IMG/VR virus record: IMGVR_UViG_3300048687_000113
Location: 32,001 to 96,000 of that record
Source of the DNA: a virus
Reading direction: 5' to 3' (one strand)
DNA: 64,000 nucleotides
Shown: one piece after another, positions 1 to 64,000 of the stretch
Numbering within the stretch: the first letter of the stretch is position 1
Layout: each line of letters opens with the position of its first letter
Program-made: the position numbers and the translations under genes
The notes under the pieces: model-generated
Seen by the model: only the letters and a program-made list of their open reading frames with translations
The model's database searches: none
Told to the model about the DNA's origin: nothing

Positions 1-118
1 TGTAGCCGTATGTGCCTTGAAGCACCTGGATGTGGTGGCCGACGAACGCGGCCAGCTTCTTCGGTCCGATGCCGCGCATGTGGTCCAGGCGGGGCTTCTG
101 GTCGACCACGGAGGCCAT
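1..118 (-). CDS. Hypothetical protein, truncated by window edge (MASVVDQKPRLDH...)
   Basis: ATG at 118 with AGAAGGTG RBS; open to window start. Confidence 0.5.
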   Translation of the reverse strand, partial: MASVVDQKPRLDHMRGIGPKKLAAFVGHHIQVLQGTYGY

Positions 119-212
119 GGGGTCACCTTCTATATCGAGGGATGATGCGATTACGTCCGGCAATGACCGCGCGCGCCCCCGAAGGGGCTCCACGGACGCG
201 GCCGGGTCGGTG

Positions 213-710
213 TCAGTGCGGGAGGTTGTTGTAGAAGTTGCGCAGGGCCTGCCACTTCTCGCGGGGCAGCTCACTGGCGCGGGCCGTGTACCACTCGCCG
301 TGTGGTCCGCCAGGCATACAACCCAACCTGCGCTCGATGATCTTTCCGGCGTCCGTGAAGTGGATGAAGGCGCTGCCGTAGTGGTCCTGCTGGGTGCGGC
401 GCGGCACGAGCAGACCGACGATGCGGGGCGCTCCTGCCCACCAGTTGCCGTGATAGGTAGCGACCATCCGGACGCGGGAGATGTTGCGCAGAGAACTGTT
501 GCGCAGGAGCTTGCACTTGAACTCGTCCTGGGGCGTCTGCTGCGGGCGGCCGTTCTCCACGTGCGGGGCGCACTCACCGCACGGCTTGTCGGATTCATCG
601 GCGCCGGGTGTCTCGTGGTCGACGCCGTCGGGGTACTCCTCCGGGTCGGCCTCGATGACGTACTCGCGGCACCTGGGGCACTTCAGGTTGCCCTCGTTGA
701 CCATGACCAT
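213..710 (-). CDS. Hypothetical phage protein with two CxxC motifs
   Basis: CPRC and CGEC; RBS GAGAGG; GC3-rich codons. Confidence 0.7.
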   Translation of the reverse strand: MVMVNEGNLKCPRCREYVIEADPEEYPDGVDHETPGADESDKPCGECAPHVENGRPQQTPQDEFKCKLLRNSSLRNISRVRMVATYHGNWWAGAPRIVGLLVPRRTQQDHYGSAFIHFTDAGKIIERRLGCMPGGPHGEWYTARASELPREKWQALRNFYNNLPH

Positions 711-803
711 CTGACGTTCCTCTCGGGGGTGTTGGAGACGTGGAAGGGCCCGCTCGCCGACACGTCTGTGCCGTGACCAACGAGCGGGCCCGAATTGAGA
801 TCC

Positions 804-819
804 TCACTCGTTCGAGTGA
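804..819. promoter_or_regulatory. Palindromic operator TCACTCGTTCGAGTGA (BldM-box-like)
   Basis: Palindrome (7-bp arms, 2-nt centre) in an intergenic region; near-identical copy at 19974-19989. Confidence 0.5.
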
Positions 820-854
820 GGCAATAACAGTTCCTTGGTAATGGGGCTGACATG

Positions 855-882
855 AAAAAGCGGCCCCTTTGTGTGGGCCGCT
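855..882 (-). terminator. Rho-independent terminator
   Basis: AGCGGCCC/GGGCCGCT stem followed by a U-tract on the minus strand, just after the stop at 906. Confidence 0.7.
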
Positions 883-905
883 CGTGTTGTGGTGGCGTCC
901 GGGCG

Positions 906-1631
906 TCAGTAGTGCTCGTAGTGGCTTCGGACCAGGAAGAGGAAGTCGACCGAGAGGGTGTTTCGGGCGGTTCCGAGAATCTCGCCGTTGGCGCGGTCGA
1001 TGATGATCTCGTAGCCCGGCTTGGCTGACGATGCCAACACAAAGCGGGTCCCGTCGCGTTCGGTGTAGACGCAGGGGGCGTCTTGCGGGCAGTTACAGAT
1101 CGGCACCACGTCCAGGAGCTGGATCTCGGCCGCCGTGGTGGGGACGAACGAGCGGTGCACGAGCATCTGGCGCAGCATCTCGTCACGCTCGTGCTGGTCG
1201 CCGGGGCGTTTACGGTCGGCGTCGTAGATGGCGCAGTTGACGGTGCGCTCTGAGTCGGGCTCGCCCTTGACCGCGAACGTGACGCGGTAGCGGGTGCGGC
1301 CGTCGCCGGGTTCCGGCTTTTCGTGCTCCGCTGGTGCGTCACTGTCAGCGGGGGCCTCCGGCTCTGCCTGATGCTCCTCGAAGTGAAAGGTGTAGGAGTA
1401 GGCGACCTTCTCGCGGTCGGCGTCCAGGAAGTGCAGGGTGTCGCCCTCGATGCGGACCGCCAGTGCTTTCGGCCAGTCGGTCCACCACACGCCGTCCTGT
1501 GAGCGGGTGGCCAGCTTCTTCGTCTGCACCTTCTCCACCGTGCGCTCACCGGAAAGGTGCGGGTGCACGTTGTTGGTCACGCTCACGCGCTGGCCGGTCT
1601 TGATACGTCGCTTGAATGCAGCGAGGCTCAT
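906..1631 (-). CDS. Hypothetical phage protein (MSLAAFKRRIK...)
   Basis: GAGGAGG RBS, ATGA coupling with upstream gene. Confidence 0.75.
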   Translation of the reverse strand: MSLAAFKRRIKTGQRVSVTNNVHPHLSGERTVEKVQTKKLATRSQDGVWWTDWPKALAVRIEGDTLHFLDADREKVAYSYTFHFEEHQAEPEAPADSDAPAEHEKPEPGDGRTRYRVTFAVKGEPDSERTVNCAIYDADRKRPGDQHERDEMLRQMLVHRSFVPTTAAEIQLLDVVPICNCPQDAPCVYTERDGTRFVLASSAKPGYEIIIDRANGEILGTARNTLSVDFLFLVRSHYEHY

Positions 1632-1930
1632 TCCGATTCCTCCTCGATCTCTTTCAGTGATTCGGGCCCCTGGTGGGATTCGTTGGGGCCGGCAACGTCG
1701 GACCAGTGACCGTCCCAGCGCACGTGCAGCGGCCAGGGACACGCGGACGCGGCTCGGGGAAAGCCACACTTCGCGTGCCCGCACTCCCGGCCTGGACCGC
1801 CCTCGCCGACCTGCTGCTGCCACTTGTGCCGCTTGCACAGGCACACCACGACCGTGCCTATCCAGGTGCCCCAGTCGGTTTCGACGTGTGTGACGCGGGT
1901 GCCGGGGACGAGCCGAAGCGCGGTCTTCAC
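1628..1930 (-). CDS. Hypothetical Cys/His-rich protein
   Basis: GTGA overlap with upstream gene; CxC..H, CxxxxC. Confidence 0.65.
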   Translation of the reverse strand: MKTALRLVPGTRVTHVETDWGTWIGTVVVCLCKRHKWQQQVGEGGPGRECGHAKCGFPRAASACPWPLHVRWDGHWSDVAGPNESHQGPESLKEIEEESE

Positions 1931-2388
1931 GACTTGGTCGTGATCGTGAGGCTGTACGTGGTCTCTTCGGCCTCCAGGGTGCCGGAGCCTCCGGGGGCGC
2001 AGGCCACGCTCTCCGCGATGCCGGCATAGGCCGCGTCCTCGGTCTCCGCGCGGACCTCGACCGTCACGTGCACCCAGGAGTCCTTGGGTGCGTACCAGTC
2101 CTGGCACCGGTCGGTGATGCTGGGCGGCTCGAACCAGAACAGCGCCGACGCGGCGCCCTCCTTGGACTGGAACTCGGGCATGGCGATCTGCTGGCGGGCC
2201 GGGTCCGTGGTCCAGTCGGCAACCCAGCCGGCACCGGAGGTTTCGTAGACGTGGCCGAGGAGCTGGTCACTGGTCCAGTGCGCGACGCGGGCGTGCACGG
2301 CGTAGTGCTCCCGGCCCGGCTCGGTCTCCGTGAAGATGAAGTGGGGCTGGATGGAACCGCCGACGGGCGGCAGCGACTTGATGGGCAT
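1927..2388 (-). CDS. Hypothetical phage protein
   Basis: GGAG RBS, operon coupling. Confidence 0.7.
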   Translation of the reverse strand: MPIKSLPPVGGSIQPHFIFTETEPGREHYAVHARVAHWTSDQLLGHVYETSGAGWVADWTTDPARQQIAMPEFQSKEGAASALFWFEPPSITDRCQDWYAPKDSWVHVTVEVRAETEDAAYAGIAESVACAPGGSGTLEAEETTYSLTITTKS

Positions 2389-2394
2389 GGGTGT

Positions 2395-2646
2395 CTACTC
2401 CGTTCTGCCGGTCTCGACCGGCTTGTTGTAGCGGTGGAGGAACTGGGCGGCCCAGGTGCGGGAGGCGAAGCCGGGAACGCCGCCTCCGCTGCCCGGGTGA
2501 TCGCCGGGGAATTCGGCGACCCAATGGCACACGCCGTCGGGGTCCTGCCACACGACGCCGTACTCCGTGCTCGGTTCAGTGCGGTCGATGACGCGGTCCC
2601 CGAGCGAGCCGGTGTTTCTCGTGAAGGCGAAGGGAAGCTCGGGCAC
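2395..2646 (-). CDS. Hypothetical phage protein
   Basis: GTG start behind GGGGAG; fills operon gap. Confidence 0.6.
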   Translation of the reverse strand: MPELPFAFTRNTGSLGDRVIDRTEPSTEYGVVWQDPDGVCHWVAEFPGDHPGSGGGVPGFASRTWAAQFLHRYNKPVETGRTE

Positions 2647-2648
2647 GG

Positions 2649-3704
2649 TTACTCCCCGCTCGGGTACTGACGGGAGGAGAACTGGACCGTGGCCAGGGCG
2701 CCCCACTCGTCGATGACGGCGGCGAGCAGGTCATCGAACTCGATGCCTTCCGCCACGGTGAGACGGCCCATCTCACTTCCCTCGGCCGAGTACAGAACTG
2801 CCTCGGTCGCCTCCCGGTGCCAGATCGCGAACGGCATGCTGCCGCTGTCGTTGACTCGGTGGACGAAGTGGAAGACGAGCTGGCGGAAGTCCTCGCGGTA
2901 TGCCAGGTCGATGAGTGCCGGAATCCAGCACTCGTGCTCGCGGAAGTCGGCGACGCGGGCAAGTCGCTTGCAGTCCACGCACCGGAACAGGAATGCGCCG
3001 TGCGGGTTGTTGTTGTATCCGCGTCCGGTGTTGGCGAGCCGGTGTCCGGACTCGCGAAGGAACCGGTTGCGTGTCGGAATCTGCGCCTCGTGGTCGGGCT
3101 TGTCGGCGGCCCGGTAGGTGGCCAGGATCTGATGCAGCCCGTCCGCGCCGAAGAGCCGCTCCATTAGGCTCCAGACCGGTGCTCTCTCCCCGTCACGGTC
3201 GAGGTCGGCGAGGACCGTCGACCACACCTTCCATTCGAGGAGCTTGTCGCCCGTGAGCGGGTAGTGCGGGTGGTCGTCGGGCTTGTTGACCCCGGCCGCC
3301 AGGTCGTCGCCCACATGCAGCCTGATGACGGTCTGCCGGTCGACGTCGTTGAGTGCGAACAGCTCGACCTCGAAGAGCTGCTTCACCACGCGCCGGCCGG
3401 TTTCCTCGTCATCCACGTGCGTGGCCCCGGCGTACCGGCCGAGGTGCAGGATCTGGTGGGTGCGGCGGATCTCGTTGAGGACGTCGATCATGGAGTAGCC
3501 CCCGGTTTCAGAGTCGTGCACTTCCGCGCAGAGTTCGCAGATGTACCCGCCCGGCACCCGGTACTTCCGGGTGTTGGGAACGGGGCCGTGACCGTTGCCG
3601 AATGCGCTCGGGCATTCGGCGTTGGCACAGTAGAAATGGCTCTGCGCTTCGGGCTCGGGGCCGCCGTCCGGCCACTCAGGACCGACGTAGACGCTGCGCG
3701 TCAT
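2649..3704 (-). CDS. Hypothetical protein with Zn-ribbon-like Cys motifs
   Basis: MTRSVYVG start with ATGA overlap; CxxxxC, CELC, CVDC. Confidence 0.75.
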   Translation of the reverse strand: MTRSVYVGPEWPDGGPEPEAQSHFYCANAECPSAFGNGHGPVPNTRKYRVPGGYICELCAEVHDSETGGYSMIDVLNEIRRTHQILHLGRYAGATHVDDEETGRRVVKQLFEVELFALNDVDRQTVIRLHVGDDLAAGVNKPDDHPHYPLTGDKLLEWKVWSTVLADLDRDGERAPVWSLMERLFGADGLHQILATYRAADKPDHEAQIPTRNRFLRESGHRLANTGRGYNNNPHGAFLFRCVDCKRLARVADFREHECWIPALIDLAYREDFRQLVFHFVHRVNDSGSMPFAIWHREATEAVLYSAEGSEMGRLTVAEGIEFDDLLAAVIDEWGALATVQFSSRQYPSGE

Positions 3705-4318
3705 GCCGTCTCTCCGGCGAGCCAGTAGGTGTTGTAGCCGTACTCGAACCGGACCGGGCCGCTTGCCTCCCGGACCAGCTCGACCGCGCCGTGCCGGTCG
3801 ACGGTGATGCCACGGGTCAGATGCTGCTTGGCGCCCATCTCGGTGCTGCGCAGGAAGTGCAGCAAGTAGTACTTCGCCTGGTGGAACGGGAGCGGGGTGG
3901 TGTGGCTGCCGACAGGTGCACGGTGGCCGGCGTCGCTCTCCTGCCAGCCGGCCGCGAGCTTCGGGGCGCCGGCCACTTCGGGCCCGGCCCAGTGCCGGTC
4001 GATCGCTTCGCCCACGCGCTGCTCGAAGATCCGGTCCCACACGTACGTCTCGTAGGACATCTCCACGTACTTCTTCAGCGCTTCGTCGGCGTTGTCCGTG
4101 CCCTTGGGCCCCTCGAACCGCGTGCCGTGAGCCCACTCGCCGTCGCGGAATCCGTCGTCCACGGTCTTGCCGTTGTACATGCGCCCGACGTACCAGTTGT
4201 CGACGCCGTCTCGGCCCTCCCGGACTCCCAGGAACTGGCCGTAGAAGCGGTCGTCGTAGTGCTTTTGCCGGGCCTGATGGACGATCTCCCAGCCTTCTAC
4301 TCCGACCTTCTCGTTCAT
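3701..4318 (-). CDS. Hypothetical phage protein
   Basis: AAGGAGGAGG RBS, ATGA overlap. Confidence 0.75.
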   Translation of the reverse strand: MNEKVGVEGWEIVHQARQKHYDDRFYGQFLGVREGRDGVDNWYVGRMYNGKTVDDGFRDGEWAHGTRFEGPKGTDNADEALKKYVEMSYETYVWDRIFEQRVGEAIDRHWAGPEVAGAPKLAAGWQESDAGHRAPVGSHTTPLPFHQAKYYLLHFLRSTEMGAKQHLTRGITVDRHGAVELVREASGPVRFEYGYNTYWLAGETA

Positions 4319-4881
4319 GCCTCCTCCTTACTGACCGACTGGTCGGTCTGCTGACGTGGTGTGTATGGCTTCAACTCGTGCAGAGGCAGCCGCTTGGGGT
4401 TGCAGGGCGTGCCGCTCGGCGCGTAGTCGGTGCGCCGGCAGATTGCGTAGCCGGTGAGCGAGCCTTCCTCGGAGTAGCCATCGGAGTCCGCCTCCAGGCT
4501 CTCCACCCGGTAGGGCCGGCTGCGGAAACTGACCACCGTGCCGACCAGGGCTCTGAACTCGGAGGCCCACAGGTCCGTGGCCACCCACCGCAGAGGGAAA
4601 TCGATGATCTGCTCGGGATGGCTGTAGCCCCCGATCGCGTCCGGCGGTCCGACCCGGTTGATCACTGAGTCGATGACTCGGTACGAGGAATTGCGGGGGT
4701 TTTTGCTGGTCAGTTGAATCTCCAGCATTTCCGCCTGGCCCGCGCGGATTTCTGCTGCGTCCTTGGGCTCCAGGTCATCGATCGGCATCCGGCCGTCGGT
4801 GTAGGCCCCGGTCGGCTTGCCCTGCTTGATGATGCGCAGCCCTAGCAACTCCGGCCGCTCCGGCAGGCGTTCGCGCCTCAT
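4315..4881 (-). CDS. Hypothetical phage protein (MRRERLPE...)
   Basis: ATGA overlaps at both ends. Confidence 0.7.
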   Translation of the reverse strand: MRRERLPERPELLGLRIIKQGKPTGAYTDGRMPIDDLEPKDAAEIRAGQAEMLEIQLTSKNPRNSSYRVIDSVINRVGPPDAIGGYSHPEQIIDFPLRWVATDLWASEFRALVGTVVSFRSRPYRVESLEADSDGYSEEGSLTGYAICRRTDYAPSGTPCNPKRLPLHELKPYTPRQQTDQSVSKEEA

Positions 4882-5696
4882 GCGGCCACCGCCTGCTGCT
4901 GCGCGGCCTTCCACTGCTCGTACAGGGCGGCGGCGGGGGCGGGTACGAGCCAGGCGAACAGGTCGGCCCACTCCCGGTAGATCTCGCCCTCCGACTTCTG
5001 GTAGTACGAGTCGCTGGCCGGGTCGACGATCAGTTCCGGATTTGCGGTCAGCTTCTCGACCGTGTCCTGGCACATGCGCTCGGTGCACACGACCTCGTAG
5101 CCGAGGCGGGCCATCTGGTCGGAGCCGTCGCCGAAGCACTCGTCGCACACGCGCACGCGCTGCCCGCTGACCTTGTGGACGAGCATCACCCTGGCGCCCT
5201 TGTACGTGTAGCTGGCGCAGCGCAGGCAGTAGAAGTAGCCCTCCTTGTTCAGCGCGCCCCTGTGGACGTCCGACCACTCCCGGAAGACCTCGAAGTCGTC
5301 GTGGATAGCGGTGACTTCAGAGATCTTGGCCCGGTAGGCGTTCCAGTGCTCCAGCTCGATGTACGCGAAGGCAGGTCGGGTTGGCGTCCCCCGGTACCTT
5401 CCGCCGTTGGTCTTCTGGAAGTGGTCGATGCGCCCGTAGTGGTGCTCCAGGCGCCCGTCCTTCTGCTCGACCACGACGCGCACCATGTCGCCGACCCCGA
5501 ACGGCCGGCGGTGCGTGTCGACGGCCTGGCGCCACTTCTCCTCGCCGGCGGCCTCGAACCCGAATCCGGGCCCCAGGTCGTAAAAAGCGTCACGCATGAT
5601 CCCGGCGAGGTTGTACGCGTTGGGGTTTCGCCCCTCCTTTTCCAGCGTCGCGATAACCACCGCTCGCACAGCACGCTTGCTTCCGTATCCGTTCAT
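4878..5696 (-). CDS. Hypothetical protein with CxxC..CxxC
   Basis: AGGGAGGGG RBS before MNGYGSK; CLRC, CDEC. Confidence 0.75.
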   Translation of the reverse strand: MNGYGSKRAVRAVVIATLEKEGRNPNAYNLAGIMRDAFYDLGPGFGFEAAGEEKWRQAVDTHRRPFGVGDMVRVVVEQKDGRLEHHYGRIDHFQKTNGGRYRGTPTRPAFAYIELEHWNAYRAKISEVTAIHDDFEVFREWSDVHRGALNKEGYFYCLRCASYTYKGARVMLVHKVSGQRVRVCDECFGDGSDQMARLGYEVVCTERMCQDTVEKLTANPELIVDPASDSYYQKSEGEIYREWADLFAWLVPAPAAALYEQWKAAQQQAVAA

Positions 5697-5844
5697 GTTT
5701 CCCCTCCCTGATCCGCAATGAATGACGTGAGCGCCCAGCACGGGAATTTGTACCCGCCGATTACCGACTGGGGGAGAGCAGTAATCGCAATCATTTGACC
5801 GGGCCTGTTTCAACTAGCTTTGCCGTACTACTCCAGGCCGACGC

Positions 5845-6393
5845 TCACCACGCCTCACCGCCCTTGATGGCGTCGAGCTGGGCGGCGGCCAGGCCCGCAG
5901 ATTCACGACTCGGACCGAACCACTTCGCCCCCTGGTCCCACCGGCACACCCAGAACTGGCGCCAGCCCCGGTAGGCGAGCAGCCGGTACACCCTGCCGTC
6001 GTCGGCCGTGTACGTCTCCAGTGCACGGCTGTTGACGTAGTACTCGCGGTCGGGCGTGACGCCGGGCTTGTGGTCGTGGAAGCCGAACGGCGCGTTCGTG
6101 ATCCACGTGCCCTCGTGCGGCGGCTCGTCCTGTAGCCGGATCTCCCGCACCGCGTAGATGCGGTCGCTGGCCGTGGCGAAGCGCTGCTCGCCGTTGCTGA
6201 GCCGGAAGGCGTAGCGCGTGCCGCCGTATATGGAGGCCGAGCTGCTCGGGAGGATCGAGACGTCCCAGATGGGGATGAGTTCCCGGCCGGGCTCCATGTC
6301 GACGACCTCGCGCGGCACCCGCATGCCGGGCTTGATCTCGGCGGGGTGTACGGGCTCGATGAGTTCGGTCATGCCTCGAAGAGACCACTGCAT
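5845..6393 (-). CDS. Hypothetical phage protein
   Basis: GGGAGAG RBS before MQWSLRG. Confidence 0.7.
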   Translation of the reverse strand: MQWSLRGMTELIEPVHPAEIKPGMRVPREVVDMEPGRELIPIWDVSILPSSSASIYGGTRYAFRLSNGEQRFATASDRIYAVREIRLQDEPPHEGTWITNAPFGFHDHKPGVTPDREYYVNSRALETYTADDGRVYRLLAYRGWRQFWVCRWDQGAKWFGPSRESAGLAAAQLDAIKGGEAW

Positions 6394-6395
6394 GA

Positions 6396-6734
6396 TCAGC
6401 TCTCCCTGTTCTGTTCGATCGGCTCGGTTGCTGCGGCATCCGCGCGGGTCAGCGGGACGCCCATGCGCGCGGCTTCCTGCTCGGCCACGACCACCCCGGC
6501 GGCAAACTTGCCGCCCTGCCACGTGCGCGGGTTTAGGCGGTCCAGGAGCGTGTGCAGGTCGCCGGATGCCTCGGTCAGCGCGAAAGGCCAGGTGTACCCA
6601 ATGCCGATCACCTGTTCGCGCTCGATCACCAGCACGTCGCCGTCACGGATCTCGTCCCGGCACTGGACCGCGCCGTACGCCTCACCGGTGCTGTAGAAGG
6701 TCCACACCTGCGGCACACGCGTGTCGCTCATCAC
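6396..6734 (-). CDS. Hypothetical phage protein
   Basis: Operon coupling, codon bias. Confidence 0.7.
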   Translation of the reverse strand: MMSDTRVPQVWTFYSTGEAYGAVQCRDEIRDGDVLVIEREQVIGIGYTWPFALTEASGDLHTLLDRLNPRTWQGGKFAAGVVVAEQEAARMGVPLTRADAAATEPIEQNRES

Positions 6735-7303
6735 TCAGCCCCCAACTTCCGGAACTTGCCCGTGCACTTCGGGCAGAGCAGGTCCCCGTCCCCGTCCTGG
6801 TCCAGTTCGTAGAGCCGGATGTACGGCCCCTGCGGGCCGTCGCCCTCGACGCAGAACTGCCACCTGTAGGTGTCTGCGGTCTCGTACAGGTGGCCCCCGT
6901 CGCACTCGATCCACGCGGAGCTGAAGCCCAGGAAGTCCTCCGGCTCCGGGGCCGTGATCTTGAAGAACTCCGGGTGCTCGACCCTGCGGGGCCCGCTCGT
7001 CGCGACGTAATGGTCCTCGCCGAGCTGGAACACCGTGTAGTGGAAGTCCTCGTCCAGCCACGAAACGGTGTTCTGAGTGTTCTCGGTCTTCAGAGCGCCC
7101 CAGTGGGGCCCTTCGACCGGTACGCCGCGCCGCTCCAGCCAGGACAGGAACTGCATCGGCCCGTACGGGAACTTGCCGTGGACCTCGTACCACTTCTCGA
7201 AAAGCTCATCGAGCCGCACACACGGCTCGGTCTTGTCGTCCATCCACGCCTCGGTTTCGCCGATCACGGCTTCCGAGTCGATAAATTTCAGGTCGATTCC
7301 CAT
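6731..7303 (-). CDS. Hypothetical protein, C-terminal CPKC
   Basis: MGIDLKF start directly after upstream stop. Confidence 0.7.
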   Translation of the reverse strand: MGIDLKFIDSEAVIGETEAWMDDKTEPCVRLDELFEKWYEVHGKFPYGPMQFLSWLERRGVPVEGPHWGALKTENTQNTVSWLDEDFHYTVFQLGEDHYVATSGPRRVEHPEFFKITAPEPEDFLGFSSAWIECDGGHLYETADTYRWQFCVEGDGPQGPYIRLYELDQDGDGDLLCPKCTGKFRKLGAE

Positions 7304-7305
7304 GG

Positions 7306-8169
7306 TTACGCACCGTCCAATTCCTGGAATCCGATGCGGCCGTGGCAGGCCGCGCAGTCGCACGTCCACACGTCGTGCAGTTCCTCGGGCTTAAAGACCC
7401 CCGTCGGCGACCAGGGCGCCGAGTCCGTCTGCCAGTCCCAACGGACCTTGACCATGTCCGCGCCGCTGGTGCCGATCACGTACGCCTCGAACGTGAACGG
7501 CGACCGCGCACGTGTCAGGCCACCGGGCCGATCCGGCACCGCGTAGAACGGGCGTGCCCTGACGAGCAGACCGGCGTTGGCCAGCGTTTCTGCTGCGTCC
7601 TTGGCGTGGGTCACCGGCGGACCGATCGGGCGCTCTTCGCTGCTGAACGCCACGTACTTCGTGTACGTCGGGCCCTCGTCGGGGTGGGCGAAGGTTTCGG
7701 CCGGCACTTCGGCCGGCGCCGCCTCGGCCGGCTCGCCCTTCTCAGCCTCAGGATCGGGCTCGCCCTCGGGCTCGTCGTCCTCCGGATCGTCCTCGGGCTC
7801 CGGCTCGGGCAGCACTTCGACGTCGACCGACACCCACTTGAGTCCGCCAGCCGTGAAGCTCTCGGTCTCGCCGGGCTTCATCTCGTCGACGCGCTTCTCG
7901 ACCCACTCGCGCACCGACTCCATGTGGTGGTGGCGGCAGTCCCCGTACGCACGGCACCGCAGCGAAACCGGGTCGAGGACACACCCGCCCTCGCCGAAGT
8001 CCTCCATGCCGGAGAACGTGAGCTTCGGGTGGGCCTCCAGCAGAGACGTGATGGAATTCGCGACCGAGTCCGGCCACTCGAATTCCTCGGTCTCCCCCTC
8101 CAATAGATCCTGGCTCGTCTTGCCGCGAACGGTGCGCTGCTGGCGCCATTCCGTCGTTACACGGATCAT
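7306..8169 (-). CDS. Hypothetical protein with acidic Pro/Glu linker
   Basis: GAGGGGG RBS; EPEPEDDPEDDEP linker; CDCAAC. Confidence 0.75.
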   Translation of the reverse strand: MIRVTTEWRQQRTVRGKTSQDLLEGETEEFEWPDSVANSITSLLEAHPKLTFSGMEDFGEGGCVLDPVSLRCRAYGDCRHHHMESVREWVEKRVDEMKPGETESFTAGGLKWVSVDVEVLPEPEPEDDPEDDEPEGEPDPEAEKGEPAEAAPAEVPAETFAHPDEGPTYTKYVAFSSEERPIGPPVTHAKDAAETLANAGLLVRARPFYAVPDRPGGLTRARSPFTFEAYVIGTSGADMVKVRWDWQTDSAPWSPTGVFKPEELHDVWTCDCAACHGRIGFQELDGA

Positions 8170-8526
8170 TCATTCCCCCTCGGAATCGCGGCAGTACTCG
8201 CACGGCTTGTGGTGCAAGTTCTCGCAGTCCTCGTCATCCTTGGCGTGCTGGTCGATCAGCCACTGCACGTTCTCCTCGTAGTAGCCGAACTCCCGAGCCA
8301 GGGCCGCTACCGCTTCCACCTCCTCACAGGTCAAGAAGCAGTCGTAGTCGCCGGGAAGAGACCACAACACCTCGTCGCACTTCTTGAGGAAATTGCCCGC
8401 CAGTTCAGCTCGGACCTTGATCCTGCTGGCCGCTTGCCGACGGCGGTACGCCTTAACTTTTCGCGCTTGCCGCACTTGCCCCCTCCAGGGATTGAGCCAT
8501 TCGATTGACGGGATAACAGTTCTCAT
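8170..8526 (-). CDS. Hypothetical phage protein
   Basis: Abuts downstream gene; start uncertain. Confidence 0.6.
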   Translation of the reverse strand: MRTVIPSIEWLNPWRGQVRQARKVKAYRRRQAASRIKVRAELAGNFLKKCDEVLWSLPGDYDCFLTCEEVEAVAALAREFGYYEENVQWLIDQHAKDDEDCENLHHKPCEYCRDSEGE

Positions 8527-8532
8527 TTGCGC

Positions 8533-8587
8533 AGCGAAAAGGGAGCCGACCGGTGCAACACGCGCGCACCGAGGCTCCCTTTTCGCT
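8533..8587. terminator. Long intergenic hairpin / terminator
   Basis: AGCGAAAAGGGAGCC...GGCTCCCTTTTCGCT 15-bp stem plus inner CGGTGC/GCACCG stem. Confidence 0.65.
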
Positions 8588-8595
8588 CGGTTGAT

Positions 8596-9642
8596 TCAGT
8601 TGTCGTACCGGTAATGGCTCACGTCGGCGTACTTGTCCTGGACCCGCTTTACGAGTCGGTCCCAGGTCTCGTCCCACTGCCCGCGAACGTCCTCCGGAAC
8701 GTCGTCGTACCGGAGAACACGGCCGGGCCAGATCTTGACCCACTTCTTGTGTCCGTCGTCGGCGGCACCGTGGCCGGGCTCGTCGATGTACAGATCCACG
8801 ACCTCGTCGCCGTCGTTGTCGGTTCTCATCGGCCATGACACGACCGCCGGTATCAGCTCCCGACAGATATCGATCACGATGCGCTCGTCGGCCTTCAGCT
8901 CCAACGGCTCACCACTGGCACGCGATGAACGCGTGGACTCCCACCAGTTCTCGAACTCCCATGCGCGGTGATCCTGCGGGTACTTGGAGCGGAACGCTTC
9001 GGTGTACCGGTCGACCTTCGCCGCCCAGGTCTTGCGCTCCGCATCGGTGAGTTCCCGTGTGGGATTCGGTGGGTAATTCCACTGGCCCGCTTCTCCGGGC
9101 CGACCCACGCGCGGCGTGCGGTACTTGTGGTTGTACTCCCGGACCGTCATGCCCTCCGGGTAGTCGTTCATCTGGCTACCGGGTGCGGCGTAGCCCCGGA
9201 ACGCTCCGATGGCGTGGCGGAATGCCTCGGCGCTCATGAGGTCGATGTCCGCGCGCTTGTCGGCGAGCTTCTGCTGGATCTCGGGGTCCTGGCCCAGGTG
9301 TTCACGGGCCAGATCACGGATCGTGTTCATGCGCGGCACGTCGAAGGTCCGCTCGACCACCTGCACTTGGCCGCTGTAGAGAATCCAGGCGACCGGTGTC
9401 CCGTCGACCGTGACCGTGCACCGGAGCGCCGTGGGAATCACCGGCGAGCGTCCCCAGCTCATGTAGTCCAGGGTCCGAGCGTCAGCCGCCGCCACGTGCG
9501 GCGCATACTCCTCATCAGTGAGCAGGCCACGCGGGTGCTCGCAGGTGAGCACGGCCTGGTGCTTGAGCGTGAACCCCTTCACCTTGTGGTGGGTATTGAG
9601 TGTGCGAAGCGCGGCCACCGTCGCGCCGATATCGAGCTGCAT
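8596..9642 (-). CDS. Hypothetical phage protein (MQLDIGAT...)
   Basis: Long ORF, codon bias. Confidence 0.75.
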   Translation of the reverse strand: MQLDIGATVAALRTLNTHHKVKGFTLKHQAVLTCEHPRGLLTDEEYAPHVAAADARTLDYMSWGRSPVIPTALRCTVTVDGTPVAWILYSGQVQVVERTFDVPRMNTIRDLAREHLGQDPEIQQKLADKRADIDLMSAEAFRHAIGAFRGYAAPGSQMNDYPEGMTVREYNHKYRTPRVGRPGEAGQWNYPPNPTRELTDAERKTWAAKVDRYTEAFRSKYPQDHRAWEFENWWESTRSSRASGEPLELKADERIVIDICRELIPAVVSWPMRTDNDGDEVVDLYIDEPGHGAADDGHKKWVKIWPGRVLRYDDVPEDVRGQWDETWDRLVKRVQDKYADVSHYRYDN

Positions 9643-9785
9643 AAAGCCCCCCATTGTGTGTGCCGAGTTGCTGCGGCATCCGGGCCGACCCCACGGCCGG
9701 CCGGAGCGCAGACAGGCGTGCAGCGGGTCGCGCACAGCCACGGCCGGCCTGGGTACCGAACGGCACCGAGGCCCGCTGAAGCTGT

Positions 9786-10169
9786 CTACGCGTCCACCGG
9801 CCGCTCGTCGTCGATCGGCCGCTCGCTGTCGATCAGGTCCTGGATCTCGTCGAGCCGGAAGCCGAGGTGTCGGTTCGAGCGGTCGAGTGCGCCGGGGGCA
9901 CGGTGGTTGGCCAGCTCGTCGACCATGCGCCGCATCACTCCGGCCTGCTGGGCGAGGTCATCGGCGAGCGCGAGCAGCTTGCTGCTCATGTCCAGCCGGT
10001 CAAGGGACTCGCGGAGGAACGCGAGCGCATTGACGTCGATAGCGCCGGAGTTGGCGAACGCGTAGGCCAGGCTCTCGACTTCGCTCTGCACGAGCGTGAT
10101 CTCACGGCCGACCGGACCTTCGAGCCGGGTAAGGGCCTGGTGCTCGGACTGGAATGGGACGATGGTCAT
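9786..10169 (-). CDS. Hypothetical helical protein
   Basis: GAGGTG RBS, ATGA overlap. Confidence 0.7.
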   Translation of the reverse strand: MTIVPFQSEHQALTRLEGPVGREITLVQSEVESLAYAFANSGAIDVNALAFLRESLDRLDMSSKLLALADDLAQQAGVMRRMVDELANHRAPGALDRSNRHLGFRLDEIQDLIDSERPIDDERPVDA

Positions 10170-18091: not shown

Positions 18092-18517
18092 ATGGGTTCG
18101 GTAGACCAGCTCCACAGGATGCTCGGTGAGGTCAACCGGTTGGAGGGTTACGACCCGAGAGCGCCGAAGCTGCCGGCGGTGCCTGCGCACTGCCGCCGGC
18201 ACGGGACACCCTACTCGCCGCAGGACACCATCAACGGGCTGTTGTGCTGCGCCTCGTGCCTGGCGGAGTCGGATCTGAAGCGGTACGAGGAGTCGAAGCA
18301 TGAGCGAGACGGTGATGAGCTGGGAGGCGGCGCGGAGGCTGCTGAAGCGGGACCCGGAGGCGGTGGTGTCGAGCCTGTCGTGGGCGCAGCCGGGCAAATG
18401 CATTTTCAGAGCCAAGGCGTTCGTGGTGGTGCCGGCGGCGGCGATCACCAAGGAGGAGCCGGTGGGCGCGATGCCGATCAGCGAGCAGGAGAGCATTCCG
18501 GCGCTGTGGTTCCGTGA
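18092..18517 (+). CDS. Hypothetical Cys-containing protein (C-terminal part may be a spurious overlap)
   Basis: AGGAGG RBS; CRRH..CCASC. Confidence 0.5.
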   Translation: MGSVDQLHRMLGEVNRLEGYDPRAPKLPAVPAHCRRHGTPYSPQDTINGLLCCASCLAESDLKRYEESKHERDGDELGGGAEAAEAGPGGGGVEPVVGAAGQMHFQSQGVRGGAGGGDHQGGAGGRDADQRAGEHSGAVVP

Positions 18518-18608
18518 CCAGGCGGGGCGGGTGGGCCCGTATGCCGGTTCGGCGTTCGGGGATGAGCGTGATGACTGGGTGGTGGGGCCGTCGGTCGGCG
18601 ATTCCTGA
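18300..18608 (+). CDS. Hypothetical protein
   Basis: GAGGAG RBS; ends before terminator. Confidence 0.6.
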   Translation: MSETVMSWEAARRLLKRDPEAVVSSLSWAQPGKCIFRAKAFVVVPAAAITKEEPVGAMPISEQESIPALWFRDQAGRVGPYAGSAFGDERDDWVVGPSVGDS

Positions 18609-18638
18609 CGCGGTGCGGGCCGCAGCCTCTTTTGTGCT

Positions 18639-18702
18639 GGCCCCGCAGGTGTGTCGTCCTCCCCCGGCCGGCACGCCTGCGGGGTCTTTTTGTGTCTTTT
18701 TT
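18639..18702 (+). terminator. Rho-independent terminator
   Basis: CCCCGCAGGTGTG/CACGCCTGCGGGG stem + T-tracts. Confidence 0.7.
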
Positions 18703-18746
18703 CGCGGTGGGACGATTGCGGTCAAATGCCTTGTAAGGAGACCGGT

Positions 18747-19640
18747 ATGGCCGTGACGAGTTCCGCGACGTTGTCCGCTGGTGAAGTGCCGGCCGAGGTT
18801 TCGGTGGAGGTTGTTTCCGATACGAGCGTTCGGGTCTCCTGGACGAGTGCGGAGGACCCGCTGGGCTTTGTCGTGGCGTGGTCGGTCGCCGGCGCGGAAG
18901 CCTGGACGGAGCGGCAGGTGTCGGGGGGCGCGCGGAGCCTGGTGGCGACGGGGCTGCGGCCGGGGACGGGGTACGTGTTCCGGGTGCAGTCCGAGTCGGT
19001 CTGGAGTACGGAGGCCGGCGCGGAGACGACGGGCTCGACGCTCGGGGCGCCCACGCTGCTCGTGGGCGACATCCTGGACCGCAACGCGAGTGTGAGTGTG
19101 CTGTCCCCATTCCTGGTGAGCCAGGCGCGTGTCGTCGAGGCGCAGGTGCGGGACACCCGGACGGACAGTCCCTGGTATTCCGTCTCGGATGTGCCGTGGA
19201 ATCTGGCGGCGGTGGGTCTGTATGAGACGGGGTTCGGGCTGAAGGGGCTGTCGACGGGAACCACGTATGCGGTGCGGGCCCGGGTCACGGCCGGCGAGGT
19301 GGTGTCGGAGTGGTCGCCGGAGACGCGGTTCACGACGACTGGGACCAGGAGTGGGAAGCCGAGCCTGTCGGTGGTGGCGGACTCGGCGACGTACAGCTCG
19401 GTGAAGCTGACGTGGGGGACGTCGCTGAAGGCGACGGTGCGGATTCACCGGTGGGTCAGGTCGACGTCGCCGGGCTCTCCGTTCCTGTCGCAGCAGGTCG
19501 GGTATTCCACGGACCTGGCGGGGACATTCACGGACTCGGGTCTGTCCCAGGGGACGGACTATTGGTACACGGTCGAGTGGGTGCGGGATTCGCGGACGAT
19601 CAGTGTTTCGAATCCTGTTGCTGTACGAACGCGGGGCTAG
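18747..19640 (+). CDS. Fibronectin type III repeat protein
   Basis: SVRVSW...GLRPGTGYVFRV, GLSTGTTYAVRAR, GLSQGTDYWYTV: three FN3-like domains; AAGGAG RBS. Confidence 0.8.
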   Translation: MAVTSSATLSAGEVPAEVSVEVVSDTSVRVSWTSAEDPLGFVVAWSVAGAEAWTERQVSGGARSLVATGLRPGTGYVFRVQSESVWSTEAGAETTGSTLGAPTLLVGDILDRNASVSVLSPFLVSQARVVEAQVRDTRTDSPWYSVSDVPWNLAAVGLYETGFGLKGLSTGTTYAVRARVTAGEVVSEWSPETRFTTTGTRSGKPSLSVVADSATYSSVKLTWGTSLKATVRIHRWVRSTSPGSPFLSQQVGYSTDLAGTFTDSGLSQGTDYWYTVEWVRDSRTISVSNPVAVRTRG

Positions 19641-19973
19641 GGGAGGCTGGTTCGGGGCGGGTGCCGCACTGTTATTCAGGTGATGGGGATAACGGACGCG
19701 AAGCGCCTGGACTTTCACCTCGCGGATAAGGCATGTGCCCGCGTAGAAACTGTGCTGTATTCGTGAAGAAATACGGCAGACGACAGTTGCCGGTGATACC
19801 TGGTGGGGCGTATGAGTGTTCGCCAGCAATCACGAACCCAGGCCATACCCCTTACCGGGGGTGACCGTACTGCCGAGTAGTCTCGCTATTCGGGACACCA
19901 TCTCCGGCATTTCGGATGCATTCACCGAGCGGCATATGCCGAGCACGCATCCACCCGGAGCACAAGGCCGCCG

Positions 19974-19989
19974 TCACTCATTCGAGTGA
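19974..19989. promoter_or_regulatory. Palindromic operator TCACTCATTCGAGTGA (BldM-box-like)
   Basis: 15/16 identical to 804-819; intergenic. Confidence 0.5.
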
Positions 19990-20206
19990 CAGGCCAACAA
20001 TTTTTCAATTCCGCCGTGACTGACCCCGGGGCGTGTGGGTTGATAGTTCTGCGGTGGACACGGCGGGCCCCCGAGCCTCTTCCATTTGCTCTCGGGGGCT
20101 TGCTGTCCGCCAAGGCCGGTCCGGCACAGAGGCCGCGCAGCAAACCCCCCCTGCCTGCGCCTGCCTCTGTGCCGGGCCCTTCCGTTTTGAAGGGAGAGAA
20201 ACTGTC

Positions 20207-20647
20207 GTGTCAGTTAGCGAGTTGGTCTCCGCCCCTACGGGTCCTTCACGGCTTTCTTTCGCATTCGGCCTGGACGGCAGGCCGGCTTCACGCCACGAAG
20301 CCGCTCATCTGCTCGCCGATATCGAGCACAGGACCCTGCATAAGACGGACCTCAGGCTGGCGACGGGCGATTGGGTCACCGTCCGCACGGTCTGCCTGGT
20401 CTTCGACCCGGACTTGCAGGCCGGCGAGCTGGTCTCTGCCGATTACCGGCCGCGTGTGTGGGGCACCGCCCTCTACACGCCGGCCCCGGAGAATGCGCTT
20501 CTGGAGGTGCTGTGCGGCTACGACGACGCGGACCAGGCCGTCGAGGAACACAAGCAGGCCCTGGCGATGGTCGCGGTGGGAGCCAACAGCCCTGGCAGGG
20601 AACCGAATTGGGCTGCTGGGCTGTCGTGGACGGGGCCGGGCCAGTGA
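20207..20647 (+). CDS. Hypothetical protein (paralog of 17012-17338)
   Basis: AAGGGAGAG RBS; DGRP...ADIEHR...VRT. Confidence 0.65.
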   Translation: MSVSELVSAPTGPSRLSFAFGLDGRPASRHEAAHLLADIEHRTLHKTDLRLATGDWVTVRTVCLVFDPDLQAGELVSADYRPRVWGTALYTPAPENALLEVLCGYDDADQAVEEHKQALAMVAVGANSPGREPNWAAGLSWTGPGQ

Positions 20648-20910
20648 CGCTGCCCACGCTGTTCGTGCCGCATGTGCCGGACGGCGACCAGGGCCTGGTC
20701 CTGCGAGTCAACGGTGTTGCGCCGGAACCGTGCGGGCGTCGCTGGTACGTCCTGACGATGGAGGGCGTCGCCTACCGCTTGCCCCGGGCGCTGTGGCCGT
20801 GGGCCATGGAGCTGGACGCGCAGATGCGCCGGCGCGAGCGGCGGATGCCGGCCTCGTTTGCTTTCCGCCGTACTGGCGAGACGCTCTCCGCCGAGTCGAT
20901 CTCGGCGTGA
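20644..20910 (+). CDS. Hypothetical protein (paralog of next gene)
   Basis: GTGA overlap; YRLPRALWPWAMELD. Confidence 0.6.
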   Translation: MTLPTLFVPHVPDGDQGLVLRVNGVAPEPCGRRWYVLTMEGVAYRLPRALWPWAMELDAQMRRRERRMPASFAFRRTGETLSAESISA

Positions 20911-20926
20911 GACGAGAGGAGATGGG

Positions 20927-21259
20927 ATGCAGACGCCTTTCACCGGCGCCAACCTTCAACGGCTGCTCGCCGAGGTGCGCGCCGCGCGGGAGTTCCGCAT
21001 CGACGAGGGCTACACGCGCCGACGAACGGAGCTGAAGGCGGTGTGGGCCGACGAGGCGACCGGCCTGGTGTGGATCGAGGCACACAACGGCACCTGGCGC
21101 CTGCCACGGGAGTTCCTGCCGTGGGCCCTGGAGGTCGACAGACGCGCGTATGCGGTCCTCGGGCACGGCGAGGTGTTCCCGTGCGGTGCGGTTTTCGAGC
21201 GAATACACAATGGCTCTTGGGAAGTGGAGATTTTCCCCGATGTACTCGCTGTTCGATGA
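20927..21259 (+). CDS. Hypothetical protein
   Basis: GAGGAG RBS; WRLPREFLPWALEVD. Confidence 0.65.
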   Translation: MQTPFTGANLQRLLAEVRAAREFRIDEGYTRRRTELKAVWADEATGLVWIEAHNGTWRLPREFLPWALEVDRRAYAVLGHGEVFPCGAVFERIHNGSWEVEIFPDVLAVR

Positions 21260-21263
21260 CGCA

Positions 21264-21301
21264 AGAATGCCGCACTCCAGGCACCCGGAGTGCGGCATTC
21301 T
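21264..21301. terminator. Bidirectional terminator hairpin between convergent genes
   Basis: AGAATGCCGCACTCC/GGAGTGCGGCATTCT 15-bp stem. Confidence 0.7.
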
Positions 21302-21546
21302 CATGCATGGACTTCCTCAATCCGCCAGCCAGTGTGGCACGTTGCGCGATCGGGGCCATCCGCCGTTCGAGGGAGGGCGCTGTCGATGTCCGCCGGCTGG
21401 TTGCTCCAGCGCCAGCGCGCCCCGTCCCACACGACGAGCTGGCCGTGGGACGGGCACACGCAGCACTGCCCCGGCTGGGTCTCGGGGTCCACGGCGAACA
21501 CGGCCAGGGCCTCGACGATGCAGCGGCATGCCGTCAGGCCGCTCAT
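21301..21546 (-). CDS. Small Cys-rich protein
   Basis: CRC...CCVCPSH; ATGA overlap. Confidence 0.55.
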   Translation of the reverse strand: MSGLTACRCIVEALAVFAVDPETQPGQCCVCPSHGQLVVWDGARWRWSNQPADIDSALPRTADGPDRATCHTGWRIEEVHA

Positions 21547-21896
21547 GCGGCCGGTTTCCCGTCGCAGGTCGCCTTCGTCCAGTGCCAGTAGCCGCACGGG
21601 CACAGCCGCATGCCGTGGGCGTCGTCCTGGAGCTGGTAGACGCACCGCACGCTCTCGCCGGCCGGCCACGGCGGACGGTGGTAGACGGCCCAGGCGCGAA
21701 GCGAGGCGCCGCAGCAGCGCATCCACCCCCCGCCCTTGGTCTGCGGGGGCGTGAAGGCGTCCGGGTCGGCGTCGAAGACCGCCTGAGCGGGATAGAAGTC
21801 GTGGCAGTCCCCGCAGTACCCGTACTCCATTTGGGTGGGGCTCAATTCATTGTTGCACTCGGGGCAAACGGCCCCGGTCTCGTGCCGTGAATCCAT
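21543..21896 (-). CDS. Zn-finger-like Cys-rich protein
   Basis: CPEC, CGDC, CC, CPC. Confidence 0.6.
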   Translation of the reverse strand: MDSRHETGAVCPECNNELSPTQMEYGYCGDCHDFYPAQAVFDADPDAFTPPQTKGGGWMRCCGASLRAWAVYHRPPWPAGESVRCVYQLQDDAHGMRLCPCGYWHWTKATCDGKPAA

Positions 21897-21909
21897 AGGG
21901 GGGACAGTA

Positions 21910-22410
21910 ATGGCTACGATGCCGATCATGCCGGAAGCAGTGAGTGTCGGAACTGACTGGCGTCTCCTCGGGTGCGCCTATGTTCAGTTCTTCGTCACCA
22001 AGGACAGGACCAACCAACGGCTCCTGGAATCACATCCCTTCGACCTCTCGGCGAGTGTCGGCCGACTGGCTTATGCCATCAGTGAGGAGGTGTTCTTCCC
22101 GAAAGTGTTCGGGGTCGAGACCGACAGTTCCTACCGTGCCGTCGAAAGCCTGCGCCACCACGATCCCGCCTTCGGTGCCGCGTGGCTGCGCCGGGCGCGT
22201 TACCGACGCCAGGGCTTGGGCCTTACCCTCGCACCAAAGCGCAGGTCACGGCACGTTGCGGCCGATATTGCCCGCATGCTGTGCGCCTCCTGGGCGCACG
22301 CCCACGACCCGCAGCAGCATGCGTTCCAGGTCTGCGACATCGTGCCGGTGATGCTCGATGAAATCCGCTCGGGGCTACGCCATTCGAGTGAGTACCCAAC
22401 AGATCCGTAA
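21910..22410 (+). CDS. Hypothetical protein
   Basis: ORF ~166 aa, start uncertain. Confidence 0.5.
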   Translation: MATMPIMPEAVSVGTDWRLLGCAYVQFFVTKDRTNQRLLESHPFDLSASVGRLAYAISEEVFFPKVFGVETDSSYRAVESLRHHDPAFGAAWLRRARYRRQGLGLTLAPKRRSRHVAADIARMLCASWAHAHDPQQHAFQVCDIVPVMLDEIRSGLRHSSEYPTDP

Positions 22411-22586
22411 CCGATCAGGAGGCCACGCGTTTATGGGTTTGTACGGTGTCTATCTGGGCGCCCGGCCTGCCCTCGTCGGCCGGTGTGCATCCCGGATACC
22501 TGTGCACGGGAGTCCCCTGGTGCCGCATCCACACAGGGGGCTCCCTTTTTTGCCTGCTTTGACGCCGAACAAGCGAAGGGAGTGCC

Positions 22587-22835
22587 ATGACTGAGAAAAT
22601 GCAAGTGCTCCAAGCACTGTCCCGTACAGCAGACGCCAATATGTGGGACATCTCCGAGTCTCTCGCCGTTCTGCCGGGCCGCGTCTTCGCCGCGCTCCAG
22701 GCGCTCATCCGGGAGGGGATGGTCACCAGTGACCGGCCGGCCGACGACCTCCGGTACGCGCTCACCGATGCCGGCCGCGACACCGTTGTCTCCTGGGAGC
22801 CGGCCCTGCGGCGCGAGGAGGCAAGCCGTGCCTGA
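22587..22835 (+). CDS. Small winged-helix DNA-binding protein
   Basis: AAGGGAG RBS; ALQALIREGMV...YALTDAG wHTH signature. Confidence 0.65.
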   Translation: MTEKMQVLQALSRTADANMWDISESLAVLPGRVFAALQALIREGMVTSDRPADDLRYALTDAGRDTVVSWEPALRREEASRA

Positions 22836-23250
22836 TGAACCCACCCTCGACCTGCGACCCGACCGGGCCGCCGAACTTCTTCAGAGCCTGATGGAAGTGC
22901 TCTACCTCTCCACGGCCTGCGCGCTGGGGCACCACTCCATGTGCCGGGGCGTGGAACCCTTCCGGGGCCTCGTGTGCTGCTGCCTCGACTGCGAGCACAC
23001 CGACGTCCACAGCACCGGGCCGACCTCGGCCGGCGTCCCCCTGCTGCACAAAGTACTCGCGGAGGAAGAGCGGCTCGACAGCCACAGCTACCTCGACGGC
23101 GACGATCTCGGGGTGCGCACCGACCTCGTCGAGGCCCTGGAGAAAGACCTCGAAGAGGCCGACCCACACACGAGCCCCGAGAAGCGCCGGCTGCTGGCCG
23201 TGCAGCTCGGAGTCACCGCGTGCCTCATCTTCGCCCCCAGGGGCCTTTGA
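22828..23250 (+). CDS. Hypothetical Cys/His-rich protein
   Basis: GAGGAGG RBS; YLSTAC..GHH..C...CCCLDCEH. Confidence 0.6.
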   Translation: MPDEPTLDLRPDRAAELLQSLMEVLYLSTACALGHHSMCRGVEPFRGLVCCCLDCEHTDVHSTGPTSAGVPLLHKVLAEEERLDSHSYLDGDDLGVRTDLVEALEKDLEEADPHTSPEKRRLLAVQLGVTACLIFAPRGL

Positions 23251-23397
23251 CACTCAGGGCTCCGCCGTTCGGGCGAGACAGAAACAGTTCCACAACTGCC
23301 GTGATTCCCCGGGAAATGCGCTTCGGAAGTGAGGCGCAGTCCTTTCACCCGTGCGGCCGTCCGTGTCGCCGGCAACAGTTGCTGGCTGCTCGTGACC

Positions 23398-23736
23398 ATG
23401 GGCGTCATGCACAGCGAGCTGGAATCCGGACTGACCGTGTACCGCGAGCGCGCCTATCTGCTGGGCGGCTATGTAGCCATGTTCGGCGGTGTGTTCTCCC
23501 ACACCGACCAACAGGCCCCCGACTACCCGGTCCTGTACGTCGAGACCCCGAAGGGCCAGGTCTCCTGGCACATCCACCCCGACGACCTGGATTGCTTCGA
23601 CGGGCTGAACATCCCCAGCATTGACGCCTACCCGTGGGACGGCCACTCCACGGAGGAGAAGTACTTGCGCGTCCAGGCGCTCAATCTACTGATCCCGAAA
23701 ATGACCTACGCACGCCCCCGTTACGGAAACCCGTAA
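23398..23736 (+). CDS. WDGH-motif phage protein
   Basis: TPKGQVSWHI...WDGHSTEEKY motif. Confidence 0.7.
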   Translation: MGVMHSELESGLTVYRERAYLLGGYVAMFGGVFSHTDQQAPDYPVLYVETPKGQVSWHIHPDDLDCFDGLNIPSIDAYPWDGHSTEEKYLRVQALNLLIPKMTYARPRYGNP

Positions 23737-23868
23737 CCCCCGAGCTGAGGCCCGCGTTCTGAGACATTCCCCGAGCCAGGACGCGGGCCTCACCCCAGCC
23801 ACGATTACCACGCACAATTTTGCGGCGGCCACCGTGGATTACACCCCACCCGAAACGAGGTGACCGTC

Positions 23869-24171
23869 ATGCCGCTCGTCAGGCGCCCCAATCCGTCGTG
23901 GCAGGCGTTCCAGGAGGTGCTCCCCGGCACCCCCACCGGCGGCCCTCGAAGCCAGCTCGCGGCCGGCTGGCCCACCGAGCTGCCCGACCCCCGGGCCGGC
24001 GCCACCCCCGCCCTCGAAGCCGCGTCCCTGCCGCGCCCCACCGCACAGCCCGGCACCACCCCGGTACGCGGCCGGCCCACCCGCTCCCAGCTCGGCCTCG
24101 GCGCCTCCCCCACCGGAGCGCCGGCCACCACCAACGGCCGCTCCAGCATCTTCTCCGCGCCCACCTACTGA
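23869..24171 (+). CDS. Pro/Gly-rich hypothetical protein
   Basis: GAGGTG RBS. Confidence 0.5.
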   Translation: MPLVRRPNPSWQAFQEVLPGTPTGGPRSQLAAGWPTELPDPRAGATPALEAASLPRPTAQPGTTPVRGRPTRSQLGLGASPTGAPATTNGRSSIFSAPTY

Positions 24172-24301
24172 CCCCGGAGGTCCCCATGTCCGCTGTGCTC
24201 GATGCCCTCGTATCCGTGTGCGCTCACGTCGGCGTACTCGTCGGCCTGTAGCCGCGCCGAAGCCGTCCGCCGGCGGGAAGGCGAAGTCCCGCAAGCGGTC
24301 A

Positions 24302-24351
24302 TGAGAACGGCCCGCTCCCCTTGATCACGTCAGGGGAGCGGGCCGTTCTCA
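24302..24351. terminator. Bidirectional terminator
   Basis: 20-bp perfect stem TGAGAACGGCCCGCTCCCCT. Confidence 0.75.
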
Positions 24352-24369
24352 GTCGGCTAGTTCAGATAC

Positions 24370-24615
24370 TCACTTCTTGGGGGTCAGGCCCTGCTGTCCG
24401 GCCTTCACACCTCCGCAGAAGGCCGTGTACTCGCCATCCGTCAGCCAGATCTTCTGGTCCTGGTTGATCGAGTGGCGCAGCACCCAGCCGCCATCGAGCT
24501 GTGCGACCTCCAGGCAGTCACCCGAGCCGCCACCACCGGAGAGTTCCGACTTGGTCCACTTGATTCCCGTGAGGTCCTGCGCCTGGAGGGCCTGGAGGGC
24601 TTGTTCCTTAGTCAC
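24370..24615 (-). CDS. DUF397 family protein (partner of WhiJ-like XRE)
   Basis: WTKSELSGGGGSGDCLEVA...LRHS...YTAFCGGVKAG. Confidence 0.88.
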   Translation of the reverse strand: MTKEQALQALQAQDLTGIKWTKSELSGGGGSGDCLEVAQLDGGWVLRHSINQDQKIWLTDGEYTAFCGGVKAGQQGLTPKK

Positions 24616-25486
24616 GCGACAACTCTTTTCTGACTGCACGAATTTGCTCCAACGATTCCAACGGTGAGAGAGACAACTCCTTGGATGATTCGAGGAGTCC
24701 TCGGATGCCCCGAACCTCCTTGGCTCTCTTCTCGAAGGACATCCCCGTCACGCCGTCGAACGCCGCGATCGGGCTCTCGCTTGCTCCACTGAACTCGAAC
24801 AAGTGAAAGAAGTAGGTCAGCGTCGCTTCCGCGCTGAAGGGGATGATGCGGACCTTCACGCCTCTGTCTGTGATGTCCGCGATTAGCGAGTCAAGCTGCT
24901 CCAGCATGGACGTCCTGCCGCCCACCTGTTGCAGCAGGGCCCCCTCTCCGATGATCGCTTCCACGGCAGGCGGCGTGCTCTTGTCGAACACGCGGCGCCG
25001 GTTCTTTCGCAGCTCGACGGATCGCTCAACCATCACGGTACTGAGCGAATCCTTGGAGAGGTGACTGGTGACCGCCCGACCGTAGTTGGGGGTCTGGAGG
25101 AGGCCGGGGATCAGGTTGCCGGCGCACGTGGTGATCGTCCGTGCCGCGTCCTCGTAGGCCACGAACGTGATGAGCGACTCCGGGAAATCCTCGTCGAACT
25201 CGGTCCACCAGGCGCTGGCGATCGACATGCCTTCGCGGCGCATCGTGGTCAGCGTGACGCGCGTCTCCGTGTCGAGCTGGAGGCACTTCACTATCGCCTT
25301 CCACTCGGCGTCGGTGGGCCACGTTTCGCCCCGTTCCATCCGGGAGTAGCGGTGGTAGCTCCTCTGTCCCATCGCCTGCGCGACGTGAAGCTGCTTCACT
25401 GTGCCGCCTGGTGCGGCGATGCGCGCCCTCTTCAGCTCGTCGCCGAACCGCTTCCTCGCGAACATCGCTGCTGTGTTGACGGCCAT
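24608..25486 (-). CDS. XRE-family HTH regulator with DUF5753 domain (WhiJ-like)
   Basis: RFGDELKRAR...SRMERG..P; IPGLLQTPNY; EGAL..QVGG...EQL. Confidence 0.9.
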   Translation of the reverse strand: MAVNTAAMFARKRFGDELKRARIAAPGGTVKQLHVAQAMGQRSYHRYSRMERGETWPTDAEWKAIVKCLQLDTETRVTLTTMRREGMSIASAWWTEFDEDFPESLITFVAYEDAARTITTCAGNLIPGLLQTPNYGRAVTSHLSKDSLSTVMVERSVELRKNRRRVFDKSTPPAVEAIIGEGALLQQVGGRTSMLEQLDSLIADITDRGVKVRIIPFSAEATLTYFFHLFEFSGASESPIAAFDGVTGMSFEKRAKEVRGIRGLLESSKELSLSPLESLEQIRAVRKELSRD

Positions 25487-25581
25487 CTCCACCCCTCCCT
25501 GAGCCCTGTCGGCGGTTGAGGGCAGCGTAACGCGGGGGCGCCCAATCACGGCACGTCCGAGGGGAATTCTGGCGATGGGGT

Positions 25582-25603
25582 TGCGTACGCAGTTACGTAC
25601 GCA
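25582..25603. promoter_or_regulatory. Operator TGCGTACGCA-GT-TACGTACGCA between divergent XRE and HATPase genes
   Basis: Third copy of the motif; overlaps TTGCGT-N18-CAGACT promoter-like sequence. Confidence 0.65.
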
Positions 25604-25691
25604 CCAGACTCGTCGTCACGCACCGGACGATCCACGTCGCGGTGTGTGACGAAGCTATGCGGCTGGCCGCAGCCGCGTGCCGGAGGCTGCC

Positions 25692-26096
25692 ATGCCCACA
25701 TTAGGGCAACTGCAAGGGCCGACATCCGTGTGCAGAACTTTCACCACAGCTCCGAACACCGTTGAAATGGCGCGGAGTTGGGCCTGGAAGCGATGCGCTG
25801 AGTTCGGCGTCTCTGAAGAACTAGTGGACACCTACAAGCTCCTCATCAGCGAGACCGCCACGAACGCGGTCACGCACAGCGGTGGCGAGGAGTACACCGT
25901 AGTGGTCTGTCCGGATGGCTGGATCGAAGTCTGGGACGACAGTCCGAAGTTGCCCAGGCAGAAACCGCATGACCTGGACTCACTGGGAGGCCGGGGCCTG
26001 GAGCTGCTGGAGCTTTTGGCCCCTGGTTACCTGGTAGTTGAGGACGCCAAGCGCGGCGGGAAGTGCGTGCGCTTCCTTCCGAAAGAGATCGCGTGA
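25692..26096 (+). CDS. HATPase_c / RsbW-like ATP-binding regulator (AbaA-like), TTA codon at position 4
   Basis: LLISETATNAVTHSG, EVWD, GGRGL, GGKCV; TTA at 25701-25703. Confidence 0.85.
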   Translation: MPTLGQLQGPTSVCRTFTTAPNTVEMARSWAWKRCAEFGVSEELVDTYKLLISETATNAVTHSGGEEYTVVVCPDGWIEVWDDSPKLPRQKPHDLDSLGGRGLELLELLAPGYLVVEDAKRGGKCVRFLPKEIA

Positions 26097-26581
26097 GCGT
26101 TCGCCTGACCGTCTTGGACGAGCGGACGCTGGACGGCGACCTGACCCCGGACCTTCCGGTTCGGCTGCACCTTCTGGGCCACTACTTGGCGCCGGTGGAC
26201 GGTGTCGAGGTCGCGGAGATCGAGGTCCGCCTGAACCCTGCGACCCTCACCGATCTCGTGGCCCAGGCGCGGGCGGCCCAGATGGATCTCGCACGACGTG
26301 CGCGCCGCGATGCGGACACGGTGGCCTTTGCCGCCCAAGTCGCTTTCGGCTCACGAACGTTGGCCCGCAACGACCCAGCCGTGCTTCAACGCGTCCATGA
26401 CGCGCTACAGGCCATACCGCACCAGGACTTGCCGGTACGGGGCGGCCCCCGGCCGGCGAGATCGCGAACGGGGAACCCACCGGGGGGTGCCGATCGCGAG
26501 TACGGCAGGGAGACACCGCGAACCTCCGAGCCGTACAAGCCGCCCTTGCCGCGCCGCCAGCTCGGCAAGGGCGGCCCATAA
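26093..26581 (+). CDS. Hypothetical protein
   Basis: GTGA overlap. Confidence 0.6.
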   Translation: MSVRLTVLDERTLDGDLTPDLPVRLHLLGHYLAPVDGVEVAEIEVRLNPATLTDLVAQARAAQMDLARRARRDADTVAFAAQVAFGSRTLARNDPAVLQRVHDALQAIPHQDLPVRGGPRPARSRTGNPPGGADREYGRETPRTSEPYKPPLPRRQLGKGGP

Positions 26582-26731
26582 CTGCGGCGGAGGGGACAAG
26601 GCGCGACAGGAGCGCCTCGGGCCGGCTGTCCGGGAGTGCGCCCCGGCCAGTCCCCCTCCGCCGCTCTGACGGGCCCGGCCGGTGCACTGCGCCGTACCGG
26701 CCGGGCCCTCCCATCGAGGAGACCTACCGCA

Positions 26732-26932
26732 ATGAGCAAGCTGACCGGCAGTTGCGTCACCGACATCTGCGCCCTGGCCAGCATTTTCGTCGTGACGATA
26801 TTCGTCGGCCTCTTCTCGATGATGCGCGCGGTAACGCGACACCCGTCGTGGTGTCCCTGCCACGCCGAGAACGACGAACTCGACTATCTGGAACCCGACT
26901 TCGGGGCTCCCTCCAAGCGCACCGCTCCGTAA
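26732..26932 (+). CDS. Small membrane protein
   Basis: GAGGAG RBS; one hydrophobic segment. Confidence 0.55.
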   Translation: MSKLTGSCVTDICALASIFVVTIFVGLFSMMRAVTRHPSWCPCHAENDELDYLEPDFGAPSKRTAP

Positions 26933-27148
26933 GGGCGGTGCTGCACAGCCCGCAGCCGGCCTTCACTGGGTCCGCTGCGGAAGCGTTGCGATGGCGGGGC
27001 CGGTGCCAAACTCCCCGCGTCCCGGCCCCGCCATCTCAACGGGAACGTCACTTCGGACAGAGGAGCTCCCCGTGAGACATTCCCTTGAGTTACCGGGGCG
27101 GGCGGCAGCCTGCTGCCGCCGTATAGCGGTGCCATTGGTGCGTGCGTC

Positions 27149-27775
27149 GTGAGCGGATTCTTTTTGACGGTCGACGGTCCCAAGGGCGTCGGCAAGAGCG
27201 CTGTCGTCGACGAGGTCGCCGACCTCATCGAGGCGTCGGACGGGCAGGCCCTGGTCACGTCGGAACCGTCGAAGACCCCTCTGGGCAATCTGCTGCGCGT
27301 CAGCACCGAACGGTACCGGGGCTACAGCTTCGCGCACCTGATGGCCGGCGACCGGCTCGACCACGTCGGCACCACGGTCCTGCCGGCCGTCCAAGCCGGC
27401 ATCACGGTCGTCTGCGACCGGTACGTGGCCTCCTCCCTGGTGTCCCAGCGCCTCGACGGGATGCTCCTGGAGGAGACCTGGAACATCAATCAGCCGCTTC
27501 TTCTCCCGTCCCTCTCCGTCGTCCTCACGGGCACGGCGGAGGTCATCGCGGAGCGGCTGACCAAACGCGGCTACCGGTCCGCTCGCTACGCGCTGACGGA
27601 CGGCTCTACAGCCCGGGAAATCCACTTCTTCGCTGAGGCCGCCCACTTCATGCGCTGCCAGGGAGTCCACGTCGTCACGATCGACTGCACCGAGCTGACC
27701 GTGTCACAGGTCGCCGCGCATATCGTCCAGGAAATTGACTCCATGCAAATGGCCGAAGGACTCACGCGGTCCTGA
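27149..27775 (+). CDS. tmk: Thymidylate (dTMP) kinase family protein
   Basis: P-loop DGPKGVGKS, EP, DR and CDRY motifs. Confidence 0.85.
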   Translation: MSGFFLTVDGPKGVGKSAVVDEVADLIEASDGQALVTSEPSKTPLGNLLRVSTERYRGYSFAHLMAGDRLDHVGTTVLPAVQAGITVVCDRYVASSLVSQRLDGMLLEETWNINQPLLLPSLSVVLTGTAEVIAERLTKRGYRSARYALTDGSTAREIHFFAEAAHFMRCQGVHVVTIDCTELTVSQVAAHIVQEIDSMQMAEGLTRS

Positions 27776-27807
27776 GCGGCCTGCCCTGTTGCAGGCCCCG
27801 GCCGCTG

Positions 27808-29085
27808 CTATGCGCGGTTCCGGAGCCGCTCGGCGAGGGCCTGGGCGTCGGAGGTGTCGCCGACGAGCGGCAGGCGGGCGGTGATGTTGCTCAGGCCGTC
27901 GTCGATGCGGACGGACTGCACGCCGTCGGCGCAGTCGAGGAATTCGTTCCAGGTGGCCAGCGCGGTCTCGATGTTGCCGCGCTTGAGCTGGACCTGGCCC
28001 AGATCGGCCAGCACGATCGCGCGTGTGCGTTTGCGGTCCAGGCCGTGGATGTCGAGGGCGAGGTGCAGGTGGTCTTCGGCGGCGGCGAGGTCACCGAGGC
28101 GCGCGTGGATCATGCCGGACTCGTGGGCCCACCGGCCGGGGCTGTAGTGCGAGGCCCAGGACTGTCCGGGCCGGGCGGGGGCACGCTCGATCGCCTGCTG
28201 GGAGCCGGCCAGCATTTTCGCCGCCGTCGCCCCGTCGCCGTCGGCAGCCGCCGCGCGGGCGAAGGTGTTGCGGTAGTACGCGAGTGCTTTGAAATTGTCC
28301 AGGCGCCGGCCGCGCTGCTCGCATGCTTCCGCGATCCGCACCGCCACCGGGATGTGCCCCAGGTCGATGGCCTGGTCCGCCAGGCCGCGCAGTGCGGTGG
28401 CGGCCAGCTCGTTCTCGCCGGCTTCGGCTGCCAGCCGGTACGAGTACAGGTGGTACTTCTGGCACAGTCCGTCCAGGCCTTCGTCGCGGGCCATCCATCC
28501 GATGAGCTGGACCAGTTCGGAGGTTGCGGCGAACAGGTCGCGCCCGACCGGGTCGGTGAAGCGGCCGTTGAGCCAGCGCTGGACGTCGACCGTGAGGTAG
28601 CGGACGGCGAGGTGTCGGGCGTGCCCTCCGCCGAGTTCGGAGGCCGCGTCGCCCAGGGTCGTGGTCATGGTGCGCACGGCGGCGACTTCGCCCCTGCCGA
28701 CCGCCACGGGGCCGGGGTTGCTCACGCGGCGGGTGACGGCGCCGGCATCGGGCAGGTCGAGGGCCGCCAGGCCGACTGCGGCCGAGGCGGTCACAAGGAA
28801 CTGCCTTCGGTCCACGTCGCTGCCTCCCAGTCGCATCACTGCGGTCACGGTATCGACGAACTCAGGCTTATTGTCGCCGGATAAATCGATACCCAAGACA
28901 CGCTCGATGAAGGGCAGCCACTCCGTGGGAATCCGGGTACCCGCTTCCCACCGGTAGACCTGCTGCCGGCCGACGAGACCGGTTCGGCCCCAGCGCATCA
29001 GCGACAGCTCGCCGGCGAGCTTGGCCTGACTGCAATGGGGCGTACGGGCGGTGCGTGCCGCGCGGATGCGCTCTGCGATCGTCAT
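27808..29085 (-). CDS. XRE-HTH plus TPR-like regulator (Streptomyces NsdA-like family)
   Basis: SQAKLA...VYRWEAG; DVDRRQFL; GGGHAR; GWMARDEG. Confidence 0.8.
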   Translation of the reverse strand: MTIAERIRAARTARTPHCSQAKLAGELSLMRWGRTGLVGRQQVYRWEAGTRIPTEWLPFIERVLGIDLSGDNKPEFVDTVTAVMRLGGSDVDRRQFLVTASAAVGLAALDLPDAGAVTRRVSNPGPVAVGRGEVAAVRTMTTTLGDAASELGGGHARHLAVRYLTVDVQRWLNGRFTDPVGRDLFAATSELVQLIGWMARDEGLDGLCQKYHLYSYRLAAEAGENELAATALRGLADQAIDLGHIPVAVRIAEACEQRGRRLDNFKALAYYRNTFARAAAADGDGATAAKMLAGSQQAIERAPARPGQSWASHYSPGRWAHESGMIHARLGDLAAAEDHLHLALDIHGLDRKRTRAIVLADLGQVQLKRGNIETALATWNEFLDCADGVQSVRIDDGLSNITARLPLVGDTSDAQALAERLRNRA

Positions 29086-29114
29086 GTCGGGCCGTTCTCG
29101 GTCCTGGTTCACAA

Positions 29115-29144
29115 CTGGCAGACATCTGGCAGACATTCTGGCAG
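29115..29144. promoter_or_regulatory. Direct-repeat operator CTGGCAGACAT x2 + CTGGCAG
   Basis: 11-12 bp period repeats between divergent genes. Confidence 0.55.
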
Positions 29145-29216
29145 CTTCCCGCAGGGCAGGACAGCGCGTTCACTCAGGAACGACAGCACGCAACACCCCG
29201 TCTCCTGGAGGAAGTT

Positions 29217-29804
29217 GTGACTCTCACCCTGACCCGCCCCACCCCCGAGTCGGTCGCCGAACGCGCTCGGACCATCCACGGCGACTGGCTCGCCGACCCC
29301 GAGATGGCTGCCGTCCTCGACGGGTGCGCGAAGTACTCGTCCGACTGGGACGACTTCTACGGCGGCCCCCTGATCAGCAACTACAGCGTGGCCCAGGACG
29401 CCGGGAACTTGCTGGCCGACGCGGTGAAGGTCATGGCCATCAAGTCGGCCGTGTACGAGGTGACCGGTGACGAACTCGCCTCCGAGCTGCCCGTGCCGGT
29501 CCCGGTCGACGTCACCTGCCACGCGCTGTGCGCGCAGATCACCGCCCTGTCGCGAATCCAGACCCGCACCGGGCACCTGTTCGTGCACTCCACCGTCAAC
29601 GAGCACGTCAACGACACCCCGTGGACCAGCGGCGACTACACGCACCAGGCGTACCGGCAGGCGTTCGGGCCGGTCGACGAGCGGTACTGGTTCGACGCTT
29701 CCGAGGCCGAGCGGCGCCGGAAGATCCTCGACGCCAAGTACGCCACGATCGGCATCACCGACCGAGGAATGACCAGCGCGATTTCCTTCGCGCCGGCTTC
29801 GTAG
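29217..29804 (+). CDS. Hypothetical protein
   Basis: GGAGG RBS; codon bias. Confidence 0.7.
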   Translation: MTLTLTRPTPESVAERARTIHGDWLADPEMAAVLDGCAKYSSDWDDFYGGPLISNYSVAQDAGNLLADAVKVMAIKSAVYEVTGDELASELPVPVPVDVTCHALCAQITALSRIQTRTGHLFVHSTVNEHVNDTPWTSGDYTHQAYRQAFGPVDERYWFDASEAERRRKILDAKYATIGITDRGMTSAISFAPAS

Positions 29805-30069
29805 CCTCCACGGTCTCCTGAGGGGACTCCGGCACGGACTCGGGTGCTTTCCGGTCCGGCTCCAGCCCGATCTTGTGCGGGTGGACGCATGCCGGGGTCC
29901 CCTCCGCCGTATAGCGGTACCCGTCGGCCTCGTTGAACTTCGTGTCGCGGTTGGGCCGTTCGTAGATGACGAACGCTTCGCGTGGCAGCCGCTTGGACGG
30001 GCAGATCCCGCACACCGGCCGTGCCGGATCGTCTTCGTCAGGGTCGATGTAGGGCTTCGGAGAGTCCAT
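29755..30069 (-). CDS. Hypothetical protein with CxxC
   Basis: MDSPKPY...CGIC...CVHP. Confidence 0.6.
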   Translation of the reverse strand: MDSPKPYIDPDEDDPARPVCGICPSKRLPREAFVIYERPNRDTKFNEADGYRYTAEGTPACVHPHKIGLEPDRKAPESVPESPQETVEATKPARRKSRWSFLGR

Positions 30070-30346
30070 AGCGCCGCACCATATCGACACTCAGGGCACG
30101 CTCAGGCGGAACTTGGCCAGCTTTCACCCGGCCCGGCTGCCGCCGGTCCTGCGGGCACATGTGTGTGGGGCGCGGTGGCGCCTCCGTCGGCAAACGGAAT
30201 GCAGGCAACACCGCGCCCCACGTTAGAGCCAGGCGCCCACCACTATCAGGGGTGCTCCGTGGCGGTTTCACGGTAGAGGGCGCTGCCGGTCCGGGGCCAG
30301 CGCCGCAGGGGTTTTGGGACGGTGCCGCATCAATGGGGCGCGGGCT

Positions 30347-30565
30347 TCACGGGGCGAGGCGTTCGCGTACGGCCTGGAGGGTGGCCAGCGCCATGTCCCA
30401 CTCGCCGAGGTCGTCGTCGAGGTGCTCGCCGGGGTTCTCGGCCACGCGCATGCCGTATGCCCAGACGCTGACGGCGTACTCGCGGGCCGCGTCGGGTGCC
30501 ATCTTGGCGATCCGCCGGCGGGCGTCGTTCAGGTACGGGTTGGGGGATTCTCGTCGGGTGAACAC
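30347..30565 (-). CDS. Hypothetical protein
   Basis: GGAG RBS before GTG. Confidence 0.5.
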   Translation of the reverse strand: MFTRRESPNPYLNDARRRIAKMAPDAAREYAVSVWAYGMRVAENPGEHLDDDLGEWDMALATLQAVRERLAP

Positions 30566-30834
30566 GCGGGCGTCTCCGGGGCGGTGCGGCGGTAGTTGGG
30601 CAGGAGCTGGCCGTCGGAGCCCAGGAGGGACGCTGGGCGGGCTCCCAGTGCCTGTGTGAGGGCCTGGTGCTCGTCGGGGGCGCGGGAGGTCCAGCGGCCG
30701 ATGACGAGGCCGAGGGTGCCGATCCTGAAGACCGTGGCGGGATCGGCCCGGCGGAAGGGCGGGCTGGTCTCCTGGAAGTAGGTGCGGTAGCGCCAGGGCC
30801 AGGTGCGTTGGCATCGAGTCGTTGTGATCAGCAT
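30529..30834 (-). CDS. Hypothetical protein
   Basis: TAATG coupling to KTSC gene. Confidence 0.55.
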   Translation of the reverse strand: MLITTTRCQRTWPWRYRTYFQETSPPFRRADPATVFRIGTLGLVIGRWTSRAPDEHQALTQALGARPASLLGSDGQLLPNYRRTAPETPACSPDENPPTRT

Positions 30835-31370
30835 TACCAGGTCGCCGGTGTGTAGGGCTTTCCATTGAGGGTGGAATTGACGTAGCGGCCCGGCGACCAG
30901 TTGTCGCGGAACTTCGCCCACTCCTGCGGGGTGACGTTGTAGTACTCGTAGCCGACCCCGTCCGCGTACTGCTCCGGCCCGGTGCGCTGTCCCCGGAAAC
31001 GTACGAACAGCGTCTGGGACTCGGAGTCGTAGCCGGCCGCGAGGGTGCGCGGGCGCGGCGGGTAGCTCGTGTTGGTGGGGCGGGTGGTCAGGAGCTGCTC
31101 GTCGTCCCACAGCCAGTGCGCCCGGCGCAGCGCTTCGCGCCGCTCGGGGCTGAGGTTCTGGGAAGCCTCGTCGATCGCGGTGTTGATCTGATCGCGGGGG
31201 TAGGCCGGCTGGGTGTTGATCTGCCGGGCCCGGTTCGCGATCGGCGGCTCGACGCCGGCGCCGAAGTCCCGCTGCTCCGTTATGGTCCGGTACGGAGTTG
31301 TTCCGGCCTGGCCGCGATTCTGTGCGGCGCGGGGGTTCCGGTTTCCGATTCGCCTTCGCCTGGGCGGCAT
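30834..31370 (-). CDS. KTSC-domain protein
   Basis: GYDSESQTLFVRF...YEYYNV...W..F....SPGRYVN. Confidence 0.75.
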   Translation of the reverse strand: MPPRRRRIGNRNPRAAQNRGQAGTTPYRTITEQRDFGAGVEPPIANRARQINTQPAYPRDQINTAIDEASQNLSPERREALRRAHWLWDDEQLLTTRPTNTSYPPRPRTLAAGYDSESQTLFVRFRGQRTGPEQYADGVGYEYYNVTPQEWAKFRDNWSPGRYVNSTLNGKPYTPATW

Positions 31371-31372
31371 GA

Positions 31373-31420
31373 GAAAACCCTCCTCTGCTCGGTATCAAGA
31401 CCGTAGGCAGGGAGGGTTTT
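31373..31420. terminator. Hairpin after recombinase, covering the RBS of the KTSC gene
   Basis: AAAACCCTCC..CTGC/GCAG.GGAGGGTTTT. Confidence 0.6.
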
Positions 31421-31435
31421 TGCGCGATATTCGCG

Positions 31436-32455
31436 TTACGGCGCCTGCGTCTTCCAGTCGACGCCGTAAGGATTGCGGTGGGAGCCGGCCGGGAGACGGT
31501 CGGCGTTGCGGTAGCCGAGGGTGACGTCCAGGTCGTGGTGGTCGTAGTACGTCATGACGCGGTCGATGGACGGCTGGTTGGGGTCGACCAGGGACAGCGT
31601 GATCGAGGTCGCGCGGCCGTCGTGCGGCGAGATGTTGAAACCGCAGCGCTCGCCGGCCTGTTTGACCATGCGCCACAGCCCGGATGAGTCGAGACGCGTG
31701 TGCTCCAGCTCGCCCGTCTCCTTGTTCCGGGTGCGCCGGAGGGTGGACATGACGAGGGGGCCGCTGGTGCGCCCGTCGATCAACGCGTCGATCAGCGGGT
31801 TCAGCGGCTCGGGGATGTCGATGTCCTGCCAGCGGGCCTTCCCCTTGCGGCGCAGGTGCAGCATCCGGCCGCGCGGGACCCGGTAGAAGTTCTCGACGTC
31901 GATGCGCTCGACCTCCTCGCAGCGCACGCCGGGCCCGAAGAAGAAGGCGGTCGCGACGGCTGCCCGGATGGATTCCTCGCGGGCCGCTGCGACGACGTCG
32001 TAGATCTCCCACGGGAGCAGGATCATGCGCTTCTTGCGGGTGCGGGGGTCGAGCTTGATGCCCTTGACGGGGTTGGTGCCCCGGAGCTGGTGGACGATGG
32101 CGTACCCGAAGTAGCTGCTGAGCGCGTCGTACTTCGCCTTGAGGCTGGGGATCTCGTAGGGCAGGGAGCTGCACTCGCTCACGCAGGGCCCGGGGTGGTT
32201 GTCCCAGTGCTCGGACTTGAGGTAGTCGAAGTAGTCCTCCAGCTCCGCCAGGCCGGCCTCCTTGAGGACGTCGATGCCGGAGTAGTCGGTGTAGCGGGCC
32301 GCCCAGTCCATGAACAGGTCGGCGTATCGGCGGTACTTGCGGGCGGTCTCCCCACTGCTGTGGGTCTTCGCCCAGCGCTCGTCGAAGGTCTTCAGGTCGA
32401 TTGCTGCGGTGCGGCTGCGGCGGTTGCGGTCGGCCCAGGCCGGCGTCGTGGACAT
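31436..32455 (-). CDS. Tyrosine recombinase (Xer/integrase family)
   Basis: Catalytic R (GVRCEE), K (RKGK), HxxR (HDGR), H and Y (DHHDLDVTLGY). Confidence 0.88.
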   Translation of the reverse strand: MSTTPAWADRNRRSRTAAIDLKTFDERWAKTHSSGETARKYRRYADLFMDWAARYTDYSGIDVLKEAGLAELEDYFDYLKSEHWDNHPGPCVSECSSLPYEIPSLKAKYDALSSYFGYAIVHQLRGTNPVKGIKLDPRTRKKRMILLPWEIYDVVAAAREESIRAAVATAFFFGPGVRCEEVERIDVENFYRVPRGRMLHLRRKGKARWQDIDIPEPLNPLIDALIDGRTSGPLVMSTLRRTRNKETGELEHTRLDSSGLWRMVKQAGERCGFNISPHDGRATSITLSLVDPNQPSIDRVMTYYDHHDLDVTLGYRNADRLPAGSHRNPYGVDWKTQAP

Positions 32456-32559
32456 GGGGGCACCCTAGACACACAACGCACAGGTAGTTGGTAGCTACCT
32501 TGCATTGTTACGAACGGTGGCATTATTCGCCCCTATTTGCCCGACTTTAGCTTCGGCGC

Positions 32560-34113
32560 ATGGGGACCCCGCTCGATGCCACTGACCACGAACTCACCCT
32601 CGGGCTGCCCGAGGAGACCGACACCGGACCCGACACCGCCGGCGCCGACCCGGCCGTGGTCTCCGACATCATCGACAAGATCGTCATCGTCATCGACGAG
32701 CTGAGCGGCCACCCGCTGCGCCCCTACCAACTCCCGTTTGCGCGCCGCATCCTGGAGTCCCTGATCATCGAGGACTCCGCGAAGCTCACCGCCCTGTGGT
32801 CGAGGCAGTCGGGCAAGTCGGAAACCGTGGCAGACGTGGTCGCCGGCGCGGCCATCATGCTCCCCCGCCTCGCGAAAGTTTTCCCGAAGCTGCTCGGCAA
32901 ATTCCGCGAGGGCCTGTGGATCGGTGTATTCGCACCCACGGACGAAATGTCGGAGACCTTGTTCTCCCGCATCGTCGGCCGCCTCACTTCCGAACGCGCC
33001 CAGGACATTCTTGCCGACCCGGAGATCGACGAAAAGCTGGTGGCCCGGGGAAAAGTCATTCGCCTCAAGCGCTGCGGCTCCCTGATCAGGAAACAAACCG
33101 CACACCCCAAAGCCATGATCGAGGGCCAGACATACCATCTCGTTGTTGTTGACGAGGCCCAGGCTGCCGACGACAAGGTACTCAACAAGTCCATTGCTCC
33201 AATGCTTTCCAGCACTGCTGGTCTAATCGTGATGACCGGGACCCCGACCTATACGAAATCCGGGTTCTACGAGCAGATCCAGCAGAACCGGCGGAACGCC
33301 AACCGCAAGGGCCGCAAGCAGGACCACTTCCAAGTCGACTGGAAGCTGGTGTCCAAGCACGTCCCCCGGTACAAGAAATTTGTACAGAGCGAGATGGACC
33401 GGCTCGGCGAGGACAGTGACGAGTTCAAGCTCTCGTACCGGTTGGTCTGGCTCCTGGACAAGGGCATGCTCGTCACTTCCGACCGCTTCGACGCGCTCGG
33501 CGACACATCCATGCGTGTCGTCCAGGAATGGCACCGCTCCCCCGTCGTCGTCGGAATCGACCCCGCCCGCAAAACCGACTCCACCATCGTCACCGTCTGC
33601 TGGGTAAATTGGGATTATCCCGACGAGTACGGCAACTATGAGCATCGCGTGCTGAACTGGCTGGATCTCCAGGGGATGGACTGGGAGAGCCAGTACTACC
33701 GCATCGTCGAATTCCTCAACCACTACTCCGTGTTCGCGATAGGCATCGACTCCGGCGGCCTCGGCGACGTCGTCGCAAGCCGGCTGCGGGTCCTCATGCC
33801 CTACGCCGAAATCGTCGACCTCAAGTCCGACCGCACCGCCCAGACCAAGAGGTGGGCGCACATGATGGACCTCATGTCCAAGGGCCTCGTCGTCTGGCCG
33901 GCGCACGCGAAGACACGGCAGACGAAGACCTGGCGGAAATTTCGCCAGCAGATGGAGGACGCCGAACTCAATTACCAGGGTCCGCACATCATCGTCGCCG
34001 CTCCCGAGGTCGACGCGGCCCATGACGACTATGTCGACTCGCTCTCCAACGCGCTGTACCTGACTGCCGACCTCACCATGCCCGAGGTCGAAATGCACAA
34101 CAGCCCCTGGTAG
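32560..34113 (+). CDS. Terminase large subunit
   Basis: Walker A SRQSGKS, Walker B VVVDEAQ, TGTP, RNase H GIDPA...HDDYVDS. Confidence 0.93.
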   Translation: MGTPLDATDHELTLGLPEETDTGPDTAGADPAVVSDIIDKIVIVIDELSGHPLRPYQLPFARRILESLIIEDSAKLTALWSRQSGKSETVADVVAGAAIMLPRLAKVFPKLLGKFREGLWIGVFAPTDEMSETLFSRIVGRLTSERAQDILADPEIDEKLVARGKVIRLKRCGSLIRKQTAHPKAMIEGQTYHLVVVDEAQAADDKVLNKSIAPMLSSTAGLIVMTGTPTYTKSGFYEQIQQNRRNANRKGRKQDHFQVDWKLVSKHVPRYKKFVQSEMDRLGEDSDEFKLSYRLVWLLDKGMLVTSDRFDALGDTSMRVVQEWHRSPVVVGIDPARKTDSTIVTVCWVNWDYPDEYGNYEHRVLNWLDLQGMDWESQYYRIVEFLNHYSVFAIGIDSGGLGDVVASRLRVLMPYAEIVDLKSDRTAQTKRWAHMMDLMSKGLVVWPAHAKTRQTKTWRKFRQQMEDAELNYQGPHIIVAAPEVDAAHDDYVDSLSNALYLTADLTMPEVEMHNSPW

Positions 34114-34181
34114 CCATTAACGGGCCGGAAAACCGCGCCTTTAGCGTCCTGGTGAGACGTCTCAATCATTGGAGGCACACC

Positions 34182-34577
34182 ATGGCGAACAGCCCCCTCG
34201 CTCCGGACCCTGAATTCCAGGAGTCCAGCGACCGCTTCTACGAGACGAAGCACGCGCAGAACACGTCCCGGCGCGGCCCCCTTCGCTTCCAGGAAGGCGT
34301 CAGCACGGACACCGACATCCCGACCGAGTTCGGGACCGGCATCATGCAGGGCTACCGCACGCCGGCCGGCCGGATGAATCACAACAGCAACGTCTTCGAA
34401 AAGAGCGCTGAGGAGACGATGCGCGAGCGCGCCCACGTCGGGAGCGCGAGCTGGCCCGAGGCGCCGACTTTCATCTCCGCAATGGCCCAGGGCGCGTCCG
34501 AGCCCGAGCAGTCCTACGCCCAGGTCGACCGGGGCGAGGGCCGCTCCCAGCGCCGGAACTACGCCCGGGTGGACTGA
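34182..34577 (+). CDS. Conserved phage head-module hypothetical protein
   Basis: GGAGG RBS; RRGPLRFQEGVSTDTD; position after terminase. Confidence 0.7.
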   Translation: MANSPLAPDPEFQESSDRFYETKHAQNTSRRGPLRFQEGVSTDTDIPTEFGTGIMQGYRTPAGRMNHNSNVFEKSAEETMRERAHVGSASWPEAPTFISAMAQGASEPEQSYAQVDRGEGRSQRRNYARVD

Positions 34578-34580
34578 GCT

Positions 34581-35285
34581 TTGACCAATCCCGGACAGTC
34601 CACACCCTGGGGAAAGATCCCCATCCCCAGCGAGGGGAAGTCCCCGGACGTCCCCGTGGACCTGGCGGCCATCGCCGACCCGATCGACACCCTGCTCAGG
34701 AATGTCATCGGCGGGGCGACGGCTCCGACCGGGCCGCTCAGCCCCACCCTCACCGAGGCGTCCGCATCCATCGGCGGGCTGAACTCCACGCAGTCCAGCC
34801 AGCAAGCGGCCATCACCACCATGCAGGGCCAGATCGCGGCCCTGAGCGCCGCGCCCTGGGCGGTGGGCACCTCCCGAACGAGCGCGTTCTCTCTGGCCGG
34901 CAACGTGAAGACGCCGACCCTCGTGCACTCCTACCAGGTGCCGGCGTTCACCCAGCGCCGGCTCCTGATCGCCTGGGCCAACATCGCGGTCGGCTGGAAA
35001 GACAGCACGACGTCCGCCGTGCGCGCCCGCCTCCAGGTCCAGGCCGACGGCGCGAGCACCTACGTCGACCGCAACCAGCACATCCAGACCGGTGTCGAGC
35101 AGTCCCACACCCTCTTTTTCACCGAGACCGTCGAGGCCGGCAAGTCGGTGCGCGTGGGCCTGTCGATCGACGTCTACGGCGCGGCCACCTCCTCCAAAAC
35201 AGTCCAGACCCAGGAGGTCGACCCCCGCATCTACCTCATCGCCCTGCCCTGGTCCGGGTCCGCCGTGTCTTCCCTCGCCGTCTGA
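34581..35285 (+). CDS. Hypothetical virion protein (coiled segment + beta-rich C-terminus)
   Basis: ORF in late operon. Confidence 0.65.
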   Translation: MTNPGQSTPWGKIPIPSEGKSPDVPVDLAAIADPIDTLLRNVIGGATAPTGPLSPTLTEASASIGGLNSTQSSQQAAITTMQGQIAALSAAPWAVGTSRTSAFSLAGNVKTPTLVHSYQVPAFTQRRLLIAWANIAVGWKDSTTSAVRARLQVQADGASTYVDRNQHIQTGVEQSHTLFFTETVEAGKSVRVGLSIDVYGAATSSKTVQTQEVDPRIYLIALPWSGSAVSSLAV

Positions 35286-35321
35286 CCCCACTACCCCGAG
35301 CTGCCGATTGGAGGTGATGCC

Positions 35322-37036
35322 ATGTCGATCGCCTTTGCTTCCCCCAGCATGCGAGCTGCCGCCAGTGACCTGACCATCTCGGTCAGTCCGCTCGGCCTCG
35401 TCGAGCTGGCGGACGAGGAGTTCGAATTAGCGAGGTCCACGGTCCTCGTCTGACCCGCTATTCGAACCACTGGGCCTGGTACCTCGGCTACCACTGGGCC
35501 TATAAGCGTGAGGCCGGCGAGCCCAACGTCACCATCAACTACACCGGAGCATTGAGCCGGTACATCACCAACTTCACGTTCGGCAGAGGCGTTCACTTCC
35601 AGACCGAGAAGAAGTACGAGCACATCGTGCCCGCACTCCTGGAGCGGGTCTGGAGCGTCGACAATGACAAGAAGAACACCCTCTGGCAGATGGGCGAGAA
35701 CGGTTCCGTAGCCGGGGACTGTTTCGTGAAGGTGGCCTACGAACCCGCCTGGAGCGATACGGCTGGCAACACGCACCCCGGGCGCGTGCGCATTTTGCCG
35801 CTCAACGCTGCACAGTGCTTTCCGGAATACCATCCGCACGACCGTGATCGTTTGCTCAGGTTCAAGATCCGCTACAAATTCTGGGGCACCTCCCTAGAAG
35901 GGACGCGTGCCGTATACACGTACACGGAGATCATTACCGATGAATACATTGAAGAATATGTAAATGATGAACTCCTCGACGCGCGAGAGAACCCCCTGGG
36001 AACCATCCCGGTGGTGCACATCCGGAACATCTCCATATCCGGCTCCCCCTGGGGCCTGTCGGACATCGCCGACCTGATCCCGCTGAATCGCGAGTACAAC
36101 GAGAAGTGCACCGAGATCAGCGACATCGTGAATTATCACGCGGCGCCCGTCACGATTATCACCGGTGCGAAAGCGAGTCACCTTGAGAAGGGGGCCCGGA
36201 AAATCTGGGGCGGCCTCCCCAAGGATGCGAACGTTTTCAATCTGGAGAACGGCGTCGACCTCAACGGTCCGCTGCAATACCTGGAGCTGATCAAGCGCTC
36301 CATGCACGAGCTGACCGGCGTCCCCGAGACGGCCCTGGGCCAAGCCCAACCGATCTCGAATACGTCAGGAGTGGCTCTGGCAATTCTCTACCAGCCACTC
36401 ATGTCCAGGTACTCCCTGAAGCAGACCAACTACACGGCCGGCCTGCGCCGGATCAACGAACTTGTACTGCGCACACTCTTCCTCTACGAGCCCGAGTGCC
36501 GCATCTACGACCCCAGCACCCAGGGAATTCGGGTATCCGACGAACAGCCCCTCGTCATCGACCCGCGCGACCCCGAGGTGTACGACACCACCGTGGACTG
36601 GCCCCCGCCGCTCCCGGTGGACGTCCTGGTCAAGCTGAATGAAGTCCAAGCGAAGCTCGCCCTGGGCCTGGAGTCCAAGCGGGGAGCCCTGCGCGATCTC
36701 GGGGAGACCTTCCCCGGAGAAAAAATGCAGGAAATCTTCGACGAGCGACTCACCGAGGCCAAGGAAGACGGCGCGCTCGAATATATCAAGGCACAAATCG
36801 CCAGCACTATCTTGCGAACTACGGGATTGCCGCCGGAAGGCGTGGAAAGCCCACCCCCTGCACCGGCCGCTTCCGGCTCCAAGGAGTCCGGAAATACCGG
36901 AGCGACAAGCGCCGGCCCCTTTCCCGGAGTACCGGGAGTGGGGCAGGGCAAAGACACCGACTCGGTCCTCAGTGAACTCGTGACGCTGTCGCAGGGCACG
37001 AAATTGGCCCAGCGACGGAACCCGGAAAACGACTGA
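35322..37036 (+). CDS. Portal protein split into two frames at GAA-TTAGC-GAG (35424-35434): bypass-decoded gene or pseudogene
   Basis: GGAGGTG RBS + MSIAFASPS...ADEEFE then TTA and stop at 35451; continuation VHGPRLTRY...WYLGYHW in the 35552..37036 frame; SPP1-type portal motifs (GTIPVVHIRN, WGLSDI, TSGVAL). Confidence 0.85.
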
Positions 37037-37096
37037 ACCGTCCGCCGCTCATCCCTACTCGCATCCGGCGGCCCCACCAGCCTGGAGTGAACCACC

Positions 37097-37936
37097 GTGG
37101 CAACAAACCCCGCGCCCAACGGCCCGACAGAGACCGACCCCGGCACGCCGGCCGGCCCCGCCACCGGCACCGCCGTCACCCCCGAGGGGACGGTCACCGT
37201 CCAGGACCCGCCCAAGCAGCCCGAGCAGCAGTCGCAGGCCGGCCAGGAGTCCCGCTTCACAGCGGCCGACCTGGAGCGTGTCCGCCAGGAGGAGAAGGAC
37301 AAGCTCTACGGCCGCCTCTCCAAGGTGGACGAGCGGTCGGAAGCCCTGGAGGCGGAGCTGAAGGAGCTTCGCGAGGAGCGCCAGGCCCGCGAAGCCGAGG
37401 AGGCCCAGCGCCAGCAGTCCGAGGCGGACGAGGCCAAGCAGAAGGCCGAGGCCGAGATGAGCGCGAAGAAGCTCCTCCAGGAACGCTCTTCGGAGTGGGA
37501 GAAGCGCTTCGAGCAGATCGAGCGGGAGCGGGAGCAGGAGCGGGCAGCGCTCGCGAAGGAGAGCGAGTACAACCGGCTGCGCGCCTACATTCAGGAGCGT
37601 GCCGGCGCGGAGCGCGACAGCATTGCTCCGGAACTTGTGGACCTCATTGCCGGGAACTCTCCGGAAGAGGTCGACGCGTCCATTGAGATGCTCAAGGACA
37701 AGACGCAGGCAATCTTCCAGTCCGTTCAGTCGGCCCAGGAGACTGCGCGTTCGCAGATGCGCGGTGTGGCCGCCACCGGGTACACCGGGAACGGCCCGAC
37801 TGACGGCGACGGCGGCTCTCGTCAGCTTTCTGCGGACGACATCAAGAACATGCCGATGGCCGAGTTTGCGAAGTATCGGAACCAGCTTCTCGGCGCCGCC
37901 GCACAGAAGACGAACAATCGCGGCCTCTTCGACTGA
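37097..37936 (+). CDS. Capsid scaffolding protein
   Basis: Acidic coiled-coil between portal and capsid genes. Confidence 0.8.
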   Translation: MATNPAPNGPTETDPGTPAGPATGTAVTPEGTVTVQDPPKQPEQQSQAGQESRFTAADLERVRQEEKDKLYGRLSKVDERSEALEAELKELREERQAREAEEAQRQQSEADEAKQKAEAEMSAKKLLQERSSEWEKRFEQIEREREQERAALAKESEYNRLRAYIQERAGAERDSIAPELVDLIAGNSPEEVDASIEMLKDKTQAIFQSVQSAQETARSQMRGVAATGYTGNGPTDGDGGSRQLSADDIKNMPMAEFAKYRNQLLGAAAQKTNNRGLFD

Positions 37937-37961
37937 CCGCGTCCACCCTGAAAAGTAGCCA

Positions 37962-38012
37962 TACCGCCTCTCGTTCCCATTCATCTCGGCGGGCCCGTCA
38001 CGGGATGAGAGG
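37962..38012 (+). promoter_or_regulatory. Late-gene leader hairpin sequestering the capsid RBS
   Basis: CCTCTC-GTTCCC...GGGAT-GAGAGG; near copy at 48298-48351. Confidence 0.6.
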
Positions 38013-38018
38013 TACAAC

Positions 38019-39161
38019 GTGGCAAGCGGAATCACCGGTACTCCGGTTCTGTCCCCCACTCCGACCGCCTACCAGGCGGCCAACTCCAGCATGCTCACGC
38101 CGGCCATTCAGCATATCTGGAGCAAAGAAATCCTGTTTCAGGCGATGCCGGTGCTTCGCTTCGAACAATTCATGGTCAAGAAGACCGAGCTTGGTACTGC
38201 TCCCGGCCTTTCGGTGTCGTTTATGCGGTACCGCTCGCTGGACGGAGCGCAGCAGCTCGTCGAGGGCGTCCGCATGGAAACTCATGCGCTTTCCGCCGAG
38301 CAGATCACCATTACCGTGGCGGAGCACGGCTTTGCCATTGCAGTGACGGAACTCCTGCTCAATGCGAGCTTCGACGACGTGATGGCGTCCGGCGCGCGCC
38401 TCCTCGGCCGCAACATGGCCACCTACCTGGACTCGATGTGCCGGGACACGCTGCTCGGGGCTCCGTCGGTTCTGTATGGGTATGACAAGCTCGCGTCGTG
38501 GTCGGCTGGTGCCGCGCGGACGCCGCTGTCGCCGTACGACCGTGGCATGTTTGCAGACAGCGAGGCCACGATGGCTGCAAACGGCGGCTTTCACTTCACG
38601 TCTGCGCTGGTCAAGGACGCAGTCGAGACCCTGGCGACGAAGAACGTGCCCCGATTGGGTGAAACGTACGTTGCATTCGTACATCCTCACCAAAGCCGCC
38701 GGCTCCGCGATGATCCCGAGTTCATCGAGGTGACAAAGTATGCGGCTCCCGGCAACTTTATGCTGGGAGAAATCGGACGTCTGAACGATGTCGTCTTCAT
38801 CGAGACAACTCAGGTCTTCCAGGGCAATACGAACCAGCCGGCGACCCCGCAGCTCGGCACGAACATCGCCCAGGGCGGCGCCCAGAGCTGGGGCGGACAG
38901 CCGGCCCGCAGCGCTTCCGGATCGGCTCCGGCAATTCCTGCCGTGAACGCTCAGCCGTCGAATCCGAGCGCCCCGTCCAACCCGATCTACCGTGCGCTCG
39001 TAATTGGCGACAATGCGGCCGGCCACGCCATTTCCCTCCCTGTCGAACTAAGGGATGGGGGTGTGCTCGATTTCGGCCGCGAGCATGCGCTTGCATGGTA
39101 CAGCATTTGGGGACTCGGGCTGATCACGGACTACGCCGTGGTCCAGTGCGCGACGAACTGA
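38019..39161 (+). CDS. Major capsid protein (N4-gp56-like HK97 fold)
   Basis: WSKEILFQAMP, VAEHG, YVAFVHPHQ, GEIGRLNDVVFIET, DFGREH..AWY. Confidence 0.9.
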   Translation: MASGITGTPVLSPTPTAYQAANSSMLTPAIQHIWSKEILFQAMPVLRFEQFMVKKTELGTAPGLSVSFMRYRSLDGAQQLVEGVRMETHALSAEQITITVAEHGFAIAVTELLLNASFDDVMASGARLLGRNMATYLDSMCRDTLLGAPSVLYGYDKLASWSAGAARTPLSPYDRGMFADSEATMAANGGFHFTSALVKDAVETLATKNVPRLGETYVAFVHPHQSRRLRDDPEFIEVTKYAAPGNFMLGEIGRLNDVVFIETTQVFQGNTNQPATPQLGTNIAQGGAQSWGGQPARSASGSAPAIPAVNAQPSNPSAPSNPIYRALVIGDNAAGHAISLPVELRDGGVLDFGREHALAWYSIWGLGLITDYAVVQCATN

Positions 39162-39239
39162 CCCACCCGCAGAAAAGGGCGGTGGCGTCATTTTCGTCAC
39201 CGCCCCGAATTCAGTATCCGATTCGCTAGGAGAACACTC

Positions 39240-39626
39240 ATGCCCGCCAATCCGCGCACCAAGCGGAACCCGAAGGATCACACCGGGAACAAGAAGGCAG
39301 CCCTCGCCGAGCAGCACGCCGAAGACCTTGCCAAGCGCAAGGACGAACTGGCGATGGACCACCAGGCGCAGAAGGCCGGCTTGGACGAGCCGATCGCCCT
39401 CGACGACAAGGGCCGGACGCTTCAGAACGTGTCCGAGGAAGCGGCCGAGGAAGGCCCGGTCGAGATCCCCCCGGAGACCGTGAATATCCGTATCGCGTGC
39501 GATCTGGAGAAAGTCACGATCGGGCAGGGCACTGCATTCGATTTCAAGGAGGGCCAGGTGTACACCGTGCCGCTTCACGTGGCTCAGCACCTGGACCGCC
39601 TCGGCTACGTGTGGCAGTGGCTCTGA
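39240..39626 (+). CDS. Hypothetical head-associated protein
   Basis: AGGAG RBS; FKEGQVYTVP.HVA.HL..LGYV. Confidence 0.7.
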   Translation: MPANPRTKRNPKDHTGNKKAALAEQHAEDLAKRKDELAMDHQAQKAGLDEPIALDDKGRTLQNVSEEAAEEGPVEIPPETVNIRIACDLEKVTIGQGTAFDFKEGQVYTVPLHVAQHLDRLGYVWQWL

Positions 39627-39643
39627 CGGAAGGGAAGTGCCCG

Positions 39644-40021
39644 ATGGAGGCGCCCACGAGTCTCAAGGACTCCGGCATTGCCCCTGAGAAGGGCAACTGG
39701 TACGCCCTGCTTTCCGACCACGGCGACGGCGTCGGGATGCTCACGCGCTCCTACCACTACACGAGCCCGAGCGGCGAGGAGTACCCGGACAGTGTCCGGC
39801 AGCTCTACGTCCTGGAGGTCGTCGAGCCGGCGACGTACGGCGTCGGCTACAGCACCGAGGATTCGGTGCTGTGCATGTGGCTGGCCTCTCCGACCCCGGG
39901 ACGGATCGCGGTCCACCATCTGTCGCTCCCCGTCAGCCAGTTCACCGAGCTGGTCACCGAGGGCGCTGAGCCACCCGAGTACGAAGACCTCCGGGTGCAA
40001 CAGGCCGGCGGTGACCTCTGA
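39644..40021 (+). CDS. Hypothetical virion protein
   Basis: RBS, operon coupling. Confidence 0.65.
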   Translation: MEAPTSLKDSGIAPEKGNWYALLSDHGDGVGMLTRSYHYTSPSGEEYPDSVRQLYVLEVVEPATYGVGYSTEDSVLCMWLASPTPGRIAVHHLSLPVSQFTELVTEGAEPPEYEDLRVQQAGGDL

Positions 40022-40512
40022 TGGCGGCCAACGGGTTCATCGCCGTCCAGGGCGCCGTGTCTGCACTGGACCACCTCGCGGGGCGTTCCACGGCGCTGGA
40101 GGCAGAGTGGCTGGCCAAAACGCAGGCCGGTGATCCGCTGCCCCGGGCCACGTACCTGATGCTCCTGACCCAGGTCGTGACCGATGCCCAGACGGACATG
40201 ACGACGCTGGTCGGCGCCGAGGCCGCCGGCACCGGCTACGCGCGCCAGCCCGTCCCCTGGCTGGCCGCCGCGACCGGTACCAGGACCGCGACGACCTCAG
40301 ACTTGGTGCAGTTCGGCCCGTTTTCCGACCCGACGGGGCTCGCGGCCCCGGTCACGGGTGCGGCCCTGGTGACCCGGATGACGTCCTCGGCGGGGCAGCC
40401 CTCCGGGCTGTGCCTGATGGCCTGGAACCTCGCGACGGCGATTACCACCAGCCAGAACCAGGCGTTGCAGTTGGCCGCCGGCAGTCTCCAGATGACGTTG
40501 GCGGTGACCTGA
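40021..40512 (+). CDS. Virion structural protein (GYARQ-type)
   Basis: YLMLLT...E..GTGYARQPV.W. Confidence 0.65.
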   Translation: MAANGFIAVQGAVSALDHLAGRSTALEAEWLAKTQAGDPLPRATYLMLLTQVVTDAQTDMTTLVGAEAAGTGYARQPVPWLAAATGTRTATTSDLVQFGPFSDPTGLAAPVTGAALVTRMTSSAGQPSGLCLMAWNLATAITTSQNQALQLAAGSLQMTLAVT

Positions 40513-40555
40513 TGCGCTAGCACCGGCAACGACACCCAGCAAGATCACTTAGCTA

Positions 40556-40606
40556 GCCAGCACTCATTCCCACTCGGTTCCGCTGGCGGGACCGGAGGCG
40601 GGAATG
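40556..40606 (+). promoter_or_regulatory. Late-gene leader motif/hairpin covering RBS and ATG
   Basis: GCCAGCACTCATTCCCACTCGGTTCCGCTGG; related copies at 52907 and 57274. Confidence 0.65.
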
Positions 40607-41446
40607 GCTGCTCCAGCGGACATCGTCCGCAGGATTCGATCCGAGATCGGGGACCTTGAGTCACCCTTCCTCGACACGTACCTCGGCGCGGACGAGCTGT
40701 CGTCATACGACCTCTCCGAGACCGGCGTCTCCGAGGTCACCGCGAGGGTCACGACAGTGGACCCGCCGGCCACCGTCGACCTGGTCCCCGACGTCGACTA
40801 CGTCCTGGACTCCGCCCAGGGACGCATCGTCCTGATCAACCCGGACTACTCGCCCCTGCACCACGGCCAGACCCTGATCGTGCGGGGGACGGCCGAGGGC
40901 CTGTTCACCGACGCCGACCTCCAGACCTATATCGGCGACGCGGTCGAGCAGCACGCATACGGCCGGAGCCTGACGACCCGCTACCGGGACGCCCACGGCT
41001 TCATCCGCTATGACCACGCCCCCATCACCCTGGAAAACCTGCCGGCCGTCGAGGAGCCGCTGGTCGCCTACCTCGCGGCCATCAACTGCCTGTGGACGCT
41101 CGCCACCGACGCGGCCACCGACATCGACATCTCCACGGCCGAGGGCACCTTCGTTCCCCGCACCCAGCGCTACCGGCAGCTCATGCAGCACATCGGGGAC
41201 GCCACCACCGGACTCCAGGGCCGCTACAACACCCTCGCCCAGCAGCTCAACGTGGGCCTCGGCCGGATCGAAATGTTCACCGCCCGCCGGGTCTCGCGCA
41301 CCACCAACCGGCTCGTGCCCGTCTTCAAGGAGCGCGAGTACGACGACTCCTCGAAGCCCCAGCGGCTGCTCCCGCCGATCGACGGTGACGCGTACGACGA
41401 CGAGTCGGGCGTGCCCTCCCCCGCCTACCCGGGCCTGTGGGGGTGA
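40604..41446 (+). CDS. Putative head-tail adaptor / neck protein
   Basis: VRRIRSEIGD, FTDADL; position. Confidence 0.6.
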   Translation: MAAPADIVRRIRSEIGDLESPFLDTYLGADELSSYDLSETGVSEVTARVTTVDPPATVDLVPDVDYVLDSAQGRIVLINPDYSPLHHGQTLIVRGTAEGLFTDADLQTYIGDAVEQHAYGRSLTTRYRDAHGFIRYDHAPITLENLPAVEEPLVAYLAAINCLWTLATDAATDIDISTAEGTFVPRTQRYRQLMQHIGDATTGLQGRYNTLAQQLNVGLGRIEMFTARRVSRTTNRLVPVFKEREYDDSSKPQRLLPPIDGDAYDDESGVPSPAYPGLWG

Positions 41447-41452
41447 GCGGCA

Positions 41453-42046
41453 GTGCGTGGACGACTTGACTGGAAGCGGGGCCGGTGGAACATCAACGCG
41501 GAGACGACGCTGATCCACCGGGGCCTGCGCGGGTGGCAGCGCGCCACCGGCGACTCCTTCACGTACTTCCGCTGGCAGTACGACGAGTCGGAAATGCACC
41601 CCGTCTACGACGAGGCCACCGGCTCAGGAAAGCACTTCTACGGCCGCTTCCAGCTCCCCGCGCTGCACGTGAACCACACCGAGGCGGCAAATACGGAGCC
41701 GCGTGACAGTGGCCTGTACATCGTCGACTCGCTGCACGTCACGGCCGAGTTCGACCAGCTCGCCAAGACCGGTCTGCGGGACATCAACATCCGGCACGGC
41801 GCCTACCAGCGCGACCGCATCGCCTACGACAACTTGCTCTTCGCGGTGAAGCACGTCGACATCCGGGGGCAGATCCGCCGCCGGGACATCCTCGTCACGA
41901 TCGACGCCGAGCAGCTCCGCGACGACGAGCTGGTCAACGACCCGACGTTCGCCGCGTATCTGCGGGACTTCAGCCGCAACCCCGATCCGGTGCAGCCGAA
42001 GCCTTCTCCCACACCACTGGAGGGCGGCGATGATCCCTACGCCTGA
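41453..42046 (+). CDS. Putative head-tail stopper / neck protein
   Basis: Position; DRIAYDN. Confidence 0.55.
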   Translation: MRGRLDWKRGRWNINAETTLIHRGLRGWQRATGDSFTYFRWQYDESEMHPVYDEATGSGKHFYGRFQLPALHVNHTEAANTEPRDSGLYIVDSLHVTAEFDQLAKTGLRDINIRHGAYQRDRIAYDNLLFAVKHVDIRGQIRRRDILVTIDAEQLRDDELVNDPTFAAYLRDFSRNPDPVQPKPSPTPLEGGDDPYA

Positions 42047-42713
42047 GATTGCCATGCCCGCGCTGCCCTCCGGGGTGCCCCTGGTGCGTCTGACCGGCCG
42101 CTTCATCGCGCCGGACGGAACGCCGCTGACCGGCAAGCTCACGTTCGCACCGCCGATGGTGATCACCCTGCCGGGCGCCGACACCATCTCTCCCATCCCC
42201 GCCACCGTGGAGATCGGCAAGGAGGACCAGGGGAGCTTCGCGGTGAACCTGATCGCCAGCGACGCCCCGGGAATGTCGCCGAGCGGCTGGACGTACCGGG
42301 TTACCGAGAAGATCACGGGCGCGCAGATGCGCGAGTACCACATCCTGCTGCCCTGGCGGGAGGACAGCGCGTCCGTCGACCTCGCCGACCTGGCGCCCGC
42401 CTCGCCCTACACCGGCCGTTACCTGCCCGTCGTCGGAGCCACCGGACCCCAGGGTCCACAGGGCATTCCCGGGGAGGTCCAGCACACCGAGCTTCAGGCC
42501 CTGGAGGAACGCGTCGCGCCGCGACCGGTGTCGTGGACACAGACCGTGGCGAGCACTGAATGGAACATCACCCACGCCTTCCCGTACCGGCCCGGGGTGC
42601 GCACGTACGACAACAGCGGCCGGGAGATCGGCGGCCTTGTCTCCCACCTCACCGACACCAGCGTGACCGTCCAGTTCGCCCATGCGGAGACCGGATCGGC
42701 GATTTTGAGCTAG
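42030..42713 (+). CDS. Virion protein with short collagen-like repeat
   Basis: GATGPQGPQGIPGE; W.ITH.F...P.V. Confidence 0.7.
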   Translation: MIPTPEIAMPALPSGVPLVRLTGRFIAPDGTPLTGKLTFAPPMVITLPGADTISPIPATVEIGKEDQGSFAVNLIASDAPGMSPSGWTYRVTEKITGAQMREYHILLPWREDSASVDLADLAPASPYTGRYLPVVGATGPQGPQGIPGEVQHTELQALEERVAPRPVSWTQTVASTEWNITHAFPYRPGVRTYDNSGREIGGLVSHLTDTSVTVQFAHAETGSAILS

Positions 42714-42723
42714 GAGCCTTTTT

Positions 42724-43836
42724 ATGGCAGTGACCGATTTCCGTGAGTCCCTCCGGCTGAATTCTCTGCCCGTGCACGGGCTGGTGCCGGAGACGTCCTC
42801 CGCCCCGCCGGCCACGCCGGTGGAGGGCCAACTGTGGGCCGATTCCGTCAACCATGTCGTGAAGTTCTGGAACCTGACGACGTGGAAGAACGCGCTCGAC
42901 CGCAGTGACCACACCGGCGCGCAGCCGGCCGCCACGATCTCCGATCTCGCCGCCACGGTGAAGGGCTACCGGCTCGACGAATTCACGGCCCCGACCGCTG
43001 CGGTTTCGCTGAACGGGCAACGGGCCACCAACGGCGCCGACCCGGTGGCCGCGACCGACCTGGCCACACGGCAGTACGTGGACAACGCCCGCGCGGGCAT
43101 CGCCGGGGTGAAGGACCCCGTACGAGCAGTCGCCACTACGAACATCAACCTGGCCTCGCTGCCCGCCACCATCGGCGGCGTCACCATGGCCAGCGGCGAC
43201 GGCTTCCTGGCGGCGGGGCAGACGACCGGCACCCAGAACGGCATCTACGTCTACGGCTCGTCCGGCGGCTCTGCCACCCGCCGTTCGGACGCCGACCTCC
43301 TCGGGGACATCCGCGACGGCACGATGGTGGCAGTGGCCGAGGGCACGGACGCCGGCACCCAGTACATCCAGACCGCCACTGCCTCCGGTGCTCCGGGTGC
43401 CTGGACGCAGACGTGGGTCAAATTCAGCACCGGCGGTCAGACCTACACCGCCGACGGCCAGGGCCTGGAGCTGTCCTCCACGACGTTCTCCCTGGAGCTG
43501 GCCGACGCCACCCTCTCGAAGTCGGCGGCCGGTCTCACCATCGGCATGGTGCCCATCTCCAAGGGCGGCACAGGTGCGACGACGGCCGCAGGAGCACGCA
43601 GTGCTCTGAGCGCGGTGGGCAAGTACGCGGCCAATGTGCCTGCCATTACCGGCGGGACGCCCCTTCAGATCACGCACGGGCTCAACACGATGGACGTCCA
43701 GGAGCCGACACTGCGCGAGATAGCCACCGGTGAACTCGTGGGCGTAAAGCCCGTCGTGGTCGACGCCAACACCATCTCAATCACCACGGCATCGTCGTAT
43801 CCCGCCGGCACCTTCTCGATTGTGGTGATCGGCTGA
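42724..43836 (+). CDS. Tail/collar fibre-like protein
   Basis: DLATRQYVD, VRAVATTNI, QTTGTQNGIY, KGGTGATTAAGAR, ITHGLNT. Confidence 0.75.
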   Translation: MAVTDFRESLRLNSLPVHGLVPETSSAPPATPVEGQLWADSVNHVVKFWNLTTWKNALDRSDHTGAQPAATISDLAATVKGYRLDEFTAPTAAVSLNGQRATNGADPVAATDLATRQYVDNARAGIAGVKDPVRAVATTNINLASLPATIGGVTMASGDGFLAAGQTTGTQNGIYVYGSSGGSATRRSDADLLGDIRDGTMVAVAEGTDAGTQYIQTATASGAPGAWTQTWVKFSTGGQTYTADGQGLELSSTTFSLELADATLSKSAAGLTIGMVPISKGGTGATTAAGARSALSAVGKYAANVPAITGGTPLQITHGLNTMDVQEPTLREIATGELVGVKPVVVDANTISITTASSYPAGTFSIVVIG

Positions 43837-44045
43837 TGGCCGGCCGTCAACTCGCCTCGCAGACAGTGCCCACCACCGGCGGCAACGTGCTCACCACCGA
43901 CAAGGTCGGCGCAGTCTCGGGGGTCGCCGGCCTCGACACCGGCGGCAAGGTCCCCCAGAGTCAGCTCCCCACCCCGAAGATCACCGTCGGCACCACGGCG
44001 CCCGTGTCCCCCGCTGTCGGGGACGTGTGGATCGACACGAACTGA
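43836..44045 (+). CDS. Small fibre-associated protein
   Basis: GVAGLDTGGKVP; GTTAP.SP.VGDVWID. Confidence 0.7.
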   Translation: MAGRQLASQTVPTTGGNVLTTDKVGAVSGVAGLDTGGKVPQSQLPTPKITVGTTAPVSPAVGDVWIDTN

Positions 44046-44782
44046 TGGCACGGCTCGTCACATGCGGGTTCGAAGCGAAGTCGGCCTCGGAGTGGGGCGG
44101 TACCGAGGGCACCGCCCCCGTCTTCTCGACGACGGTGAAGAACAGCGGCACCGCGTCGGCCCGCTTCCAGAACACGACCGCGTCGGCCCGCTCGATCCGC
44201 TTCGCTGCCTACGCGGACGACGAAACAGGCAAGCTGAAAAACGTCTTCATCCGCGCCTACGTCCGGCTGGACACGGCGCCGGCCGCGCAGACCGCGATCC
44301 TCGCGTGGGATGACACGACCGGGATCGGGACAGCGTCCTTCTACGGCATCAAGATCAACACGAACCGGACGCTGATCTGCACCTCGTCCACCGGGACTAC
44401 CGGGACCGCGTCGGCCGCGCTGACGCTCGGTACCTGGTACCGGCTGGAGATGAACTACAACGAGGTGGCGAAGCAGGCGACGCCGTACCTCAATGGCACT
44501 GCGTGGGCGTCGCCGATTTCCGCTGACCTGGGTGGTGGCCACTGGGCGCGCTTCGGGATTATCAACTCCACCACGGCCGACATCTATTTCGACGATATCG
44601 CGGTCAATGACTCCACGGGGACTATCGACAACGGTTTGCCCGGGGCGATCAGTACTTCCACCGGAGTCCCGGCGAAAGTGTGGACAGGCAGTGCCTGGGC
44701 CACGAAGCCGGTCAAGGTGTGGACGGGCAGTGCCTGGGCCCCGAAAACGGTGCGGGTACGCACGTCCACAGCCTGGCGATAG
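44045..44782 (+). CDS. Beta-sandwich (LamG-like) virion protein with KVWTGSAW repeats
   Basis: GTWYRLEM, YFDDIAVND; C-terminal KVWTGSAW x2. Confidence 0.65.
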   Translation: MARLVTCGFEAKSASEWGGTEGTAPVFSTTVKNSGTASARFQNTTASARSIRFAAYADDETGKLKNVFIRAYVRLDTAPAAQTAILAWDDTTGIGTASFYGIKINTNRTLICTSSTGTTGTASAALTLGTWYRLEMNYNEVAKQATPYLNGTAWASPISADLGGGHWARFGIINSTTADIYFDDIAVNDSTGTIDNGLPGAISTSTGVPAKVWTGSAWATKPVKVWTGSAWAPKTVRVRTSTAWR

Positions 44783-44861
44783 CGGACGGAATTATCAGGC
44801 GGTGAAAAAGGCGTGCCACGCTCACATTCCACCTCTTGCCGTTCCTAGCCGAGGAGTTTTC

Positions 44862-45125
44862 ATGGCTCGCTACGTTGCTGTCAGCATCTACGACTACGAC
44901 AAGCTGATCAAGGACGGGCCGTTCGAGATCAACGACCCGTCCGAGCAGATCGTCGAGGAGGGGCAGCGCCTCATGCTGGAGGAAGTGGCCCTGGCCGCCG
45001 GCTACCACTACGCCGAGGGCGCCGCCTTCTCCGAGGCCGAGGGGCATGACCACGGAAAGCACCGTGGGCACGAGAAGCGCGACGGCGACAAGCACGGAAA
45101 CCGCAAGCGCGACCACGACAAGTAG
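44862..45125 (+). CDS. Small protein with His/charged C-terminus
   Basis: GAGGAG RBS. Confidence 0.6.
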   Translation: MARYVAVSIYDYDKLIKDGPFEINDPSEQIVEEGQRLMLEEVALAAGYHYAEGAAFSEAEGHDHGKHRGHEKRDGDKHGNRKRDHDK

Positions 45126-45156
45126 TTCCCGCATCTGCGCGAGAAGGGAGCGGGCT

Positions 45157-45237
45157 ATGTCCGTGGGGCAGATCGTCGGCCTGGTAGTCGTCGTCCTCCT
45201 GGTGATCGTCGTCCTGAAGATCATCGGCACATTCTGA
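45157..45237 (+). CDS. 26-aa single-TM peptide
   Basis: AAGGGAG RBS; MSVGQIVGLVVVVLLVIVVLKIIGTF. Confidence 0.55.
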   Translation: MSVGQIVGLVVVVLLVIVVLKIIGTF

Positions 45238-45328
45238 CCTGCACACGAACTGGCAGCCATTAACCGCTGCCAAATAGCCGGAAGCATTCTGGTGGGGCGA
45301 TCCACATACGCCCATACCGGAGAGTTCC

Positions 45329-46279
45329 GTGCCGTTTCTTCTGAACGAAGACCGGGCCCTGAAGCAGAAGTTCCAGGGCCTGATGGTGCATGACTCGACC
45401 TCCGGTATGGGTCGCAAGGTAACCGTCCGCTACAAAAACCCCGAGTACGAGCTGGCCGACGCTACGTACCCGATGACGCTGATATCCCACACGCGCATTT
45501 CGCGTGACCCGGAGCGGGAAAGCCGGGGCTTCGTCAATCTGCACTACGCGCCCGAGGGCTACGAGCCCTGGGCGGACATGACGGACCCGAGCCAGTCGCC
45601 GTACATGTCACAGATGCCCATTCCGCTGAATGTGGACTACCAGATTGACGTCTTCGCACGCAAAGAGCTGCACATCATCGAGCTGACCGGCAGCATGATG
45701 CAGTTCGACGTCCTCCCCCAGCGATTCGGCTACCTGCCGATCGGCGAGGACGGAACTGTGCGGCGTCTCGACCTCCTCGGTGGGCCGGACTACACCGAGA
45801 CCAAGGACGAGCAGGGAAAGCGCCTCTTCTGTGCCTCCTGGGCGATCCGGGTTTCGAGTGAGATTTTCCCCGACGAGATCCGCGACCTCACGCCGGTACA
45901 GCGCGTCCTTATCGATCTTCTCGACAAGCAGGCGTGGGACGAGGGCGTAAAACGCCCCTGGGAGCCCCCGCACGAGGTCACCAAGACCCGCCTGTCGATC
46001 ACTCCCGAGGTGCTGCCGGCCGCAACCGCAGACCAGACCTACCGGCAGGCGCTGACCAGCACGGGCGGCCACGGCGACATCCGCTGGTCCCTGCCCGAGG
46101 GCTCCCGCCTGCCCACCGGCCTCGCGCTCTCCCACAAGGGCGTCGTCTTCGGCACGCCCACGGCCCCCACGAGTTCGCCGGCCCGGTTCACGGTCTCCGC
46201 CCGCGACTCCGACCTCGTCCCGCAGGTCACCTCGGCCCCTTTGACGCTCACCGTCTCGCCCGCACCCCCTGGGAGCTGA
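45329..46279 (+). CDS. Tail terminator/completion-like protein with C-terminal Ig (He_PIG-like) domain
   Basis: Position before sheath; LPAAT..Y...L..TGG....W....LPTGL.L...G...GTPT. Confidence 0.65.
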   Translation: MPFLLNEDRALKQKFQGLMVHDSTSGMGRKVTVRYKNPEYELADATYPMTLISHTRISRDPERESRGFVNLHYAPEGYEPWADMTDPSQSPYMSQMPIPLNVDYQIDVFARKELHIIELTGSMMQFDVLPQRFGYLPIGEDGTVRRLDLLGGPDYTETKDEQGKRLFCASWAIRVSSEIFPDEIRDLTPVQRVLIDLLDKQAWDEGVKRPWEPPHEVTKTRLSITPEVLPAATADQTYRQALTSTGGHGDIRWSLPEGSRLPTGLALSHKGVVFGTPTAPTSSPARFTVSARDSDLVPQVTSAPLTLTVSPAPPGS

Positions 46280-48279
46280 TGCCGATGACCACACCGACGA
46301 CTTTCGCCTACAAGCGCCCGGGTGTGTACATCACCGAGAGCTTGAACCCCCTGCCGCAGCCGGTTTCCCCGCCCGGCCTCGCCATAGCAACCTTCGTCGG
46401 CACCCATGACGCCGGCCCCTCCAATCCCGTGAAGGTCACGAGCTGGGAGCAGTTCGTCAGCCTCTACGGCGGCTTCGGGAACGGCCTCAACTACCTGCCT
46501 TTTCAGGTCTATTCCTACTTCGCGAACGGCGGTTCTCAGGCGTGGATTCTGCGGGCCACTCCCACTGATTCCGTCGCCGCGCGTCTGGTCGTGAAGAACC
46601 AGCCGCTGCCGCCGCCGGAGAACATCGTCGCGACACCCGACGGGGCGGCGCCCAGCGGATCGGGCACCAAGCCCTCCAGCAAGGTCACCAACGTGACGCT
46701 CAGCGCTCCCTCGGGGAACGTCACCGCGAATCCGGAGCAGACCGGCTTCCAGATCGAATGGGACGCTGTCACCCCGGCGGCTTCGGTCGACGCCTACGAG
46801 GTCGTCGTCACCCGGCCCGACGAAGGGTCCTTCTCGAAGTCGATCTGGGTCGCCCAGCCTGCCGAGGGCAAGCCCACGGCGGCGTTCACGGCCCTGGCGC
46901 CGGACACCACGTACTCCGTGCAGATCACGCCGTACAAGGGCGCCACGGCCGGCGACCCGATGACGGCGGCAGCCACATTCAACACGGCCGCCGGATACAC
47001 CTCTGTCGATGCCCTCCAGGTCACGGCACGCGGCCGGGGCGCGTACGGCAACAAGATCTTCATCAGCACCACGCCGAGCTGGACAACGGGCCGCTTCCAT
47101 CTCTTCGTCAAGTACGGCTCGACCAACCAGTCTTCGCTCGTCGAGACCTGGCAGGACGTCTCCCTCAACCCCGGTGACCCGCGCTACGTCGTCGGGCTCA
47201 TCAATTCCTCCACGGGCGGCTCCACCTACATCGCCGTGCAGAACCAGCTCCCCCCGACCTCGACGGCGCCGGGCACGGGCCCCACCCCGGACGCCTCCTG
47301 GCAGCCGGAGTACCTCGCCGACGCCCCGCTGGAGACCGGCACCGACGGCGTCCTGGCCGTGAACCTGGCCGAGCAGCTCAGCACGCAGTTCGGCTCCGTC
47401 TCGGACGTGCTCCTGATCAATCTGTGCGGCAACACCTCGATGCCGGACCACATCCCGGCGCAGACCCAGATCAACTCCGTGCTGTCCTGGGTCGAGCAGC
47501 GGCGCGGTGCCTTCCTCGTTCTCGACGCTCCGCGCCAGCCGGCCCCGATCACTTCGGACGTGGCCGCGACCAAGTACACGGAGACGATCGGCGGTTATGC
47601 GCCGCAGTCTTCCTACGCGGCGTTTTACGGCCCGTGGATTCAGGTGGCCGACCCCGCCGGCGCCTCGGTGTCCTCGACGCGGATGCTCCCGCCGGCCGGT
47701 GCGGTGATGGGCCAGTACGCGCAGGCGGACGCGGCTGTCGGCCCCAACCGGAGCCCGGCTGGTGTCGCCTACAGCCTGGTCGGGGCGGTGGGAGTAGAGA
47801 ACCAGTTCACCCTGGACCAGCTCGACGCGCTCAACCAGCTCGGCTGCAATGTGATCCGCCCGGTGCCCCAGAGCGGCTTTTGCATCATGGGCGCCCGGAC
47901 GCTTCGACAGGGAATGCCGGACCGCTACATCGCCATCCGGCGCATGCTCACGTACCTGGAAAATCTCCTGGAGAACGCGACCCGGTTTGCCGTTTTCGAG
48001 CCCAATGGACCGGCGCTGTGGCAGACCCTCGACGCGCTGGTGACGCAGCAGCTCCTCACTCTGACGCAGGCAGACCAGCTTCAGTCGTCGGTTCCCGACC
48101 AGGCTTTCTTCGTGGTTTGCGACGAAACGAACAACACCGCGCAGACCATCGCCAACGGTGAAATCCACATTTCGGTCGGTGTCGCGCTGGCGAGCCCGGC
48201 AGAGTTTATCGTCATTGAGATCAGCCAGTATCAGGGCGGCCTCTCGGCGAGCACTTCGTCGGTCGAGTCCTCCATCTGA
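46279..48279 (+). CDS. Contractile tail sheath protein with FN3 insertion
   Basis: RPGVYITE, YFANGG, YGPWI, PPAG, GARTL, YIAIRR, VFEPN, PAEFIVI. Confidence 0.93.
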   Translation: MPMTTPTTFAYKRPGVYITESLNPLPQPVSPPGLAIATFVGTHDAGPSNPVKVTSWEQFVSLYGGFGNGLNYLPFQVYSYFANGGSQAWILRATPTDSVAARLVVKNQPLPPPENIVATPDGAAPSGSGTKPSSKVTNVTLSAPSGNVTANPEQTGFQIEWDAVTPAASVDAYEVVVTRPDEGSFSKSIWVAQPAEGKPTAAFTALAPDTTYSVQITPYKGATAGDPMTAAATFNTAAGYTSVDALQVTARGRGAYGNKIFISTTPSWTTGRFHLFVKYGSTNQSSLVETWQDVSLNPGDPRYVVGLINSSTGGSTYIAVQNQLPPTSTAPGTGPTPDASWQPEYLADAPLETGTDGVLAVNLAEQLSTQFGSVSDVLLINLCGNTSMPDHIPAQTQINSVLSWVEQRRGAFLVLDAPRQPAPITSDVAATKYTETIGGYAPQSSYAAFYGPWIQVADPAGASVSSTRMLPPAGAVMGQYAQADAAVGPNRSPAGVAYSLVGAVGVENQFTLDQLDALNQLGCNVIRPVPQSGFCIMGARTLRQGMPDRYIAIRRMLTYLENLLENATRFAVFEPNGPALWQTLDALVTQQLLTLTQADQLQSSVPDQAFFVVCDETNNTAQTIANGEIHISVGVALASPAEFIVIEISQYQGGLSASTSSVESSI

Positions 48280-48356
48280 CCGACACCAACCAGCTTTACC
48301 GCCTCTCATTCCCACTCGTTTTCGGCGGCCCTCCGACCGGGATTGAGAGGTGACCA

Positions 48357-48941
48357 GTGGGAGCCACGACCACAACGCAGAAGCCTTCGCTCGCACAGCT
48401 CCAGACGGACCCCCTGAGGAATTTCAAATTTCAGGTGATGATTCACCTGGCGAATTCCACGCTGGACTCCAGCAAGCGGTCCAACCAACTGGGCTTCATG
48501 TCCGTTTCCGGCCTGTCGATCACCACGGACGTGGTGGTCTACCGGCAGGGCGGCATGAACACAACAACGCAGAAAATGCCTGGTCAGAGCGATTTTGCCC
48601 CCATCACGCTCTCGCGTGGGCTCATCTGTGGCGACTCCGACATCTACGCCTGGCTGAAGCAGCTCTTCATGGTCATGCAGGGCACCGGCGGAAATGACGG
48701 CTCCTACAATTTCCGCGCCACGATGGACATCTTCCTCCTCGACCACCCGGTGACCACGTCGAGTGTCACCTATAAGGCCGGTTGGCGCGTCTACAACTGC
48801 TGGCCGACCTCAATTGCATTCGGCGATCTCGACAGTGGCGCGAACGGAGTTGAACTCCAGCAGATCACCCTCGCGCACGAAGGTTGGGATTTCAAGATCG
48901 CCAGCAAGTACGGGCCGGGCTCCGGCATTTCCCTGCCGTAA
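48357..48941 (+). CDS. Tail tube protein (T4 gp19-like)
   Basis: DPLRNFKF, SVSGL, YRQGG, KMPG, ITLSRG, NCWP, TLAHEG. Confidence 0.9.
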   Translation: MGATTTTQKPSLAQLQTDPLRNFKFQVMIHLANSTLDSSKRSNQLGFMSVSGLSITTDVVVYRQGGMNTTTQKMPGQSDFAPITLSRGLICGDSDIYAWLKQLFMVMQGTGGNDGSYNFRATMDIFLLDHPVTTSSVTYKAGWRVYNCWPTSIAFGDLDSGANGVELQQITLAHEGWDFKIASKYGPGSGISLP

Positions 48942-48971
48942 TTCCGACCCCATTCAAAGGACGACACGATC

Positions 48972-49829
48972 ATGACTGAACCCATTGCGCTCCCCGACTT
49001 CGACGCCTTCGGCGACCAGGCCATCAAGGGGCTCGACAACCCTGACCAGGCCACCGCAGCCACCCAGGCCCTCCTCAAGGAGGACCGGAATTCCGGCGAG
49101 CCCCAGATCAGCGAGCCCGCCGAAAACTGCCTCACCCTGGAGCGCGGCATCTGCCGCGAAGGAACCTGGTCCCGCGACGCAGAGGTGAAGGAACTCACCG
49201 GGGCCGACGAAGAAGCAATCGCCGCCGCCGGCAGCAACTCGTACAAGGTCTTCGAGACCCTGCTGCTGCGCGGCACCGTCTCCGTCGGCAACGAACCCAT
49301 GACGCGGGCCCTGGCCAGCGAACTCCTCATCGGGGACCGCGAGTACCTCGTCATGGCCATCCGCCGCGCGACGTTCGGCGACGACCTCGAATTCGTCGAA
49401 CTCCCCTGCCCCCACTGCAACGAACTCGTCGACCTCACCGTCCCGCTCGACGCAGTGCCGTTCACCCGCCTCGACGACCCCGAGCAGACCGAGTTCGAGG
49501 TCCCCCTGCGGCACGGTGACAGCGCGGTGGTCCGCCTCCCCACGGGCGAGGACCAGGCGGCCGTCTTCGCCGTCAGGGACGGCAACACCGCCAAGCAGGA
49601 CAGCGTCGTCCTCGACCGCTGCGTACTGCGCCTCCGGCACGCCGACGGGACCGAGACCAAGCGCCCGCCGGCCGCCTCCCTGGCCATGAGCGCCCGCAAG
49701 GAAATCCTCGCGTTCCTCACGAAGACCCAGCCGGGCCCCCGCTACGCGGACTTCTCCTTCACGCACGACCCGTGCGGAAAGGAGGTCCCGCTGCCCATCT
49801 CGCTGGCTGTGCTGTTTCGCGGAATGTGA
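48972..49829 (+). CDS. Tail assembly chaperone / baseplate hub assembly protein
   Basis: ELTGADEE, GDREYL...IRRATFG, CPHC. Confidence 0.75.
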   Translation: MTEPIALPDFDAFGDQAIKGLDNPDQATAATQALLKEDRNSGEPQISEPAENCLTLERGICREGTWSRDAEVKELTGADEEAIAAAGSNSYKVFETLLLRGTVSVGNEPMTRALASELLIGDREYLVMAIRRATFGDDLEFVELPCPHCNELVDLTVPLDAVPFTRLDDPEQTEFEVPLRHGDSAVVRLPTGEDQAAVFAVRDGNTAKQDSVVLDRCVLRLRHADGTETKRPPAASLAMSARKEILAFLTKTQPGPRYADFSFTHDPCGKEVPLPISLAVLFRGM

Positions 49830-49971
49830 CTACCGCCGCGCATTCAGCGAGATCGAAATCCTCACCCTCGTCCACCCCGCCTGGCAACTGACGGAAATCA
49901 AGAGCCTCTCCATCCGTGAACGGCGCCACTGGATCAGCCGAGCCGCCTGGGAAGTAGAAAGGAGGGCGTAA
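49816..49971 (+). CDS. Startless chaperone extension in +1 frame (G-T type frameshift product)
   Basis: ...DYRRAFSEIEIL...WQLTEIKSLSIRERRHWI..* ends just before tape-measure GTG; no start codon. Confidence 0.7.
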   Translation, partial: FAECDYRRAFSEIEILTLVHPAWQLTEIKSLSIRERRHWISRAAWEVERRA

Positions 49972-52872
49972 GTGGCCACCCCACCCCCGCCGCCCAATCC
50001 GCCCCCCGCCCCGACGAACCAACTCGGCAACCAGATCGACGCCTTGACCAGGGCGTTCACCAGTTTCACCAACCGGTTCGCGAGTTCGGCCGGCCTCGGC
50101 ACGCTGAGCATGGGGGCCTATGGCCCCATGGGCGGACAGACCCGCCAGGATCACCAGCTCGGCAATCTCCAGCAGCAGTACCTCCAGACGAACCAGGCGC
50201 ACATCGTCGCCCGCCAGCGCATGGAGGACGACGTCCAGCAGCAGCAGATCCGCTGGGCACAGCAGCGGCGCACGCAACTGGGCATCATCAACAATCCGAG
50301 GTCCACGCTCGCCCAGGAGACCGAGGCCCGCCAGCGCCTCGGAGAGGGCTCGCAGCTCAACCGGATTCGCACGGACGCCATCGACCGCGACTGGCAACTG
50401 CGGGAGAACAACTTCTCCGGGTCGATGGTCCGCATGAACTCCGACATGGACCGGCTGCGCCAGCAGTCCGCCCAGACGACCACCATGAACCGGCTCGCGT
50501 TCGCCGGCCAGGTCACCGGCTCCGTCGTCGGGGCCGCGAGGAGCTACTACAGCGGCGACATCGAAGAACAGCTCGGCCAGTTCGAGCGGCGCCTGTCACT
50601 CCAGCGTCCCTCGTGGAAGGGCACCTCCGGCGAGCGAGCGCGCAGCCTCGGCTACGAGATGAAGCGCAACGGCTCGCTGCTCTGGGCCACCTCGAACGAG
50701 GACGCCATCGGCGGGCAGACGGACATCCTCAACCAGAACCCCTACGACCAGTACACGCGTCAGACCCGCCGGGCCACCGGAGCCGCCTACGTCACCCCCG
50801 GCCTGGGCGTTCAGGGCGGCGCGCAGATGCAGCAGGAACTCGGCACCGGTCAAGCCTTCTACGCGTCCCAAATGTTCGGCCTGGCGCCGACGCGGTTCGG
50901 CGGCGGTGAGCAGAATTCCCCGGCCGCGATGGCGCTGTCGCTCGCGCAGAGGGTGAATGGCGGTGACTTCAAGAACCTGACTGGCTCCGAGCTGCATGCC
51001 CAGCTCGCCCAGGGCGGCTCGCTGTCCATGTCGATGGCCAACTGGGGCAAGGCTGCCGGGGTTTCCGGCCAGTCGCTCGAAGCCATGCGCAACCAGACCG
51101 AGCTTCTGCGCGACTTGGTCAACCCGGAGAAGAAGGGCCTGAAGGGGGTTTCGGAGAAGCGTGCTCTGAAGCTGATCGAAAACGCGGGCCGGCACGACGA
51201 CACCGGCGAAGAGTCCCGCGAGGAGATTCAGAAGTACTCCGACAGCGTCGGCAAGAGCTACCAGGACTCCCAGCGCTTCCTCGCCGGCACCAGCCGCGAG
51301 GGGCATCTGCCCGCCAGCGCCAGCTTCCTCGACGCCGCGCGGGCCAGCGCCGACACCCTCGCCGACATCAAGACGATTCTGCAAAAGGCCCTCGAACCGA
51401 TGGCCGACGCGATCGGCTCCGTGGCCGGCAGCTCCAAGGGAGGCGGGTTCTGGGGGTCGTTGGGGTCCGGCCTGAAGTCCGGGTGGAACTGGGGCGACAA
51501 CCTCGTCTTCGGCGACGCCGGCGAGGGGACCGAACAGGACTCCCTCGCCAAGAAGGCATGGCGGGGCATCAGCGGGATCTTCGGCGGTGATTCCGGTACG
51601 CCGGAGTCCAAGCAGGGCAGCTCGGGGAAGAAGAAGTCGGACTCGGCCGGCGTCGCGGGCGGCGGCGTCAGCAGCGCCATCGGATTCGCCCGCGCGCAGC
51701 TCGGCGACCGCTACGTGCTGGGCGCCACCGGCCCCAACGCCTGGGACTGCTCAAGCCTCATGCAGGCCGCCTACAAGAAGGCCGGCGTCAACCTGCCGCG
51801 AGTCACCTACGACCAGATCAAAAAGGGCGTCGAAGTCCCGATGGACGAGATCAAGCCTGGCGATCTCGTGTTCTACAAAGACCTCTCCCACGTCGGGATG
51901 TACACCGGAAGCGGCAAAGTACTCGAAGCCGCGAATCCCGGGCGAGGCGTCGTCGAAGGCCCGATGTACTCAAAGTTCAAGAGGGCCCGGCGCGTTCTGG
52001 CCGGCGGCATGGAGGCCAAGGCCAGCCTTTCCGGAGAGAACGAAGATCCGACCTCTTCGCAGTCCGGAGGCGGCGGACTCAAGATATCGGGCGCCTACGG
52101 GTCCGTAGAAGAGGTCGACGCGCTTGCCGCAGCATTGTCGGGCGGCGGCGGTGACCAGGCCGTCAGCCGCACCCCGAGTGCCTCGCAGAACGAAGAGGCC
52201 GAGGACGAGGGGAGCAGCGACGCCGGCAAGGATGCCCCGCACAACGTGCAGAAGAACGTCGCACTCGGCAAGAAGATGGCCGCCTCCTACGGCTGGACGG
52301 GCAGTAACTGGACCGCGCTCTACAAGCTGTGGATGGGCGAGTCCGGGTGGCGGCACTGGGCCGACAACCCCAACTCCGACGCGTACGGCATCCCGCAGGC
52401 GATGTCGAACATCCATAAGGAGACCGCGACTGCCGCCTGGCGCAACTCCCCCGAGAAGCAGATCGCTTGGGGTCTGAAATACATCAAGGGCCGCTACGGC
52501 AGCCCCTCCCGGGCGTGGTCGTTCTGGAACTCCAAGAGTCCCCACTGGTATGCCGACGGCGCATGGGAAGTGCCGGGACAGTCCGGTGAAGGCATCGACG
52601 CGAAATTGCACGGCGGCGAAATGGTGCTGGAGCGCAATGCCGCTCACACCGTCCGCCAGGCGCTCCTCAACCAGGGACTGACACCGTCACCGAACCAGGG
52701 CTCTGGCGCCTCCGGCGGCTCCACGGGGTCGGTCACGCTCCAGTTCGGCGCCGGCTCCGTCGTCGTGCAGATGCCGGCCGCCACCGCCGAGGGCGCGAAG
52801 TCGGCCGCCAGCTCCTTCGTCAGCTACGTCGCCGCCGACGACCGCATCAAGTCCCTGATGGGGGGCTGGTAG
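49972..52872 (+). CDS. Tape-measure protein with NlpC/P60 and transglycosylase-like domains
   Basis: YVLGATGPNAWDCSSL..HVGMY; ESGW...AYGIPQA...YIKGRYGSP. Confidence 0.85.
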   Translation: MATPPPPPNPPPAPTNQLGNQIDALTRAFTSFTNRFASSAGLGTLSMGAYGPMGGQTRQDHQLGNLQQQYLQTNQAHIVARQRMEDDVQQQQIRWAQQRRTQLGIINNPRSTLAQETEARQRLGEGSQLNRIRTDAIDRDWQLRENNFSGSMVRMNSDMDRLRQQSAQTTTMNRLAFAGQVTGSVVGAARSYYSGDIEEQLGQFERRLSLQRPSWKGTSGERARSLGYEMKRNGSLLWATSNEDAIGGQTDILNQNPYDQYTRQTRRATGAAYVTPGLGVQGGAQMQQELGTGQAFYASQMFGLAPTRFGGGEQNSPAAMALSLAQRVNGGDFKNLTGSELHAQLAQGGSLSMSMANWGKAAGVSGQSLEAMRNQTELLRDLVNPEKKGLKGVSEKRALKLIENAGRHDDTGEESREEIQKYSDSVGKSYQDSQRFLAGTSREGHLPASASFLDAARASADTLADIKTILQKALEPMADAIGSVAGSSKGGGFWGSLGSGLKSGWNWGDNLVFGDAGEGTEQDSLAKKAWRGISGIFGGDSGTPESKQGSSGKKKSDSAGVAGGGVSSAIGFARAQLGDRYVLGATGPNAWDCSSLMQAAYKKAGVNLPRVTYDQIKKGVEVPMDEIKPGDLVFYKDLSHVGMYTGSGKVLEAANPGRGVVEGPMYSKFKRARRVLAGGMEAKASLSGENEDPTSSQSGGGGLKISGAYGSVEEVDALAAALSGGGGDQAVSRTPSASQNEEAEDEGSSDAGKDAPHNVQKNVALGKKMAASYGWTGSNWTALYKLWMGESGWRHWADNPNSDAYGIPQAMSNIHKETATAAWRNSPEKQIAWGLKYIKGRYGSPSRAWSFWNSKSPHWYADGAWEVPGQSGEGIDAKLHGGEMVLERNAAHTVRQALLNQGLTPSPNQGSGASGGSTGSVTLQFGAGSVVVQMPAATAEGAKSAASSFVSYVAADDRIKSLMGGW

Positions 52873-52955
52873 CAGCCATCGCCCCGCACTGTTTCTGAGA
52901 CTCATGGCCAGCCTTCATTTCTGCTCGGTTCCGCTGGCGGAACTGGAGGCTTCAC

Positions 52956-53678
52956 ATGGCCGAGAAGAAGTCGGACGGTCCGGTCAATCTGCCAGCCAAG
53001 GGGATCTGGGAGAACACGTTCGACCGCCGAATCCAGAACATCCCTTCTTACCTTCCCGGCGAGCCGGGGACCAGCTTCGGGCTCCAGCGGGGCTACATGG
53101 TCTCCGCGTTCCCGAAGGACAGCAAGGCCAAGAAAAACCGGTTCTACATGCTGAATTTCCTGTACAACCCGTCGCAGGTCAGCGTGAACCACAGTACCGA
53201 CGCAGCGAATCAGGTCATGCCGGCGTACACGCGCTCCGACTTGGACAACGGGATGCCGTTGGTAGCGGCGGGCGGCTCGCTGTCCTTCGCGCTGCTTTTC
53301 GACCGCACCTACGAGATGTCGGACCCCACCAAGTTCGACACGATCGAGGGCACATACGGGGTGATGGCCGATGTGCACGTGCTCTACAACCTCCTCGGCA
53401 TCACCGCGACGCAGAAGGTCAAGGAAACCGGCAGTGAGGGCGACAACACCTACGACGGCAACGTGCTCGGCATTATGCAGATGAGCCCGCTGTGGTGTCG
53501 CTTCGGGCAGGCCCGCCACTCTTTCAAGGACAAGCTGCCGGCGATCTCCAGAATGGAGTACTTCGGGTACGTCAACAACATCGGGATTACCTATAGCCAT
53601 TTCACGCAGCGTATGACGCCTGTGCGGTGCGCCGTCGACATCAGCATGACGCTCATGTCGTCCTACGGATGGGTGTGA
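52956..53678 (+). CDS. Baseplate tube-initiator-like protein
   Basis: FLYNPSQV, LLFDRT, YSHF...M.P. Confidence 0.65.
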   Translation: MAEKKSDGPVNLPAKGIWENTFDRRIQNIPSYLPGEPGTSFGLQRGYMVSAFPKDSKAKKNRFYMLNFLYNPSQVSVNHSTDAANQVMPAYTRSDLDNGMPLVAAGGSLSFALLFDRTYEMSDPTKFDTIEGTYGVMADVHVLYNLLGITATQKVKETGSEGDNTYDGNVLGIMQMSPLWCRFGQARHSFKDKLPAISRMEYFGYVNNIGITYSHFTQRMTPVRCAVDISMTLMSSYGWV

Positions 53679-53687
53679 GGAGAGGCA

Positions 53688-53972
53688 ATGGCCATTTCCC
53701 GGACGTCGCGATATCAGCGCAACGCGACGGCACTCGTCGCCGACCGCAAAGGGCAGCTCCAGCTCGCCGTGATGCAGCGCTCGCCCACCGACCAGTCGCT
53801 GCGTGTGTCGGACTACCGGTGGCGCAGCGGCGAGCGTGTCGACTCCGTCGCCAGCGAGTACTACGGCAGCGAGACGAGCTGGTGGATGTACGCCGAGGCG
53901 AACCCGCAGGTGCTCGACTGGACGAATCCGCCGGCCGGCCTTCAGATCATGGTGCCCCGTGGCGTGGCGTAA
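53688..53972 (+). CDS. LysM / tail-X-like baseplate protein
   Basis: SRY...GERVDSVASEYYG...WW..AEANP. Confidence 0.75.
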   Translation: MAISRTSRYQRNATALVADRKGQLQLAVMQRSPTDQSLRVSDYRWRSGERVDSVASEYYGSETSWWMYAEANPQVLDWTNPPAGLQIMVPRGVA

Positions 53973-55158
53973 CACGTACAAGCCCCATCTGACGGCCTCG
54001 CAGCCCGCGTTGGAGAGCGGCGCGTGGCTGTCGAGCTTCGAGCTGTATCAGGCCGAGCAGGCGCACCAGGTCGCCGAGCTGACGGTGATGCACACCTACA
54101 ACCCCGCGCTGCCCTCCCAGCAGTGGCGGACCCCGGCCGGGTCGGTGTGGGCGGAGAACACGCCGGTTCATCTGAAGTTCGGGTGGTGGGCGGACGACAG
54201 CGCCGACTGGTACGGGTACGTGGCCTCCTCCCGGGTGCTCGCCTCGGAGAGCGATCCCCGTTATGGGCACGCGGTGCAGATACCCGTGGTCTACACGCTC
54301 ACCGGCACCAGCATGCTGACGCAGACCCGCCGCAACCGGACCTGGCGCGACACCTCGGCGTCCGCCATTGCGAGGACAGTGGCCTCCGAGTACAACCTTC
54401 AGCCGCGAGTCGACGGCTCCAGCGTGGTCTTCGCGCAGCAGATGCAGTCCATGAGCGACTGGCAGTTCCTGTGCGACATCTCCGACCAGATCGGCTACCG
54501 CGTCTACGTGGACGGCACCGTGATGTGGTTCGTGGACCGCGAGACGGTCATGCCGGCCTCCGACGGGAGCGTGCCTACGTTCCGGATGACTAAGGCGCCC
54601 GGGGCCATCGACACCTTGCGCGAGTTCTCGGCCGTCCTGGGCGACACGGACCCCGCAGGAGGCGTCCGGGCGCGGTACCAGGCAGTGGCCTACAACCGCA
54701 CCTCCAGCGTCCTCACACCGGCCACGTACTCCCAGAGCCGGACCACTTTGCACGGGCAGCAGGTCGCGGCCCTCCTGGACCGGCAGTACGGCGACCGGCC
54801 GGCCGCGTCCTACAACCAGGCGAACCGGCTGCTGGCCGCCGAGTCGGACTGGCTGTGGGTCGAGGCCCGCGCGGAATCCAACGGGGACCCGCGCCTGAGG
54901 CCGGGCACACTCGTGGACCTCCAGGGCAACGCGGTCGGCGAGAGCAATCTGGGCCTGTGGATGGTGCGTTCCGCCGTCCACAAGATCAACATCAACCTGG
55001 TGTACCCGCAGAAGACGACGTACACCTCCACCCTCGTGCTCGGCCGCAACGACGCCCGCAAGTTGGACCTTCGGGTGCAGCAGCCGCCCGTGCATCCCGC
55101 GCCGACCGTCCTCGTCAACGGCCGCTGGCGGGCCGCGTACACGGGAGGGCTGACATGA
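53959..55158 (+). CDS. Baseplate hub (late control D / gp27-like)
   Basis: ASAIARTVA, SDWQFL, GDPRLRPG. Confidence 0.75.
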   Translation: MAWRNTYKPHLTASQPALESGAWLSSFELYQAEQAHQVAELTVMHTYNPALPSQQWRTPAGSVWAENTPVHLKFGWWADDSADWYGYVASSRVLASESDPRYGHAVQIPVVYTLTGTSMLTQTRRNRTWRDTSASAIARTVASEYNLQPRVDGSSVVFAQQMQSMSDWQFLCDISDQIGYRVYVDGTVMWFVDRETVMPASDGSVPTFRMTKAPGAIDTLREFSAVLGDTDPAGGVRARYQAVAYNRTSSVLTPATYSQSRTTLHGQQVAALLDRQYGDRPAASYNQANRLLAAESDWLWVEARAESNGDPRLRPGTLVDLQGNAVGESNLGLWMVRSAVHKININLVYPQKTTYTSTLVLGRNDARKLDLRVQQPPVHPAPTVLVNGRWRAAYTGGLT

Positions 55159-56126
55159 CGGCTCTGTACGGGACCTACAGCGCCATCGTGGTCTCCGCCC
55201 AGGACCCGCAGCATCGCGGCCGGGCGCAACTGCGCATCCCCCAGATCATGGGGACGGCGGTGAGCGGCTGGGCAGTGCCGGTCACCCTCGGCGCGGTCCT
55301 GCCCGGCGACCAGGTGTACGTGATGTTCGACGGCGGCGACCGCTCGGTGCCGCTGTTTTGGCCTCAGCCGCGCGGCGGCGCACAGGGCTGGGTTCCACTG
55401 TCGCTGTCGGCCGGCTGGGCTCCTGGCATCAACGGGACGCCGTCGGCCCGCCTCGGCCAGGACGGCATGATCGAGCTGGCAGGGTCGATCACCACCGACA
55501 CCCTCAGCGTCGGCGTCTCCACGAAGTTCTCGGCACTGCCCGGCGGCCTCGGCCGGCCGGTGCACCGGGTTATCCAGCCGGTCGCCACCGACTACCGCAC
55601 CGCCTTCCGCTCCACGGTCGCGTTCGCCGAGTACCGCATCTCGCATTCGGTGACCTCCACGAGCTACGGCCCCGATGCCAACGGGCCCGTCGCCACGTTC
55701 GTCGCCCCCGGCAGCGGCGCCGCCGCCATCGTCTTCGGCGCACACGTACAGAACACGGTCAGCACAGGGCGTGCCGTAATGAGCCTCCAGGTCTCGGGAA
55801 CCACCGGCGTGGTCGCCCCGGCCGACGACAACCACGCGGCGGAAGGCCAGAGCGCCAACAACGCCACCGTCGCCGGCTCCTACTTCCTGACCGGGCTCAC
55901 CCCCGGCTCGACGTACACCGTCACCGCGATGTACCGCTCCGACGGCACCAACAACTCGGCCACCTTCGACAACAAATGGATCACCGTGACGCCCACCGTC
56001 ATGGACAACTCGCCGATGGCCCGCATCGCCGTCGAGACCAGCGGAGAGCTGCGCGCGCTCTTCGCCGCCTCGCACTATCCGCCGTACGCGGCCTCGCTGG
56101 ACGGCGTGCGCGTGCGCGCCGTGTAA
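55155..56126 (+). CDS. Baseplate spike (gp5/VgrG OB-fold) with extended C-terminus
   Basis: YGTYSAIV...DPQHRGR...P...SGWA...GDQVYVMFDGGD...P. Confidence 0.8.
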   Translation: MTALYGTYSAIVVSAQDPQHRGRAQLRIPQIMGTAVSGWAVPVTLGAVLPGDQVYVMFDGGDRSVPLFWPQPRGGAQGWVPLSLSAGWAPGINGTPSARLGQDGMIELAGSITTDTLSVGVSTKFSALPGGLGRPVHRVIQPVATDYRTAFRSTVAFAEYRISHSVTSTSYGPDANGPVATFVAPGSGAAAIVFGAHVQNTVSTGRAVMSLQVSGTTGVVAPADDNHAAEGQSANNATVAGSYFLTGLTPGSTYTVTAMYRSDGTNNSATFDNKWITVTPTVMDNSPMARIAVETSGELRALFAASHYPPYAASLDGVRVRAV

Positions 56127-56139
56127 AGGAGAGAAGGCA

Positions 56140-57231
56140 GTGGCCTACCCGAACTTCCGCCACCTGGCAGCCGACAAGATCCTCGGCATCGACTACGACA
56201 TCAAGAACCGCTACGGGTCGGGCACCTACCTGCTGCATGCCGCGATCCACGGCGGCGGCATCGAGCCGCCCACCTCCCAGCTCGCGGCCTACTGCGCCGG
56301 CGACGGCGCCTGGTACTCCTTCGAGGCCCTCAACGACCTCACCGCCCAGACCGTCAAACTGCCGGCCGTAGCCTTCGACGAGCCGTTCTGCGTCGTGAAC
56401 GCCGGCAACTCCAGCCGGACCGTGGTGTGGCACGGCGTGGACGACCAGCGCGAGGCCGAGCAGGTCACGTACATCAGCGGCGCCGACTCCGTGCTGGCCT
56501 CGCTGATCGTCCAGGAACTCGTCGCCGCCGGCTTCCAGACCGACCGCGCCCCGGTCACGTTCGAGGGCGAGACCCCGCAGAACATCTGCAACCGCAACAA
56601 GGCTCGGGCAGGTGTCCAGCTCGACCTCTCCTACACCCTGCGCAAGTCGTTCTACGCGAGCGGGGACCTCTCCACGGCCGCCCTCTCCCAGCCCGACAAC
56701 CGGCTGCCGGCCTTCTTCGCCTACGGCGACGCCATCCGCCGGGCCTGCGCCCAAGTCCCCCTGGCGAGCGACACCGACGACGTCCCGCCGGTCATCACCC
56801 AGCCGCGCACGCCCGCCAGCCAGGACGTCAGCACCGCCATGCGCACCCCCTTCGCCATCGACCACTCCGGCGGTGTCTCGGCCACCACCGACGAGCGCGA
56901 GCAGCTCGTGGACCGGGTGCACGCCCTGGTGGGCACGCTGCCCGGTGAGCGCGTCATGCGCGCCACCTACGGTGTGCCGACCTCGGCCTCCCTGTTCGCG
57001 ATCAACCCGGAGATCGCCAATGATCAGTTGCAGCGGGCCGTCATCGACGCCGTCGCGCAGTTCGAGCCGTCCGCCGTGGTCTCCGCCATCGTCGCCGACG
57101 TGAACGAGAACCTGGGCTCGGTCAACGTCAACGTCCAGGTGAGCCGCGCCGACGTGCCCGGCGCCGAGCGCGACAACACGCGGTCGGTCGGCGTCCTGGT
57201 GGGCGGCACCGTCATTTCCACTCCGGAGTAA
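56140..57231 (+). CDS. Poly-gamma-glutamate hydrolase-like domain fused to gp25 baseplate wedge
   Basis: AIHGGGIE.TSQLA, FDEP, WHG, NICNR, GVQLDL; C-terminal TLPGERVMRATYG...AVAQFEP. Confidence 0.78.
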   Translation: MAYPNFRHLAADKILGIDYDIKNRYGSGTYLLHAAIHGGGIEPPTSQLAAYCAGDGAWYSFEALNDLTAQTVKLPAVAFDEPFCVVNAGNSSRTVVWHGVDDQREAEQVTYISGADSVLASLIVQELVAAGFQTDRAPVTFEGETPQNICNRNKARAGVQLDLSYTLRKSFYASGDLSTAALSQPDNRLPAFFAYGDAIRRACAQVPLASDTDDVPPVITQPRTPASQDVSTAMRTPFAIDHSGGVSATTDEREQLVDRVHALVGTLPGERVMRATYGVPTSASLFAINPEIANDQLQRAVIDAVAQFEPSAVVSAIVADVNENLGSVNVNVQVSRADVPGAERDNTRSVGVLVGGTVISTPE

Positions 57232-57330
57232 TTAACGGGCATTCCGCCTGCCTCCGTAGAATCCCCTTATCAGGCCAGCACTCATTTCTCATTCGGTTCC
57301 GCTGGAGGAAACCGAGAGGAAGTGTGTGCC

Positions 57331-58854
57331 GTGGCAGTCGACAGCGGGTCCGTTGCGCAGATCGACTACACCTCCCGCGATTTCACGGGCTATCGCGACT
57401 CGCTGCTCCAGTACGCAACGCAGATCCTGCCGGAATGGACGAGCCGCTCACCCGCCGATTTCGGCGTGGTGATGGTGGAACTTTTCTCCTACGTCGGCGA
57501 CATCATCAGCTTCTATCAGGACAGGATCGCCGACGAATCCTTCCTCGCCACCGCCACCCAGCGCTCCAGCGTGGTGGCCATCTCCCAGCAGCTCGGATAC
57601 CAGCCGCACCCCGCGATCCCCGCGACCGGACAGGTGGCCTTCTCGCCCGCTCCCGGCCTGGTCTCCCCGGTCACGCTCGACGCCGGCACCCAGGTGATCA
57701 CGGAATACCTACCGAGCCTGGACCGGCCCATCGTCTACGAGCTGACCTCTCCCGTCGTCGTGCCGGCCTACACCACTCCCGTGCCGCAGGTCGTCGGTCT
57801 GGTCGCCGAGGGGGCCACCCAGGGCGACCGCAGTCTGGTGCTGTACCCCTCGACGTCGGGTGAGGCCGGCTCCACGGTCCGCGTCGAGGACATCGGCACC
57901 TCGGACGGCACCAAGTCGCAGACCTTCGCCCTGGCCCAGTCCCAGGCGCTGCTCGACACGGTGCGCATCTTCCTCGATGACGGGGTGGGCGGCACCGAGT
58001 GGACACGAGTCTCCGACTTCCTCCTGGTGCGCGACAGCGACCTCGTTTTCACCGCCGAGACCGACGACCAGGGCGTCACTCACGTGACGTTCGGCGACGG
58101 GACCAACGGAGCGCTGCCGGCCACCGGCATCAAGCTCACGGCGGCATACCGGACCGGGGGCGGCTCGTACGGCAACATCCCGCAGGGTTCGATCATCGAT
58201 CTCGCCGATGCGCTGCCCGGCGTCGTGGTGGCCGGCTCCGCCCCGATGGCCGGCGGCGCGGACGAGGAGCCGACCGACCAGGTCCGGGAGAACGCCCCGC
58301 GCTTGTTCCGCACGCAGGGCCGGGCGGTCTCCGCCCAGGACTACGCGGACCTGGCCCTGGCCGTGCCCGGCATCGCCGACGCCCGTGCCGTGGTCCGCTC
58401 GTCCAGCGCCGTGACCATCTATGTCGTCGGCCCGAACAACATCCTCCCGAGCGAAGGCCAGAGAGACTCCGTCGCCCAGTACGTGCAGGACCGCGCCCTG
58501 TCGGGGGTCGTGGTCAACGTGGTCAACGGCTCGCTGATCCCGGTGAACATCGGCTCCAGCACCGCGCCCGTGCTCCTGTCGGTACTGCCGCGCTATCGCC
58601 GCGACACGGTGAAGCTCGCGGTGCAGCAGGCCGTTCAGAAGGTCTTCACGCCTCCCGAGACCACGCTTTCCTCCCGTATCTCGATTTCGCACCTCTACAA
58701 GGCCATTCAGCAGGTCGCGGGCGTCGACTGGGCCGTCATTCAGCTCATGGCCCGCTCCGATCTCCCGCAGTCCGGCACCGCCGATGTCGTCTGCCGCGAC
58801 AACGAAATCCCGATCGTCGGCAACGTCGTGATCACCGCCAGCGGCGGAGTATAG
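57331..58854 (+). CDS. Baseplate J-like wedge protein
   Basis: IDYTSRDF, DFGVVMVELFSY, FGDG.NG..P, GGADEE, RAVSAQDY. Confidence 0.88.
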   Translation: MAVDSGSVAQIDYTSRDFTGYRDSLLQYATQILPEWTSRSPADFGVVMVELFSYVGDIISFYQDRIADESFLATATQRSSVVAISQQLGYQPHPAIPATGQVAFSPAPGLVSPVTLDAGTQVITEYLPSLDRPIVYELTSPVVVPAYTTPVPQVVGLVAEGATQGDRSLVLYPSTSGEAGSTVRVEDIGTSDGTKSQTFALAQSQALLDTVRIFLDDGVGGTEWTRVSDFLLVRDSDLVFTAETDDQGVTHVTFGDGTNGALPATGIKLTAAYRTGGGSYGNIPQGSIIDLADALPGVVVAGSAPMAGGADEEPTDQVRENAPRLFRTQGRAVSAQDYADLALAVPGIADARAVVRSSSAVTIYVVGPNNILPSEGQRDSVAQYVQDRALSGVVVNVVNGSLIPVNIGSSTAPVLLSVLPRYRRDTVKLAVQQAVQKVFTPPETTLSSRISISHLYKAIQQVAGVDWAVIQLMARSDLPQSGTADVVCRDNEIPIVGNVVITASGGV

Positions 58855-58865
58855 GAGCCCAGGCC

Positions 58866-59642
58866 ATGCCCGCTGTCTACCCCCTGAATGTGCGCGCCTT
58901 CACGCCGAAGACCGACAATGTCGACGTCATCTGGGCCGCCCACGTCAATGACCTCCAAAACGAGGTGTCCGCCGTCGAGCGCACCGTGGGCGCGAATCCC
59001 CATGCGTGGGGCGGCTGGTGGCCGAGCGGAAATACGAGCTGGCCGCCGAAGACCGGCACTTTCACGGTGAAGACACCCGCACCGGTACCCAACTTCGGTG
59101 CGGGAAAGATCTATTCGTCGGTGTCCGACCGCCTCAAGGCCGTGCAGCAGCAGACGACCTGGCTGACCTTGATGACATCGCTGCTGGCGGGGCAGTCCGG
59201 GCAGAAGCCCGCCCCGCCGCCGGCCGCCGTGATCCGGGCGCCGGGACTCAAGGTCCCCACAGGCGAGGGCGCGTGGACCCCCATGCGATGGGGTGCGGCC
59301 GATTACGACCCGAACAAGATGTACCACGGGGGCAGTTCCATTTACGCGCCGCAGAGCGGCTTTTGGGACATCACCGTGAATATCTGGGGCGACTCCACGG
59401 TGAGGAAGGCCAACGATCTGCACTTCTTCCATGTGCGGCTCATGCGCGGAAATGATGAGGTGGCCGGCCAGGACTCGATGGTGGAAACCCAGACGTGGAT
59501 TCGCCATCGCATCAACCTGGCCTGGCAGGGCCGTTGGAATGCGGGGGTGCCGATGCAGGTCCAGGTGAGCCAGCACGGCGCCGTCGATAAGACGGTCGAC
59601 GCCAACGCCAGCATTTCGCTGTCGTTCGTGCGCTCGTACTGA
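58866..59642 (+). CDS. Tail fibre-like protein
   Basis: AGGAG RBS; AAHVNDLQNEV.AVE..VG. Confidence 0.65.
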   Translation: MPAVYPLNVRAFTPKTDNVDVIWAAHVNDLQNEVSAVERTVGANPHAWGGWWPSGNTSWPPKTGTFTVKTPAPVPNFGAGKIYSSVSDRLKAVQQQTTWLTLMTSLLAGQSGQKPAPPPAAVIRAPGLKVPTGEGAWTPMRWGAADYDPNKMYHGGSSIYAPQSGFWDITVNIWGDSTVRKANDLHFFHVRLMRGNDEVAGQDSMVETQTWIRHRINLAWQGRWNAGVPMQVQVSQHGAVDKTVDANASISLSFVRSY

Positions 59643-59652
59643 GGGGGCCGGC

Positions 59653-62568
59653 ATGGGCGTCTACGAACTCGACATTTACGCGAAGACCCTCTACGGGGCG
59701 CCACTCTTCTTGGCGTTCGATTCCAACGTCACGGTGGAGCAGCGTGGTTACGGCGCTCTGGAGGTCGCATGGGACACCCCGGTCCAGGCTGCCGCGTCGC
59801 AGATTCTCGCCGGGGTGAAGCCCTGGACCAAGCTCCGCCTGGTGCGCAACTCCTACGGAATTCCCGACGCCGAGGATGACGGTTGGGTCATCCTGGAGAC
59901 TTCTGCCGGATCGGATGCCAACACTTTCCTGGACGACACCACGGTTCCCGGACGGGTCTACTACTACGGGGTCTTCGTCTCGACCGCGCCGGACACGTGG
60001 AACTCGACGGTCACCTATTACCCGGGGGACCTCGTCTCCTACAACTCCAGCATTTACACGGCGATCCAGGTCGGCCCGAGCGGCGCCCCCGACCTCAGTC
60101 CGACGTACTGGAGCCTGTCGCCCGTCACCGAGCAGTGGATGCGTTGCGGCGGCGGAGTCGGGCTCGCTGTGAGGGACTTCGGCAACAGCCTCCTTCTGTA
60201 CGACCACATTCCTCGGCCCTACAAGGTGGAGACGGTCGAGTCGACCGCGTCGACCATTCCCGTCAACGACCAACTCAAGCGTTTCTGCACGCTGTTCGGC
60301 TATTTCTTCGACGTCATGAAGACCGAGAACGACCAACTCCTGCGCCTGAACGATGTGCAGCGGTGTACGGACCGCCAAATCGGCCTGATAGCGCAGCAGA
60401 TGGGGATTGCGGACCGCCTTCCGTCACTGCCGGAGCTTCGCCGCACCTATGTCCGGGACGCGGCCCTCATTCAGCGCGACCGGGGCAGTACCTCCTCAAC
60501 GGCCGATCTGGTGAAGGCAGTTACCGGCTGGGACGCAGACGTATCCATTGGCTACAACGAACTGCACGACCTGGACGAAGCGTCCTTCTCCAGCCCCACC
60601 TATCCCACCTGGGCGCGCGACACCGTCTACTCCACGACGGCCGGCAGCCAGCTCTATTCGGACATCGTCCAGTACAACGGCGACCTGTACGCCGCGATCG
60701 GGACGCCTCGCCGCGAGTCGGCCTACCTCTCCTACACCGCGTCCAACCCCACACGGACCGGCAGTGGCGTCATCGTGCGCGACCCCGACCGTGTCGCCGA
60801 TCCCTACCCCGGCTACGTCCATCTCGACAACGCCGCGATCGGGGACACTCTCACCTTCATGTTCACCGCTGCCAGCGGCGGTGCCGGCGCGTACAACGTG
60901 CTCCTGGTGGCCGTCGCCGATCCGGCCGGCGGCATCATCACGGCGAAGGTCAACGGGGTCTCCGCGACCATGGCGCCGCTGGACCTGTACAGCCCGGCGC
61001 GGCAGCTCATCCCCATCCAACTCGTGGGGAACTTCAACCTGACCGCGACCGGCAACACCCTGACCCTCACCGTGACCGGGAAGAACGCGCTCTCGACCGG
61101 GTACGGGATCACCGCCAGCCATTGGATGCTCCAGGGCAGTGGGATCAACCTGAACGTCCCCCCGACAGGCCACGCGCAGTCCGCCACTTATTGGCAGGCC
61201 CTGACGCCCAACACGCTCCAGGACACTCTCACTGAGCAGAATCCGCTCACCGGCGGATACGGGAGCTGGAACCTGAGCCTGCCCACCGGGGTCGTCAATC
61301 CCGATGTCTCGTCCGGAGTGAACCCGGACTGGTGGATCTCTCCGCAGGGGGCCCGTTCCGGGACCAGCAGCCCCGGCACCGGCAACTCCCTCAACTACAC
61401 AGCGAAGACCACCTCAGGCACCCGCGAGGTCTACCTGGCCGGCCTGATCCGAGCCGGTGCATGGGACTCCACGAACACGTACGCCCCCGGCCAGGCAGTG
61501 ACCTGGAACCCCTTGGGCTGGAGCAAGCCACCCGTCTACGTGGCCAAGGCCCAGTCCGTGGGCAAGCAGCCGGACCTCAACCCCTCGAAGTGGGAGTTCA
61601 CCTCCTACACACCGAACACGTCGCCCGAGCCGAGCCGGATCATCACCGACTGCGTCCACACGCCGAAGGTCGTCTCCTGGTCCTCGACCCGGACATACGC
61701 CAAGGGAGACCGGGTGGCCTGGCGCGGCCACCTGTACGAGGCCGCGCTTCCCTCACTCGGGATCTTTCCCAGCGGCTACAACACGGACAGCCGGTGGTGG
61801 CGGTGGTGCGGGCTGAATTCGCAGCGCTACACCTTCACGCTCTACCACAACCGGAGCGCCACGGCGGCAGGAGCCGACGTCCGCCTCTTCGCGAACTTCT
61901 ACGACTCCAACGGCGGTTTCGGCGGCAGCGGCTTCCTCACCTCGGACGCCCAACTCCTCTACGACCGCTTCGAGTTGCCGGACCAGACCTACCCCAGTGG
62001 CACCGGCAGCCCGCCGGCCGGCTACGTGAAACCCGCCCTCGGACAGATGGGTGTCCCCATCCCGTGGAACGTCTCGCGGGGGAACTGGACCAATGCGCGC
62101 GGTGTCGTGCGCCCGACGAGCTGGAGTTCTGCGGCCACGCTGGAGCGCAAGGTGGGGCGCGCCCTGTGGTTCAACCGGAGCTGGGTCTACGACCCCGTCC
62201 CCGCCGGACAGACGGGCGAGCAGGCGCACGTGACGTTCATGTCCGCCCCCGACGACAGCGCCGGCGTCCTGGAGCACGGCATCGTCTTCCGCTACGGCGC
62301 GAACGCGTACTGGCTCGCCTCTCGCGACCGGCTGACCTACACCACGTTCACCGTGGTCTCCGGAGCCGTCACCGACGTCACGACCACGGTCCTCGCCACC
62401 TGGACACCGGTGAAGTCCGGCGAGCGCTTCCGCGTCGCCAACCGCACCGGCGACATGGTCGTGACAGCCCGTATCCCCGGCCAGCCGTGGCGCACGCTCG
62501 CGGCCGTCAGCGACACACGCAACAACACCGCCGTCGGCTGGGGTCTTCTGGAAAGGGTCCGCCCATGA
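59653..62568 (+). CDS. Baseplate/tail protein with carbohydrate-binding-like repeats
   Basis: W...TY..GD.V.Y/W repeats; RG...LVKAVTGW P2-gpI-like segment. Confidence 0.7.
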   Translation: MGVYELDIYAKTLYGAPLFLAFDSNVTVEQRGYGALEVAWDTPVQAAASQILAGVKPWTKLRLVRNSYGIPDAEDDGWVILETSAGSDANTFLDDTTVPGRVYYYGVFVSTAPDTWNSTVTYYPGDLVSYNSSIYTAIQVGPSGAPDLSPTYWSLSPVTEQWMRCGGGVGLAVRDFGNSLLLYDHIPRPYKVETVESTASTIPVNDQLKRFCTLFGYFFDVMKTENDQLLRLNDVQRCTDRQIGLIAQQMGIADRLPSLPELRRTYVRDAALIQRDRGSTSSTADLVKAVTGWDADVSIGYNELHDLDEASFSSPTYPTWARDTVYSTTAGSQLYSDIVQYNGDLYAAIGTPRRESAYLSYTASNPTRTGSGVIVRDPDRVADPYPGYVHLDNAAIGDTLTFMFTAASGGAGAYNVLLVAVADPAGGIITAKVNGVSATMAPLDLYSPARQLIPIQLVGNFNLTATGNTLTLTVTGKNALSTGYGITASHWMLQGSGINLNVPPTGHAQSATYWQALTPNTLQDTLTEQNPLTGGYGSWNLSLPTGVVNPDVSSGVNPDWWISPQGARSGTSSPGTGNSLNYTAKTTSGTREVYLAGLIRAGAWDSTNTYAPGQAVTWNPLGWSKPPVYVAKAQSVGKQPDLNPSKWEFTSYTPNTSPEPSRIITDCVHTPKVVSWSSTRTYAKGDRVAWRGHLYEAALPSLGIFPSGYNTDSRWWRWCGLNSQRYTFTLYHNRSATAAGADVRLFANFYDSNGGFGGSGFLTSDAQLLYDRFELPDQTYPSGTGSPPAGYVKPALGQMGVPIPWNVSRGNWTNARGVVRPTSWSSAATLERKVGRALWFNRSWVYDPVPAGQTGEQAHVTFMSAPDDSAGVLEHGIVFRYGANAYWLASRDRLTYTTFTVVSGAVTDVTTTVLATWTPVKSGERFRVANRTGDMVVTARIPGQPWRTLAAVSDTRNNTAVGWGLLERVRP

Positions 62569-64000
62569 CTGTCGCGATCCCCCTCGCATTCACGGGAACG
62601 AGCACGTCGCGCGGGGCCTTCACCCCGGCGCTGCGGCTCATCACACGGATATCCCTCGCCGGGACCAGCGTCGGCAACGGCGACCTCGCCCTGACCCAGT
62701 CCATGGTGCCCGGGGCCTTCGCCGACTTCGCCTTGATCCCGCTCAGCTCACCGGTGTACGCGGACCCGGCCTTCACGCACGTCACCTCGGCCGTGTACCG
62801 GCCCGGCGGCAGCGGTGACACCCCCAACCAGTGGCGGCGCCTGTCCCTGTCGCTGACCGTGCCCAACAGTGAGTACAGCCCCGGCCCCCTGGGACGCATC
62901 TACGGCATCTTCGACCAGGCCCGGCTCGGCATCGGCTCCACCAACATGGCCCTCAACGAGACGCACCAGATCGCCTACGCGCAATTCGAGAAGACGCCGC
63001 CCGGCACCGACCCGGACACCAACCAGTTCGGCAGCAACCTGTTCACGCTGGAGCAGGCGTCGTACGAGGGCCGCATGCTCTACGCCCCCACCGGTAGCGC
63101 GGGCGAGACGAACTACATGACGTTCGCCCGCAGCACCGAGCGCGCCTCCTGCGGCGCCTACGCCGGCAAGTTCGTGTACCAGGCGCCGCCTCCGACGAAC
63201 GCCTACACGGCCGTGCAGAACTTCGGGTCGTACCCGAACCTGCGCGCCCGCCGGCAGACCTACGCCGACGTCAAGTACCGCGCGTTCACCACCGACGACG
63301 CCCTGCCCGGCACCACCCCGAGCACCGACGCCGGCGGCACCCCGATCGCCGCACCGGCCGTGCTCACGCTCAACCCGCTCCAGGCCGCGTTCGTGCGCGT
63401 CGAGCCGGGCGTCACCTACCAGGCACAGATCTCGGTGGCCACCGAGGTGGCAGGGCAACAGTTCACGTGCGCGATCCTGCGCTACGACGCCAACTTCAAC
63501 CTCATCGGCACCTACGCGACGGGGGCGACGGCGGTGACAACGGCCGGCGGCTTCAAATGGCAGCAGGCCAGCGCTCAGCTCCAGATGGAGGACACCGCCG
63601 TGTGGGCGGCCGTCGTGCCGCGAGTGACCAGCGGCGGCGCGAGCCGGTTCGTGTTCTACGTGGACGAGCACCGCATATGGGTGCCCTCGACCCTGGCGAC
63701 GAAAAAGGCCAGCGCATCGCCGTCGCGCACCTGGCAGCCGCCCCGCCAGCTCACCCTCAAGCTCCGCGCGACGCGCGTGAACTACGTTACGAACCCCAGC
63801 TTCCAGAACAGCGTCGCGGGCTGGAGCCAGGTCAAGGACCCGAGCCTGACGTCCACGGTCAGCCTGGTGACGGGCGGCGGCATCGTCGGGAACGCCGGAT
63901 CGTTCAGCATGGCCACCGCCCCGTCCGCCACCCTGATCAGCGGCCTGTCGCCGCGCACCGGCGTCACCAGTGTGGTCGGACAGAGCGCACTCATCAGCCG
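62565..64000 (+). CDS. Large tail/baseplate protein, truncated by window edge (MTVAIPLAF...)
   Basis: ATGA overlap; open to window end; RVNYVTNPSF motif. Confidence 0.7.
   Translation, partial: MTVAIPLAFTGTSTSRGAFTPALRLITRISLAGTSVGNGDLALTQSMVPGAFADFALIPLSSPVYADPAFTHVTSAVYRPGGSGDTPNQWRRLSLSLTVPNSEYSPGPLGRIYGIFDQARLGIGSTNMALNETHQIAYAQFEKTPPGTDPDTNQFGSNLFTLEQASYEGRMLYAPTGSAGETNYMTFARSTERASCGAYAGKFVYQAPPPTNAYTAVQNFGSYPNLRARRQTYADVKYRAFTTDDALPGTTPSTDAGGTPIAAPAVLTLNPLQAAFVRVEPGVTYQAQISVATEVAGQQFTCAILRYDANFNLIGTYATGATAVTTAGGFKWQQASAQLQMEDTAVWAAVVPRVTSGGASRFVFYVDEHRIWVPSTLATKKASASPSRTWQPPRQLTLKLRATRVNYVTNPSFQNSVAGWSQVKDPSLTSTVSLVTGGGIVGNAGSFSMATAPSATLISGLSPRTGVTSVVGQSALIS

Follow-up and report, generated by a model that had tools for sequence, protein, structure and literature searches.

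A portal gene divided by a TTA-led gap in a temperate actinophage, a candidate for programmed translational bypassing

The locus considered here raises the question of how a portal protein can be made from a gene whose first 35 codons stand in one reading frame and whose remaining 533 codons stand in another, with the change of frame occurring at a TTA codon. No sense codon is rarer than UUA in Streptomyces-type hosts, where it is read by a single regulated tRNA (bldA). The gene lies in a stretch of 64,000 nucleotides, called the window throughout, which comprises bases 32001-96000 of a 109,243-bp virus record (GC 66.5%).

The portal gene in two frames

The features on which the analysis is based are as follows, with the take-off and landing codons named according to the reading proposed below.

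35310..35318, + strand: Shine-Dalgarno (SD) sequence of the portal gene, GGAGGTGAT, read directly
35322..35426, + strand: portal segment 1, codons 1-35 (MSIAFASPS...LADEEFE), from translation, homologous to the N-termini of the intact BRock and GiJojo portals
35415..35420, + strand: SD-like GAGGAG, 3 nt upstream of the take-off codon, a possible stimulator, read directly
35424..35426, + strand: putative take-off codon GAA (Glu), the last frame-0 codon homologous to relatives
35427..35431, + strand: coding gap TTAGC, opening with the rare Leu codon TTA (35427-29), from alignment to intact relatives
35432..35434, + strand: putative landing codon GAG (Glu), where tblastn homology to intact portals begins
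35435..37036, + strand: portal segment 2, 533 codons and stop (VHGPRLTRYSNHWAWYLGYHW...), PF05133 SPP1_portal, E 6e-23
35451..35453, + strand: frame-0 stop TGA, giving a 43-aa product, from translation
32560-34113: large terminase (TerL), head-module neighbour
37097-37936: scaffold, head-module neighbour
38019-39161: major capsid protein, head-module neighbour

The frame-0 codons run from ATG 35322 through GAC GAG GAG TTC GAA TTA GCG AGG to TGA 35451, while the second (portal) frame is open over 35369-37036, with its first ATG, GTG or TTG only at 35552. The initial annotation had described a portal gene starting at 35322 behind a ribosome binding site, interrupted by TTA directly after GAA 35424, stopped by TGA at 35451 and resumed at GTC 35435, and every one of these coordinates proved right when checked. 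The identity as an SPP1-type portal (PF05133) is given by the profile match (E 6e-23) together with the position between the terminase and the scaffold and capsid genes. Between terminase and portal there are two ORFs, 34152-34577 and 34581-35285, for which no Pfam family or solved-structure match was found; one of the two has a weak match to a PHROG of unknown function. When the GAA of codon 35 is joined to GTC 35435, a protein of 35 + 533 = 568 aa results, with the junction ADEEFE|VHGPRL. Downstream of the GAA no GAR triplet comes before GAG 35432, and the +1 frame after the GAA reads TAG (35428-30), so that a plain +1 shift terminates.

The comparison with intact relatives locates the interruption to the base. 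The portals of the nearest isolated phages, BRock, GiJojo, LuckySocke, Alone3 and pSt2308, have ~60% identity to that of the window (tblastn), are uninterrupted and begin MSAINFYSPSMRAAASDLAIAISPLGLVELSDEEFEMHGPRL. The window is homologous to them in the first frame up to ...EEFE and in the second frame from E/VHGPRL on, and in the DNA alignment it has exactly 8 extra bases, which are the gap TTAGC plus the landing codon. The relatives read ...DEEFE(M/V)HGPRL at this place, so that the hop from GAA to GAG, as suggested from the sequence at first, would give a seamless portal. A search of the phage collection for near-identical DNA gave no match, the relatives being found there only at the protein level with ~60% identity.

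Two doubts attached to the initial reading, namely that the 8 bases are an assembly error or are private to this one genome. For the first, a Logan contig from a soil metagenome (k-mer depth ~10) covers 35100-35800 without any difference from the window; the run is probably the record's own source, and the contig is therefore an independent assembly but not an independent sample. The sequencing runs listed for the stretch included no RNA run, and from a second DNA run no contig aligned to it. The second is answered by the related portals described in the next section, 17 of 21 of which carry gaps in the window's clade.

The lineage is that of a temperate, BRock-related actinophage of ~109 kb, and the window's genome has a gene for a large serine recombinase. 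The closest portals, with 92-93% identity, lie within large contigs or chromosomes of Streptomyces strains, and other portal relatives are located in Kitasatospora, Saccharothrix and Nonomuraea assemblies. The relatives with gaps include one with a provirus classification, a record of 107,980 bp that has direct terminal repeats, and prophages of cultured Streptomyces; the gap-bearing genomes are thus likely to be viable phages rather than wrecks. Among the cultured lysogens, Streptomyces mangrovi CGMCC 4.7117 (L064), Streptomyces sp. AD2-2 (L076) and Streptomyces sp. NPDC051840 (L071) have prophage portals with 92-93% identity and gaps of this design. A genome scan found no tRNA gene in the window's phage genome, which means that the reading of UUA depends on the host.

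Gaps in related portals

The comparison drew on 59 loci from IMG/VR and on 13 from bacterial genome assemblies, all encoding portal relatives, and a quick maximum-likelihood tree (IQ-TREE) was computed from the C-terminal 385 columns of the portal. The window's portal falls inside a clade of 21 distinct portals (SH-aLRT 100), 17 of which bear one to three short gaps each near the 5' end, while four (L005, L007, L013 and L069) are intact. The gaps of the clade are 4-25 nt long and stand at eight positions. The string GGAGGTGATGCC ahead of the start codon is kept throughout the gap-bearing clade. The more distant relatives, ~25 distinct portal sequences including those of isolated phages, are mostly intact. 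The versions found are listed below, each as codon before the gap, gap, and codon after it.

Window's own site, after the last Glu of EEFE, window: GAA, TTAGC, GAG (8 nt)
Window's own site, L006: GAA, TTAT, GAA (7 nt)
Window's own site, L048: GAA, TTACC, GAA (8 nt)
Window's own site, L062: GAG, TTAGG, TAG (8 nt)
After the first Glu of DEEFE, L010, L064, L065 and L067: GAG, TTACC, GAG
After the first Glu of DEEFE, L017: GAG, TTAA, GAG
After the first Glu of DEEFE, L071: GAG, TTAT, GAG
After the first Glu of DEEFE, L008: GAA, TTACCTC(GAT), GAA
After the first Glu of DEEFE, L074: GAG, TTACC, GGG
After Leu of VEL, L011 and L066: CTT, TTAC, CTC
After Arg of HGPR, L009, L011, L012, L066 and L076: CGA, TTA, CGC or CGT
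After Tyr of AFY, L009, L011 and L012: TAT, T, TAC
After His of GYH, L066 and L076: CAC, TTAC, CAC
After His of GYH, L067: CAC, TTAG, CAC
After Arg of DRDR, near codon 175, L048 and L062: CGA, TTAC, CGC
After Arg of DRDR, near codon 175, L071 and L076: CGA, TT, AGC
After Arg of DRDR, near codon 175, L074: CGA, TTACCCCTCGGGGTGATCAAAC, CGC (25 nt)
More distant relatives L045/L075: TAC, T, TAT
More distant relative L053: TGA-led, TAT, T, GAC
More distant relative L052: in-frame 18-nt insert that starts with TTA and contains a TAA stop; a second, TGA-led break GGT, TG, AGC
More distant relative L073: AGA-led 16-nt insert

Every gap in the window's clade is opened by TTA directly after the last homologous sense codon, and 20 of the ~23 gap versions overall, distant relatives included, are TTA-led. 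Landing and take-off codons are synonymous in ~17 of 23 versions (a hand count of distinct versions, with four more distant relatives included), against a chance expectation of ~1 in 20, and of the remaining six pairs five agree at two of the three positions; in those versions checked, the landing triplet is the first synonymous triplet downstream. In each version, skipping the gap restores the conserved motif. A portal gene has up to three gaps, at positions from codon 29 to ~codon 175. At one and the same site the lengths differ modulo 3 (7 versus 8 nt at one; 5, 7 and 25 nt at another), and thus no single +1 or -1 slip serves all versions. The alignment of relatives had been proposed as a way of finding GAA-TTA-NN-GAG conserved; what recurs is the TTA-led and mostly matched design, while the lengths and positions of the gaps differ. 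Since some relatives have imperfect landing codons (TAG, GGG, AGC, GAC) and a few gaps are led by TGA or AGA, the rule is looser than that of matched codons after TTA.

The gaps are distributed patchily. Near-identical portals carry different gap sets, namely S3 in the window, S2 and S8 in L071, and S1, S4 and S7 in L066, where S numbers the sites. In the patch 35340-35453 the window agrees better with L006 and L067 than with its own nearest relatives, and for the upstream flank the opposite is true; this pattern in ~110 bases around the window's gap hints at an exchange by recombination, of which it would be a weak sign. Genomes with gaps and those lacking them share the gene order terL-orf141-orf234-portal-scaffold-capsid.

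Two further lines of evidence concern the segment before the gap and the rarity of its leading codon. Over codons 2-29 in 17 gap-bearing genomes, pS is 0.52 and pN 0.067, i.e. pN/pS is 0.13, which implies that the pre-gap segment is translated and constrained, and hence needed, though it stands in a different frame from the rest. In the 144 genes (~31,000 codons) modelled, an in-frame TTA occurs only four times, always in minus-strand non-structural genes; the gene model, a codon log-likelihood that replaced a too noisy gene finder based on GC3 only, is crude and these counts are approximate. A scan of the 309 TTA triplets on both strands of the 109-kb genome, for the combination of in-frame coding potential ahead of the TTA, a frame-0 stop soon after it and coding potential in a shifted frame beyond it, found a single site with a change of the coding frame, that at 35427. 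A second candidate, 18722-19333 on the minus strand, where the crude gene finder indicated coding upstream of the first start, was unconvincing when inspected. As for the genome's TTA-bearing regulator gene, it is absent from two complete related phages, and only host paralogues of ~32% were found.

The proposed hop, its purpose and other explanations

The exact excess of 8 bases, the recurrence of the design, the selection on the pre-gap segment and the rarity of TTA make bypassing the best reading, and we consider it probable that UUA triggers a programmed translational bypass from GAA to GAG through which the portal is made. The initial annotation had offered this as a candidate, and the many relatives with TTA-led gaps of other lengths and at other positions, with matched take-off and landing codons, lend it strong comparative support. 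In the proposed pathway, peptidyl-tRNA(Glu) would be on GAA 35424-26 in the P site when UUA, readable only by the host bldA tRNA-Leu(UAA), enters the A site and the ribosome pauses. During the pause the peptidyl-tRNA would un-pair from GAA and the mRNA would slide, until the tRNA re-pairs on the first cognate triplet downstream, GAG 35432-34, eight bases on. Decoding would then restart at GTC 35435, giving the 568-aa portal with the ancestral junction EEFE-VHGPRL, for which the predicted tryptic junction peptide is AAASDLTISVSPLGLVELADEEFEVHGPR, i.e. ...EEFEVHGPR. The ribosomes that decode UUA normally would end at TGA 35451 and release the 43-aa peptide. The portal yield would then drop as the charged bldA tRNA rises, and virion assembly would be favoured in young vegetative mycelium. 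The hop and its efficiency are what we infer from the comparisons above, and the dependence on bldA, with the developmental gating that would come with it, is put forward in the same conditional sense.

As to stimulating elements, GAGGAG, which also encodes the conserved EE, is offered as a stimulator by way of suggestion only, and it might partly account for the gathering of gaps at the DEEFE motif. In the window the RNA fold has z = -2.8, with a hairpin in which 35420-27 pairs with 35460-67, and a GACGAGGA/TCCTCGTC stem is possible. Among the window, L006, L048, L062 and two intact relatives no shared mRNA structure was found, the z values of the others being -1.6 to +0.1.

What the hop would be for is a separate question. 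It is tentatively conceivable, and we regard it as rather doubtful, that portal synthesis is a read-out of the charged bldA tRNA of the host, with the first 60 codons and the surroundings of codon ~175 acting as a hot spot at which gaps led by a slow codon, in most cases UUA and rarely UGA or AGA, are repeatedly gained, lost and exchanged among phages. If this is true, it would be expected that the prophage assembles virions only in young vegetative hyphae and is silent once the colony differentiates, and head assembly would then be under a translational developmental sensor that evolves fast enough for the study of a natural allelic series.

The same hop may also have another purpose, with no developmental sensor involved, and to this we give appreciable weight though we would not call it probable. 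It could be a constant attenuator, in which a few percent of bypass always occurs and the dose of portal is kept low (12 copies per head versus hundreds of capsid subunits); a constant low-efficiency attenuator of this kind would fit the sequence data equally well, and the early position of all the gaps in the portal gene is consistent with it, making the abortive products cheap. It could also be a tolerated, horizontally exchanged insert. Alternatively, the gaps may persist by altering a DNA target, an effect that the gap of T4 gene 60 has on the target of its homing endonuclease. The patchy gap sets among near-identical portals and the opposite affinities of the 35340-35453 patch and its upstream flank, with their hint of recombination, speak for a purpose other than that of a sensor, as do the ORF-less group I introns in the capsid gene of relatives, which are other selfish elements in the module. 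Moreover, in the relatives whose gaps are opened by TGA or AGA, bldA is not involved. On the other hand, no gene within 3 kb of the portal could be recognised as that of a homing endonuclease in the window's lineage and the gaps leave the gene order unaffected, and the leading TTA of most versions points to selection for one codon that is read by a host-regulated tRNA.

Rather than by hopping, the ribosome could change frame locally, by -1 or +2 at GAA-TTA, to give EEFE-ISE-VHGPRL or EEFE-SE-VHGPRL with two or three extra residues, for which the predicted junction peptide is AAASDLTISVSPLGLVELADEEFEISEVHGPR / ...EEFEISEVHGPR or ...EEFESEVHGPR. The net shift needed is 8, which is equal to +2 or -1, hungry codons provoke frameshifts (as cited in PMC10732093), and a +1 shift adding one residue could account equally well for the 4-nt gaps of relatives (TAT T TAC). 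Such a frameshift is nevertheless unlikely. There is no slippery heptamer X XXY YYZ, as used for -1 frameshifting, at C GAA TTA G, and tRNA(Glu) is unable to re-pair at -1 (CGA) or at +1 (AAU), where moreover the frame reads TAG. Sister versions at the same site need another net shift (7 nt in L006 versus 8 nt in the window), and in ~30 distinct intact relatives the length of the junction motif is invariant.

It could also be supposed that the portal gene is simply broken and no full-length portal is made, either because an insertion of 8 bp has disabled it in an element that is decaying or because the assembly is wrong. The record is a single metagenome-derived one, and the only run with the whole stretch is probably its own source. 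This explanation is very improbable, since 17 of the 21 portals in the clade, found in many samples and in cultured strains, have the same design, since the independent assembly is identical to the window, and since the constraint on the pre-gap codons (pN/pS 0.13) argues against it. The insert, moreover, starts with the rarest codon of the genome and ends with a matching Glu codon, and no comparable break occurs elsewhere in the 109-kb genome. Note also that gene callers will label such portals as truncated or as pseudogenes.

That the locus makes two polypeptides, a 43-aa peptide from the first ORF with its own strong ribosome binding site and its own stop, and an N-terminally truncated portal from an internal start, is hardly credible, because no ATG, GTG or TTG is present in the portal frame over 35369-35552, a start at 35552 would drop the conserved VHGPRLTRYSNHWAWYLGYHW block, and gaps from codon 29 to ~175, up to three per gene, are unexplained by internal restarts.

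Relation to known systems

Bypassing of this kind has been proposed before. According to Antonov et al. (2023, PMC10732093), Smith et al. (2013) put forward UUA-triggered bypassing for phiHau3, an R4-like phage, and for a prophage, the gene being that of the large terminase. The statement in the initial annotation that UUA-linked bypassing had been proposed for Streptomyces phage genes is thus right, the proposal having been partly tested for the phiHau3 terminase. In that source, phiHau3 g6/g7 gives the full-length protein in Streptomyces, the seamless junction peptide was found by mass spectrometry in E. coli with a construct called g6/7 (UAA), and a +1-frame stop added inside the gap raised recoding ~twofold, while a dependence of the bypass on the level of bldA tRNA is not demonstrated in the parts considered; of the 100 ter genes that Antonov et al. 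reported on, only 3 had gaps of this sort. The logic of an inverted TTA switch was likewise already proposed for the phiHau3 terminase and is hence not new.

As in the terminases of phiHau3 (g6/g7/g8), StrepC.1 and an S. catenulae prophage (PMC10732093), a short UUA-led block in the window interrupts an essential gene of virion assembly or packaging, the junction is invariant in intact homologues, skipping of the block restores the frame, and bypass is proposed to occur when the UUA tRNA is lacking. The block is 7 or 10 nt in the phiHau3-type terminases versus 8 nt in the window. Unlike them, the gene here is a portal and not a terminase gene, and the lineage is a ~109-kb, BRock-related temperate one and not R4-like. 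The portal series is also richer, with eight sites and ~20 versions in one clade versus the 3 of 100 ter genes in that source. What is new is therefore that the UUA-led bypass design occurs in a further essential gene of the head and in a different phage lineage, the published cases being confined to a few terminase genes of Streptomyces phages; our full-text literature searches found no paper that ties bypassing to a portal gene.

Very few systems of natural translational bypassing are known, and the UUA-led kind comprises three terminase genes and one partial experimental study. The portal series, in which the gaps range from 4 to 25 bases, stand at many positions and have matched or near-matched landings, can reveal what ribosome hopping needs. 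Several of the carriers are prophages of cultured Streptomyces, so that the proposed reading of host development by phages via the bldA tRNA, an idea of long standing, is directly testable.

In T4 gene 60, as proposed here, the take-off codon is left, re-pairing takes place on a matching codon downstream, and one protein is made from two frames. T4 gene 60 has a 50-nt gap, a stop codon after the take-off codon, a take-off stem-loop and a nascent-peptide signal. By contrast, the window has a gap of 5 nt plus the landing codon, a rare sense codon in the A site and no conserved structure. The gene 60 bypass element has been linked to mobile DNA (bioRxiv 10.1101/2022.08.31.505936).

The arrangement is also like that of RF2 (prfB), in that a slow A-site codon stands early in the gene and an SD-like element stands 3 nt upstream of the P-site codon (GAGGAG-TTC-GAA-TTA). 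The yield of RF2 responds to how much there is of the factor by which the A-site codon is read. Among the RF2-like features it is this SD-like spacing alone that the window has: RF2 uses a +1 shift with re-pairing on an overlapping codon, whereas in the window the +1 frame reads TAG, the +1 triplet in the P site is AAU, and 8 bases would be skipped.

Hungry-codon bypassing and short hops in E. coli were described by Weiss et al. (1987) and by Gallant and Lindsley, both as cited in PMC10732093. As in those hops, a slow codon would stand in the A site of the portal mRNA and the P-site tRNA would hop a few bases to a matching codon. The E. coli hops are laboratory constructs or starvation errors, whereas the portal arrangement is fixed in an essential gene and its design is conserved in many phages. 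Finally, a comparison can be made with the 'byps', which are 27-55 nt long. Unlike the portal gaps, they are mitochondrial and longer and are without one leading rare sense codon. They are found in the mitochondrial genes of Magnusiomyces capitatus, many short ribosome-skipped inserts per gene (as cited in PMC10732093), and, like them, the portal inserts are numerous and variable between relatives.

Portal gaps of relatives

In more distant relatives, the gap (the short insert splitting the portal gene, written here between flanking codons) can be opened by codons other than TTA. TGA takes this place in TAT-TGAC-CTG (locus L053) and GGT-TGAGC-CCT (L052), and the rare Arg codon AGA takes it in GAG-AGACCCGCCGGTC-GAG (L073). 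Based on these junctions, it may be that any slowly decoded A-site codon can serve. It is noted that at the L073 gap an earlier GAG is present at +2, which would give the wrong frame if used, and this portal copy may thus be defective.

The longest gap of the portal series is in locus L074:

L074 3400-3450, near portal codon 175: 25-nt hop

Inside this 25-nt gap are a small hairpin, CCCC-TC-GGGG, and the SD-like GGGGTGAT, about 8 nt upstream of the landing codon; both recall the signals found in the gap of T4 gene 60.

TTA codons elsewhere and lifestyle

Of the four ordinary TTA codons that stand in frame in this genome, one (at 28884, GAT TTA TCC GGC GAC) is in a regulator gene:

27808-29112, minus strand: TPR-containing transcriptional regulator, 434 aa (phrog_10886, E 3e-53)

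Making this regulator would require the UUA tRNA, the same tRNA that, when scarce, should promote production of the portal. The gene is missing in two complete related phage genomes, and the only relatives of it found are host paralogues at about 32% identity.

At 18722-19333 (minus strand), a crude gene finder picked up coding potential some 37 codons ahead of the first start codon, together with a TTA in frame close to the 3' end (genome position 50736); inspection of this region revealed no clear frame switch and no TTA-led junction.

Ahead of the window, at a distance of about 7.4-9.2 kb from its first base, the whole virus record (G000:C1) contains

22833-24572, minus strand: large serine recombinase, 579-aa open frame (PF00239, E 2e-27)

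which marks the phage as temperate, in agreement with the integration of close relatives in Streptomyces chromosomes.

Divergent neighbour and capsid-gene introns

Directly upstream of the portal lies

34581-35285, plus strand: 234-aa ORF

with divergence far above that of the neighbouring genes, its identity being 24-33% in relatives with 69-80% identical terminase and portal. It matched none of the Pfam families and solved structures, and no association with gap presence was seen.

The window's major capsid gene (38019-39161) is uninterrupted, and the Rfam search of the window gave no match at gathering threshold. In relatives, ORF-less group I introns (Rfam RF00028), each about 250-300 nt long, split the homologous gene at four or more positions:

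L007: 2882-3139; 4114-4384
L009: 3717-3974; 4943-5196
L012: 5591-5832; 6137-6389; 7091-7348
L071: 6334-6584
L074: 5622-5873
L076: 6294-6545

Nine of the ten matches, at 52-78 bits, are above the gathering score of 50 bits, with L012 7091-7348 below it at 43.7 bits.
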